NCBI RefSeq assembly: GCF_006345805.1
Contig: NC_043000.1
Span: 71,982,001-72,046,000 of the forward strand
Direction of reading: 5' to 3'
Source of the DNA: Octopus sinensis
Taxonomy: Eukaryota
Length of the DNA: 64,000 nt
Shown here: positions 1 to 64,000 of the stretch, in pieces
Layout of the letters: each line of letters starts with the position of its first letter
Position numbering within the stretch: the stretch's first letter is position 1
Notes under the pieces: model-generated
Told to the model about the DNA's origin: nothing
Database searches by the model: none
What the model saw: the letters and a program-made list of their open reading frames with translations, nothing else
Program-made: the position numbers and the translations under genes

Positions 1-183
1 CACGGTTGTGAATTTGGGAAGTTCCCTTTATACTTATATGGTTCCTGGATCGATCTCACTTTGATGTTTTCGAGCATAGTTCTGTTGACTTATGTCGTAT
101 GTTATGCATATATATGTTATGTATATTATGTATGAATATTATGTGTATGTACATGTGTGGTGTGTGTGTGTGTGTGTGTGTGT

Positions 184-214
<31 letters not shown>

Positions 215-1026
215 TGTGTGTGTGTAAGGTCAATAATTATTAAAAAAGATAACAAAAAGAACAGAAGTTTGACGAATACGGTATTATATTGACGCTTCGA
301 AATTTAAAATGAATGTGGAGAATCTTAGCGTTTCGGACGTCCTACTTCAGAAAAGAAAAATATATAGAGAAAACAAAGAGAGGAAATATGTGTATAAATA
401 TATTCCTCAGATGCAGGGATAGAGAAAACTATAACCCCCTCTTCAGCTTTCTCTGAAGACTTTGCGGTCATCAGGACGACTCACCCAAAATGAAATTGAC
501 AGGACAATTGCCAACTTTGTCTCCGCGAAAGACTGCATATTCTGCAACAAGCTGCTGTGGCTAGCAACAAGAATAATGATCTACCTTATTGTTTCCATCA
601 GAGGTATACCCTACTGATGAACTGCAAGCGACTGGCTGCCGATAATCCGGATAGACTTGATATACCCTAACCTAGCCTCTTATCTCCCACTATTCCATTC
701 GTTTTGTCTTCCTCTTTATCTCTTGCTATCTATTTAAAAATATAATTTAGCATTAATTGTTTTATTAATTGTTTTATGACTCATATACAAGGAAAATCTG
801 GTTATACCTAGATATGCTTTCACTCTCTTATTTATTGCCAAACGGAAAGGGTCAACACTCATCCAACATCTTGGAACATTTTCCCGAACCAAATTTTAAA
901 TTTTAAATTCACCCGAGGAAAATGGTTTTTCTCACGATATGATCGAATTATTCACCAATAAAAGACGCATCTGAAACAGCTGTAGTGAAGCTGTCATTCT
1001 TTCTTTCTTTCTTTTGTTTCTTTTTT

Positions 1027-1069
<43 letters not shown>

Positions 1070-1202
1070 CTCTCTCCCCCCTCTCTCTCTATATATATTG
1101 CTGATTTAAACCCAAGCAATTATTGTAATACCTATTACGTTACGTCAGTTGACATACAAGCGCGCGCACACACACACACGCACATATACATGCATATATA
1201 TG

Positions 1203-1420
1203 TGGAGGCGCATTGGCCCAGTATTTAGGGCAGAGGACTCGCGGTCATAGGACGGCGGTTTCGATTCCCAGACCGGGCGTTGTGAGTGTTTGTTGAGCGA
1301 AAATATCTAAAGCTCCACGAGGCTCCTTGGGGTGGTGGCGAACCCTGCTGTACTCTTTTACCACAACTTTCTCTCACTCTTTCTTCTGTTGTTCTGCTCG
1401 CTTAGCCATCGGGGTGGTAT
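1203..1420 (+). mobile_element. tRNA-derived SINE, family A (3'-truncated)
   Basis: Head GGAGGCGCA.TGGCCCAGT..TTAGGG...GGTTTCGATTCC (A/B-box-like). The same sequence recurs at 13774-13938(-), 32341-32647(-) and 45631-45920(+). Confidence 0.85.
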
Positions 1421-1439
1421 ATTGATTTCCTCTTAAATT

Positions 1440-1582
1440 AGCTGTTTGACAAAAGATGCCGATAGGATGTACTAGGCTTACAAAAAGTAATCCTGGGGTC
1501 AATTTCTTGGATTACACCCTTCAAGGCAGTGCAGCAGCATGTCCGCCGTCAGTTGACTGAAACAAGTGAAAGAATGAAAGAA
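1440..1582 (+). mobile_element. 3' tail fragment of SINE family B
   Basis: Matches the 3' part of 40718-41126 (...CTGGGGTC...GCAGTCAAATGACTGAAACAAGT). Confidence 0.7.
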
Positions 1583-1585
1583 TAT

Positions 1586-1664
<79 letters not shown>

Positions 1665-1667
<3 letters not shown>

Positions 1668-2132
1668 CCTTAAAGCCTTGAAACTCTACTCTCTCCAGCA
1701 TCGCCGTGAGCGGTACATCATCTGTACGATGTGGAGAATATACGACCAACTTTGCCCAAACGACCAGAACATTAGTTTCAAGGTTCATCCAAGGCTGGGA
1801 CCACGGGCCATACGTCCTCTACCCAATTCAGGATCACAGCATATAGGTACACTGCAACATAATTTCTTTTCCTCAACAGGCCCTGCCCTATTTAACATTG
1901 TCCCGAAAGATATCAAAGACGAAAAGAATCCAATCAACTTTAAACGGAGTCTGGAAAGATTTCTTCAAGGAATACCGGATAGGACACCCATACCTGGATA
2001 CAACTCACTCAACAAGAACTCACTACTTGAATGGACCATAAACAAAACTTGACTTAAACAGGATTTAGATAATCCTATCAGGTGGTGCTATTAAGTTAGA
2101 CATGGCCTGGACCAATCTTTGGTCGAAACATA
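1665..2132 (+). mobile_element. CR1/L2-like LINE 3' end (ORF2 C-terminus plus 3' UTR), 5'-truncated
   Basis: ORF 1678-2052 reads LKLYSLQHRRERYII...GPALFNIVP...FKRSLERFL..IPD.P, a typical C-terminus of APE-type LINE ORF2. It starts right after a (TA)n tract. Confidence 0.7.
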
Positions 2133-2467
2133 TCAATATCTATAAATCCGAAATGCGAAAAGTTTGTTTGACTGGTTTTGGCATTGGAACGGGTTAAAGG
2201 CCACTACATCCCGTCGGATTGACTCCAAAATTTACAGGGACATGTAAAATGAAGTGAGGATGTGAGTGGGCCAGGTTAGAAATCCCTATTTTAAAAGGTG
2301 TGGTTACTAGGGCAAAAAACGCACACTTTGACAAGTCTCCTCTCATTCTCTTATCTGCATGTCTTCCTCTGTCTCTCTCTGTTTCCTCCCTTCCTTTCAC
2401 TTTCTCTCTATAAGGACGTTTGACAGATACTACTATCTTTCTCCGCTACAGATACTACTATCTTTCT

Positions 2468-2527
<60 letters not shown>

Positions 2528-2557
2528 ATATATATATAATTTGTATATATAATGCGT

Positions 2558-2600
<43 letters not shown>

Positions 2601-2646
2601 ATATATATATATATATAATGCGTATATATGTACATATATATATTTA

Positions 2647-2695
<49 letters not shown>

Positions 2696-3974
2696 ATATA
2701 ATATATATATATATTATGTGTGCATTATGTGGTCGGTTGAGCTGAAAATATGCACATCTATGTTAAAAGTGCTGGCGAGTTTGCATGGCAACTATTCTTT
2801 TCCTCAAATGAAAGGCGTGACCTCTACGACAAAATTCCTCATCTTTTAAAATGTGGCCCGAATAGACCCGAATGTAATCGGCTTATATTAATCAAACAAG
2901 TAAAACAATGAAAAACTATGCCATTTTAATCCCAAGTAAGGTTGGGTATCTCTGTAGGTCTACTACATATTTGTGAAAAGGGCAGACGTTGTCTGACAAG
3001 TAGTTATACAGGCAAAAGTGTTAGTAAATATGGTAGGATTCAGTTGAAAATTTGCACACCTATGTTAAAAGTCCTGGCGTGTTTGCTTGGCAACTTTGTG
3101 TTTGCTCAATTGAAAGGTATGGCCTCTAGGGCAAAATTCCTCCTCCTTAAAGTGTGGCCCGCGTAGATCCGAATGAAATTGAGTTATTATACCGAAACAA
3201 ATAAAACAATGATAAACTTTTTTAATCCTGAGCAAGACCGGGTTTCTCTGCTATCTATGTATATATAAAAGAGGCTTTGGGTCAAAATTGTGTGCACGTT
3301 TTGCTACGTCAGAGGTTGGCCGCCACACCAGTGGTCAGATCGAGTTGAAAATTGACACAGTCATAGAAGGCGTGATGAGTTGAGTAGGTTAAAACTCAAC
3401 ATCTGGAAAGATGCGGTTCCTATGCTGAGAAGATTCAAGGGGACTCTAAGCCCCTCCAGATTGGCGCAATTGGCATCTAATCCTATCTATAAAATGAAGA
3501 AGGCGAACGTAGACACAGATTGGATTTTTATGTAAAAAGGGGTCTAAATGGGGCTGGAAGGGGATTCAAATTTACAGGAGGGGGTAACTTGAGGGGAGAA
3601 ATTGATTGGGAGACGTTTTGTAGCGCTACAGTGGTTGCTTTGGTGTGAAAACTAGGATTTTATTGATTTTGGGGGACACTTGGTGGTCTAGATCGGACAC
3701 CTTTTGCCCGATTTCAATCAAATTTTCAACATGGTAAAGTGGAAGCGGATTTGTAATTTAAACGCGGAAATCTAATTTTTTTATAAATGGCAGAGAGATA
3801 GATAGAGAAAGATAGAGAGTAAGAGAAAGTGAGGGAAAGTCCAAGAAAAAGGAAGAGTAAGAGAGTGTGAAAATGAGAAAGGATAGAGAAACAAAGAGGG
3901 AGAATGTTGCGATAAAAAACAGAAAGTAACAACCACAACCTCACCCGCGCGTAGAGCGGGTCACCTTAAGCTAG
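2133..3974 (+). mobile_element. Non-autonomous Helitron-like element (composite)
   Basis: Starts A|TC at 2133. Ends with hairpin ACCCGC-GCGTAGA-GCGGGT followed by CTAG (3971-3974). Has an internal ~310-bp duplication (about 2720-2950 vs 3030-3254) and degenerate internal end-like motifs. Confidence 0.7.
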
Positions 3975-4420
3975 TCAATATCTATAAATCTGAAATGCGG
4001 AAAGTTTGTTGTCTGATTTTGGCATTGAAACGGGTTAAAGGCCACTACATCCCGTCGGATTGACTCCAAAATTTACAGGGACATGTAAAATGAAGTGAGG
4101 ATGTGAGTGGGCCAGGTTAGAAATCCCTATTTTAAAAGTTGTCGTTACTATGGCAAAAAACGCACACTTTGACAAGTCTCCTCTCATTCTTTTATCTGCC
4201 TGTCTTCCTCATTTTCTCCCTCTTTCCTCCCTTCCTTTCAATTTCTCTCTATAACGTCGTTTGACAGTGTCTGCTATCTTTACCCCGCCACCTTCACTCT
4301 TTCTTCCACATCCCTCCTCTCTCTCTCTCTACGCCTGTCTGCATTCGTAGAGAGAATTATTATCGCCACAACCACCGCACAATCATGAGAACAAATATTA
4401 TGAATCAGATATTTATTGGG
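3975..4420 (+). mobile_element. Second, truncated Helitron-like copy joined head-to-tail
   Basis: The junction reads CTAG|TCAATATCTATAAATC. 3975-4280 closely repeats 2133-2440. Confidence 0.7.
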
Positions 4421-4426
4421 TTAATT

Positions 4427-4463
<37 letters not shown>

Positions 4464-4529
4464 TCTATATATAAATATGTATATATGATGTATATATACA
4501 AAGTGTATATACCTGTATTTATATATATA

Positions 4530-5690
4530 CTAGCTGAAGGTGACCCGCTCTACGCGCGGGTAAGAGTGTGGTTGTTACTTTCTGTTGCTTCCTTTCAGCA
4601 CGTAAAAAGCACCATCCGAACGTGGCGGATTGCAGCGCCGCCTTGACTGGCTTCTGTGCTGGTGGCACGTAAAAAGCACCAACCGATCGTGGCCGTTGCC
4701 AGCCCCCCTGGCACCTGTGCCGGCGGCACGAAAAAAGCACCCACTATGCTCACAGATTGGTTGGCGTTAGGAAGGGCATCCACCTGTAGAAACACTGCCA
4801 GATCAGACTGGAGCCTGGTGCAACCTCCTGGCTTCCCAGACCCCGGTCAAACTGTCCAACCCGTGCTAGCACGGAAAACGGACGTTAAACGATGATGATG
4901 ATGATGATGATGATTCTCCCTCTTTGTTTCTCTCTCCTTTCTCTCTCACTTTCCTCACTCTCTTACTCTTCTTTTCTCTCGGACTCTCCCTCATTTCTCT
5001 TACTCTCTATCTTTATCTATCTATCTCCCATTTATAAACAACAAAAGATCTTGAATAAGTTGAGAAATAAAATATTTAGAAAGATCAATCATAAATATCA
5101 GGCAGTAACAACGGAAAGGTCTGCTTCAAGGCAGACAGCAAAACACTAACATTTAAAAGGGACAGACGAACTTGCGAGCTGAATAAAAATAATAAAATAT
5201 TGGAAACCAAAGTTTGAAGGGATAGAATCTGAGGGTAGTAGAGTCAGCATGGCTGACATTTCTTAACGACGGAGAGCAACGTTTTGACAGTTTAACGGCT
5301 GGCGTAAAATTTTGAACTTGATGTAAAAGAAAATCCCTAAACACCAAGTTTTGAAGTGATTCTTTTTCACAACATACATACTCACCATGGCAAGCATTCA
5401 AAACTTCTTCATCATGGACGGCAACACATTCACGATTAAAAGGCTGGCGCAAATTTTTTAGCTTGATGTAACAGAGAATTCCTAAACACCCGCTCCTTGA
5501 AATTTTAATCCCCTTCGAGCCCCATTTAGACCCCTTTTCACATTTTGGTTAATATAACGCGATTTCATTCGGGTGTACTGGGGCCACATTTTATAAGATG
5601 AGGAATTTTGTCCTAGAGGTCACGTCTTTCATTTTAACATAGGTGTGCATATTTTCAGCTCAACCGACCACATAATGCAGACATAATATA
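4530..5690 (-). mobile_element. Third Helitron-like copy, inverted and internally deleted, interrupted by a SINE
   Basis: Reverse complement of the hairpin+CTAG|T end at 4530-4562. 4915-5040 and 5500-5690 are reverse complements of parts of 2715-3900. Confidence 0.65.
4590..4912 (+). mobile_element. SINE-like element, family C (3' portion, (GAT)n tail)
   Basis: Repeated GCACGTAAAAAGCACC motifs, GGCGTTAGGAAGGGCATCCA core, and a tail GGACGTTAAACGATGATGATG. Confidence 0.65.
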
Positions 5691-5738
5691 TATATATATA
5701 TATAAGCATTAAATATATATATGTACATATATACGCAT

Positions 5739-5779
<41 letters not shown>

Positions 5780-5808
5780 ACGCATTATATATACAAATGT
5801 ATACAAAT

Positions 5809-5864
<56 letters not shown>

Positions 5865-5989
5865 ATATGTAAAAAAACACAAACTGGGACAAGAACGCAA
5901 ATCATTTAGAAGACGATACAAAAAACACGGACGGGACATTCGAAGCCTTCAATCTTCAGTCAAGAACCGGATCAGCCTCGCAATTTCGG

Positions 5990-6034
<45 letters not shown>

Positions 6035-6040
6035 TTATAT

Positions 6041-6105
<65 letters not shown>

Positions 6106-6129
6106 TTATATATATTGTTACGACCGTCG

Positions 6130-6535
6130 CTCAACTCAACTTAAGGACATGTGATGCCTCCTTATTTCTTTCCACAAACCCTTAGAGTTAACTCTGCCAC
6201 CAACATTGAGGCCCTGGAAATAATTGTTAAGCCCTGGATAGACAGTGTATGCAATGGAAGGCCATATGTGTTTCAGTAAGAATCTGCGCTATCACACATA
6301 GGTCTAGTAACACAGAAATGGATGGCTGAAAATATTCATGATCACAAAACCCCGAACATTTAGTCTCCTAATTCCCCAGATCTCAATCCATTGGGTTATT
6401 ACATGTGAAGCGGTTTTGAGAGGGAGGTCAATGAACACGCCCATAACACCAAAGATTCTTTGAAAGCTTCCACAATCAGAGTAATGTCCAAAATGAACCA
6501 GGATCACTTAATTGGAGCATATAGATGATTATGAT
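6130..6535 (+). pseudogene. Tc1/mariner-superfamily transposase fragment (decayed)
   Basis: Manual translation gives YVFQ*ESALSH and *SPNSPDLNPLGYYM*SGFEREVN, corresponding to FQQDSAPxH and WPPNSPDLNPLDY. Confidence 0.75.
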
Positions 6536-6599
6536 CTCATACATATATATATACACGCACATATACGCGCACGCGCACACGCACATAGACACACACAAA

Positions 6600-6836
6600 C
6601 ACACACATGTATTATGTACATATATATATATTGAAATACTTTGAAATGTTTAACTGAGGAAGATCTCACGCAATGGAAGCATTTCTTACTATATATTACG
6701 CAGACCTGAAACATACATATTAAGTGATTTGAAAATATCACTATTTGGTTTGACTTCATTATTAGAATTAAACGACTTGATGCCTGTACACTCTAGCCAG
6801 TTCAAGGATTCGGAGCAATCGGTTTCGATTTGAGTC

Positions 6837-6869
<33 letters not shown>

Positions 6870-6871
6870 AT

Positions 6872-6902
<31 letters not shown>

Positions 6903-7140
6903 ACACACACATGTATTATGTACATATATATATATTGAAATACTTTGAAATGTTTAACTGAGGAAGATCTCACGCAATGGAAGCATTTCTTACTATATAT
7001 TACGCAGACCTGAAACATACATATTAAGTGATTTGAAAATATCACTATTTGGTTTGACTTCATTATTAGAATTAAACGACTTGATGCCTGTACACTCTAG
7101 CCAGTTCAAGGATTCGGAGCAATCGGTTTCGATTTGAGTC

Positions 7141-7176
<36 letters not shown>

Positions 7177-7180
7177 ACAT

Positions 7181-7210
<30 letters not shown>
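6600..7210. repeat. Near-identical tandem duplication, period 304 bp
   Basis: 6605-6840 repeats at 6909-7144, and identical ORFs start at 6759 and 7063. Confidence 0.9.
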
Positions 7211-7230
<20 letters not shown>

Positions 7231-7250
7231 ACATACACACACACACACAC

Positions 7251-7283
<33 letters not shown>

Positions 7284-7285
7284 TA

Positions 7286-7925
7286 CACGAGGGGGTACAC
7301 AAAAGAAACCGGAATTTTGCAATATTATTTTATTCACTTACATGTTTACACTTTTTATCGTCTTCAAAGTTTTCTCCATTCCACGCAATGACGCAATGCA
7401 TCGGTCCAGAGGCGTTTTCCACTGTCCTCGAACTCTTGCGAAGTGATACTTTTTAAGACCTCTGTCGTTTTATTATTCACCTTTTCCACATCTGCAAAGC
7501 GTTTTCTTTTAAGGACTTTTTTCATCCGGGTGAACAAAAAAAAAAGTCGCAGGAAGCAAGGTCGACTGCATACGGAGGGTGGGTAAGGGGGGGTCATACC
7601 ATCTTTGGTCAAAAACCGTTTCACACTCAAGGTGGTCTGCGTAGGCCTATTGTCGTGATAAAACCACCATTCTCCACTTTGCCATAGGTCGGGGCGTTTT
7701 CGCCTTACCGCGTCTCGCAAACGCTTCAGAACTGCCAAAATCTCTGGTTAATAGTTTGACTAGGAAGAACAAATTCTGTGTGGACAATTCCTTTCACAAC
7801 GATGTAACAAACCAGCATCGTCTTGACATTGGACTTCACTTGGTGCACTTTTTTTTTGGGGGGGGGGCGTGATGAGGTGATGAGATCGAATGCTTCCATT
7901 GACTTGATTGCTGCTTCACCGTTTA
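7286..7925 (-). mobile_element. mariner (DD34D-type) transposon, right part with TIR
   Basis: ORF 7364-7738 reads LKRLRDAVRRKRP..W.F.HDN.P...PPY(SPDL)...LKRKRF. TIR TA|CACGAGGGGGTACACAAAAGAAACCGGAATT at 7286. Confidence 0.85.
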
Positions 7926-9559
7926 CTTTACCGTATTTATCTAAGTCATGATAAAATCCTTAAGAAGATGCACAATGTTGTAAACGCATAGAATCGAAAA
8001 AAACCAGAGTATTAAAAAAAACAAAAACAAAAACAAAACAATATTTAAAAGAATCAGGAATTGAGGTTCATTCTTTTGAGAATTAACCTAATCTCCTCGA
8101 AAAGCAATATCTATTGTTAATATCTATTGTTGTTAATACTTATTGTTGTGAGTTTCAGAAATTTTAATTAGAAATACTTGTGACGAGAAAAAGTCAATGG
8201 CTAATATAAATTTAATCGTTTCAGTGCGTTCGAGGGACAGCATTCGATATGTTTCAGTCATTCGATATATTTCCTCAACAGCGCATAATACTGTAATTTC
8301 CGAAGACATAGTGGGATAACCACTAAGTAGACGTATACTATTGTGCAAAGAGAGATGTAGATTTACATTCTGCTCAGGCAGGACAAGCCAAACCATGAAG
8401 TAAGTATCATAATATAAAATCAAGTATCTAGTACATAATTACGACAAACGGCACTCAAGCACTTATAGAGGAAGAACAGTTACTAGAACTACAACACTAA
8501 AAACAACGAAGTATATACATATTACTACCAACCTCACCGGCCGTTCACCAGATTACACACATTCCAAACACAGTTACGGAAAAACGTCAATGCAAATAAA
8601 ATATACTGCTATGCTATAGATAACATCAAAATTAAACTCCTTTTTTTTACCCTAAACACTAATTAAGTTCACTAGCTTTTCTTCAACATCCACGAAGCTT
8701 CAAGTAAAACCATATGGTAAACGACACCACCCTAATACCGACCACCTGCCGTCATCATTATAACATAAATTAGCAAAACTAAAACAACTGTAACACTTCA
8801 ACTCAGCATCAAGCATCTAAATAAGGAAGTAACAATCAAAAGAAAGAAAAGAAGAGCTGACAAATATTTGCATCCAACATAAATCACAAAATAATAAGTA
8901 AAGCACTCTGCAAAAAAGTTAGCCGTATAAATAACTCTAACGCCACCCGGTACATTAACAACTTGAAATAAGGTACTTACAGCAAACAAATTCTTTTTAT
9001 CAGTTTGTCTTTCTTTAGAAAAACCACTCAAAGAAGACAGAAACATAACTAAAACTATGGAAACTAATGCACATAAAAAAAGGTAACGAGACTTTAAACT
9101 AGAATATGATTTCCCTTTATCAGAAGCAAAGGAAATAAGAAAATAACAAAACTTAAACTCCCCAGACCCTAATAAAATTGCAAGTATACTTGTAAAGCAA
9201 TTAGGGCTTGAGAACAGTTACTGGGTTCACCAGTATCTATACCTGTTAATGTCAACAGTAACAAACCCATAATTAAGAAACTGCTTAAAATCTCACAAAT
9301 TCGAAATTAAACAAAACCAATGAAAGGTAGCGTCAAACTAATAAATATACAATGAACACTCTCAATATATCTTTGTAGATACATCGTTGATATCAATAAT
9401 TTCTGCAGTCCTCTCTCTAAATCACAATTATGTTTCGGTCCTCTTTCCTCATTTGTCAAATTTCTTATCTACATTACATAACAGACTAAACACGCATGCA
9501 CACACACAAGATAAAATACGCTAGCTCGCAAACAAGATCTCAGATAATTAAACATGTAG

Positions 9560-10100
9560 TATACGAGAACGGTGTATGAAGAATTTGCAATTTTTCAAAT
9601 GGAACGTCAGAAGGATCCGTATTACATTCATCTCTATTTAACCTGTGCCTGATCGACCTTCCTACACTTCTACAAAACATATATATTACTCCAGTTCCAT
9701 ATCGTTCAGAAAATTGATTCTCAAATAACAGACTTACAGAAGCAAATAAAAATCTGCCGTCTCTCTTCTAACCAGCAAAGAATATCTCATACAACCGACC
9801 ATCACATGTAAGCACACTATAATCACATGCACAACCGAAAATATACATACTAGGAGTTTCATGTAATGCCTCTACCTCATACATAGATCGTAAACATACA
9901 CAGTGCTAACAGGTACAACATTCAACCTATAGAAAAAGAAAAATTATGGTATACAGACAACACCTTAGATCCATCATAGATTATTTTAGCTCTGTTCGAA
10001 TCTCCATTCTCTCCATAACTGACCACAATAAACTACAAAAATCACAAAACCGCAGGTTGCATTATAAAAGGTTGCACGCAGACCATTCACACAGACGACT
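9560..10100 (+). mobile_element. Highly decayed LINE reverse transcriptase (RT) fragment
   Basis: Around 9600 it reads GTSEGSVLHSSLFNL, similar to the RT motif GVPQGSVLSPxLFN. The rest is degenerate. Confidence 0.35.
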
Positions 10101-12201
10101 TATACAATGAAATTAAAATGCTGAAACTGAAAGACTACCTGTATATGGAAAGGGAACAGTTCATTGTCGCATAAAGCCCTAATCCACCCATGTCTCGCAA
10201 ACCATTCGGTCACATCTATGACTTTCCTAAAATCAATATCTTTACAATTCAATCTGTTGAAGGAATAAAAATGCACAAATACGCTGCATCCCGTACAATA
10301 ACCCATTGTACGTCAGAATTTGTTGCATGGCTCTTATCAAAGTGGAAGTTTATGTCTGTGGGTTTACTCATTCAGAGTTGGCATATTATGCAACTCAAGA
10401 CTTGCGGATACGTAGCTTAACTACTATCTCTGTTGATACGATGTTGCTCTTGAGGTACATGAAAGATTGATCAAGTTTCTAGCTAATGATGTCCCTAAAT
10501 TCCAAATTGTGTCTGATGAATTTCGTTTTATAACATTAACATAGTAAACAATATTTCTTGCGGCATCTTTCAGGCTGCTGGAGAAGTAATGATAAATTGG
10601 GTAGCAACACCCTATTCAGGATGCCTTGAAGGGGCCATGATCGCGTTCGTCGTCTTGCAAGCACGTACGTCATTTAGTCAACAGTTGACATTAGATGTCA
10701 TCAAGAAAAACTATCACATGCTATGAAAGATATAGACAGGTGGAGGACAAGGCCATAAGAATCGGAGTAAGCTCGAGTAGATGATGACGACGACCATGAT
10801 GATAACGATGATGATGATGACAATGATTATAATGATCTAGATGGAGTGAGAGAGATAAACTAAAAGACGTCAGAACTAATCATGTTCACAGGGGTATAAG
10901 AAATGTAGACAGATGTGCAAATTTATGGTGACTATTCATCGCATATCTCGTTTCAAAACACTGTCGAAAGGATATATCTCGCCAGGTGTAGTGACGTGAG
11001 TAAATGAAATTTGGTAGAAACTCTGCGAACTTCAGGTTCGATTTGTATGTGCGGACTTGTGTAACGATGCTAAGTCGGTAAGACAAAGTCAACACAACTG
11101 AACTTGTATGAGAATGCAGGATATTGCAAGAGTAGCTGAATGATCTTCAGATCGCGTAGTACTTCCTAATCTGGCGCATGTCTTGGTAATAAAATAGCAT
11201 TCCTGATTTTTGCTCGGCATGATGTCTCCTAAACTAGCATTGTAGTATGTTGTCAATTGAACTGCTGGCCTGCTGTTATTACCTTCAAAACTGAGGAGAT
11301 CAAGGTTACTTATTTTTTCCATGCCTCATTTAATAAAATGCGTATAAACCACTAGCCATACCTACAGATTTAACATACATATGAAGGCATTTTTGGATGG
11401 GTTTTGAGTTCCTGAGTTCGTCAGTCCTTTGACAGGTCTTGTTTTTCATTCTGTAGAGTATCCAAAATCACCTGCTAAATCGTGTGGGTAGTGTATCACA
11501 TTAAGTCTCTTCAGCTGCATGTACCATTTGATTCTTATAACGTGTAATAAATGACTGGCATTGACTGGCCTTGATCAATATGGTGGTCCCATATTGATCA
11601 AACAGTTGAAAGTTGTTATAATTGTGCATCCCTTTCATTTATAAAAACAACACGATCATGTTAGACTATTCGTTACTTTTTATGACAAGAGTTTAACCTG
11701 CTAACCGATATATGTTTCAGTGTCTGACCGTGGGCCAATAAAATCATAGATTTTGACATTGAAGAATTCCTTTGAGTTAGATCGAAAATGGCTTATAAAA
11801 TGACATTTATTTTATGAGTGAACGTTTGATAGAACATTGAATTCCCATTCAGTGAATAGTTTTAATTCCAGATCTGCTCCGGACCTATTCATAATTATAA
11901 ATTAAGAGAGATCCTTGTGTGTATTAGCTATGGGCATAGGTGAAGATGAAATATGTACACCGGTAAAGAGATCAAGCTGATTGAAATAATCAGCTTTCTG
12001 TAATATAGAAAATGGATTACTGTAATTTCACACATGTATGTACACACGCATACATACATTTGCATATGTGTTTGTATGGGTACACACAAATACACACACA
12101 CACACACACTCATACACATATAGCTTAGCTACATGTCTTCATGTAAATGCGAATAAATTCATATACATAATCGTACATACACATGTGTGTGTATGTGTAT
12201 G

Positions 12202-12232
<31 letters not shown>

Positions 12233-12694
12233 GTATGTATGTATGTATGTATGTATGTATGTATGTATGTATGTATGTATGTATGTATGTATGTGGTTTG
12301 TATGTATGTATGTATGTATGTGAGTGTATGTGTGTGTGAGTGCGTATGTACGTGCATGCGTGCTCGCGAGTATGAATTGTATGCCTGTATGTATTGCGCG
12401 GAGTATTTGTGTGGTATACCGGGAGAAACAGTAAAAACAGAAATGGATAAATCAAAACATACCCAGAGGAAACAGAATGCTGCGACGAGTAGATATCGTG
12501 TCATCATTATTGCAGTGATGCGATATAATGTTATATTAATGACCAAATCATCAAACTTCTGAGTGATGTCTAATTTTATAGTCCACGATGTTCACAACGT
12601 TCGCATACAACTAAAGCTGCTCTTTAAATACGAGAGTTTATATGTTGCACATATTAGTAAAACTAATTGTATGTATGCAAGACTGTACGTGCGC

Positions 12695-12762
<68 letters not shown>

Positions 12763-12767
12763 ATATA

Positions 12768-12800
<33 letters not shown>

Positions 12801-13286
12801 ACATATGTATGTATGTATGTATGCTGTGCTTGCATATATAGGCTGTGTGCGTGTGTATGTGTCTGTACGTGCACGATTTCCTCGTCACTTTCGCATATAT
12901 GTATACGTATGAGTGTGCGGATACGTGTGTGGGTACGTGTGTGGGTACGTGTGTGGGTACAGGTTTAGGTACGTGTGAGAGTACGTCAACTAAAACTATA
13001 ATTACATTGGATAGTGTTGTTCGGCTGAACACCAAAATTAGAAGCAGGAGGAAACATTTTGTCTCTGAAATTGTAGCAATATCTACACAAAGATTATTGT
13101 TGTTGTTATTGCTGATATATGTGTGTATGTGTGTGTGTGTATGTGTGTGTATGTGTGTGTGTGTATGTGTGTGTGTACAAACATATACATTAAAACAATA
13201 TAAACACAGCTATACCTGAATATGTGTACATACACACGCATTCAAATTAGATTCATAAATAAACATACACATGTACATACATGCAT

Positions 13287-13319
<33 letters not shown>

Positions 13320-13668
13320 ATATATACGACACACACACATACATATATATACATGTGTATGTTTATATTGTTTCATAGCCCAATTTTATCTCTTTGTAGA
13401 TCTTGCACTGTTTTGTTTAATGTGTCGTTCTCTGGGCGTGATTTGAAAGTATTTAGTAATTATTTTAAGCAGATCGAGCAAATACGTACAGGAATCCTCA
13501 TTGGAGTCTATGCGTGAAAGTGTATATGTATGCGTTTGTGTATGTATGTGTGCAGTTAAGACGCTCGCTTCGCAGTCATGAGGTTTCATGGACAAGTGTC
13601 TGCTACAATAATTCCAGGTCAATCAATGTCTTGTGATTGAATTTAGCATGCAGGAAATGTGTGAAAGT

Positions 13669-13713
<45 letters not shown>

Positions 13714-13773
13714 TTTTTGTTTTTGTTTTTCCAGTTTCAGCTCTTGAGCTGTGGCCATGCTGGGGCACCGCCA

Positions 13774-13938
13774 TTGTGGTGAAAGAGTACAGCAGGGATC
13801 ACCACCCCCTGCCGGAGCCTCGTAGAGCTTTTAGGTGTTTTCGCTCAATAAACACACACAACGCCCGGTCTGAGAATCGAAACCGCGATCCTACGACCGC
13901 GAGTCCGCTGCCCTAACCACTAGGCCATTGCGCCTCTA
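13774..13938 (-). mobile_element. SINE family A
   Basis: Reverse complement of the 1203/45631 SINE head. Confidence 0.85.
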
Positions 13939-13977
13939 CATATATATATATATATAGTATATATATATATATATATA

Positions 13978-14222
13978 CTTTATTTAAAGCAGCAGAAAAT
14001 TCAACAAAACCTGTTACTCTGAGTTTCCCATTGCCGTTCATCGGACATATATATATATAACACCTGCATCTAGCAAAAACTGTCCGATGAACGGCAACGG
14101 GAAACTCAGAGTAACAGGTTTTGTTGAATTTTCTGCTGCTTTAAATAAAGCATATTACTCTACCACTGGTATTTGAGTACTCTTTTTTCCACCTTGCTTC
14201 ACATTTATGTGTTTACTCCGGT
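13978..14222 (+). mobile_element. PLE-like terminal fragment with a 70-bp inverted copy, between (TA)n tracts
   Basis: 13978-14047 is the reverse complement of 14081-14150 (1 mismatch) and contains an HHR motif. Confidence 0.65.
14076..14122 (+). ncRNA. Minimal type-I hammerhead ribozyme motif (CCGAUGA core variant)
   Basis: AAAACTGT-CCGATGA-A-CG-GCAA-CG-G-GAA-ACT-CAG-AGT-A-ACAG(G)TTTT: stem I, GNRA-capped stem II, short stem III, GUA cleavage triplet. Confidence 0.6.
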
Positions 14223-14395
14223 ATATATATATATACACACACACACGCAAATTTTGCGGATGCCGCCGATATACGAGGTTTCCAGTCTTATCGTTAAAGC
14301 ATGAAACTGGATATTAGTATTTTTGGTCGATAATTGAGGAAGGATTAGGGTCCTTGTGTCTGCTCTACGTGTACGTTTTGCAGTATTTAATGCAT

Positions 14396-14450
<55 letters not shown>

Positions 14451-14451
<1 letters not shown>

Positions 14452-15387
14452 TAAGTAATTAAGGGTTTAGCAACGATTTGCCTCACCACACACCGAATTT
14501 AGGAATAGCAGTCAAGAGTTATAGCTATTCTTTCTACTAAAAGGGAGATCTCAGTAAAACCACAGCACTTGAAAGGCAAACACAGACAGGCAAGAGAGAA
14601 AGAAATGACGGCAATCTATCATACAATTTTAAGTCACCTACGGACGTACGTTTCGAAATTAAGTTTTAGGAAAGCATAAGAATTAGATAATTATGTCTTA
14701 CCCAACTTCTTTTCTCATCAGCGTAGGACACTACAATTATGAATAATTGTATATTAAATTTCGAGGTACTAGAAGGCATCATCTCAACTCAGTATCAGAG
14801 CGAGCTAAAGCCGTTACCAGTATCACCAAATTCAAAGTGTGAATGAAAGTTTGTGTCACCAACCTCTTCCCACCAGCGTGTAGCCAAGACAATATGTTGT
14901 GGTCATCTACTGGGATGAAATATGGTTATCAGTAATAATATAGGGTGAAATTAATTAATTTGGAATAATCATTAATTTCACCAAGTAGATTTCGGCATGT
15001 AAAAGCCTCATTCGAGGAAAGTTTAAGTAATACTAAGTAATTAAGGGTTTAGCAATGATTTGCCTCACCACACACCGAATTTAGAAATAGCAGTCAAAGA
15101 GTTATAGCTATTCTTTCTACTAAAAGGGAGATCTCAGTAAAACCACAGCACTTGAAAGGCAAACACAGACAGGCAAGAGAGGAAGAAATGACGGCAATCT
15201 ATCATACAATTTTAAGTCACCTACGGACGTACGTTTCGAAATTAAGTTTTAGGAAAGCATAAGAATTAGATAATTATGTCTTACCCAACTTCTTTAGCTC
15301 GCTCTGATACTGAGTTGAGATGATGCCTTCTAGTACCTCGAAATTTAATATACAATTATTCATAATTGTAGTGTCCTACGCTGATGA
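14451..15387 (-). mobile_element. HHR-containing 582-bp non-coding tandem element (retrozyme-like or non-autonomous PLE), locus 1
   Basis: CTAAGTAATTAAGGG starts at 14451 and again at 15033 (period 582). The partial second unit ends near 15295, followed by an inverted piece (about 15293-15387). The element abuts (TA)n and has a homologue at 61429. Confidence 0.85.
14637..14727 (-). ncRNA. Type-I hammerhead ribozyme with long stem II
   Basis: Minus strand reads CCTACG-CTGATGA-GAAA...(about 50 nt)...TTTC-GAA-AC-GTAC-GT-C-CGTAGG. It has a perfect 6-bp stem I, a canonical core, palindromic stem III (ACGTACGT) and a GUC triplet. Confidence 0.88.
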
Positions 15388-16249
15388 TTTCTGAAGTCAC
15401 GTTCAGGTTGGAGGACCAGCCTGGGTTCTTCTACAAAAACGGTCTCCAGAGCTGCATCAAACGATGGGAGAAATGCGTAACTCTGGGTGGTTCCTATGTA
15501 GAAAAAGACTAATAACTGTGCCAAGTTTCGTTGCTCTACTGCTATGGGAAGTGGGTCAGGGGCATTACTTATTGAACGCCCCTCGTAATTTTGAAATATC
15601 TATAAAACCGTCAAAAGCTTGTTTATTTTTAGGCTTTTTGATTTATTATTAGTGTTGCTTAATATGCTTTGCTAAAATTGCTGTTTCTTTTCAGATATCA
15701 TCAGAAAAAGGTTATTAAAATTCATTAAAATGACAGATCTATTGGCAGACTTCTGGAAGATAGACTTTTCTTCTTAAAGTATTTAAGAATTTACATAACT
15801 GTTTTAGAGTTTCAACAACAAATAATGCTAATAGCAACATTATTCAGTATCGTTGTCATTCAAAAATATAGACCTAAATATTATAAATCTATATCACAAT
15901 TTTGCATTATGCTACCAAAGGGCTTGCATCCTAATTTACAAATTACAGATACTTACAAATTGCAAATATTTTTAGCTTTAGCTCTCTTCGATGATATAAT
16001 TACAAAGAAAATATTGTTCACCAATGAATGATGGAAGTACATACTGCTAAATGTTTGTCAGCTAATCCAAACTCATTGCTTGGTGGGAGTAAAATAAATA
16101 TAGATAATCCTGCAGCAATGGGAAGATCTCAAAGCACACTGTATGGTTGTAAACTGCTTTAAATCGAATGTTTCGAGAAGAAAACGCTTAAATATACTAA
16201 CTTAACTTATCACAATGATAATTTTAACGAGGTTCAGTGTCATCAGCCA

Positions 16250-17170
16250 GACCTGCTCGAAATACGTGTTGAGTGACGAAATTGTTCTGCACGCACTAGT
16301 CCAGTGCGACTAGTGGGATTATGTCAAATACCTGCTCTCGTGTATAAGACAGATCCGACTATCAGCTGAGTCCATTGTAAAGATCATCTCTCTGCCTTCC
16401 TTTGAGTGGAAGAACACGCAATGTTTTTCTGCCTGGTGGTTTTAACGAAAGGTGACTTAGTGGTACTGGACAAGAACATCAGTGAAAGCCATACATTCAG
16501 ACTAGGTGTGGGGCGGTTAGAGGATTTCCTAATAAACTGCTGTTCTTTAGTGCTAGTGAGGGATTTGAAAGCTGTCTTCGATGCACGTTGGATGCTGTGG
16601 TGTTAACTGATAGGAGGTGCGGATGCAAAAGCTCCGCAAACCTGGCCAGACGTTTCCAACTGTTTGACTGGTACCGGCGGTTTCATCATATTTCTACTAA
16701 AAGTAGGATTATGTTGAAATGAAGATTTTGGTCTAGGTGTTTGCTAAGAAATTGGTGCTTGATCTCGGTGGTCTAGTCGGTGATGGGCAAATATGTGTCT
16801 TCTTGACAGTCTCCACCTCATGTAAAATATCATAGACAGAGTAGGTAAGGAGCTTGGCATGGGTGGGGACATTATTTATCGAAAGCTTTCGATAGAGTCG
16901 ACCATAAATTCTTGTCGACTGTCCTAACAGCAAGTGGTTTTGTCCCCGTTTTCAGGGATTGGATCACCACTGTGTACAAAGGCATCATCTCGGTCCGGAA
17001 ACTAAATGGCTACCTACTAGGACTATTCAGTATCATGGGCTCGGTCCCTCAATGTTGTTCCTTGTCTTCCCTTTTGTATGTACTGACTCTAGATCCACTA
17101 CTGCTGAAAATAGAGTTTCATGAGAATCTTGTACGAACTAGGATACATTGGCACATGCAGGCGACGTCAC
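16250..17170 (+). mobile_element. L1/Tx1-clade LINE ORF2 fragments (endonuclease and RT), decayed
   Basis: LVLVRDLKAVFDA resembles GDFNAVLD. GFVPVFRDWI..VY...NG.L...F.I..SVPQCCSLSSLLYVLTLDPLL resembles Tx1 SVRQGCPLSPLLY. Confidence 0.75.
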
Positions 17171-17174
17171 CCTC

Positions 17175-19700
17175 ATAGTCTTTTTCATATCCCAGAGTAT
17201 GGTTGCTTTCTCGTTTTCTGTGACCTTTTCTGGTGTGTGCCTATACCATCTTTTTTCTGTTGTTATTCCATAATGTTGGCATAGCTTCCAATGTATGTAG
17301 GTTCCAACTCTGTCATGTCTGTGAATATATTCCTTCTTAGCCAGGACTGGGCAGCTAGAGATAATATGATTTATTGCTTTTTGTCCATCTCCACATATTC
17401 TGCAGTTACTTGTTATATTTCTTTTCCTTACATGTTTTTGGTAATTTCTGGTGGGGAGGCTTTGGTCTTGTGCTGCAATTAAAAATCCCCCTGTCTCTGC
17501 TTTGAGTCCTGAGCTTCTCAACCATTTCTGGGATTTTTCTTTGTCTATTTCTTTTGTGTTTAGTTTAGTCCAGTATTTACCATGAAGGGGCTTTTCTTGC
17601 CATCGTTTTATCATGGTTCGTTTCTGTTCTATTTTTAGTTTGGATTTCATTTGTTTTATAGCTTTTGTTGTTTCTTCATCTTCTTCTTCTTCTTCATATT
17701 TATTAGGTGGTACAATTTCTTGTTTGTATTTGTCAGCTTCCTTAAATACTGAGAACAGTTTTTGTTTTGCTCATGTTTTGCCGCTATTTGTATCAGTTTT
17801 CCTTCCTTCTGAAGTAGATATTTCTGCAGTCCTATGGTGGTTATTTTATAGTAGTTTTCCAGCTGTATAAGGCCTCTACCACCTTCTATACGTTGTATAT
17901 ATAGTCTTTTTATGTCAGATTTTGGGTGATGCATCCTAGATCCTGTCATTATTTTTCTTGCTTTCCTATCTATTTTGGTCAGTTCATTTAGTGTCCAGTT
18001 AAGGATATTGTAGCTGTAACTTATAACTGGCACAGCTAAAGTGTTAATACCTATTATCTTGTTTTTAGCATTGAGCTCTGTTTTTAGTATTGATCTAACT
18101 CATCTATAATGTTTTTTTAAATATTTTCTCTTTCATTTGTGTGTTGTGTCTTATCTAGTTCATGGATTCCTAAGTATTTGTAAGTTTGGCTTTGGTCTAA
18201 TTCGTTTATTTCATTGGTTTTATCTAGTGTGATGTTACTACTCTTAACTAGTTTTCCTCTTTTCATGGTTACTTTGGCGCATTTTTCTAGTCCAAATTTC
18301 ATATCTATTTATTTGATAAATCCATGAACTGTCTTTAATAATGTTTCCAGCTGTTTGTCATTTGCAGCGTATAGTTTTAGGTCATCCATATATAAAAGGT
18401 GGCTGATCGTTTTGTCGTAACATTTATATCCGCATCCAGTTCTATTTAGCATATCAGATAGAGGTGACAGTGCCAAGCAGAAAAGGAGTGGAGAGAGCGT
18501 GTCTCCCTGGAATATTCCTCTTCTAATGGGGATGGCTTTGGTTTTCATGAGTCCCTCATTTGTTTGGAGCTGTAGCACTGTTTGCCATTTATTCATAGAG
18601 TGCCCTATGAATTTTATAATTGTTGGTGCTACTTTGTTAATGGCTAGTGTTTCGAGGATCGATGTGTGGGGGATGCTATCAAACGCCTTTTTGTAGTCGA
18701 TCCAGGCCATACTGAGGCCTTTCTTCTGTCTGTGGCTGTCTTCAGTTATGGCTTTATTAATCATTAGTTGATCTTTACAGCCATATGAGCCTTTGCGGCA
18801 TCCTTTCTGCTCTTCTGGAAACAGGTTGTTTTCGTCCAGGTGCTTGTTCAACCTTTGCGATATCACTGTAGTAAATGCCTTGTACATTGTAGGGAGACAG
18901 GTTATTGGTCTGTAGTTTTCTGGTTTTGCTGTCTCATTTGATTTGGGAATTAAGATGGTTTTCCCCTTCGTGAGCCATTCAGGCATTGTCTCTGGCTCTG
19001 CTAGTATGTTGTTAAAGTTTTCAGCCAGCTTTTTGTGCATTCCTGTTAGATATTTCAACCAGAAGTTGGGGATCTTGTCATGCCCAGGTGCCTTCCAGTT
19101 GCTTAGTCTTTGCAGTGCCTGGGTGACCTCTTCAGTTGTTATGGGGGTCCAAAGTTTCTCAGATGCTTTTTTTTTTGGTTGTTCGTTCGCCGACCATATT
19201 TCTCTCCAGAATTCTTCCACTTCTTCTGCCGTTGGTGCTGCAGTGATTTCTATTTTATTTTTGCCAAGTTCTTGGTAGAACTTTTTGGGGTTGGAGTTGA
19301 ACTTTTTGTTTTGTTCAAAGAAGCGCTGGCGTTTCTCGTACCGGCGGATCCTTTGTGCTTTGGCAAGGATATCTTGCTTCAGCTTTTCTTTTATCTCAGG
19401 TAAATCTTTTTCTGTGATGTTATATTTTTGTTTTCTTTTTGTTGCTCAGTAGCGTTGATTGTCTACTGATTTCATTTTTTTGTATTTTGTTTTGGATGTT
19501 ATTTATCCACAGGGTTTGTTTGGGTGGTGGTACTCCTGTTTGGATGGGTTTGAGTGAGTATCCAGCTTCTTTTGTGGCTGCAGTGGCTGCTGCGTATACT
19601 AAGTCATTTAGCGCAGTGATATCGCTTTTTGTTTCAGTGGCTATTAGTTCCGTGACGGCTAAGTTTATGCTGTTTGTAATTGGTGTTGTTGTTTCGTCTA
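17175..19700 (-). mobile_element. R4/Dong-clade non-LTR retrotransposon (RT plus zinc knuckle), frameshifted
   Basis: ORFs contain KAPGHD, NYRPITCL, EQKGC...GCKDQL, WIDYKKAFDS, GIFQGDTLSPLLF, LYMDDLK, FGLEKC and CRIC..HIISSC..RHD..ILWD. Confidence 0.92.
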
Positions 19701-19711
19701 TTATTATTATT

Positions 19712-21849
<2,138 letters not shown>

Positions 21850-21899
21850 TTCTCCTTTATCACAGGTTTTGTTGGAGCTCCTGAAGTCTTGCATACAAT

Positions 21900-22585
<686 letters not shown>

Positions 22586-23204
22586 ATTATTATTATTATT
22601 ATTGTTGTTGTTGTTGTTGTTGTTGTTGCTGTTGTTGTTGATGTTGTTGTTATTTTCATCAGCATCTTTCAATTCTGTTTTTATTTCTTCCTGGGTGTCT
22701 TCCTGACACCTAGGGTAGGGAAACGTACTGTATGCATTGGTAATCTAGTCTTCTTCTTCTTTTCTTCTTCTTCTTCTTCTTCTTCTTCTCTTCTTCTTCT
22801 TCTTCTTCTTCTTCTTCTTCTTCTTCTTCTTCTTCTTCTTCTTCTTCTTTCTCCTCCTCCTCCTCTTCCTCCTCCTCCTCCTCTTCCTCCTCCTCTCCTC
22901 CTCCTCCTCCTCTTCTTCTTCTTCTTCTTCTTCTTCTTCTTCTTCTTTTAATCTACGTGTTTTGTACGATCAATTGCTAGATAACACCCAGTGACTTAGG
23001 GCAAGTGAATGTCAAGAGACCTTTAGATTTAATTGAAAATTTGCGAGAACAAGTGGAGAGGACGGTACAGAAATACACTCATGCAATACAACGTGCATGT
23101 AAAACACTGTATAAGAAAAAATAATAAAAATGAAATTGAAAACGAAATTGTAATAAAAATATATATATATATAAACAAATTATAATTGTACTCATAATTT
23201 TACC

Positions 23205-23400
23205 TCACTTCATCTTCTTTGCTTACTTATTTCTGGGTGGGTCGTTGGGGGTAGAGTCCACCAGGTTCTATTAGAAGCAACCGTTTCCAATTTACTCGAC
23301 TGGATTCCTAAGTGAGTCCAATCGACATCCAACCACTTTGTCCACTTGGGTTTGCTCATAAAACCTATCCCGCAATTCTTTCTCGAGACATTCTCTACCA
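23205..23400 (-). mobile_element. RTE-like LINE 3' end fragment
   Basis: KPKWTKWLD.D...LGI......A.NR..W, typical of an RTE C-terminus. Confidence 0.45.
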
Positions 23401-23639
23401 CATGTCCGTAATATCAGAGAGTTGTAGCGGCTCTACCTGAAACACTTCTCTGATACCCGAGCTACGCACTCAATCGAGTAACGTTAATCGAAAGACGCTT
23501 CGGAGGAGCCTTATTTCTGTTGCTTGTGATCGCGATTGTATTCTTTCGCTGTATGTGAGTTCACATAATACATACATACATACATACATACATACATACA
23601 TACATGTCTCTCTCTTTCTGTATATATATATAGTGGTTG

Positions 23640-24590
23640 TCAACTTATGAAGAGTCTGACCACCTTTTGTTCCTACACATCATGGCGTCTGATGTGGCCT
23701 TTTTAAACCAGACAATGCATTGAAAAGACACCCATATAGATTGCATATCCAATTTGGATCATGAAGAGCTGCAGTTAAGTCATGACCTTTTTGTATCTTA
23801 AAATGTATTTTGAGGCCTCCGTTAGAATTGCAGACCTTATGGCATACATGACATTGAAAGGTGTGCACAGATATATAGCCAGAATAGTTGGTGGAGGTTC
23901 GTTTATCATGGGTCATCAAATGAGATTTGAGCCCAGCAAAAGAAAGGTATGGTCTTTCAAAAACTGTGCACACAAAAAGGTTACTGAGATCCACTTGATC
24001 GTAACATTCTTCTTTAAATCTCTCAGGTGTTATCCTGGCCGCCTCAAACGCTTTCACTCCACTCCACGCATTTGTTCGCCATCCAGCTCGATCCGAAGCA
24101 AGGGTTTCTATGGCCTTTGGATCCATTCCAAGTGAATTCATGGTAGTCCTTATGCCATCCTTAAAGCTCTTTTTAAGGTTTACACCGATTGCGTTTCCTC
24201 TCTACAACCTCGCCATGAAACAGCTGTCTGGGTATGCGTTTATCCGCCATTCGAACAATATAGCCATACCACCTCATTTGATTTTTCAGAATCACTGATT
24301 TAATTGAAGTGATGCCTGCAGACGCAAAGACATCTGTGTCTGGAGTAAAAAATTCCAATTTTATGTTTAAAATTCGGCGAAGGCAGTTTTGGTGGATTCG
24401 TTCTAAAAGTTTGAAATGTCTTTCATAACACGTCCGTGTTTCAGAAGAATACAACAGAAATGGTAAGACAAACGATTTGTAAAGAGCCAATTATGTGTTG
24501 TTATTTATATGTCGTTGGTGCCAAACGTGTGACTCCAAACTACCAAATGCTTGTGCTGCCCTTTGAATTCGCAGATGTATTTCTATCCAG
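23640..24590 (-). mobile_element. RTE-clade LINE 3' part with three C2H2-like fingers
   Basis: LYKSFVLPFLLYSSET..HQNCLRRIL..QMRWYGYIVRMAD.RIPRQLFHGE. Next ORF: E.LA.DR..WR followed by three CxxC...GLKxH-type repeats. Confidence 0.8.
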
Positions 24591-24599
24591 GAATAGAAG

Positions 24600-25190
24600 A
24601 TAACTACTAAATACCTGATAAACAAGAGAGACACAGAAGCCATCAAACTTCCACATTGTGATAGAAAATGTCATTTATGCTATACCAGTGTGGAGGATAT
24701 CACCAACATCATCAGCAGCTTCCCTAAATGTCTATAAGGTTCTACCTACATCAATACTTGCAAAGCCTATTTACATTACTATTCTCTCGAAGCGTTACCT
24801 TGACGGATACATGGAAAGCATGTCGGAACCGAAGTGTATACACCTTTAAAAACAAGGAATATTGGTGAAATATTCCAATAAAAATAACACTCCGGTGAAA
24901 ACACAAAGGACTTGATATTGTTCATTGGGGCAGGGGACAAAAGTTATGCACTCTTGTAGAGGTTAGCTGCCCAGCGGATATATAATCAAAAGTTCAAGAA
25001 AAAGAAAATATTTATGTTGAACTAAAGCGGAACTTAAAGCTCTTGTACCCTGGCTCTAAATTTTCTTTTGTACCTGTCATCATTGGTTCATCAAACTATG
25101 TAAGTAGGGTTTTGCATAAAAATCTAGAATTCTTAGGATTTTTTATGATACAGCAAAAGAAACTGACGCGCTCCTTCCAAATCAAATTTT
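24600..25190 (+). mobile_element. Decayed RLE-type LINE C-terminal fragment
   Basis: Recognisable remnants (H)IISS.P.M, VEVSCP.D, K..EKE.IY and FVPVIIG. Confidence 0.5.
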
Positions 25191-25424
25191 CACTTCCATT
25201 TTAAACTGTTTTCTTACCTAATGTTCACTCCGTCCACGTGAAACTGTTGATGTGAATACATATATGCAAGTATAATTTTTTATTTTGCTAATTGTTTATG
25301 ACACTATATTCAGTGATATACGGAAATAACAGTTCGCGATATACAAGAGTATATAATAGGGATATACGGAATAATAGGAATATAATAGGGATATACGGAA
25401 TTAACAGTTCGCGATATACAAGAG

Positions 25425-25468
<44 letters not shown>

Positions 25469-26177
25469 AACTTACTAAGGATTCTCTATTGTCTGGTCCG
25501 GGCGGAGATTTTGGCAAGAGGCAATGAGTTACTACATTGGATGACACCAATCGTTGTGACGACATCAATACATTGAATTCAGTGCTTTACCCGTTCGTCT
25601 ATTTTACCACCCTCAATACTAAATATTGATTTCGTATCTGTAGAATTTCCACAACTTTGCATGGAATGGTATTTTCAACAGAGCAGAGCTAGTATATTGT
25701 TGTACATGATATACTGACTATCAACTCTACAGAGGAAAAGAAAAAACCATCTATAATGGGATCTGAATTTAGAACATTGGATATAGGTAAATAATGCAAA
25801 ACATTTCATTCAGTGAGTTAGCGTTTCAATAATACCACCACTGTAATATTTATTTAATGTTAAATGGCTTATTGTTAAAATATATAATGTATATTGTGTA
25901 CATATGTTAGTATATATACATATTTTCATTTATTCATTATTATGTGCATTTGAATATGTGCGAATATGTGTGTGTTGCGAAGGATTCTACAATAGATACC
26001 CTGCCACATAGTATATACACACATATGTAAATATGTATATGTATGTATACCAAAATCTAATTTAAATATATATATATATATCTATATATATATATATATA
26101 ATATATATATATATTACATACATACATACATGCATATACACACATAAATCTATATAAATGTGCATTGAGAGAGAGGG

Positions 26178-26215
<38 letters not shown>

Positions 26216-26899
26216 GAGGGAGTGAGTGAGAGGATTCATTATTTTTTTTTTATCTTCGTTAATTTTTCCGATAACATCGTTTAATGTTATTAACATAGCA
26301 CTTAACAGAAAACTCTTCTCAAAAGAAATAGAAGTATATGTATATAAATATTGTAATCTCTTTCTCTATTTCCTTCTCTCTCTCTCTCTCTCTCTCTGTA
26401 TGTGTATGTATGTACATACACACACACACCACACACACACACACACAGCAGGAGAGAGAGAGAAGAGAGAGAGAGAGAGAGTCGGGGGGAATACCAAAAT
26501 ATTAAATGGGTTATCCATACATGATGACGAAGTTGTCAAGTTGTGCCACCGATTTAATTGGTTTTGTAACTCCCTTTGTATAATAACGAAAGATTGCAGA
26601 AGAAAGTCCCCAAAATAGTACAAGAATAACGGTGGGGGAAAGACAAATGTTATGAAATTGAAAAAGAGAGGAACAGTGTAGATGGTCAGATAGAGAGTAC
26701 TATATGCTGATATAGAAAGGGAACAGATTACAGGATATGAAGAAATAAATTTTAGAATCCACACCACATTAACATTGTACTTATTTCACTACAGTAGATC
26801 TATCTTTTAATATTAATTTTGAGTTTCTAATTTAAAACAATAGAATGTTCTAAATGAAAATCATTCAAATTTAATTATAGAGTATGTCTGTATATTGGT

Positions 26900-27075
26900 T
26901 TCAAAGTTTGGCACAGTCAGCAATATCAGGCGAGGCGGGGCTAAGTCGATTACATCGACCCGGGGAAAGGTAAAGTCAACCTTGGCGGTATTTGAACTCA
27001 GAACGTAAATATGGACGAAATGCCGCTAAGCATTTTGTCCAGCGTGCTAACGATTCCGTCATCTTGCCACCTTAA
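26900..27075 (-). mobile_element. SINE family D fragment
   Basis: Reverse complement of the 48740 family (GTTCTGAGTTCAAAT.CCGCC.AGGT.GACTTT). Further fragments at about 31070-31165, 36920-37068, 39380-39510, 43115-43250 and 54290-54405. Confidence 0.75.
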
Positions 27076-27719
27076 AGTATGTCGATATATTAATTAGTGT
27101 ATAGAGTTGGCAGTAAAGTTGGCTGAGACATGAGAGGGCTGGATTAAAGTATATTACCAGATTCTGCACTTCACTCTGATTGACGTTGTACTTATTTCTT
27201 ATCAATCAGTGGTATACTGGATTCGATGTCAGAGCATATAAGTAATATCTATGGAAAGCCCTCTAGTGCAAAATGTACACTTATTTTATAGACTGATTTT
27301 CTTATTCGATAGACTGGTGAATGACAAAGCTTTTTTGGTTGCATGCCTAATGAATGTATAAATTAGTGTATTTCAATATTAGGGTGACTAGTAGATATTG
27401 AATTTGAATTTTATTGTTAAGAATATTGGTCTTTCGTGCAAAATTTGACTGTTTCACAACCTCTCTTCTCTGGCGATTGTATCACAGAGAAATGTGCATA
27501 CATACTTGAAAGGATTCTGCCATCTTGCCGCCTTAAAGTATGTCGATATATTAATTAGTGTATAGAGTTGAAAGGATCATTCGTATAAAATTATAATTAA
27601 TATCAAACTGTAGCCAGCAATATAAAAATAATTTTACAAAGCTGTGCATCGATATTCTGAGTATGATTTCAATCTTTCATTTTTATCTTGATGATACGTA
27701 TCTAATCTTATTATTTTTT

Positions 27720-28110
27720 TAGAGTCACGAGAGATTGCTTGATCTTCAAGAAGTAACAAATCTCACTCATTTGATACTCAACTATCTTAATAAGAGTGTT
27801 CTGGATGCACACTTTACATGAAAAAGTGATGACTGGATGACTGTAACGCTTTGAATATTGTTTTCTAGATCAGGACTGACATCAGGCGAGACAACAGCAA
27901 CAATCGCTAATGTTTGCTACTTGCTCTTTTCTTTCTATGCATACATTGGAAAATTGTATGGGAAGGACAAGTTAATTCGAAACCTACTCTTTGTATCCGA
28001 TAATTTTGTGGATTTAGCACATGCAGCTGGGAATAATGTTTACTTCTTAAAAACCCCTTTGCTAAACTGCTTAACAGAAATGTGTTATCAGAACATTTCA
28101 GGCAAAAACA
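27720..28110 (+). mobile_element. Highly decayed RTE-like RT fragment
   Basis: KLIRNLLFVSD resembles RTE IRELLFADD. Confidence 0.3.
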
Positions 28111-28345
28111 GATGAGAATTTCTTATCAATTAAAAATCTACTTAAGTTTTCCTATTGCTCTTGCGGTGTCAACGTTTCTTCTAAAAATATACGCCTTTAT
28201 AGTTCTATAAGCTTTTAGGCGTTACTCGTGAATACATACATATATGCATACATACATACATGCATACATACATACATAAATGTGTGTGTCTGTGTATGTG
28301 TGTATGTGTATATATAAATACTAATTTATATTTCTCATTTTTCTC

Positions 28346-28482
<137 letters not shown>

Positions 28483-28494
28483 CATATATATATT

Positions 28495-28547
<53 letters not shown>

Positions 28548-28619
28548 ACATATATATATTTATGTATATATATATACATATGTATGTGTGTATACACACA
28601 CACACATGTACGTATGTTT

Positions 28620-28887
28620 ATCTTGTATCTTTTAGTCATTAGACTGCAGCCATGGCGGAGAACCGCTTTGAGAAATTTTAGTCGAATGAATCCCTCTCAG
28701 TACTTATCTATTTAAGCCGCCTTATTGTATCGGAGATTTTTGCCGAACCGCTACATTACGGGGATGTTAACATACAGGCACCGGTTGTGAAGCGGTGGTA
28801 GGGGACAAACACAGATATAAAGACACATATACACACACACACACATACACGCACGCACACACACACACACACACTCACACACACACA

Positions 28888-28924
<37 letters not shown>

Positions 28925-29078
28925 AGAGCGGACTTCTTTCACTTTCCGTCTACCATTCACAAGGCTTTTGTCGACCCTAGGCTTAAGTAGAAGAAACTTG
29001 CTCGTGCCACACAGTGGGACTGACCCAGAACCATGTGGCTGGAGAGCAAACTGCTTGTCAGACAGCCACGCCTACGCG
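28620..29078 (-). mobile_element. SINE family B (internal CA/TA microsatellite)
   Basis: Reverse complement homologue of 40718-41126. Confidence 0.8.
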
Positions 29079-29199
29079 TTTGTGTATATGTGTTTGTGTA
29101 TATGTGCATCTGATTATATAAACTTTGCCGTCTGATTATATAAACTTTGCGTTTGTGTATATGTGTTTGTGTATATGTGCATCTGATTATATAAACTTT

Positions 29200-29651
29200 G
29201 CCGTCGGACGAAATTCTCTCTCACTCGCCACACGACATTCTGTTGTCCAGATTCTTTCACTGCTGCCCGTCTGTACCTTTGATTCACCGGAATATTATCA
29301 TCGCTATCGGAATCATCTGATTCTGAATTAGGAAAATACTCACTCTCCGAGTCATTGTCCGAACCGGAAGAAACAACTGGTGAGGTGGTAGAGTTTGGAG
29401 TAGCTTGGCGCGACGACCATAAATTCGATAAAACAGGACGCAACAACGAAGTTGACGGAGCCTGAGTGGCAGGATCAGCCCATTGGGTTGTAAATATTTA
29501 CATGAAACATCTAATCGGCCTATCAGGTGGAAGGTGGACCGTACTAACTCAGGCGGCAGGTTTTAAATCAAGCCGCGTATAATTACGTCGACCAATTTAA
29601 AGCATGTACACTGCGTGCATAAATTTACGTTAATCGTTTTAACAGGGTTAA
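29200..29651 (-). mobile_element. piggyBac-like transposon left end with transposase N-terminal remnant
   Basis: Minus strand begins TTAA|CCCTGTT (TTAA target plus CCC terminus). ORF 29114-29446 has the acidic S/D-rich stretch SDNDSESEYFPNSESDDSDSDD typical of piggyBac N-termini. Confidence 0.65.
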
Positions 29652-29734
29652 TTCTCTGATCACAACTACCAACTGCCCCGAAGATATCTGTCTCATCTTA
29701 CCGTTCTCTCCCCCTCACTCCCCCTCTCCCCCCA

Positions 29735-29825
<91 letters not shown>

Positions 29826-29999
29826 TTATCTATCTTTCTGTCTCTCTCTAGGAGACTCACAACTTCTCTTGACTCTCTACATTTATTTAAACATTAGTGG
29901 CACAGATACGGAAGCCTTAGCGATCTTGACCCATCAAATACTTTTATAACTCTTTTGAATGCAAAGTCCAACCTTTATCCTATTATTATCACAATCTAT

Positions 30000-31010
30000 T
30001 GGGTCGTTTGTCAAATTGTAGTTAGGGTAACTCAGTACGTACGTCTACCTATGCTGGGTAGAATCAAGATTAGACCGAAACTCATCAACATAAGAAAATT
30101 GAAGGTTTCCAATTGACTTTGTTTGGAAAAATGCCTCAGTAACTGGTCTTCGACCGTATGTATACATTAATTGTGATATGCAGATAGCTATTTTAATAGC
30201 AGGCATATACCTCAAGTTTATGATTCCTGAATATGAGTCATAAACTTGACTTCCCCACATTTTGTGCTACTGTTTATATTTTAACCTGCACTTTCCTAGG
30301 TTGTCAAGGCTATCCAGAGTCAAGATATCTTGGCTATTGTAACCATCTTGGTCTGAGAGAACGTAGGGTAAATTATGCCTTGTGTAGTTCATTTCCATTT
30401 CTCCATGACTAGATCCAGTTTGAACTCTTCTCAGCTGCTCCTGCCATTGCCTTGAGAGCTCTGGTTCTCTTTTTCACAGATACAAATCCTGAGAGCTGTT
30501 TCACGAGATCGTAGGCAGATCTGCTCACAAACACTCTCGCTTCCACCTTTGCGGAAAGAAATTTTCTTGGAAGCCAGGTTATCACAATTTGAGGGTTAAA
30601 CTATTATACCTCTAAGTCTTGTAGATGTGGGCTTTCTTCATTTTACTTTCATATGGCATGCTGAGTTAAATCAGAACCACTTGTTTTGACGATAGTGAAT
30701 TGGGTACAATATCTGGTCTCATACCAATCTTGTTTATGATTTCGGGATGGATTTTCTATTCTGGAAGGTCTGCTGAGCACTCACAGCCAACCGCTCCGTC
30801 CAGTAGAATCCACTTCAATTGGTACAGTTGTTTCAGGCCAAAATTTTCGCTTCTTATTGTGTAGAACAATGGTGGAGCTTCTGGTGGTGGTACAAGTTGC
30901 ATAAAAGATGTCTTGAATGCATTTGAATGCACCTGCAAGTATTTCTCCTTCAGGCTGAAGACTTTATCACGTATTTGTATATGATGCATACTTTTTCTCA
31001 TTCTTTTTCT
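30000..31010 (-). mobile_element. Decayed RLE-type LINE (NeSL/HERO-like) 3' region
   Basis: Minus-strand remnants GMRPDIV, I*LSMPYE (compare IELTVPxE) and KVEARVF (compare VEVGxRGF). Confidence 0.5.
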
Positions 31011-32314
31011 TGTCTAATTTCTTTGTAAACTGCAACACATGTTGCGTAAGAAAAATACACCTGACAGTAATTGTTCCGACTATTTACGTTCTGAGTTCGA
31101 ATCTATCTCCAAAGATAACTTTCCCTTCATTTCTTCGGGGTTGATAAAATAAAGTACCATTCAAATAAAACGTCTGAAAGATACCACAAAATCTGTATTT
31201 AACAACATATTTTGAGGCTGCATTTCTGATCTACGCTGATAATCAAATTGATTAACGATCTATATTTACAGTCTATATTTACAGCTATATAAGTGTAAAA
31301 ATTGATATATTTATAAACAAAATATTGGACAACAGTGTGTTAACCGAAGTTTGTTACAAAGAAATATAGAATCGGAACATCAAGTTATCTTGTAGCAAGG
31401 TGGCATGTACAATTGAATCAGACTTAGTACCTTATTGCTACTAATTTTCTTCACATTGAAGGGATCACTGTCAAATACGTCTTCAGTGACATTGGAAAAC
31501 CTCTGAAAACATCCATCCCTCTGCTCAAGGCAAATACTTCATTTTCCACTCTTTCTTACAACCAAAATACATGTAATAGCCAATTTTGATTATCTTCTTA
31601 AAATTTCTTCAATATCGAAACAGCCTTTTCAAGTACTAAACAAAGAAAAAGTTTCTTTCTAATAAAAATGGAAAGAAAGTTGACGTTGCAATATCACCAA
31701 TGACCCAAAAGACCACCAGTTCCTTGTCAATCAGAAAACAAAACGAAAAAAAACTGGCTTCTTCCTGTGAAAGACACTGATCCCTTCAAAATGAGCGAAA
31801 AAATCGAATGACTGGGCCAGGGCTGCACATGTTTAATGTTTCATATTTATTTAAATAACTAGTTTTAGTAGTTGTCATTCCCAAATAATTTTTTCTTGAG
31901 ATAGAAAATACGGCGCCCAAATGTCAGAGATTCAAACGAGAGGCGTTAACTTCAAAAGAATATATGTCACAACTACGCGCATATGAACATTAAAAAAAAA
32001 ACAACAACTAGTAAATACATATCTTTCTTAAACTTCCAAATTAGAAATGTTATTTATAGTGTCACCCAAAGCTGTTTTTGAAACAATTATTTGACATCCG
32101 CTTGCTTGAATTAGATGTTCCCTGCAATCAATTTTCAACAAAAACTACTCATACGCTTAAAGAATGAATACACCCCAAAAGCATATACAGATTTATCTGA
32201 ACACACACACACACACACCACACACACACACATACAAACATACATACATACAACTGTATGTGTGTGTATGTATGGATGTATGTATGTACATCTCTATCTC
32301 TTTGTGTATGTATG

Positions 32315-32340
<26 letters not shown>

Positions 32341-32345
<5 letters not shown>

Positions 32346-32644
32346 ATCACGTGACCGACCAGGCTATCAGATGTTGCTACACATCGCTGGTCACAATGCG
32401 CTTCGCATTGTTTTAGCCTTCAAATAACGCCACCCCGCTGGCTAAGCGAGCAGGCCAACAGAAGAAAGAGTGAGAGAAAGTTGTGGCGAAAGAGTACAGC
32501 AGGGATCGCCACCACTCCCTGCCGGAGCCGCGTGGAGCTTCCGGTATTTTCGCTCAATAAACACTCAGAACGCCCAGTCTGGGAATCGAAACCGCAATCC
32601 TACAACCGCGAGTCCGCTGCCCTAACCACTGGGCCATTGCGCTC

Positions 32645-32647
<3 letters not shown>
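32341..32647 (-). mobile_element. SINE family A, near full length
   Basis: Reverse complement of 45631-45920. Confidence 0.88.
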
Positions 32648-32675
<28 letters not shown>

Positions 32676-32688
32676 TATATATATATAT

Positions 32689-32725
<37 letters not shown>

Positions 32726-32730
<5 letters not shown>

Positions 32731-34285
32731 TCGACTGTATCTTTGCCTCCCTAGTGGCTTCCCTCCCCTCCCACATCCACGACACTAATCATGCTCTCCG
32801 TCTCTTCAACTCTTTCTCCTTCCCTCCTTGCCCTTCTAGACTTCTCTTCACTCTTGATATCAAGGGTCTATATACGGTGATCCTACACAACGAAGAACTC
32901 CTTGTATTCAAACACTTCCGAAACCTTCGATCCAGTCCCCAATCTGACACCTCCACAATCCTTCGTCTGGCCGAATTTGTTCTCTCCCTCAACTGCGTCT
33001 CGTTCGCGGGATATTTTTACCAACACCTCTCGGGAGTGGCCGTGGGAACAAAAATGGGCCCCAACTATGCGAATCTGTTCGTTGGATATGTTGAGGCCCA
33101 AATATTCTCACGATTCACTCCCGAACTATACGGTCGTTATATTGATGACTCTATCGGGGTGACCTCGCTCTCGTGCGAACAACTTGACTCCTTCCTATCT
33201 TTTGTCCAATCCTTCTATCCTGTCTTCGAATTCTCCTGACTATTTCCAACACTCCTGTCGCATTTCTCGACATTTCGGCCAATGTACACCACTCCGTGCT
33301 CACTACCCCCATCCACTACAAACACACCGACTCACACTCACCATTCCTTACTCCCAATTCCTCCATCTGTGCAGGCTCTGCAGTGACAACCGTGACTTTC
33401 AGACTCATGGTTCTCTACTTCATCCTTTGTAGATATCCCCTCACCACTATCCACACAGCACTTGCCAGAGCACATTCCGTGTACCGGTCCTCTGCTCTCT
33501 CTTCCCGTACCCGCCCCACCGTTGCCCGTCTCTCATTTCCCCTCATCTACCCTCCACTCTGTCCCACCAACACACCATTCTTCGAACCTTCCGTCGATTC
33601 CAGTTCGACACCTCCACCTCACACATCTTCCCCAACCTACCCCTTCTCTCCTTCAAATGACCCCCATCCTGCGTGACCTCCTGGTCCGCAGTTTCTACCC
33701 TAAGCCCACCTCCCAACCTGGCTCGTTCCCCTGCTCCCGACCACGCTGCCGCACTTACCCCTACCTCTCCAATACTACCATCCTCACAGGCATTCATCAT
33801 CGTCCCTATCATATCACTGACTCCTTTATCTGCACTTCTAGAAACGTCATTTACTTCATCTCCTGCTCTTTCTGCCCTTCCCTATACATCAGTCAAACGG
33901 AACGTCGCTTGGCTGACCGGTTCATGGAACACCTCCGAGATATCAAACTCGGCAATGACACTCCGGTCTTGCGCCATTTCCGCTCTACCGGTCATTCATT
34001 ACAACACCTGTATGTGTTCGGATTGTCTTTGCACAGGATCCATCCGGATTCCCGCCTTCGCCGCGAACAAGAATTAATCTTCCTTCTTCGCCCTTTGCCC
34101 CACATGGGCTCAACTCTCCTCCACTCTTCATCTGACTCCTCTCCTCTCTTCATCTGACACCTACTTCCTCCCTTCACTCTTACTCACCTTCTGTCTTCAC
34201 TGATACTCAGCTTCTCGTTTCATTGATACCCCCCGACACCCCTTACTCCCACCCACTGCACCCACCCATCCCCACCCCCACCATA
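32726..34285 (+). mobile_element. Penelope-like element (Neptune-type) RT plus GIY-YIG, 5'-truncated and frameshifted
   Basis: HIHDT..LFTLDIKGLYT..GVAVGTKMGPNYANLFVG..RYIDD, then CSRPRC..CTSRNVIYFISCSFC..LYISQTERRL..RF.EH. Starts directly after (TA)n. Confidence 0.9.
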
Positions 34286-34723
34286 CACGTGCAGGGTAAT
34301 AATTAGAAAAAGATTTTAAAAAAATTATTTACTATTAAAACTTTTATTAGATTTAACAGAATGTCAGTAACCTTTGTGGAAGAAGTCTGTATACGGTATT
34401 TTATGCCTGCAGTGTATTTTGTGTTTAAGCAGTTTCATTTTTCAACTTTTCAAATATGCGTTCTAGGCTAATGCATATCAAGAAGCTGTTTCCTTTTGTA
34501 ATGGTGTTAGCTATTCCGGTTTAGTTTCCGATTTAGAATGTTTGTAAAGTATTCTTCTTTTGTTTTTCGTAGTTGATCATTTCCTCTTAGATTTTGTTAG
34601 AAGTGAATATTTTAAATTGTTGACTATACGTATATATAGTCACACACACGTACACGCACACACAAACCACACAATACACACACTGCACACTACACAGATA
34701 TATAATGCATATATGATATGAGA

Positions 34724-34771
<48 letters not shown>

Positions 34772-34775
34772 TTTT

Positions 34776-34985
34776 TTTTTACTCTTTTACTTGTTTCAGT
34801 CATTTGACTGTGGTCATGCTGGAGCACCGCCTTCAGTCGAGCAAATCGACGCCAGGACTTATTCTTTGTAAGCATAGTACTTATTCTATCGGTCTATTTT
34901 GCCGAACCGCTAAGTACGGTGACACAAACACACCAGCATCGGTTGTCAAGCGATGTTGGTGGGGGGGGGGGACAATACAGACACA

Positions 34986-35083
<98 letters not shown>

Positions 35084-35240
35084 TATGGCGGGCTTCTTTC
35101 AGTTTCCGTCTACCAAATCCACTCACAAGGCTTTGGTCGACCCGAGGCTATAGTAGAAGACACTTGCCCAAAGTGCCACTGAACCCGGAACCATGTGGTT
35201 GGTAAACAAGCTACTTACCACACAGCCACTCCTGCGCCTA
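34776..35240 (-). mobile_element. SINE family B, near full length
   Basis: Reverse complement of 40718-41126. Confidence 0.88.
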
Positions 35241-35628
35241 TATATATAAAATATTAAAACATCAGCTTGTGACTACAAATATTTCTGCACATTACGTCAA
35301 ATCATGTTTACTTGCTTTGTCTCTGTTGTGCATGTAGTCACCTTGCCAAAATGTAGGTAGATGTAACTACCCTTAGAAACTATTAAGAAGCATGAGAAGG
35401 CAACGGAAAACACATTTAACAACATATATTTAATTTATATTTAATTTATATTTAACAACACAACAAAGTGCAGTATTTCTTTTATTTCAAAACTAGAAAA
35501 GGTTAATTTGTTTTTCAATCTGTATTTAAATACCTTTCACTTGCCTGTGTAAGCTCATGTGTTGATTTTCCCATTATGTCTCTATTCTTTTTCTCCGTAA
35601 ATAATCAAGAGGTGGAGCTATGCGCGCA

Positions 35629-35692
35629 TAAGGATTTCAATCTGGTTCTGGTGAATCGAAGTCGATTCACCAGAACCAGATTGAAATCCTTA
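35629..35692. repeat. Perfect 31-bp inverted repeat with 2-nt spacer
   Basis: TAAGGATTTCAATCTGGTTCTGGTGAATCGA-AG-TCGATTCACCAGAACCAGATTGAAATCCTTA. Confidence 0.95.
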
Positions 35693-36215
35693 CGATGAAA
35701 GCATGTGAGATAAATCTTGTGATATGTACGAAACAGTTTTAGAAACAGATAGTGATGATTGTAAAGAATTTGATGGCTTTTAGATAAATACATGTGGCAC
35801 GTTTGATGTCTTATTGATATTATTTAGTTCGATAGGAAAAAAAAAATTATGTCTCTTTTTTAAATGCAACTACTGTAAAATAATTTTATTGAAAAATAAG
35901 GTTTGTGTGTAATTCAAATTGTGTTATTTACAGATATTTTATGAAAAATATAAATATGTTATTCGAAATATTATTACTACAGTTATACATCACCATTAAA
36001 ATTTTTCAAAGGTTAGCGACAGATAAAGGTTACTGTGAGCGAAACCATAACTCGATATTTACATTTTCTCAGCCGAGGTCACATAGACAGAAGTTGATTT
36101 CAATGATAGAATTATCTCTCGAATAAGCTATTTATTATAAAGATATGCCAATAAAATATAAAGTAAAAATGTTTTTATAACCTACATCATAATTTAAAAA
36201 AAAATGTTAGGGTAC

Positions 36216-36306
<91 letters not shown>

Positions 36307-36370
36307 CATCCATCCGCCCACCTATCCAACAACCCATCCATCTATCCATCCATCCATCCATCCATCCATC

Positions 36371-36526
<156 letters not shown>

Positions 36527-37067
36527 GGACGTCATTTGTAAATAAATATGTTAATATGTGACGTAATTGCCCGAGGTTACTGTGGTCTTTTCGTAGGTTT
36601 TTCTTTCCACGGATAAACCTCCCCATTTCTTGGGAACTTTTTGTACTATTTCGACATTTTTTACATATATCCCCAACGATTTCAATCCCTTTTGATCGTT
36701 GTCTCTATTTTTGTTTTTTTCTTACTTTTTTTTGCCCCATCCCCGAAAAGAAAAACTCTACATTGTAATTGCGGATTTACTTCAGTAAGAGCTTGCGACT
36801 TGTTTCTCTACTATTTTAGGAAAAATGATTACTGCATTAAAAAGGTCTACGGTTTAAAATTAGAAATACTGTAAGTTACGCCGTTCATTATCTTTCAATA
36901 TCAGACGTTAGCGTAACATTGTTTTCAAATTTTGGCACAAGGACAGTAATTTCGGAGTCGATTACATCGCTCCCAGTACTCAGCTAATACTTATTACATC
37001 GATCTTGAAAGCATGAAAGGCAAAGTAGACCTCGACGGAATTTGAATTCAGAAGATAAAGATGGATT

Positions 37068-37270
37068 AAATGTTCTGTTGTGTCTGGGGAGAGTCATTTT
37101 CTTTTTGTGCCTTATAATGTAACACACTCACCGGTAAAATTTCACTTATTTCTTATTTTTATTATTATTTAGGAAAATAAAAATAAGTGGAAATTTTACC
37201 GGCGAGTGTGTGTGTTACATTATAAGGCACAAAAAAAAAATGACTCACCCCAGACACAACAGAACATTTA
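37068..37270. mobile_element. Palindromic MITE-like element, about 200 bp
   Basis: About 90-bp imperfect arms (TAAATGTTCTGTTGTGTCTGGGG.../...CCCCAGACACAACAGAACATTTA) adjoining a SINE-D fragment. Confidence 0.65.
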
Positions 37271-37404
37271 GAATATGCTTCAACACACGAACTCAAATAA
37301 AGAATCTTGCAAACCAAATCCGAAAAAGGACTAAATGTTGCTAACCTAGAAATACACAATACTTAACAACGTTCTGAGAATATATATATGTATATATATA
37401 TAAT

Positions 37405-37765
37405 AAAAATAATTTCTTAAGTAACCAGAAGATAGATTTGGTATTAATCTTTATTTTATACAACAGTCGTTTCAACTCATCCTGCTATTGTCTCCTATGG
37501 GTTGGACTCGTTCAACATGTTATGTTGCATCCATTTTGCAGACATATAACAACATGGCAGCCAAAACTCAGGATCATTAGCGAGACACAACTTTATGTAT
37601 GGATGTACCTGATTAGACTCAGACTGCAAAATGGATGCGACACAACATATTGAACGGAGTCGCACCCATAAGGGACAATAGCAGGATGGGTCGAAACGAC
37701 CGTTGTACAAAATAAAGATTAATACCAAATCCATCTTCTGGTTACTTAAGAAATTATTATTATTA
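37405..37765. mobile_element. Inverted-repeat insert next to (TA)n, probably a PLE terminal fragment
   Basis: 37405-37541 is an imperfect reverse complement of 37624-37760. Confidence 0.55.
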
Positions 37766-38668
37766 TCTCAACTAACACTGCAGAGTTCCTGAAGTAGATT
37801 CAACGGAAACATACGCCGACTGCGGATGACACCAGGTAGCCCAAACTGTGCCAGTGCTCTACTAAACACTTCAACACACTAATCGACATATACCCATTAG
37901 TTCAAAATATCATATATATAACATACACACATACGCACGCGCACAGACACACACACACGTCCAAATTTAGGGCAATGGAGAGGGTGAAATGCAGGCTATA
38001 TAGTTTGCTAGCTAGCAGAATCTCGGAAGTAATAATTACTCAACGAGGGGTACTCCACTAGCTACTCATCTTTCTGCGTCAATAAATCACTATTATTCCT
38101 GAAAGTTGTGTGTTTCATACATTCTACCGACTGTTCGAAGCTTACACACACACACACGCGCACGCACGCACGCACGCACGCACACATACAAAGAGAGACA
38201 CACAGACACACACACACACACACACTCACACACACACACACACACACAAACACACAACACACACATTTAATTCATGGTTTTCAACAACTTCCAACAATGT
38301 TATTCTTTTTTCAAAGTAAGCGTGGAATTGCCAAGCGTACACCGAGCATAAACTATTATTCTTAACTATTGGTGTCCTCTCCGCCCTCACAACCAACCTC
38401 ATTAAGCATCTATACTCTGCTAAACATCAGCATACATATCATTATACAAAGATAAACATGATAATGGGAAAAAGCTTAAATCTTAATGAAAATCCCAGAG
38501 GATAAAGACATTTATATGCCTTATTCTTGTTTTAAATTTTTTTACTTAACAAATGCAAATGGAATGTTTCTGCTTGAATCGCCAGTATACAAAGCTTTTA
38601 CAAAATAATGCTTCATCTTTTTGATGTGAAAGAAAGCTATATGTTTCCGAAGAAATGTTCACGGGAGT

Positions 38669-38780
<112 letters not shown>

Positions 38781-38781
38781 A

Positions 38782-39196
38782 TAAATGCCCTGATGCAGTA
38801 CCAGGCAGTGGCTCTCATGGCTTCTGATCTTAACTGATTGGAAGTGTTATCATGTACATTGTTTTGTCTTGGTATAAAAGATGGGCTAAACAAATATTCT
38901 GCTCAATACCACAGATTTGCTTGTTAGTTGTTTGGCCTTAACCAGTTGAGCATATCCCTTAGTGGCTGACGATATGTGCATCTATGATCATGAACAGAAA
39001 TAGTGGGGGAGCATTATAGCCATGTGTTGAGAGGAATTCTTTGGGATTTGTATAATTCACCTTGGGAAATAGGTGTTTTGTTCAACATCCTTAAATAACC
39101 CTTACTCGGGGACCTTTTGAGCAGGATAGGCCACTCGACCTGAAGAAAATTCTAACTGGGCCCCATCTATAAGGTCATGCACTGTTCTCTCACTCA
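38782..39196. mobile_element. Non-coding ~415-bp insert bounded by triplet microsatellites
   Basis: Complex sequence with sharp borders to (AAT)n/(AGT)n on the left and (AAT)n on the right. No ORF of its own. Confidence 0.45.
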
Positions 39197-39199
39197 ATG

Positions 39200-39336
<137 letters not shown>

Positions 39337-39338
39337 AC

Positions 39339-39379
<41 letters not shown>

Positions 39380-39592
39380 GATCCTTTCTACTAAAGGCAG
39401 AAGGCCTAAAATTTGTGGGTGGGGGTGGGGGGACAAGTCGATTACATCGACACCCAGTGTTTCACTGATACTTAATTTATCGACCTCGAAAGGATGAAAG
39501 GCAAATTCGACAACAACAACAACAACAACAACAGCAGCAGCAGCAGCAGCAACAACAACAACAACAACAATGATAATAATAATAATGATAAT

Positions 39593-39654
<62 letters not shown>

Positions 39655-39890
39655 GGATTTCTTTATTAACCACTCGGGATTTACATAAAAAAATCATTAT
39701 GGACAACACAGGACAAATACAATATAGGGTTACATGAAAAGCTTGTAAACAAAGAAAAACAAAAACAATTATCGAATATAACAACAAAATTTCCAAAAGT
39801 GGGAGACCTCCCAAGACTGCTCGTGAAAGCCCCTCAAGTCCACAACAGTCCTGACTACCAGGGTAACTGCCTTTCGGCTTTGTCTACAGG
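39655..39890 (-). mobile_element. LINE 3' UTR fragment ending in AATAAA plus (TTA)n
   Basis: Minus strand reads ...GTGGTTAATAAAGAAATCC-TTATTATTA. Confidence 0.4.
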
Positions 39891-40023
39891 TGTATGCTTA
39901 GAGTAGGCCCAATTATAATGAGAAAAATAAGAATAAAAATAAATCAGCTATATCACGTAGAATACCTGTCTTCAGATATATGATTATACATCGCAAAACA
40001 AAACTAACATTGAACACCCTCTT

Positions 40024-40058
<35 letters not shown>

Positions 40059-40359
40059 CTACTACTACTATTGAAGAAATGGTACAAGTGGATGATGGTA
40101 GAATCGTCAGAACGTGGGATAAAATATTTAAATTGACTTCCCTTTCCCCACTTCCTTTATCGACCCACCCACAAAACCCACTGAATAGTGTGGGAAGCAG
40201 TTAAGAACTAGTTTCAATTCCCTAACATAACTTTGAGTAACAAATTTGAACCCCCATCCCTGCCCAAGAAAAACAATGTAACATTGTTTCCAATGCTTGA
40301 TTACATTTTATCGTTGCTTATTTTTCTGATTGAGTGATTATTGTTTTATTTACTACGAG

Positions 40360-40472
40360 CAAAAGGCACCCCCACGTCCAATGGACGGTGCTGAGTTGTC
40401 AAACATTTAAGCCTAATTTTCTCAAAACAACTTGTCCGACCGTCCCATAGGCCTCCCCTTTGAGAACCACTG
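40360..40472. mobile_element. hAT-like terminal fragment
   Basis: TTTGAGAACCACTG is the reverse complement of CAGTGGTTCTCAAA, a common hAT (Charlie-type) TIR. No partner end was found. Confidence 0.45.
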
Positions 40473-40717
40473 ATTTAACCTAAATTTGAGACACCAGTAA
40501 AAGAAGAAATAAAGATGGACTTTTTTCTATTCCAAAGAAAAACAATTGTGGCATTATCTCAAGCCAGCCGGCTTTTTTGCGCAAACTGCACGTGCATTTT
40601 TCTCGCGTACGCGTAGTATCGATCGCAACAGCTGATGTACTTGCGCGTACAAATGCACATTCCTACGGCTTTATCGAACGCATTCTCACCTGGAATCGAT
40701 TTTTGTAATTTTTTCAT

Positions 40718-41126
40718 AGGCGCAGGAGTGGCTGTGTGGTAAGTAGCTTGCTTACTAACCACATGGTTCCGGGTTCAGTCCCACTGCGTGGCACCTTGGG
40801 CAAGTGTCTTCTACCATAGCCTATGGCCGACCAAAGCCTTGTGAGTGGATTTGGTAGATGGAAACTGAAAGAAGCCCGTCGTATATATGTATATATATAT
40901 GCGTGTGTGTGTTTGTGTGTTTGTGTTTGTCCCCCTAGCATTGCTTGACAACCGATGTTGGTGTGTTTATGTCCCCGTTACTTAGCGGTTCGGCAAAAGT
41001 GACCGATAGAATAAGTACTGGGCTTACAAAAAGAATAAGTCCCGGGGTCGAGTTGCTCGATTAAAGGCGGTGCTCCAGCATGGCCGCAGTCAAATGACTG
41101 AAACAAGTAAAAGAGTAAAAGAGTAA
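40718..41126 (+). mobile_element. tRNA-derived SINE family B, full length
   Basis: AGGCGCAGGAGTGGCTGTGTGGTAAG...GGTTCAGTCCC head, internal TA/TG microsatellite and (GAGTAAAA)n tail. Has several paralogues in the window. Confidence 0.9.
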
Positions 41127-43101
41127 GACTTATACACGCCCTGATACCGTCGGTATCTACATATCAAATTTGAGCGCAATCGGATGGAGGATGCCCGAGA
41201 TCCTAGACTGACAGAACGGATTTTATATAATAGATTGTTGATATTTTGCTGAATGTTACTATTTTCTTTTAGAGACAGTTAAATTGTTCTGCTCTTTCAT
41301 AAATTCTCTTCATTTCTCAAATTACTCTATGTTTACTTACCAATCTATTATAATTGCTCATATTAATTACTAGGAAGCACACAGTATTTCCTTTTGCAAC
41401 CAAGTATATTAAAGGCTTACAAGCCAATATTGTGTCAATACTGTGTCCTTGCAAGGAAATAATATTTACGTTTCAGCTGACAGGAATGTGTTTAACATGT
41501 AAATGAACTTATCCAACAGTGTTTCACCGTTAAACTTAATGAGTATTTAAGCGATACGTTCGTAGGTAGTTGATGGGTTGGACGTGGTGCTGATGAAAGG
41601 GCAATAATTCTTGAAATATGCTTACACACCAATTACCTATTTTTTTCTATTTTCGATTGCATTGTTTACATAAACGTGTTCGCATACAAAACGTCATAAC
41701 TTACAGTGCTGGCTCTGAATTCTATAGAAAATCTATAGAGATAAACTTAAAAATATAATTACTCACTCCTGCAGTGCCTACTGCATGATACAGGAATAAA
41801 GTTGTTTTCAGAGTATGTATTGAAATTGCTGTCATTACTTTGTGTATTTTGAATATGTATTTTTAATCAAATTATTTTTTAAATGTTTCTTGATTTTGAG
41901 CTGAAAGTTTTATATCTTCTAGGCTACAAGGGTACCACCCAAACATAATAATATGAAGTAAGATATACTTTATCTAAATATCTAAGTGCTTTTCTATGAG
42001 CAGTGATTTACCATTTACATTGTAGAGGGTTTACAGCTAAAGCATATCTAAGTTTTAGAATTTAACTCTTAGAAACACATTAAAACTAAAATATGTGAAT
42101 GTTAATGTTTCCGCGTATTTTTTGCTTTTTAGTTGTGTAGTTGATCAGAAATAGAATCTAATCTCCTTTAGTCTATTCTTCAGTTCTTTTCTTTAGTTTG
42201 TTTCAGCCAAAACCATACTGGAGCACTACTTAGGTTTACAAAACTATTTTAGACTTTTAAAAACTTAGTAATTACAACTAAGTTATGAATAAATATAGAG
42301 TCATATCCGCATATTTAGTCTCAGCGATATTTGGGCACCAAGGGCTTTTCGGTAGTTTGGAATGAAGATCGGGGTGTCTGGTAGAATTGTTACTTGGAAA
42401 TTTATCAGAATCAGTTTACTGCCCTTCTCTAAGTAACCTGAGACTACTCGTTACAATGTAAACAAGCATGTGTCTCGGCAAATGTTATTCACAAAATGGC
42501 ACAAGGTTGACGACCTGAAAATAATTATTCGAGTACCAATAGAACATGAATATATATAAGTATGGTTTGTAAATAAATAGGCTATAAATAGTTTCGTACT
42601 TATCTGAATATGATCTTTCACATTATAATGTCTATAATTTATGTTACGATAATGGGGAAAGGATCCTATCCTTTTGATCTCTAAATTTTTGAATCTTTTA
42701 ATTTAGAGTAGATGATTATTTAATATATGCTTACAAAGTCTAATATTTAAACTTTATTTGTTAGATTGTATAATGGATTGACGCATAATATTGTTATATG
42801 AACAAGTAATACTTTGCATCGTTACATATGTAGGATAATAACACAGATTCAACCTCATAATCTCAATACATCACCTTTGTGATGTACTGAGGTTATAAGG
42901 TTGGATTATATAGTGCATTGTATATATAAGAAAAATAAACATTTAAATTGAATGGTCATTCAAAATACATCTCATATTGTGCCAAATATTCTCTTTATAA
43001 AGATTGTTCTATTCTTTCATAAATGGTGAACCAAGAGACCTAAAGACAAGTTAGACATCGTTTAGCTATTTAATGTACGGAAAAGCACACTATCAATACA
43101 T

Positions 43102-43492
43102 ACACTCCATCTCGTACTGAGTTCGACTTTGCCCTTCATCCTTTCGGGGTTGATAAAATAAGTAGCAGTTGCACACTGGAACCGATGTATTCAACTATCT
43201 TCATTCCCGCCAAAATTTCAGACCTTGCGCTTATAGTAGAAAAGAATATATACCCTTTATCTACCTCGCTCTGCTTCATCTTACGAATTCTTAATATGAT
43301 ATTCCTTATATATATATACATATATAAAGGTAGATAAAGGGTATATATTCTTTTCTACTATAAGCGCAAGGTCTGAAATTTTGGCGGGAATGAAGATAGT
43401 CGAATACATCGGTTCCAGTGTGCAACTGCTACTTATTTTATCAACCCCGAAAGGATGAAGGGCAAAGTCGAACTCAGTACGAGATGGAGTGT
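43102..43492. repeat. 165-bp near-perfect inverted duplication of local DNA
   Basis: 43102-43266 vs 43328-43492, one mismatch seen. Includes a SINE-D fragment and unique flank. Confidence 0.9.
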
Positions 43493-43500
43493 GTATATAA

Positions 43501-43531
<31 letters not shown>

Positions 43532-43549
43532 ATATATATTATATATATA

Positions 43550-43987
43550 AGGAATATAAAAAAAAACGTTAGACACAAAGAGAAATGAAAACATAGAAAA
43601 CAAACTTTTTTTCGAACAACGAAAAAAACCAGAGAAACGAGACATGCAACATAAAGAATATTCTCCTTCATATTCCAGTTTCATATACCCCGCGTTTTCG
43701 AAGGTAAGGATAATACACAACTTCGATGAAACAGTCCTTCCCGCAAAGCAAATTAAATAACATTTGGGATTTTTTGCGGAGGGTGAAAGTGGTAACAAGA
43801 ACAGGACAGTGAGAATAAGACTGTAAAAACAAACGGTGAGGCTGTTGAGCCAAGACGATAGAAAAATTATTATGAACACTAGGAGGACGAGCTATGAGAG
43901 GAGACAGGTATAAGCACATCTTGTCTTTAGGAAGGAAATGGACAGAAAGATAGATTCCCTTTCGTCACCTGTCAGAGTCAAGGCGGA

Positions 43988-44033
<46 letters not shown>

Positions 44034-44160
44034 AACAGTGAAGAGGAGAGGAGAAGAATGTGTAGCCACAACACATTCTCTATTTTCTCTCCTTGTTTCT
44101 TTCTGTGTTCCTTCCTGTGGAAGAGCGTAAGCTCGAGACGTTAAAGACTTTTTCACTTCC
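43550..44160. mobile_element. PLE-like terminal/UTR sequence adjoining (TA)n
   Basis: Abuts (TA)n at 43549 and carries an HHR-like motif at 44110-44150 that is also present at 47487-47530(-). Confidence 0.45.
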
Positions 44161-45620
44161 AATATTAAAAATATAATCGTACACAACACACAAAAACCAC
44201 AATACGAAAACAGCTGTTCATGCAGGAATAAAAAATTGTGCTCGCTAAATGGAGCTTGCATGCCCGAGACCGTTATCTACGAAGCTATCGTGGACTCTAT
44301 ACCCACTAAAGACACGGTTTCGACGAAGAAATAGGTGGGCCTTACAGAGGGTAATTTCAAGGCCAGGTTCAATAACCACACATTGAGTTTTAGGCACTGG
44401 GACAAAAGGAAAACGACAAAATTATCCAATCGTATATGGTCATTAAAAGATAAAGGTGTCAGTTACAACATCCATTGGAAGGTTTTTAGCCGAATGTAAG
44501 CCCTACATCAACGGCAGCGGAAAGTGCGGTCTATGTGACATGGAAAGATGGCTCATCTGGAAAAGCAGCTTAGACCCTGCTACATGTCTAAACACAAGGA
44601 CAGAACTTTTCGGATCATGCCCACATGTGACCAAATTTTTGTTACGTTTTTGGTCCCCCCAAAACTACAGATAGAACTTGCTTTCTATGTTATGTCCACG
44701 CACAAGTTTTATTGATCTCATTATACCTATTACTTTTATTTTTCATATATTTTTATATATATATCATAGAGAATTTGGTTTATAGATATATTTTTGTACA
44801 CATAATTTTCTGTACTCTACCTTCCACCCTGCATTTTTCCTTGTGCCTATATAAACGTGTATATGGAATCATTTGTACGCGCGTGTAGATGTGTACGTCT
44901 GTGCAGGTATGTATGTATATAGATGTGTGCATGTGTGCGGGCATAAGAGTACATATATGTATAGACGTTTTTACTCAGTGTTTTTACAATTTTTCCTGTT
45001 TTTTTCTTTTTAGACGTATGTATAATCCTTTTTGTGCGTGCGCGTGTGTATGCGTATATAATTGTGTGCGGGTATGTGCATATATGGGCGTGTCTGTGTG
45101 TGCGTGCATAAGGATATGTCCGTATACGAACGTGGTTTACCCTTTGTATACTTCCTTATGCCTTTTTTCTGTATTGTTAACATTAACTCTGTTTTTTCTT
45201 GTGCTTGTGCGTATGTAGAAATATGTATGAACTTTTACGGTGCGCGTGTGTGTGTGTGGGTTTGTATGTATATGCATATACATTTGGCGAAAGATGCGAG
45301 TGAATATGCGTACGTTTTTCTAGTGATGTATGCGTACGTACGTGGGTGTGCGAGCGCACATGTGTACGTATGAACAGGCGCGCTTACGCGTATACTATTG
45401 AACATTTTACCTTACCTTAATTAGCGGTCATTCGAATAGCGCTTTTGTATAAATAGCGATCTATAACACAGTAATTTCCCTTTGTATAACGGTCTTTTTT
45501 CATAGCGTTTTCCTGATGGCCGGATAACTGAAGAGATGGTGGTGTGGATTTCCACTTCGGCATCCGAAACTTAGAGTTTTATCTTGGCTACCGAATAATT
45601 GTCACATTATATTTACAGAT
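44161..45620 (+). mobile_element. Penelope-like element 3' part (GIY-YIG, probably Naiad-type) with 3' UTR and HHR
   Basis: Manual translation from 44161: CSCRNKKLCSLNGAC..VIYEA..K*VGLTEGNFKARFNNH..SF..TKLSNRIWSLK..IHWK, frameshift, then KPY..CGLCDMER..LNTRTELFGSCPH. The element ends at (TA)n. Confidence 0.85.
45518..45589 (+). ncRNA. Type-I hammerhead ribozyme in PLE 3' region
   Basis: GGCCGGATAA-CTGAAGA-GATG..GTGG-ATTT-CCAC..CATC-C-GAA-ACT-TAG-AGT-T-TTATCTTGGCT. Confidence 0.75.
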
Positions 45621-45630
45621 ATATATATAT

Positions 45631-45920
45631 GGAGGCGCAATGGCCCAGTGGTTAGGGTAGCGGACTCGCGGTTGTAGGATTGCGGTTTCGATTCCCATGA
45701 GTGTTTATTGAGCGAAAACACCTAAAGCTCCACGAGGCTCCGATAGGGGGTGGTGCGATCCCTGCTGTACTCTTTCGCTACAACTTTGTCTCACTCTTTT
45801 TTCTGTTAGCCTGCTCGCTTAGCCAGCGGGGTGGCGTTATTTGAAGGCTAAAACAATGCGAAGCGTATTGTGACCAGCGATATGTAGCAACATCTGATAA
45901 CCTGGTCGGTCACGATGATA
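45631..45920 (+). mobile_element. SINE family A
   Basis: Homologous to the 1203 and 32341 copies, inserted in (TA)n. Confidence 0.88.
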
Positions 45921-45923
45921 ACG

Positions 45924-45989
<66 letters not shown>

Positions 45990-47324
45990 TATGTACATAT
46001 ATCAAATAGAGATAAGGGAATAAGTTTATTCTCAAATGCAGGATAATGTTAATAATAAAGCATGAACAGGATAAACTATCCATATTTTGCAGAAAAATCT
46101 GTCGTCGGCCGTCGTTGCCAGGCAATTTTTACAATAGAATGTCTTATATAAATTTATAATTATTCTATATCAGAGCATGCCTTCCTCGACAGATAGGCTT
46201 CTTAACCAGCACAGATTTGTGCAATTTTTCGCCAAAAAACTTCGTTGAGGATTTTTTTCCTTTCTAAATTATTTACATGTCTGTTCGACTGTTTGACATG
46301 ACTTTATTCATTAAAACTTCAAAAGTTCTTACAACTTTGGTCGGTGTAATGCTTTGCTTTGGATTGTTTAGTAAAAATTCCTCATTCTAATGATTTTGCT
46401 TTCATTTCGTGATAGACGGCTATCATACAGAAAATGCCAGTTTCCAAATCCTGTAAAATTAATTAAACTTTAAAACTTAGTAACATTTTTCTGCAACTTT
46501 TCTGGGATAAATAAATAACAAAATCGGATTTAAAGTGGAAAACTATTTCAATATACCAAATTTTGAAGTTTTGATGTAATTCTAAAATCTCACAATGTAT
46601 GACAGCAACAGGAAGGATACTACAGAAGTAGAGAGACAGACGTGACACACACAGATGTGACAAATAGGACGTGACACACACACACACATTTACAAATGTA
46701 CACACAGCTAATCACGAGTTTAAAATGGTGTATAGTAGACATATATGAGCATGTATGTACGTACGTATGTGTGTGTGTGTGTGTGTATGAGTGTGTTTGT
46801 GTGTGTGGGTGGGTGTCTGTGTGAGTGTCTCTTTGTGATGGATAGCAGAAAAGCTACCTACTTTATCCCTCCTTAAAGCTTCGTATTCCTCATATCCCGC
46901 TTTCTGTATGTGTGTTGTATATATGTATTTACGAAAGTATGTATGCAATGTTTCATTTATATAACAGCTGTAGTAAAGTTAGCTTCCTATTGTCACCGCT
47001 GTTCTCGCTTTCACTGATATAAGTCACCCTCTCTTTGTTACTACCCTTCCTTCAGACTAATAATTTTTGCAACCTTCTCATTTTATCATGATTTCAGATT
47101 TTTATTGAAATTCAATTAGCCTATTATTGAACTGGATGTTATTGTAACATCTATGCAAAGTTTTGTGAATATTGGTTCTCTGGTTTAGGCACTAATATGG
47201 TAATAGACAGGCAAAATATATATATGTGTGCGTGTGTGTATATGTATGTGTGTATATATATATATATGTATATATATACACACATATACATATATATATA
47301 TTTCTGTCCTTTTTTTATATATAT

Positions 47325-47392
<68 letters not shown>

Positions 47393-47818
47393 ATATATAT
47401 AGGGAGAGTTTACGAAAAAAACAAAAGACGAAGACGGGTGGTGTACAAAACAAACAGAAGTATTAGTATGACGCTCAGAAATAGAAAAAGTCTTTTACGT
47501 TTCGAGCCTACGCTCTTCTACAGAAAGGGACACAGAAAAAACAAGGACAAAAAAAATATATATGTATATGTGTATATATATATATATATACTGTTATTTC
47601 TAGTGGGTGAATGGCCTATTATGGCCGTTCCTTGATTGTGATATATATATATATATATATATATATGGCAAATGAAAGACGGAAATGGAATATACGAGAA
47701 TTTATTATTGATCATTATATATATGTTTGTCGTCACTTCAACGTTGCTGTTCCCTTCGAACGGACGTTTAATAACTAGCTTCTTGCTTTTGTATGTGTGT
47801 GTGTGTGTATCCATATAT

Positions 47819-47868
<50 letters not shown>

Positions 47869-48739
47869 CGCGCACACACACATATGCATATGCGCGCGCT
47901 GCCGCGTGTGTGAGATTCATGCCATATTTAATAGTTTGGTAAAAATTAAATTACAATGAGGAAACCTAACAAGATTGAAACATGTCCAGAATTCTCCCCG
48001 TACTTCTAATAAAGAGAATCAACCCATGTACTTTGCTTACATTCCATTATATATTAATTTAGGACTTGTGTTGTGTAACTTCTTGAAGAATAATAATGAT
48101 TAAGCTAATGCATGTTTCGTTATAAGTTTAATGAATTAAAATCTCTTGGCCCAATCTTGTGAGCACCGACCTTGCGATTTGCTTTTAAATGCAGATTGTA
48201 TTCTTAGATGTTTTCTCACTATCTTTAATTCCTGCAGTTTGTGATATTGAAAGGTCACTTGTAGAGTTCAAAATAAAATATACAAAAAAAAAAACAGTGA
48301 AAGAACACGTTAAAAACGGTCGAAAAGCCTCGCTCTAAATAAACTGCTGCATAACGTAAGCATACATTACTACCAGCGAGTCTGTTGATGCTAAATGTTA
48401 AAAACGTAATCATGTTGAAATGTCAGGTTTCAGTGAATATTCTATGTATTTTGTCGAGTAGTTATATAGCGGATCCTATAGACAGTAGGCGTCATTAATG
48501 TAAAGTAATATTTTTTGTCGTCTTAGAATTAGTAGTCGAGTGGACCTGTATAGTTTATGATAAATCTGATGTATATAAATATGTGTCCTCTATATGTGGT
48601 AGCCGAATGAGATGGCAATGAATGTTTTTGTCTTATTGTTTTGTGTATTCTAGATAAATGTAAGCGCTTTTAAAATTGGCTGATAAAATACAAGTTTATG
48701 CACAAAGAGAATCACTGGAGTTAGAAGGTGCTATGTTCA

Positions 48740-49498
48740 GCCGGGCGAAATGCGTAGCCGTATTTCGTCTGCCGTTGCGTTCTGAGTTCAACTTCCGCCG
48801 AGGTCGACTTTGCCTTTCATCCTTTCGGGGTCGATAAATTATGTACTAGTTACGCACTGGGGTCAATATAATCGACTGAATCCATTTGTCTGTCCTTGTT
48901 TGTTGCCCTCTGTGTTTAGCCCCTTGTGGGTAGTAAAGAAATAGAAATAGGCATTTCATCTGCCGCTACGTTCTGAGTTCAAATTCCGTCGAGGTCGACT
49001 TTGCTTTTTATCTTTTCGGGGTCGATTAAATAAGCACCAGTTACGTACTTGGGTCGATATAATCGACTTAATCCCTTTGTCTGTCCTAGTTTGTCCACTC
49101 TATGTTTAGCCCCTTGTGGGTAGTAAAGAAATAGGTATTTCGTCTGCCGCTACGTTCTGAGTTCAAATTCCGCCGAGGTCAACTTTGCCTTTCATGCTTT
49201 CGGGGTCGATTAAATAAGTACCAGATACGCACTTGGGTCGATATAATCGACTTAATCCGTTTGTCTGTCCTTCTTTGTCCCCTTTGTGTGTAGCCCTTTG
49301 TGGGCAGTAAAGAAATAGGTATTTCGACTGCCGCTATGTTCTGAGTTCAAATTCCGCCGAGGTCGCCTTAGCCTTTCATCCTTTCGGGGTCGACTAAATA
49401 AGTACCAGTTACGCACTGGGGTCGATGTAATCGACTTAATCCCTTTGTCTGTCCTTGTTTGTCCCCTCTATGTTTAAACCTTTGTAAAGAAATAAGAA
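48740..49498 (+). repeat. Head-to-tail tetramer of SINE family D (period about 184-191 bp)
   Basis: TATTTCGTCTGCCG-like starts at about 48761, 48952, 49136 and 49320. Each unit has the B-box-like GAGTTCAAATTCC and the core GTCGACTTTGCCTTTCATCCTTTCGGGGTCG. Confidence 0.9.
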
Positions 49499-51051
49499 AG
49501 TCCTATGTTTTGTAAAATGTAAATATAGATTGAAGTTCACGAGAAAAAAACGGAGTTTTCTTTAACTCTGGGAATTTATAGATGTTAAATTTTCGGTTGT
49601 ACATAGGGTAGGCAAACAGAGAAATAGTTTTCCAGACAATCGTTTAATGTTGTTCTTTTATAAAGTGTTTAGGATTTTATGTAAAGTTGCGAACGGGGAT
49701 AACGGAGTTAAAAGCGATGCTGATATCAAAATTTCTCATTTTCAGTAGTTATATCTTAATAAGTTAACTAAATGTCTTTAACGATCCTGTTAAGAAATGA
49801 GTGTTTGCGTACAAACATACATAGTAGATACATACATACATACATACATACATACATACATACATACATACATACATACATACATACATACAAAAATACC
49901 CTGTTGTTGATATTGAAATTCCAATGAAAGAGCCTTGGATCTAGGTTAGAAACCGGTTCTTTCTCTATTGGCAAGAAATCTTAAAATAAACTTGAAATAA
50001 CATACATAAATACATACACACATACATATAGATAATAATACTCTTATCATATTCATATATATGTATGTTCTTTGTATAGTCACGATCTGTTTGTGTTGGG
50101 TTGTCTTTTATGATATACTCGTATATATTTTGAGTACAGGACTTTCTCTATTTTAAGAGGCCACTGCTACAGTATTCCTTGTTCTTTCCCACGATCGGAA
50201 TATAATCTGATAATTGAATAAATTCGTTTTGGATATAGTTTTGATCAGGGTGTAATTGTTATGAGAATGTCGTGGATAATTATGAAGGTTTTCAATTTCA
50301 TGGAAATGATTTAAAAACTGTAAACGAATTTATTTTGTTTGTCCTTCGGTTATGGATTTTAGGAGGAAAAATTAGGATGGGACTTCCCCGCTTCTCGTTC
50401 TCAGTTTAATTTTAAAGGTACTCAAAGAAGAAGGTTATAGTATCCATTACTTTTGCAGATCTTTGAGACAAGAAACGGAAGTGGTAAATACCTATTCGAA
50501 ACATCTGCAAGTCAACGAAGGCCGAAAATGTGTAGTCCGAATGCTTGCAATAATGTGAACTGTATTTATGATACTCAGGGGCCAGAGGCATGTTTTATGA
50601 ATATTAGATGATACATACTAGTTACGCGTGGATTTAATCTCCAAGTTTTTGAACATATGTATCTATATTTAGGAGTCTTTATTCATGTCCAAACTTTACG
50701 CTGTATAGTTTGTATCGTTCACTGAAGTTTCATATGTGAATATTCTCATCTTTTTACTGTTACACAATTCACTTTCAGAAATAAATCTGTTCTAATGTGA
50801 AGATGATAACGACTAATTTAGGGGAGATTTGGTTGTTTTTCTATAACAAAATCAAAAAGACGAAACAACCACACAAGGGTTCCTTCTTAACCCAGATTCT
50901 GTTTGTTTTATAATTTCTAGATAATAGGAATGTCCACATAAAAAGTATTTATACAAACGCATTTATACACGTACATTTGTGGATATACACATACACATAC
51001 TCCTACCCCTACTTCATCTTTTCCTCTTGAGTATGTACACATGGTGCGTGA

Positions 51052-51098
<47 letters not shown>

Positions 51099-51099
51099 C

Positions 51100-51134
<35 letters not shown>

Positions 51135-51204
51135 CATAATACAAACATACATATACATATACACACACACACACACATATATATATACGTTTATATACAT
51201 CCAT

Positions 51205-51268
<64 letters not shown>

Positions 51269-51276
51269 CATACATG

Positions 51277-51348
<72 letters not shown>

Positions 51349-51349
51349 C

Positions 51350-51384
<35 letters not shown>

Positions 51385-51889
51385 ATATATATATATTATA
51401 TATATATATACATATATTATATACATATATATATATACATATATATACACGTACACACAAATATGAACATATATGCACACGCACAGAGGCATACACATAC
51501 ATACATAGATACATACATGCATGCATACATACACGCACTTATATTCACACATATTCATATGCACACATGTCTATATGCGTGTATGTGAGTCTATATAGTG
51601 ATGTCTATGTGAGTATTTACGCGTATGTGTATGATTTAAATCATCTTAGTTATTTCGAGAGAAACGGTCATAATTATAGAAATATGTATATATAAATTAT
51701 CACCCTAAAACATTTACAGATGCCTTTTACTGCCAATACCGATAAGCTGACGCAGCTGGCACATTTTATTCACAAACAGACTGATACATCCAGAATTATG
51801 TACGTATACATGTATGTACTGAGCATATAAATATTTATATCTACGTATGCCCACACACATTTATGCATGCAAATACACACACACACACG

Positions 51890-51933
<44 letters not shown>

Positions 51934-51934
51934 C

Positions 51935-51969
<35 letters not shown>

Positions 51970-52289
51970 ATATATATATATATATATGCACATTCATGAA
52001 TACATATATATGCATACATACGCACTTACATGTATGTTCATGTGTATTTATTTGTGGGTTGGAACAAATATTATTTATGCGTATGCAAAGAAAAGGGTGT
52101 AAAAAGGTGTACGCCTGTCAATTTGTCTAACGAAAATTGTTATTATTATCTTTTGACACGATATTTATTGAAAAAGGCCTTTTATTATAATCAATTATGC
52201 ACATATTTCGCAAAGTAACAACAAATATCTTATATTTATACTGTAGCCCTCTGGGAAAACACAGAAAATTTTTTGTTTAGCTGAAACTA

Positions 52290-53330
52290 TATATATATAT
52301 ATAAAAGAGATGTATCGGTCGGGAGTGGAACACGGACGGACTGCTTGAGAGGTAACCGCAGTGGATATTTTTTCTGATTTATTGATCCCTAGATGACTTA
52401 CATGCTACCACATACTGCAAACTGTAACACAATAGGTCACCCACATCTCGTACCTTATAGCTGCTATCTCCGGCGGTGCGCTTTACGTAGTCCTCAAAGA
52501 CTCAGCACGGATATAAATTATACATTTTATTACCATGAGATTATATGACCTAGAATATTCAACGAAGAATATCCCAACTCTACACGAGGATCCTGGAGGA
52601 GATGATTGACCGCGTCAGGTGAATGAGATGGAAAGCCTTTTTCTTCGACCACCTACGGAAACAAATAATTTTGGACTGAAAACCAAGAAATTCCCAACTA
52701 AGATCAAAGAACTGGAGGCCTTTAAAAACGACCATTTTGATTTTGAATCTCGCTTGAAGTTCCATAAGTCGTCTAACGCTTTCCATCATAAATTCAGAGC
52801 AGATATCCGTAAACTTAGATCTTTTCCCTATAAGACCAAAAGATCTATATAGAGTAAGTAACGATACGTATGCACAGATACTTAGCAATAGCAACACACA
52901 AACATACAGGAGGGCAGTACCCACAAGCTTATGAAAGCATTAACTGTGAGGCGAAAAATATAACAATCAAACTAGTATACAGGATAGGGGAGAGACACTG
53001 TGAAGAAAGAGGCCTTTACTACGATCAAAGACCTTAAGCTAAACTTTACTTCTAATCTCCGGTATAGGCTGATAAATCCCGCGAAGTCTGAGATCGGGCG
53101 CGTGAACAAACAGCTTATTATAAAAACAGATCAGTCGCCATATTTTCTTCCATAACCTGCAACTCTGACGAGCCAGGGTTACATAATCGGGCTGTATTTA
53201 ACATCCCGTTGAACTCCTAGTACGAAACCTATTGGTAAGATCAGCCGTAGTGGATATATAATACGGTACACCTCGATTAATATACCCAGTCTATTGACAA
53301 ATATAGGAGTGCATATTTTTCTCTGATCTA
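52290..53330 (+). mobile_element. Penelope-like element N-terminal fragment (probably Naiad-type) joined to an HHR-bearing terminal segment
   Basis: YDLEYSTKNIP, R*MRWKAFFF, FGLKTKKFP..IKELEAFKND and RLINPAKSEIGRVNK. (TA)n lies on both sides. Confidence 0.7.
53161..53241 (+). ncRNA. Type-I hammerhead ribozyme motif (long stem II, partly decayed)
   Basis: AACT-CTGACGA-GCCAGGGTT...AACTCCTAGTAC-GAA-ACC-TATT-GGT-A-AGAT. Confidence 0.6.
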
Positions 53331-53342
53331 TAAATATATATA

Positions 53343-53859
53343 TTACATGGGAAAATGCGAGCATGAAAGTAATATTCTTAAGATTATAAACCTGGAAAAG
53401 TACAGAACAAGTCATTACACCTGTAAGAGTATAGGAAAAACTATTACTTCAAGTAAAGTAAAGAATAAGAAACTTTTTACTTAAAATATTACAGCAAAGA
53501 TTGCCAGTTCTTCTAATTTATCACTCTTTACAGTTCTCATCTTTTAAATTTATTGTACAAAACTGTTCAGCTAACTTGTAAGTTTGTCTAATTAGTCACT
53601 TTTTTGTATTTCAGGTAGTAAATTAGCCAAATTCTACTTAAATAATTATAGTGTTATTTGTAAACTATAATAAAATATTTTTTAATATTCAAATTTTAAT
53701 TTTAACTGCAATATTTTTTAGTAAAACGTTTCTTATTCTTTACTTTATTTGAAGTAATTGTTTGTCCTATACTTTTACAGGTATAATAACTTGTCCTGTA
53801 CTTTTCCAGGTTTATAATCTTAAGAATATTACTTTTATGCTCGCATTTTTCCATGTAAT
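53343..53859. mobile_element. MITE/foldback element with ~160-bp imperfect TIRs
   Basis: ATTACATGGGAAAATGCGAGCAT... vs ...ATGCTCGCATTTTTCCATGTAAT. AT-rich and non-coding. Confidence 0.75.
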
Positions 53860-54853
53860 CCATGATTTTTCCAGGCATTTCTGTTATAAGATATTTAATG
53901 ATGTGCCAATTAATAATTTAGGATTTTACCTTATAAAATACTGGCTAGGGGGATAAATTGGCTGCTATTTTTAGCTTGTCGAGTGACCAGGTAGAGGCTC
54001 TTTCATTGGTTTGATTGCATGATGAGATTTTTTTTACACATATATGTATAATGTGCATATATATCATCGACAGAAGTTAGAGAGTAAGTCAAAACCTGAG
54101 AGTTTCGTGTATTGGCACTTATCAAACATGAATGTGTCCGTTGTCACTCTGTAACTAGTAACGAAATACAAAATTTTGTCAAAGACGTTAAGAGTAAACC
54201 CTGTTCTATGAGACACATTGTACCAGTATCAGAAGTTTGAAAGTGTTTAGTTTAAAAAATTAAATAATATGTACGTCTACTTGAATAGATCCAAAATGGA
54301 TAAAAAGCGAAGTCAACCTTGGTGGAATTTGAACGCAAAGAATAGGCGAAACATCGTTAAGCATTTCACACGGAGCGTTAAAGTTTCTGCCAGCTCGCCG
54401 CCTTAGGACGGAAACCTTCATTTTAGTAATATATTCTTTAATATTCTTATAGATAAGCGTTGCTCCCTTACTCTCTTACACGGAATTTCGTGGTATTTCA
54501 CCCCATAACTTTTCTTCTACTAATTTTTGTTCAACGTGACTAACGACTCTGAATTCCTCATACATTTTTCTATCATTTAAGCCTTTTATTTTAAACTTAA
54601 AAAGTTTATATTAATTTAAGGTGAATAGGTGCCTTACAGCCTCCCTTGAGGTCGCAGATATTTTGATGTAACTTTTTTTCTACTGAACCAAATCTCAAAC
54701 TATTTATGCCAAAGTGTAGCTGAGGAGGTGTCCTCTTTAAAACTGTTTGCAATTTAGTTGAGAACTGAATTACTGGTGAAGATTGGAAGCTGCTGCGATT
54801 GACGAAATATAATCAACCACCACCGTGGTTGAATGATATATATATATATATAT

Positions 54854-54895
<42 letters not shown>

Positions 54896-54897
54896 TA

Positions 54898-54928
<31 letters not shown>

Positions 54929-56151
54929 AAGTAAACGACTAACATCAATAATTACTTTTTAATACAAATAGACTGTATTCCATCTAATAGCTGTTTCTAC
55001 CTTCTACTTCCAATGTTCTATGGTATTGCCATTGAAAATTCTGGAAATACTATTCAGCATATTTGGTTATAAATCCGATGTGGAACATGGAGCTCCATCG
55101 GAGTGAAGAAAAATACATTAAAGAAAAGAAAAGAAAAGCAGAAGAGCTTCGAGAAGAAGATGAAAGGTCTAATGTAATTAAATCATACCATTTTGCATAT
55201 GTGTTGCTTCAGGACATTGAGTAAATGACTAAACTTAAAATATTGATTGGTGGGTTAATTTTTCTATCGGGGTAACAGATGTATAAGTAATACAAAAGTA
55301 AAATAAAAAAAAAAGAAATTACCATAACGGGATATGCCAATAGGTCTAGAGAAAGAGGGAGTAAGAATGCCATAACACTTAAGTAATCATAATAGTTCTT
55401 AAAATTATGTTAATAGTACTAATCAATAGTTTATCATAATAAATTACCCATAAATTAATAACAGCGGAGATTTATTATTATTCACTTACTAATATATTGT
55501 AAAGACCAACCACGTAATGCGATTGACCAAAGTCCAGCTTTCGATATAATGGTCAGTTAAATTTAAAAACAAAGCTATTAAGACCGTTATACGGGCAGGT
55601 GTAAATGGATAAATAAAGGTATAGAAAAGTAGTATATGTTGTAAAGTGACCCCCAAACCGCTTAGGACATTGTAAATAAAAATAACAAACAAACATGTAA
55701 ACAAGCACAATGCGAAGGAATGAACAACGCTCGCAGTGTCATAAAAACGCAGAGATGTCCTTATTTGGACAATTGTGAATTAAGGCGGTGGGGAAATGGA
55801 CAAATGCTTTATAAAATAGGAATGTGAAGTTAGTATACAAAGAAAGGAATTCATGAGTAGAAAAGGAAATAGGGAAGGAGGTAAAGGTGTGAACTACGGT
55901 TAAGGGGAGGCTACAGTTAAGGGGAGGTAATGACTAGGGAAGTGACATTTAGAGAATTATTATACTAACTTCTGAACTAGGGTTAACATAGGTAATTATA
56001 CTGGTAGTAAAACGGATATTTTTATCCCTTAGACGGTTATCCCAAACTCTACTGACCTATACATACATACATACATACATACATGCATACATACATACAT
56101 ACATACATACATACATACATACATACATACATACATACATACATACATACG

Positions 56152-56178
<27 letters not shown>

Positions 56179-56182
<4 letters not shown>

Positions 56183-56448
56183 AATTGCAGCGTGGAAGGT
56201 GTTTATAAGCCATTTAAGAAACACACAAAAGCCGTTCGATTCACTTCAGCACGGACTTTGTCAGTGAACAGGTCGCGGATTTTAGCGACGAAAATATTTT
56301 GACAAATTAAACTTAAATGTTGAAGTGAATCGAACGGTTTTTGTGTGTTTCTTAAATGGCTTATAAACACCTTCCACGCTGCAATTGTTTTCGTTTCAGC
56401 ACACGATCTCAGATCAAATTACTTGCTATGCGAGTACATCTCCGTAAT
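56179..56448 (+). mobile_element. PLE-like terminal fragment with 70-bp inverted copy between (TA)n tracts
   Basis: 56179-56248 is the reverse complement of 56321-56390. 56355-56448 recurs inverted at 61312-61404. Confidence 0.7.
56257..56306 (+). ncRNA. Type-I hammerhead motif with G3:C8 core swap
   Basis: TTTGTCA-GTGAACA-G-GTCGC-GGATTTTA-GCGAC-GAA-AATATT-T-TGACAAA: 7-bp stem I, 5-bp stem II, palindromic stem III. Confidence 0.65.
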
Positions 56449-56639
56449 ATATATATATATATATATATACGAGTGTGTGTGTGCGCGTGTGTGCGTGTCC
56501 TTGTGTTTGTGTTTGCTCCCCATCACCGCTTGACAAGTGGTGTTGGTGTATATACGTTCCCGTAACTTAGCGATTCGGCAAAAGGCACTTATAGAATAAG
56601 TACTATGCTTAAAAATATAAACCCTGGCGCCGACTTACA

Positions 56640-57500
56640 AATAGTAATGGAAATAACCTATCATCTTGAAATATACTACGTTTGATGTTCACTTTTCCAA
56701 GTATTTGTTTTCCTCCAATCAATTAAGTACTTCACTGTTTCATACTTACATCAGCCCTTTTCTCCATATTCTCTGACACTGTAAACATGCTCGTTGTTTT
56801 ACTAACTCAACTGTGCAGTACCATATCATATGCTTTTCTGTAATCCAACTAAGCAACATTCAATCCCGTCAATCTGCGTCTACAAATTCTAATTATCATT
56901 TTGTCAACTAATAACTGGTATTTAGTTGCCATACTTGCTTCTAATATTCTTTCTGTTCTATTGGAAGTAAACTGTTACTTTCCAGATGATCCAGATAATT
57001 ATATAATTTTTACACCAAGACATCAATCATAAGCTTCTACATAAGTAGTAAAAATGTTATACATCGAAAATTTGACACCAGTTTACCTTTCAAGTGTCCT
57101 TAGAACATAACAACGTTCATCCACTTGTATTCCAGGTAGGAACGTGTCGTTGCTGCAGGTACTCATCAAAATGTGCAGTGATCCTTTCCTGCAACTGTGT
57201 AAAATTCGTCAGCCAATAACCTTGTCCAGACATGGATGGTTGTGTTCCATTGCCTAAAATTCTACTGGTGATATAATCTAGGAAAATAGTGTCTTTTTTT
57301 GTTTTGTTAGTTTCTGAGGTCCTTTTATTGTCCAGTTAGATGTTAATGGTGGTCAGTGTTTCTCTGTTTCATAATGTTCCGTTCGAATCCAAGGAAGGAT
57401 GATTCGATCTTGTTTTTGCACAGTATTATTATTTCCAAATGCTTAATCATTATGTGTTCTCTGGATGTAATGATCTCCAGAGTTTCCTCTGGGCATAAGT
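56640..57500 (-). mobile_element. Decayed R4/Dong-like RT fragment
   Basis: Minus strand near 56820-56865 reads NVA*LDYRKAYDMV. Confidence 0.6.
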
Positions 57501-57537
57501 TACACACCATGTATGTATATATATATATGTATATGTA

Positions 57538-57624
<87 letters not shown>

Positions 57625-57941
57625 GAAAAAACAAGTCAAGATAGAAAATGCTAAAATAATTTTATAAAGAACATTTCAGTACCGGTTTCGGTCATTTTGA
57701 GACCACAACGACCTCGAACCCACAAGTGTAAACAAGAGAGACAGAGAAAGGCAGAAACAAGGAAAATGCCACTTATATTTGAACACTATACAAATATTCC
57801 TTTAATAAAACTTTTCTTTTAATTTTTCTAAATTTAATTATTTAATCGTTACAGTTGAAAAGGTCTCAAAATGACCGAAACCGGTACTGAAATGTTCTTT
57901 ATAAAATTATTTTAGCATTTTCTATCTTGACTTGTTTTTTC
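57625..57941 (+). mobile_element. PLE-like terminal fragment with 80-bp inverted copy between (TA)n tracts
   Basis: 57625-57704 is the reverse complement of 57862-57941. Confidence 0.7.
57852..57889 (+). ncRNA. Minimal type-I hammerhead motif with U3:A8 core swap
   Basis: CAG-TTGAAAA-GGTC-TCAAAAT-GACC-GAA-ACCGGT-A-CTG, with palindromic stem III ACCGGT. Confidence 0.6.
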
Positions 57942-57975
57942 ATATATATCAACTCGTGTGTTCTTTTTCACCCTT

Positions 57976-58089
<114 letters not shown>

Positions 58090-58849
58090 ATGTATGTATG
58101 TATGTATGTATGTATGTATATATGTATGTATGTATGTATGTATATATGTATGTATGTATGTATACTACATATGTGGGAAATTCTGTCTGTGGGTGTAGTT
58201 TTTAGCTAACTCCTCCTACATCGTTTTATCGATTTTGATTAAACTTGATGCGTGAGTAGAACTCATATCTGGAAACTTCATGGCATACTCAAATTGTAGA
58301 AAATCGATAATAGGGCCCTTGGAAGGGATCCTTATATATAGCCAAGGGAAATAACCCATTCGTTTCGCTAAATTATTTGGTAAAAATGAAATTGAGTATG
58401 CTTATTTCTTAGTATTTGAACTGTTTGAGTTATTTTTGCAATTTATCCAGTACAACCCTTAAACAAGTAAATGATATTTTTTAAAACAATAGATCCACTT
58501 ATTTCGGTTAGTGACTTATTCACGAATATACCAACACTAGCGCCCCTAAGGGTAATATTCTCTGGTAACGCACTAATGCCCTTTTCAGAATTATTTACTT
58601 TGAATTGTTATCTCATATTTTCTAATGTTATTATGTAACATACTTCACGATTTTAGTATACATACCTTATCAGTATTTTCTCCTATGTTCAATATACTCT
58701 AGGAACGCATTAAAGCCCTTTTCGGGCTACTTTATTTGAATTCTTACTATAGGGTAACTAATTTCATGTTATTACATAATTGCGCTTCCCACAGCGCATG
58801 CGTTTCGTTGTCAGTGTTGTTCGTACCACTGATTGAAGTCATCATGCAG

Positions 58850-60715
58850 GTTTGAATGCTGATGAAATAGTGATTAAAAAAAAGAAGCTCAACTGTAAGA
58901 TAAGACTTTTGTTTTTTGGGTCCAGTGGGGGGTTTGTTCTTTGCTGTAATTATTTTTCTACAAACAGGAAGTCCTCACTGGATTCTGGACTCTGGTCTGT
59001 CTGCAGTGGAGGGAATAGTTTTTCTCACTTAATTGTGAGAATTGTCGTTTGAGGGCGTATACCGCTTCCAAAATTTGTTCACTTAAAGTGAATAGTGTTT
59101 TTCTCACATAATTGTGAGAATTGTTGGGACGTATATCGCTTCACAAAATTTGTTCACTTTTAGTGAATTGTTTTTTCTTTTAAAAAATTGTGAGCATTTA
59201 GAAGATACAACTTCTTTTACCAATTTTTGTGAAAGCTGTATTGTGGCATTCCGGGTTCAAGTTGGAGTACCAAATAGGCCTGGAGTACCGAGTGGCCAGA
59301 AGATTTTTTGCTGTGTTTTTTGAATTGTTGTTTTCTTTTCTTCTATCTTTTATTTGTGACTTTCTTTTTATTGAACTGTTTTCTTCATTTCTTCCTTTTT
59401 ATTGAAACTTTCTTTTGATTTCTTTCTTTTCTTCCTTCTTACAATTTTCATCGTGAACTGTTTTTAGACTTTTTATTTAAAAAAAACATGGCAAAGAACA
59501 AGAACAATGTTTTGGAGTTGTCCCACTAAAACAGCGGTTGAAAGACTTTGAAGAGAGGACGGTGGTGTTGTGGACTTACTCCAAGTCGCTCGACAGCATC
59601 GCCCTATTTGAAAAGACTGCTATTGTAAAAGAGTTGGCAGAGTATCTGCCAACTATTAAATTCATCTCCAGGGAGGGGGTCAAGCATGCAACGGTGTGGT
59701 CGCTATTTGTCACCCCCGAGGGGGCTCGCAATTTGCGAGTTAGCCCTTGGAGGGCAAAGACATTTTGTTCCTTCACACTTATTGTGGGAGGAAGTTGATG
59801 ATAGCTTGGGTCTGTGGTTTGCCACCCGGAATAGAACCCGAGTGGATAGAGGATACTATCCGCCTGGGTGGCAGCGGAGCCAAGCTTTTCAATGTAAACA
59901 TTTTACCTGTGCCTGGAACAGGGCCATATTAAGAAAACCTGTCCTCAGGACCAAAGTAGGGTCCTGGAGCAGTTAATAGCAGTAGCGCCCCCTTCTTCTT
60001 TGGAGGGAGAGATGGAGGCAGTGGAGGAGGTGGAGACCTCCTCGAAAAAAGGGTGAAAAAGGAAGAAGGTGAGCAACAATGGTTGCCCACCGAAGGATCC
60101 CATGGTTGCGGGAGGGAGGGAAGATCCTTCGATATAGCGGAGGAACTACACGCACCCGTAGCACAAGGGAAGAAAAAGTAGAAGACGAAGAATGGGACAT
60201 TGCCGGTGGTTAGTTGTACACTGCTGGCATGTCCTGAAACCTCCTCTGTGGGAATTGTGCAACCGACGGAGAAAATTGTGGAACCTCTCATTGTGATGAA
60301 GGATGATTTTGTGATCTTCTTTCATAAGGGAGGGGCGGTACAGAGCTTTGTGAAGAAGCTGGAGTGCCGGGGGAGGGGGTCTTGTCCTGGACTGAAGACC
60401 CGGATTGGCCTCTGCAGGTAACTGCGGAGGTCATAATGGAAGATATGTTCAGGGTGATGGACTCCTTTCCCAAGGACCAATATAATTTTACTTTTTGGAG
60501 CCCCGACTTAGTACTGCAGGATTTCCTGCGGAAGGCATATAGCCTGGTCGGGGAGGAAAGGTAAGAGGCCTTAGTGCTTCAATTTGAATTTGAATTTGTA
60601 TTTTTTGTTAAGAGGCTCAGCCTCAATTTGTAGAACCAATTGCGTCCATTCTTTGAACTGTGGTAAGAGGTTCAATACATCACTATGTTTTGTTCAAAAA
60701 AAAAAAAAAAAAAGA
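58850..60715 (+). mobile_element. Probable L1/Tx1-type 5' UTR plus decayed ORF1
   Basis: T-rich leader, ATG at about 59488, broken reading frames (KDFEERTVVL.TYS.SLDSIALFEK...), GC-richer body and an A-run at about 60696-60713. The family assignment is from recall only. Confidence 0.45.
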
Positions 60716-60859
60716 GAACAATATTTTAGAGAAGCAGCAATCGGTGGGTGTTGTCTGCCTCCCCACCCAACAACCATTTGTTTTCATTCCATTATCATTG
60801 TGTCTTTGTCCAGCCTGCAGCTACATCTTTGTAAGGCTGCATAGCCAATTTTATGAAAT

Positions 60860-61000
60860 AAAGAAGCTTGCTTCCCAACCACATGGTTCTGGGTTCAGTC
60901 CCACTGCGTGGTACCTAGGACAAATGTCTTCTACTATAACCTCGGGCTGACCAAGGCCTTGTAAGAGGATTTGGTAGACGGAAACTGAAAGAAGCCCGTC

Positions 61001-61072
<72 letters not shown>

Positions 61073-61303
61073 GCATGTATGTGTATATGTATGTATGTAT
61101 GTATTTGTGTCTGCATTTGTCAACCCGCCATCGCTTGACAATCGATGTTAGTGTCTTTACGTCCCGCAACTTAGCGGTTCGGCAATAGAGCTCCGATAGA
61201 ATAAGTACTAAGCTTACAAAGAATAAGTCCTGGGGTCGATTTGTTCGACTAAAGGCGGTGCTTCAGTATGGCCGCAGTCAGTTGACTGGAACAAGTAAAA
61301 GAA
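60860..61303 (+). mobile_element. SINE family B (5'-truncated, expanded internal (TA)n)
   Basis: Homologous to 40745-41115. Confidence 0.85.
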
Positions 61304-61621
61304 AATATATATATTACGGAGATGTACTCGCATAGCAAGTAATTTGATCTGAGATCGTGTGCTGAAACGAAAACAATTGCAGCGTGGAAGGTGTTTATAA
61401 GCCATATATATATATGTATATATATATACTAAGTAATTAAGGGTTTAGCAACGAATTGCCTCACCAACACACCGAATTTAGAAATAGCAGTCAAAGAGAT
61501 ATAGCTATTCCTTCTACTAAAAAGGGGGATCTCAGTAAAAACACAGCACTTGAAAGGCAAACACAGACAGGTAAGAAAGAAAGAATGAAATGACGGCAAT
61601 CCATCATGCAATTTTACGTTA

Positions 61622-61713
61622 CCTACGGACGTACGTTTCGAGATCAAGTTTTAGGATAGCGTAAGAATTAGAAAATTCTACTTTACCCGTACTTCTTCTC
61701 TCATCGGCGCAGG
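61622..61713 (-). ncRNA. Type-I hammerhead (CCGAUGA variant)
   Basis: Reverse complement of 62398-62489. Confidence 0.75.
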
Positions 61714-62397
61714 ATACTACAATTATGAATAATGTATATTAAATTTTGAGATACTAGAATGCATCATCTCAACTCAGAGCGAGCTAAAGCATGACCAGTA
61801 CCACGAAATTCAAAGTTTGAATGAAAGTTTGTGTCACCAGCCCCCTTCCACCCGCGTGTAGCCAAGATAAAATGCTGTGGTCATTTACTGGGATAAAATA
61901 TGGTTATCAGTAATAATAAAAGGTGAAACTAATTAATTAGGGATAATTATCAATTACACCAAGTAGATTTCAGCATGTAAAAGCCCCATTCGAGGAAAAT
62001 TTAAGTAATACTAAGTAATTAAGGGTTTAGCAACGAATTGCCTCACCAACACACCGAATTTAGAAATAGCAGTCAAAGAGATATAGCTATTCCTTCTAGT
62101 ATTACTTAAATTTTCCTCGAATGGGGCTTTTACATGCTGAAATCTACTTGGTGTAATTGATAATTATCCCTAATTAATTAGTTTCACCTTTTATTATTAC
62201 TGATAACCATATTTTATCCCAGTAAATGACCACAGCATTTTATCTTGGCTACACGCGGGTGGAAAGGGGCTGGTGACACAAACTTTCATTCAAACTTTGA
62301 ATTTCGTGGTACTGGTCATGCTTTAGCTCGCTCTGAGTTGAGATGATGCATTCTAGTATCTCAAAATTTAATATACAATTATTCATAATTGTAGTAT

Positions 62398-62489
62398 CCT
62401 GCGCCGATGAGAGAAGAAGTACGGGTAAAGTAGAATTTTCTAATTCTTACGCTATCCTAAAACTTGATCTCGAAACGTACGTCCGTAGG
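62398..62489 (+). ncRNA. Type-I hammerhead (CCGAUGA variant), long stem II
   Basis: CCTGCG-CCGATGA-GAGA...TCTC-GAA-AC-GTAC-GT-C-CGTAGG. Confidence 0.78.
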
Positions 62490-62784
62490 TAACGTAAAAT
62501 TGCATGATGGATTGCCGTCATTTCATTCTTTCTTTCTTACCTGTCTGTGTTTGCCTTTCAAGTGCTGTGTTTTTACTGAGATCCCCCTTTTTAGTAGAAG
62601 GAATAGCTATATCTCTTTGACTGCTATTTCTAAATTCGGTGTGTTGGTGAGGCAATTCGTTGCTAAACCCTTAATTACTTAGTATTACTTAAATTTTCCT
62701 CGAATGGGGCTTTTACATGCTGAAATCTACTTGGTGTAATTGATAATTATCCCTAATTATTAGTTTCACCTTTTATTATTACTG

Positions 62785-62849
<65 letters not shown>

Positions 62850-62888
62850 TATATATATATCTATATATATATATATAATATATATATA

Positions 62889-62956
<68 letters not shown>

Positions 62957-62957
<1 letters not shown>

Positions 62958-63334
62958 ACACTTAGTTGGCAAATATATGATACGGTTACGTACTGCTACT
63001 GTTTATATCTCGCTCAGAGATTTAATATAACATTGGCTCTCTTTCACGGGATCACCGATAGTGAGTCGTTAGAAAAATATATAGTTATTTGCGAGTGAAA
63101 TGAGCTCGCATCACTAGCTAGTGATTCAGACACTCTGAGGGCGGGTAACCACTCAGAAACTCGAGTCCGTGTGTATTACGTAAGACTTGAGATAGGAGCG
63201 ATGATCTCGTCTCGCAAATTTCTAATCGGACACAGGATGCGTGTCGTTAGCCAGCTGAAGAGATGTCCTCCTGGGGCTATAAACAACAGAAGCACTGTGC
63301 TATATAGGACGCCACACTTAGTTGGCAAATATAT
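62957..63334 (+). mobile_element. 356-bp non-coding unit with 22-bp terminal redundancy between (TA)n tracts, carrying a decayed HHR-like motif
   Basis: CACACTTAGTTGGCAAATATAT at 62957 and 63313. ACACTCTGAGGGCGG-GTAA-CCACTCA-GAA-ACTCGAGT-C-CGTGT at about 63130-63172. Confidence 0.5.
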
Positions 63335-63344
63335 ATATATAGAT

Positions 63345-63475
63345 GCATGCGTGGGTGAGTGGTTCCGAGTTCAGTCCTACTGCGTGGCATCTTGGGCAAG
63401 TGTCTTCTACAATAGCCACGACAGACCAGTGCCTTGTGGAGTTTGTAGAAGGAAACTGAAAGAAGCCTGTTGTAT
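63345..63475 (+). mobile_element. SINE family B fragment (decayed)
   Basis: GGTTCCGAGTTCAGTCCTACTGCGTGGCATCTTGGGCAAGTGTCTTCTAC. Confidence 0.7.
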
Positions 63476-64000
63476 ATAACACACACACATATATATCTAC
63501 ACTCATATATATATATGTAGACACGTGTCGTGTATGTGTGTATATGTCTGTATCAGTATATTTATATGTACATGTAGCTATATGGTATATATACACATAA
63601 ATATAATATTATTATCGAGGCAACACAGGCGCAGTCTAAAAGAACATGATTGAAATACGCATCCAAAACTTATATAAATACATATATTCTCTATAAAATG
63701 GAAATAAAATTGCAAAATACACAAATATATATAAATAGACAATATCAATGCAATGCATAAAATACGTAATTACGTAATACATAACTTTTAGCTTGATTTT
63801 CTGGCTCTCGTTGGTTTTAATATGTTTTTAATACTTAATCATTTCAAGTTAAATTTTTAATTTCATCATACGATGTACGATTTTAAATGTAATTACAAAT
63901 GATATTTTCTTAAATTCAACCGTTTTCATTAAAATTCAATCGCATTTTATGCATTGCGTTGATATTGTCTATTTATATATATTTGTGTACTTTGGAATTT

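Follow-up and report, generated by a model that had tools for sequence, protein, structure and literature searches.

Fixed exchanges of the hammerhead 3:8 tertiary pair in two families of octopus PLEs

Hammerhead motifs of Penelope-like elements (PLEs) are known as minimal type-I forms that cleave weakly as dimers (PMC4209133), and the same study describes U3-A8 versions in the Cercyon families of Schistosoma mansoni, with ~1,300 matches (Cervera and de la Pena 2014, PMC4209133). Natural U3-A8 hammerheads and covariation of the 3:8 pair were also reported by Perreault et al. 2011 (PMC3088659), which, in its available part, names U3/A8 and not G3/C8. The double change C3G/G8C has been engineered in the hammerhead of the anole Poseidon element PAc, where it partly restores cleavage (Frangieh et al. 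2024, PMC11167929). Cleavage of the PAc hammerhead needs the element's protein, hammerhead mutants had no effect on insertion in vitro, and no RNA reads ended at the cut. Rates of PLE hammerheads in vitro are low, and the one reconstituted element did without cleavage, which bears on whether PLE hammerheads cut in cells and why they are retained.

We analyzed a 64-kb stretch of Octopus sinensis DNA (the window) in which a sequence-only reading had picked out two hammerhead scaffolds carrying GUGAACA and UUGAAAA where CUGANGA is expected, and had proposed that positions 3 and 8 changed together so that pairing was kept. Both scaffolds are present, with a Watson-Crick 3:8 pair in each:

56257..56306, plus strand: site 1, minimal type-I hammerhead with G3 (56264):C8 (56269); family F1
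57852..57889, plus strand: site 2, minimal type-I hammerhead with U3 (57855):A8 (57860); family F2

Site 1 has the core G3-U-G-A-A-C8-A9 (56264-56270) followed by one extra G at 56271, a stem I of 7 bp, and a stem II of 5 bp with closing pair G10.1-C11.1 and then GAAA; its helix III is the palindrome AAUAUU (56293-56298), and U17 at 56299 places the predicted cut between 56299 and 56300. Site 2 has the core U3-U-G-A-A-A8-A9 (57855-57861) with no extra base before stem II, a stem I of 3 bp, a stem II of 4 bp followed by GAAA, the helix III palindrome ACCGGU (57880-57885), and A17 at 57886, with cleavage predicted between 57886 and 57887. The two thus share a core N3-UGA-N-N8-A, GAAA, U16.1-H17 and a Watson-Crick 3:8 pair, while departing from the literal CUGANGA consensus. 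At both, helix I closes the motif and G10.1-C11.1 closes helix II (G-C in 7/7 rows of the alignment described below).

A type-I descriptor with positions 3 and 8 left free matched these two sites and nothing else on either strand of the 64 kb. The background in 60 dinucleotide shuffles was a mean of 0.15 Watson-Crick matches per window, falling to 0.017 per window (again 60 shuffles) when a palindromic helix III and a stem II of at least 4 bp were required. As had been anticipated, a search that requires CUGANGA overlooks both sites, and the descriptor with a free 3:8 pair recovers both. An Rfam search of the window (E ≤ 1) gave no hammerhead family among the 150 listed of 164 matches, indicating that the standard models miss sites 1 and 2. 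The same reading had said that other motifs in the window keep C3:G8; there is one clear case, at 45523-45583, with a bulged stem II, and one weak match at 41590. The clear case is a canonical C3:G8 type-I hammerhead with a helix III of 3 bp and (TA)n downstream.

Sites 1 and 2 are pseudo-LTR (pLTR) hammerheads that belong to two unrelated PLE families and lie 1.6 kb apart in separate insertions. This identity follows from linked ORFs with RT and GIY-YIG, from the combination of an inverted arm with a direct piece, and from two alternative 3' ends in each family. The insertions in the window comprise:

56180..56251, minus strand: F1 inverted arm, an antisense copy of 56318-56389 that ends before the hammerhead, which occupies the hairpin loop
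56247..56450, plus strand: F1 direct piece, a pseudo-LTR with the hammerhead, the start of the ORF region and an optional tail of ~60 nt
57617..57704, minus strand: F2 inverted arm, antisense of 57862-57949, spanning the hammerhead from stem II to stem I and predicted to mask it
57704..57975, plus strand: F2 direct piece, the pseudo-LTR of the F2 PLE, with tail
56059..56179, no strand: (ATAC)n/(TA)n microsatellite next to the F1 insertion
56447-56470, 57512-57624 and 57975-58164: similar arrays at the remaining ends of the F1 and F2 insertions

The F1 direct piece is 97-99.5% identical to many other copies and is truncated at its 5' end ~5 nt inside the inferred RNA start. At loci L235 and L239 the 3' part of the F1 pLTR continues into the N-terminus of the ORF, and at other genomic loci (L066, L097, L064) the F1 motif lies ~0.9-1.0 kb, and the F2 motif ~0.7 kb, downstream of an ORF. 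The F1 ORF, up to 1042 codons long, contains RT motifs, a linker of the form CX3CxxC and an end that resembles GIY-YIG; this 1042-codon frame has no Pfam match of its own and aligned to the F2 RT at 97.9% probability, and of 30 aligned members RVT_1 was matched by four and GIY-YIG by one. Pieces of the F2 ORF match RVT_1 and GIY-YIG in Pfam and have the linker CX4CxxC. We provisionally label F2 Neptune-like and F1 Nematis-like. A CX2-5CxxC linker between RT and EN is a feature of the Neptune/Nematis PLE clades (PMC8557442). Each family has two alternative 3' ends differing by the optional tail, an arrangement described for PLEs (PMC8557442, PMC11167929), and (TA)n-type arrays are typical PLE targets (PMC8557442). 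F1 and F2 therefore show the features of EN+ PLEs: pLTR arrangement, inverted 5'-truncated copies, optional tail and (TA)n targets.

The window copies of both families are 5'-truncated relics with no dimer partner in cis, and cleavage in cis is probably not to be expected of them. Folding of the window predicts that the F1 motif stays intact as part of a hairpin loop and that the F2 motif pairs with the inverted arm of its own insertion. Between the two insertions, 56621-57500 contains a 72-codon frame (57117-57335, minus strand); an assignment of this interval to a retroelement remnant was dropped after it gave no Pfam, protein or locus match. Elsewhere in the window we noted a decayed PLE ORF remnant on the plus strand (32730-34106, sharing 22-37% identity with the RT and EN portions of further families), a hairpin of ~250 nt (43170-43424), and a 184-nt unit repeated 3.9 times (48760-49476) that presumably resembles an octopus SINE.

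Are the exchanges properties of these two copies or of their families? With the seven core bases blanked, exact F1 flanks were found in 1,436 copies (reversed control, 0); in the first 100 listed of these, G3 was present in 100, C8 in 98, the whole core in 93, and C3:G8 in none. The corresponding search for F2 returned 1,801 copies, with the core unchanged in all 100 listed. Another 188 F1 copies lack G3, and by-eye counting of 100 listed found C3:G8 in none, C8 kept in 93 and A3:U8 in two; the retention of C8 indicates single-hit decay away from G3:C8. No F1 core position was variable at 5% of depth in contigs from four runs (organisms A-D), and the same was true of the F2 core in four runs (organisms A-C). 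The aligned contigs showed no position in F1 or F2 at which many molecules start or stop, though contigs do not reveal RNA ends. An older F1 subfamily with a different loop II retains G3:C8 (two related copies, on the same contig, have G3:G8), and an older F2 subfamily in which the first stem II pair is compensated retains U3:A8.

The F1 G3:C8 and the F2 U3:A8 are thus fixed in their families. The suggestion that these motifs are not decay products holds up, with G3 in 100/100 listed F1 copies and an unchanged core in 100/100 listed F2 copies, and the family consensus, which could have turned out to be canonical, is G3:C8 for F1 and U3:A8 for F2. The possibility that sites 1 and 2 arose by mutation of CUGANGA motifs in these copies alone, or match by chance, is negligible: with thousands of copies and C3:G8 in 0 of 300 listed rows, it is refuted by the family counts.

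Separately from the core, several positions at 56315-56363 show A-to-G differences, reaching ~15-17% of depth (56354) in two runs that we guessed to be RNA and at <0.1% in two large runs, the two sets differing in both run kind and individuals. These differences likely reflect A-to-I editing of the hammerhead strand.

To see how the 3:8 pair behaves across relatives of F1, we traced sister lineages by protein similarity and read off the motif that follows each ORF. The sample is small and its members are related, with protein identities of 44-53% and one of 28%. A sister family at ~51% identity has U3:A8, with the extra G and U17 as in F1, and a second, at ~53%, combines C3:G8 with a C in position 9. 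Of five metagenome relatives with downstream sequence, three have the motif (C3:G8; U3:A8 with C9; C3:G8) and two have none. An alignment of seven rows covers six lineages, F1 being represented by two rows. Its 3:8 pair is CG in three rows, GC in two and UA in two, with no unpaired row, and four of the five stem II pairs change on both sides. The covariation score was reached by none of 500 shuffles, and sliding the partners abolishes the signal. Three different Watson-Crick pairs without a mismatch are what selection on the tertiary 3:8 pair would be expected to produce, and by the alignment statistics the 3:8 exchange among F1 sister lineages is real covariation. The tree of these lineages, which is unrooted and includes two short or wrong-frame rows, supports two groupings only, F1 and F1s+F1b (95/99). 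A 3:8 tally over 14 families (P=5.6e-5) was set aside because the families were hand-picked and their kinship was ignored; it also omitted five unassigned singletons (four of them non-Watson-Crick) and three mismatched copies of F1 or its sister.

U3:A8 also occurs in the sister family of F2 and in another family with C17, making it common in this genome. A search for a second G3:C8 family, limited to a GG...CC stem II, found none: the pattern had 255 matches against 458 for the reversed control, and the first 100 matches listed were F1 derivatives or singletons. With G3:C8 found in a single lineage by a search of this one stem II type, the flip would be a single evolutionary event. Such a single origin fits a neutral accident, in which the F1 master lineage fixed two substitutions once its ribozyme no longer mattered and their complementarity is coincidental, and Naiad PLEs do thrive without canonical hammerheads (PMC8557442). 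We nevertheless consider this very improbable, as six lineages of the clade display three different pairs and zero mismatches, elsewhere the core and stem II are either unaltered or carry compensating changes, and G3:C8 outlasted the turnover of loop II between F1 subfamilies.

One young PLE family of the clade, whose open frames are long (the protein P0002 family), has a motif with C3:G8 and C9, the C being present in nearly all of 31 motif rows at a position that is normally invariant. The occurrence of C9 in this young sister family and in one metagenome relative (loci L177-L206 and L209:2493-2541) suggests that the core is under relaxed constraint in the clade.

In monomer folds a competing pair between positions 3 and 17 is favored, with probability 0.67 for G3.U17 in F1 and 0.82 for U3-A17 in F2, resembling the 3:17 trap discussed for G17 variants (PMC3884650). 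The helix III duplex is marginal in F1 (-0.2 kcal/mol) compared with -8.3 in F2, and dimer folds use the palindromic helix III in F2 and not in F1. Since the swaps permit the 3:17 pair and the F1 helix III duplex is weak, these models suggest that activity is probably low and assisted by dimerization or by protein, in agreement with the low dimer activity of PLE hammerheads (PMC4209133) and the protein-assisted anole ribozyme (PMC11167929). A heterodimer of sites 1 and 2 was rejected, as their helix III palindromes, AAUAUU and ACCGGU, differ.

We looked for traces of cleavage in the genome itself. If cut F1 RNA is reverse transcribed, synthesis stops at the cut and insertions begin there. Our sample was all 97 F1 copies in which the base preceding the first post-cut base is not T. 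A single position served as the control; it lies 8 nt downstream, at the foot of stem I, which is where stalling at a hairpin should show up. As classed by script, the insertion started exactly at the cut in 60 of the 97 copies, whereas the control position was the start in 11 of 87 examined, out of 150. The 60 cut-start copies divide into 13 whose junctions share stem I microhomology with an inverted copy, 33 with an inverted arm of variable length and 14 with other flanks. Hand curation dropped four site rows and two control rows, reassigned one row to the microhomology group and discarded repeated junctions, leaving 54 starts against ~15.5, a ratio of 3.5 (p 7e-5) relative to one control position and with seven rows altered by eye. 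Without the stem I microhomology class, 41 starts remain, for a ratio of 2.6 (p 0.003) to the same one control position. The excess of F1 starts at the cut, ~2.6-3.5 times one control position, may thus be an indirect sign of cleavage. At the F2 cut there were no boundaries among ~55 pieces, which were mostly chosen for containing the whole motif. At loci L307, L360 and L272, the 11 nt just after the F1 cut recur as short head-to-tail repeats that begin exactly at the cut.

Most F1 insertions begin elsewhere. In the control sample, the main 5' boundary lies 53-62 nt upstream of the cut (41/87 rows), which implies that most F1 templates were uncut and that a small minority appears to have been cut; uncleaved RNA is probably the main F1 template, judging from these boundaries. 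Among 41 F1 copies starting at AGAUG (for example L016, L023, L335 and L395; equivalent to approximately window position 56242), 27 have a G before it that is absent from the element's upstream DNA. Copying of the cap is known from other retroelements, and this extra G is likely a copied cap that marks the start of the RNA. Alternatively, the G could come from a tiny spliced exon, and the DNA upstream of AGAUG does also resemble a splice acceptor. A 7-codon upstream frame begins in the F1 AGAUG region and stops at the UGA of the hammerhead core. Intronless, dCMP-deaminase-like frames adjoin F1 pLTR ends in a ~6.2 kb tandem repeat (L061:4800-5410, L062:949-1612 and 7369-8025) and are possibly a retrocopy made by F1.

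These boundaries bear on a different account of the conserved pair, that the hammerhead fold serves a function other than catalysis, such as binding of the element's protein, packaging or translation control, and is retained for it, with negligible cleavage, the 3:8 pair conserved for the fold, and the excess of 5' ends arising from template switching or pausing at stem I. It would explain why most F1 insertions derive from uncut RNA, why C9 variants are tolerated in a young family, and why the 3:17 trap is favored while F1 helix III is weak; anole insertion in vitro needs no hammerhead cleavage (PMC11167929), and 14 of 56 junctions have stem I microhomology and are explicable by template switching at the stem I repeat. 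However, the 3:8 pair is an established part of the active conformation (PMC3088659, PMC8495972), the start excess persists after the microhomology class is removed, the control is low although it marks the foot of stem I, the place expected for a hairpin stall, and many junctions combine an inverted arm of variable length with a constant start at the cut. We regard the non-catalytic account as unlikely, at roughly one chance in four, and favor weak cleavage: the F1 G3:C8 form likely still cuts its own RNA, to go by the covariation and the insertion starts.

Under weak, assisted cleavage, F1 RNA would start ~58 nt upstream of the cut and be capped, with the hammerhead at its extreme 5' end, and most of it would be reverse transcribed uncut. 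Two pLTR copies, in a tandem element or in two RNAs, could pair through the palindromic helix III. Base 3 could also pair with base 17. This would extend stem I and leave the ribozyme largely inactive unless a partner RNA or the protein of the element refolded it into an active form. A minority of the RNA would then be cut after U17 and lose its capped leader, giving rise to insertions that begin at the cut. We think it probable overall that these are PLE pLTR hammerheads with fixed, exchanged 3:8 pairs and low, assisted cleavage, and that F1 RNA is mostly copied uncut. The bolder proposition, that F1 is the first natural G3:C8 lineage, cleaves in vivo, and records in its thousands of insertions the fates of both capped uncut RNA, marked by a cap-derived G at the start, and ribozyme-cut RNA, is more tentative and falls somewhat short of an even bet. 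If true, the genome would show that transposition templates are cut by PLE hammerheads, at a rate tuned down by the 3:8 swap together with the competing 3:17 pair.

More generally, insertion boundaries offer a way to read cleavage without RNA data, and one clade provides a natural allelic series of C3:G8, U3:A8 and G3:C8 together with C9 variants. Descriptors built on CUGANGA and UUGANAA undercount hammerheads, and claims that some PLE families have none may need re-checking with a free 3:8 pair. As for precedent, a literature search found no report of octopus PLE hammerheads. The U3:A8 swap of F2 is already known; the natural G3:C8 of F1 appears to be undescribed, being absent from Fig. S3 of PMC4209133 and from PMC6155905, PMC6765202, PMC7229834, PMC7936874 and PMC10085705 in the parts available, and a wider literature search of partial coverage gave no report, which makes its novelty provisional.

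The octopus motifs share with the metazoan PLE minimal type-I hammerheads (PMC4209133) their pLTR location, short palindromic helix III and G10.1-C11.1 pair, as well as mostly solitary truncated copies and inverted pairs. The extra base between positions 9 and 10.1 is common to those hammerheads and F1 and is absent from F2, which differs from them also in having A17; nonetheless the F2 core UUGAAAA is that of the S. mansoni (4) row in Fig. S3 of the same study. G3:C8, in contrast, is in no extracted row of that figure, whereas at least 1,400 F1 copies carry it. Non-LTR retrozymes (PMC7229834; bioRxiv 10.64898/2026.07.22.740005) likewise have type-I hammerheads that work as dimers and are related to PLE pLTRs, but they are non-coding tandem arrays with one hammerhead per unit, whereas the F1 and F2 copies are dispersed, represent the ends of elements that bear an ORF, and have no tandem array over the motifs. 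A close parallel to F1 is PAc (PMC11167929), with which it shares a flipped 3:8 pair in a PLE hammerhead, a hammerhead near the ORF start and an optional tail marking two 3' ends. In PAc the flip is a laboratory rescue mutant and no RNA ends were found at the cut; in F1 the flip is natural and family-fixed, and genomic copies have an excess of 5' ends at the cut.

Follow-up and report, generated by a model that had tools for sequence, protein, structure and literature searches.

The window, 64,000 nt of Octopus sinensis DNA (NC_043000.1, positions 71,982,001 to 72,046,000, forward strand), carries two loci of one repeat. At locus 2 two arms of opposite orientation lie between (TA)n tracts. Locus 1 is likewise an inversion, as the original prediction had overlooked. 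The features are as follows.

61405..61428, left (TA)n target tract
61429..62098, minus strand, reverse arm of locus 2, 1.15 units; outer (3') end at site A (..TTACTTAG followed by TATATA); 5'-truncated at about unit position 496
61622..61713, minus strand, hammerhead motif of the reverse arm, the same as in the forward arm
62097..62098, inversion junction with a 2-nt TA microhomology
62097/62099..62784, plus strand, forward arm of locus 2, 1.18 units; starts at a site A (TAG followed by TATTACT); outer (3') end at site B (..ATTACTG followed by TATATA)
62398..62489, plus strand, type I hammerhead motif, predicted cleavage after 62483
62682..62784, plus strand, tail of about 100 nt from site A to site B, at one outer end only
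62733..62770, plus strand, predicted AU-rich hairpin with GGTG/CACC closing, just 5' of site B; a similar hairpin is found in sister families
62785..62954, right (TA)n target tract
14451..15294, minus strand, reverse arm of locus 1, subfamily S1, canonical CTGATGA core, GAAA/TTTC, outer end at site A
15292..15387, plus strand, short forward arm of locus 1, cut off within the ribozyme core

The coordinates bear out the layout first proposed for locus 2, with 1.15 and 1.18 opposed units fused at about 62097, (TA)n on both sides and the monomer junction read through by both arms. The arms are identical at 587 of 589 aligned positions, the differences being one substitution and one 1-nt gap. Locus 2 belongs to subfamily S2 and, judged by its sequence, is a very young insertion, 99-100% identical to copies elsewhere in the genome. 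An RNA read through both arms would form 584-585 long-range pairs according to folding prediction; about 600 bp of dsRNA had been proposed for such a transcript.

A second, older hammerhead repeat family sits in the same (TA)n tract (62957-63332). It has a unit of about 357 nt, a terminal direct repeat and the motif GAAA CTCGAG TC CGTGTG. There are 2369 candidates, with tandem and inverted copies at other sites; the core is degenerate in the window copy and reads CTGAGGA or CTGAAGA in L297 and L299. Elsewhere in the window are tandem repeats at 48760-49476 (184 bp x 3.9) and 6589-7217 (304 bp x 2.1), further inverted repeats at 43091-43503 and 53342-53859 (arms of 176 and 145 nt) and, on the minus strand at 17138-19445, broken LINE-like reverse transcriptase frames recognised by eye. 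Positions 32691-34157 hold a decayed relative of an abundant young family of Penelope-like elements (PLEs; L280-L291). Visual inspection of six-frame ORFs of at least 110 aa, a cut-off that would miss short exons, revealed no host gene.

The hammerhead of locus 2 has stem I CCTGCG/CGTAGG, a bulged stem II of about 61 nt with the base GAGA/TCTC followed by GAAA, and a short palindromic stem III (ACGTACGT). Its core is CCGATGA, with U4C at 62405, compared with CTGATGA at locus 1; this change was missed originally. The two other differences reported between the loci are present in the sequence. The base of stem II is GAAA/TTTC at locus 1 and GAGA/TCTC at locus 2, a change of one base pair (62413/62469), and stem I reads CCTACG at locus 1 and CCTGCG at locus 2. 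The core and stems I-III were found in nearly all of 187 units, and U4C is present in subfamilies S2 and S3. U4C is reported to lower in vitro activity considerably yet to support viroid infectivity (PMC3088659). A ribozyme-compatible fold is predicted within 2-3 kcal/mol of the minimum. The motif scored below every Rfam gathering score, so it was identified from its core, its stems and its conservation across families.

A recent preprint on non-LTR retrozymes (bioRxiv 10.64898/2026.07.22.740005) takes at least two consecutive ribozyme units as the mark of an active copy. Many family loci have them; locus 2 has one motif per arm. With only one ribozyme per arm locus 2 would be unable to excise a monomer, and since any read-through from either side would make the antisense arm first, its ribozyme would be trapped in a duplex of about 585 bp. 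Locus 2 is thus likely a dead end and, taken singly, ordinary and likely inert.

We searched the 2.72-Gb genome for the family. The exact 18-nt ribozyme 3' motif GAAACGTACGTCCGTAGG has 784 matches genome-wide, and its reversed control has none. Similarity searches gave 2440 and 2613 candidates, 40 of each being scored. The loci examined were 80 best hits, among them both loci of the window, and 40 more taken in order of position along contig C1. The copies are dispersed, set in (TA)n, arranged head to tail in tandem, non-coding and without LTR-element features. Subfamilies are 5-10% apart and S2 is the youngest, with 1.4% between loci. The longest arm has 7.8 units and the longest locus 12.8; L040 (G000:C9:72821316-72828770) is a 7.4-kb palindrome of 5.8 and 7.0 units. 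Three sister families, B (558 nt, L163-L182), C (581 nt, L183-L227) and D (L149:6151-7571), have the A-to-B tail region in common, each with its own hammerhead-like motif.

The original prediction held that the monomer length stays at 582. That is so for the window, where markers are spaced 582 apart at locus 2 (61429-62011) and at locus 1 (14451-15033), and 582 is the mode in S1 (25/44 units). It fails for S3, where 15 of 25 units are 586-587 nt; S2 units span 573-591 nt, a spread to which assembly indels may add. No ORF longer than 51 aa was found in the tandem stretch examined, and an ORF with reverse transcriptase (RT) and GIY-YIG domains is absent. A length constraint or an endless ORF at 582 was rejected on the ORF scan and the variation in unit length. 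A link between U4C and longer arrays was also discarded: S2 arrays are longer than those of S1 (p = 0.0003), S3 also has U4C yet its arrays are not longer (p = 0.13), and age is confounded.

The class that suits the element best is the non-LTR retrozyme, and a PLE is its likely mobiliser. The literature that we searched on octopus hammerhead, Penelope and ribozyme repeats does not describe the family, though Repbase, Dfam or the supplements of papers may list it. It is very improbable that the repeats are instead the 5'-truncated ends (pLTRs) of an unsampled autonomous PLE. PLE insertions are mostly 5'-truncated and tandem, and 150 of 5030 GIY-YIG candidates were scored, which leaves room for such an element. 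That origin would have to account for head-to-tail units that run through up to 7.8 repeats with no ORF, and the PLE protein matches near sampled loci are unrelated neighbours or older targets.

Foldbacks are common in the family. In 17 of the 40 position-sampled loci a reverse arm is followed by a forward arm, and the polarity is always this divergent one. The outer ends fall at two sites. Site A is ..TTACTTAG before TATATA, and 41 of 68 site-A ends fall on one base, where the unit itself continues TA. Site B lies 95-113 nt beyond site A. One arm ends at A and the other at B in 38/38 foldbacks with both ends classifiable among the best-hit loci and in 12/12 among the position-sampled loci. 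For the combined 50/50 the probability against a 50:50 expectation is about 2e-15. The remaining loci, 42/80 and 28/40, have a single orientation or an unclassifiable end. L085 appeared as A/A in a coarse first pass and became B/A after 15-20-nt pieces were chained. Family B, 66% identical, uses the same two ends and is A/B in three distinct loci. The older family C, 61% identical, has two A/B and, in a coarse pass, two apparent A/A loci (L209, L215). The foldback is the usual insertion product of the family and not special to locus 2.

At the inner side, truncation points are variable and are joined directly. They are not significantly enriched at the ribozyme cut in either set (8/122, p = 0.075, among best-hit loci; 1/55 among position-sampled loci), so we rejected the cut as a preferred truncation point, and they give no sign of template cleavage. 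Five of 56 B-ended arms, that of locus 2 among them, start at a site A (p = 0.002). Such starts might reflect transcription initiation or blockage by the second primer.

The end sites bear on whether the locus 2 foldback is an assembly or chimeric-read artefact. Near-perfect palindromes are difficult to assemble, and none of the listed contigs from four short-read runs bridges the junction at 62098/62099. We nevertheless consider an artefact highly unlikely, because the unique flanks of locus 2 have no mirror symmetry, its outer ends are different sites, as the family rule demands, and similar reverse-to-forward joints of the family occur, at other positions, in short-read contigs of other samples. 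The two differences between the arms point the same way.

A DNA-level origin after insertion is another reading of the arrays and foldbacks: monomers alone would move, and satellite-type amplification and palindrome formation would follow locally. We regard this as improbable. In 8 of the 13 loci whose arms both hold a full unit, locus-private variants are shared between the arms. This counts in favour of the insertion model given below, but such homogeneity within a locus is expected from unequal crossing-over or conversion too. At L040 one variant is in 5/5 units of one arm and 0/6 of the other, as local amplification would allow, and the preprint cited above suggests local amplification of pLTR remnants. 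Amplification after insertion leaves unexplained the different fixed outer sites in 50/50 foldbacks, the identical divergent polarity in all of them and the presence of the longest arrays already in the youngest subfamily.

It was also proposed that RNA structure was under selection as the family spread. The two window loci on their own record a single event, so the claim depends on more copies. We built a tree of 111 of the 120 loci with paired columns masked and applied a rough, home-made covariation test (not R-scape). The third pair of stem II changes from A-U to G-C in at least three lineages: S2, a second clade in which a G-U copy is basal, and a group within S1 that the tree resolves poorly and in which there is a G-U copy too. 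G-U copies thus occur in two of them, and the sequence beside the pair differs among the three. Only 2 of 1210 column pairs reach three near co-changes. The position-sampled loci overturned the view of the stem II change as a single event. The second pair of stem II makes the same change in one old clade (2 loci). An A-C row at the covarying pair (L047) was traced to misalignment beside an insertion.

A hammerhead-like motif, built on other stems, is retained in sister families that are 61-66% identical. In family C the homologous position carries stem I CTGTA/TACAG and the core CTGAAGA, and stem II occurs with both GGAG/CTCC and GGGG/CCCC. Family B is a looser match: its core-like word, TTGACAA, would amount to a U3-A8 covariant, and the family also has ATTATA/TATAAT and one additional A ahead of GAAA. 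Changes per site on internal branches number 0.16-0.17 in the core and stems I and III and 0.37 downstream, a difference partly built in for the 40 loci picked by exact motif. The recurrent A-U to G-C change in stem II and the different stems of the sister motifs support selection on RNA structure in the family, so that the sequence comparisons uphold the prediction. The frequencies of U4C (43/111 loci) and of an A-C mismatch at the first stem II pair (4/111) count against strict selection for full ribozyme activity. In the tail RNAalifold found no consensus hairpin. The hairpin listed above is paired in 84% of cells and its covariation support is weak; three family-B rows are misaligned by one column.

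That the host retains the foldback because it supplies dsRNA for editing or small RNAs seems extremely unlikely. The predicted pairing is long, and about 6 of 40 sampled loci have a foldback of at least 400 bp, a rough count that may include other repeats. Against such a role stand the youth of locus 2 and its layout, which is the default product of insertion; the dsRNA itself is a folding prediction. Among the listed contigs that contain the family, none is on record as RNA. A>G places in short-read contigs were discarded as an editing signal, as they coincide with subfamily differences and contigs carry no information on strand, ends, level or editing.

The preferred reading is that locus 2 is a young non-coding hammerhead tandem repeat of the non-LTR retrozyme kind, whose foldback probably arose when a PLE reverse transcriptase/GIY-YIG endonuclease primed on both (TA)n strands. 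The element would be transcribed, and a PLE protein acting in trans would nick both strands of a (TA)n tract. Each target 3' end would pair with TA/AT at site A or site B of the element RNA. One cDNA would start at A on one target strand and a second at B on the opposite strand, and both would extend 5'-ward, round a circle made by the ribozyme or along an uncleaved multimer. They would stop at variable points and be joined through microhomology, which would unite them at their truncated ends. Either template would fit: when folded in circular form the monomer is well structured (z = -4.6 relative to 40 shuffles), yet truncation is not enriched at the cut.

A bolder version is conceivable but rather doubtful. 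Insertions would be made by an asymmetric PLE dimer whose subunits are obliged to start at different sites, one at A and one at B, and each subunit would go several times round a ribozyme-made RNA circle as it copies. The family would then be a genomic record of rolling-circle twin priming, in which the ribozyme was repeatedly tuned down (U4C, A-C in stem II) with its fold kept and the genome was seeded with hundreds of long dsRNA-forming foldbacks.

The genome is rich in young RT + GIY-YIG elements, which have frames of 760-1009 aa and end in (TA)n; for the 963- and 1009-aa frames Pfam matched RT only. By BLAST and tail profile, none of 74 PLE-bearing loci (150 of 5030 candidates scored) had similarity between our unit or tail and the ends of PLE copies. 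The search for a partner in these loci yielded only separate insertions of sister families. L219 and L071 proved to be insertions into PLE remnants. One PLE family (L280-L291) is young and very abundant, with 12306 candidates, about 97% aa identity, frames up to 1009 aa, pLTRs and a short hammerhead-like motif recognised by eye. It ends in (TA)n, and its end adjoins the element at L033. Another young RT + GIY-YIG family (L146-L151, L154, L155) has a 781-aa frame, an upstream 479-aa frame with no Pfam match and, seen by eye near its 3' end, a hammerhead-like motif with a TTGATAA core.

The sources compared here, as far as they were covered, state that the movement of retrozymes and the origin of inverted and tandem PLE insertions with a one-sided tail are open. 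A young ORF-less family with the full PLE insertion signature is structural evidence for insertion of retrozymes by PLE machinery, as multimers. The strict one-A-one-B rule turns a known qualitative observation into a testable mechanism and predicts sharply what the existing PLE assay in vitro should show.

Metazoan non-LTR retrozymes were defined by Cervera and de la Pena (2020, PMC7229834), who show circles and propose PLEs as the mobiliser, and the preprint (bioRxiv 10.64898/2026.07.22.740005) links them to pLTRs. Like them, the octopus family has non-coding, low-GC tandem units with one type I hammerhead each, dispersed dimers to multimers, a structured monomer and PLEs in the same genome. 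It shares a short palindromic stem III with the amphibian ribozymes that cleave as dimers. Its unit of 582 nt is longer than the 170-400 nt given in PMC7229834 and inside the 51-972 bp of the preprint. It differs in its stem II of about 61 nt and in its inverted arrays and tails, which the portions of those papers that we draw on do not describe.

The insertions resemble those of EN+ PLEs (Craig et al. 2021, PMC8557442). In that description partial tandems lie next to an inverted copy that is 5'-truncated, and a tail of 30-40 bp is often one-sided. The bias to (TA)n microsatellites and the hammerhead within the repeat are also alike. Unlike them, our family has no ORF, and its tail is about 100 nt. 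Frangieh et al. (2024, PMC11167929) report that the protein of the Poseidon element PAc nicks and extends both strands of AT-rich DNA in vitro, with starts at two sites inside the RNA between which the tail lies, and with ribozyme cleavage not required. Our family has an AT-rich target too, and under the proposed mechanism it would match PAc in the two internal start sites at the borders of the tail, in the extension of both target strands and in leaving room for insertion without ribozyme cleavage. For PAc, that paper gives a start site with no difference between strands and no target homology, whereas here a single insertion always has its two arms at different sites, with TA/AT microhomology at the ends.

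L1 twin priming yields a reverse arm followed by a forward arm, with both 3' ends outward. The octopus foldbacks have this arrangement, and the 5/56 B-ended arms that start at a site A are a further likeness. In contrast to L1, there is no poly(A), most B arms pass site A, and the arms overlap in sequence because the template is repeated.
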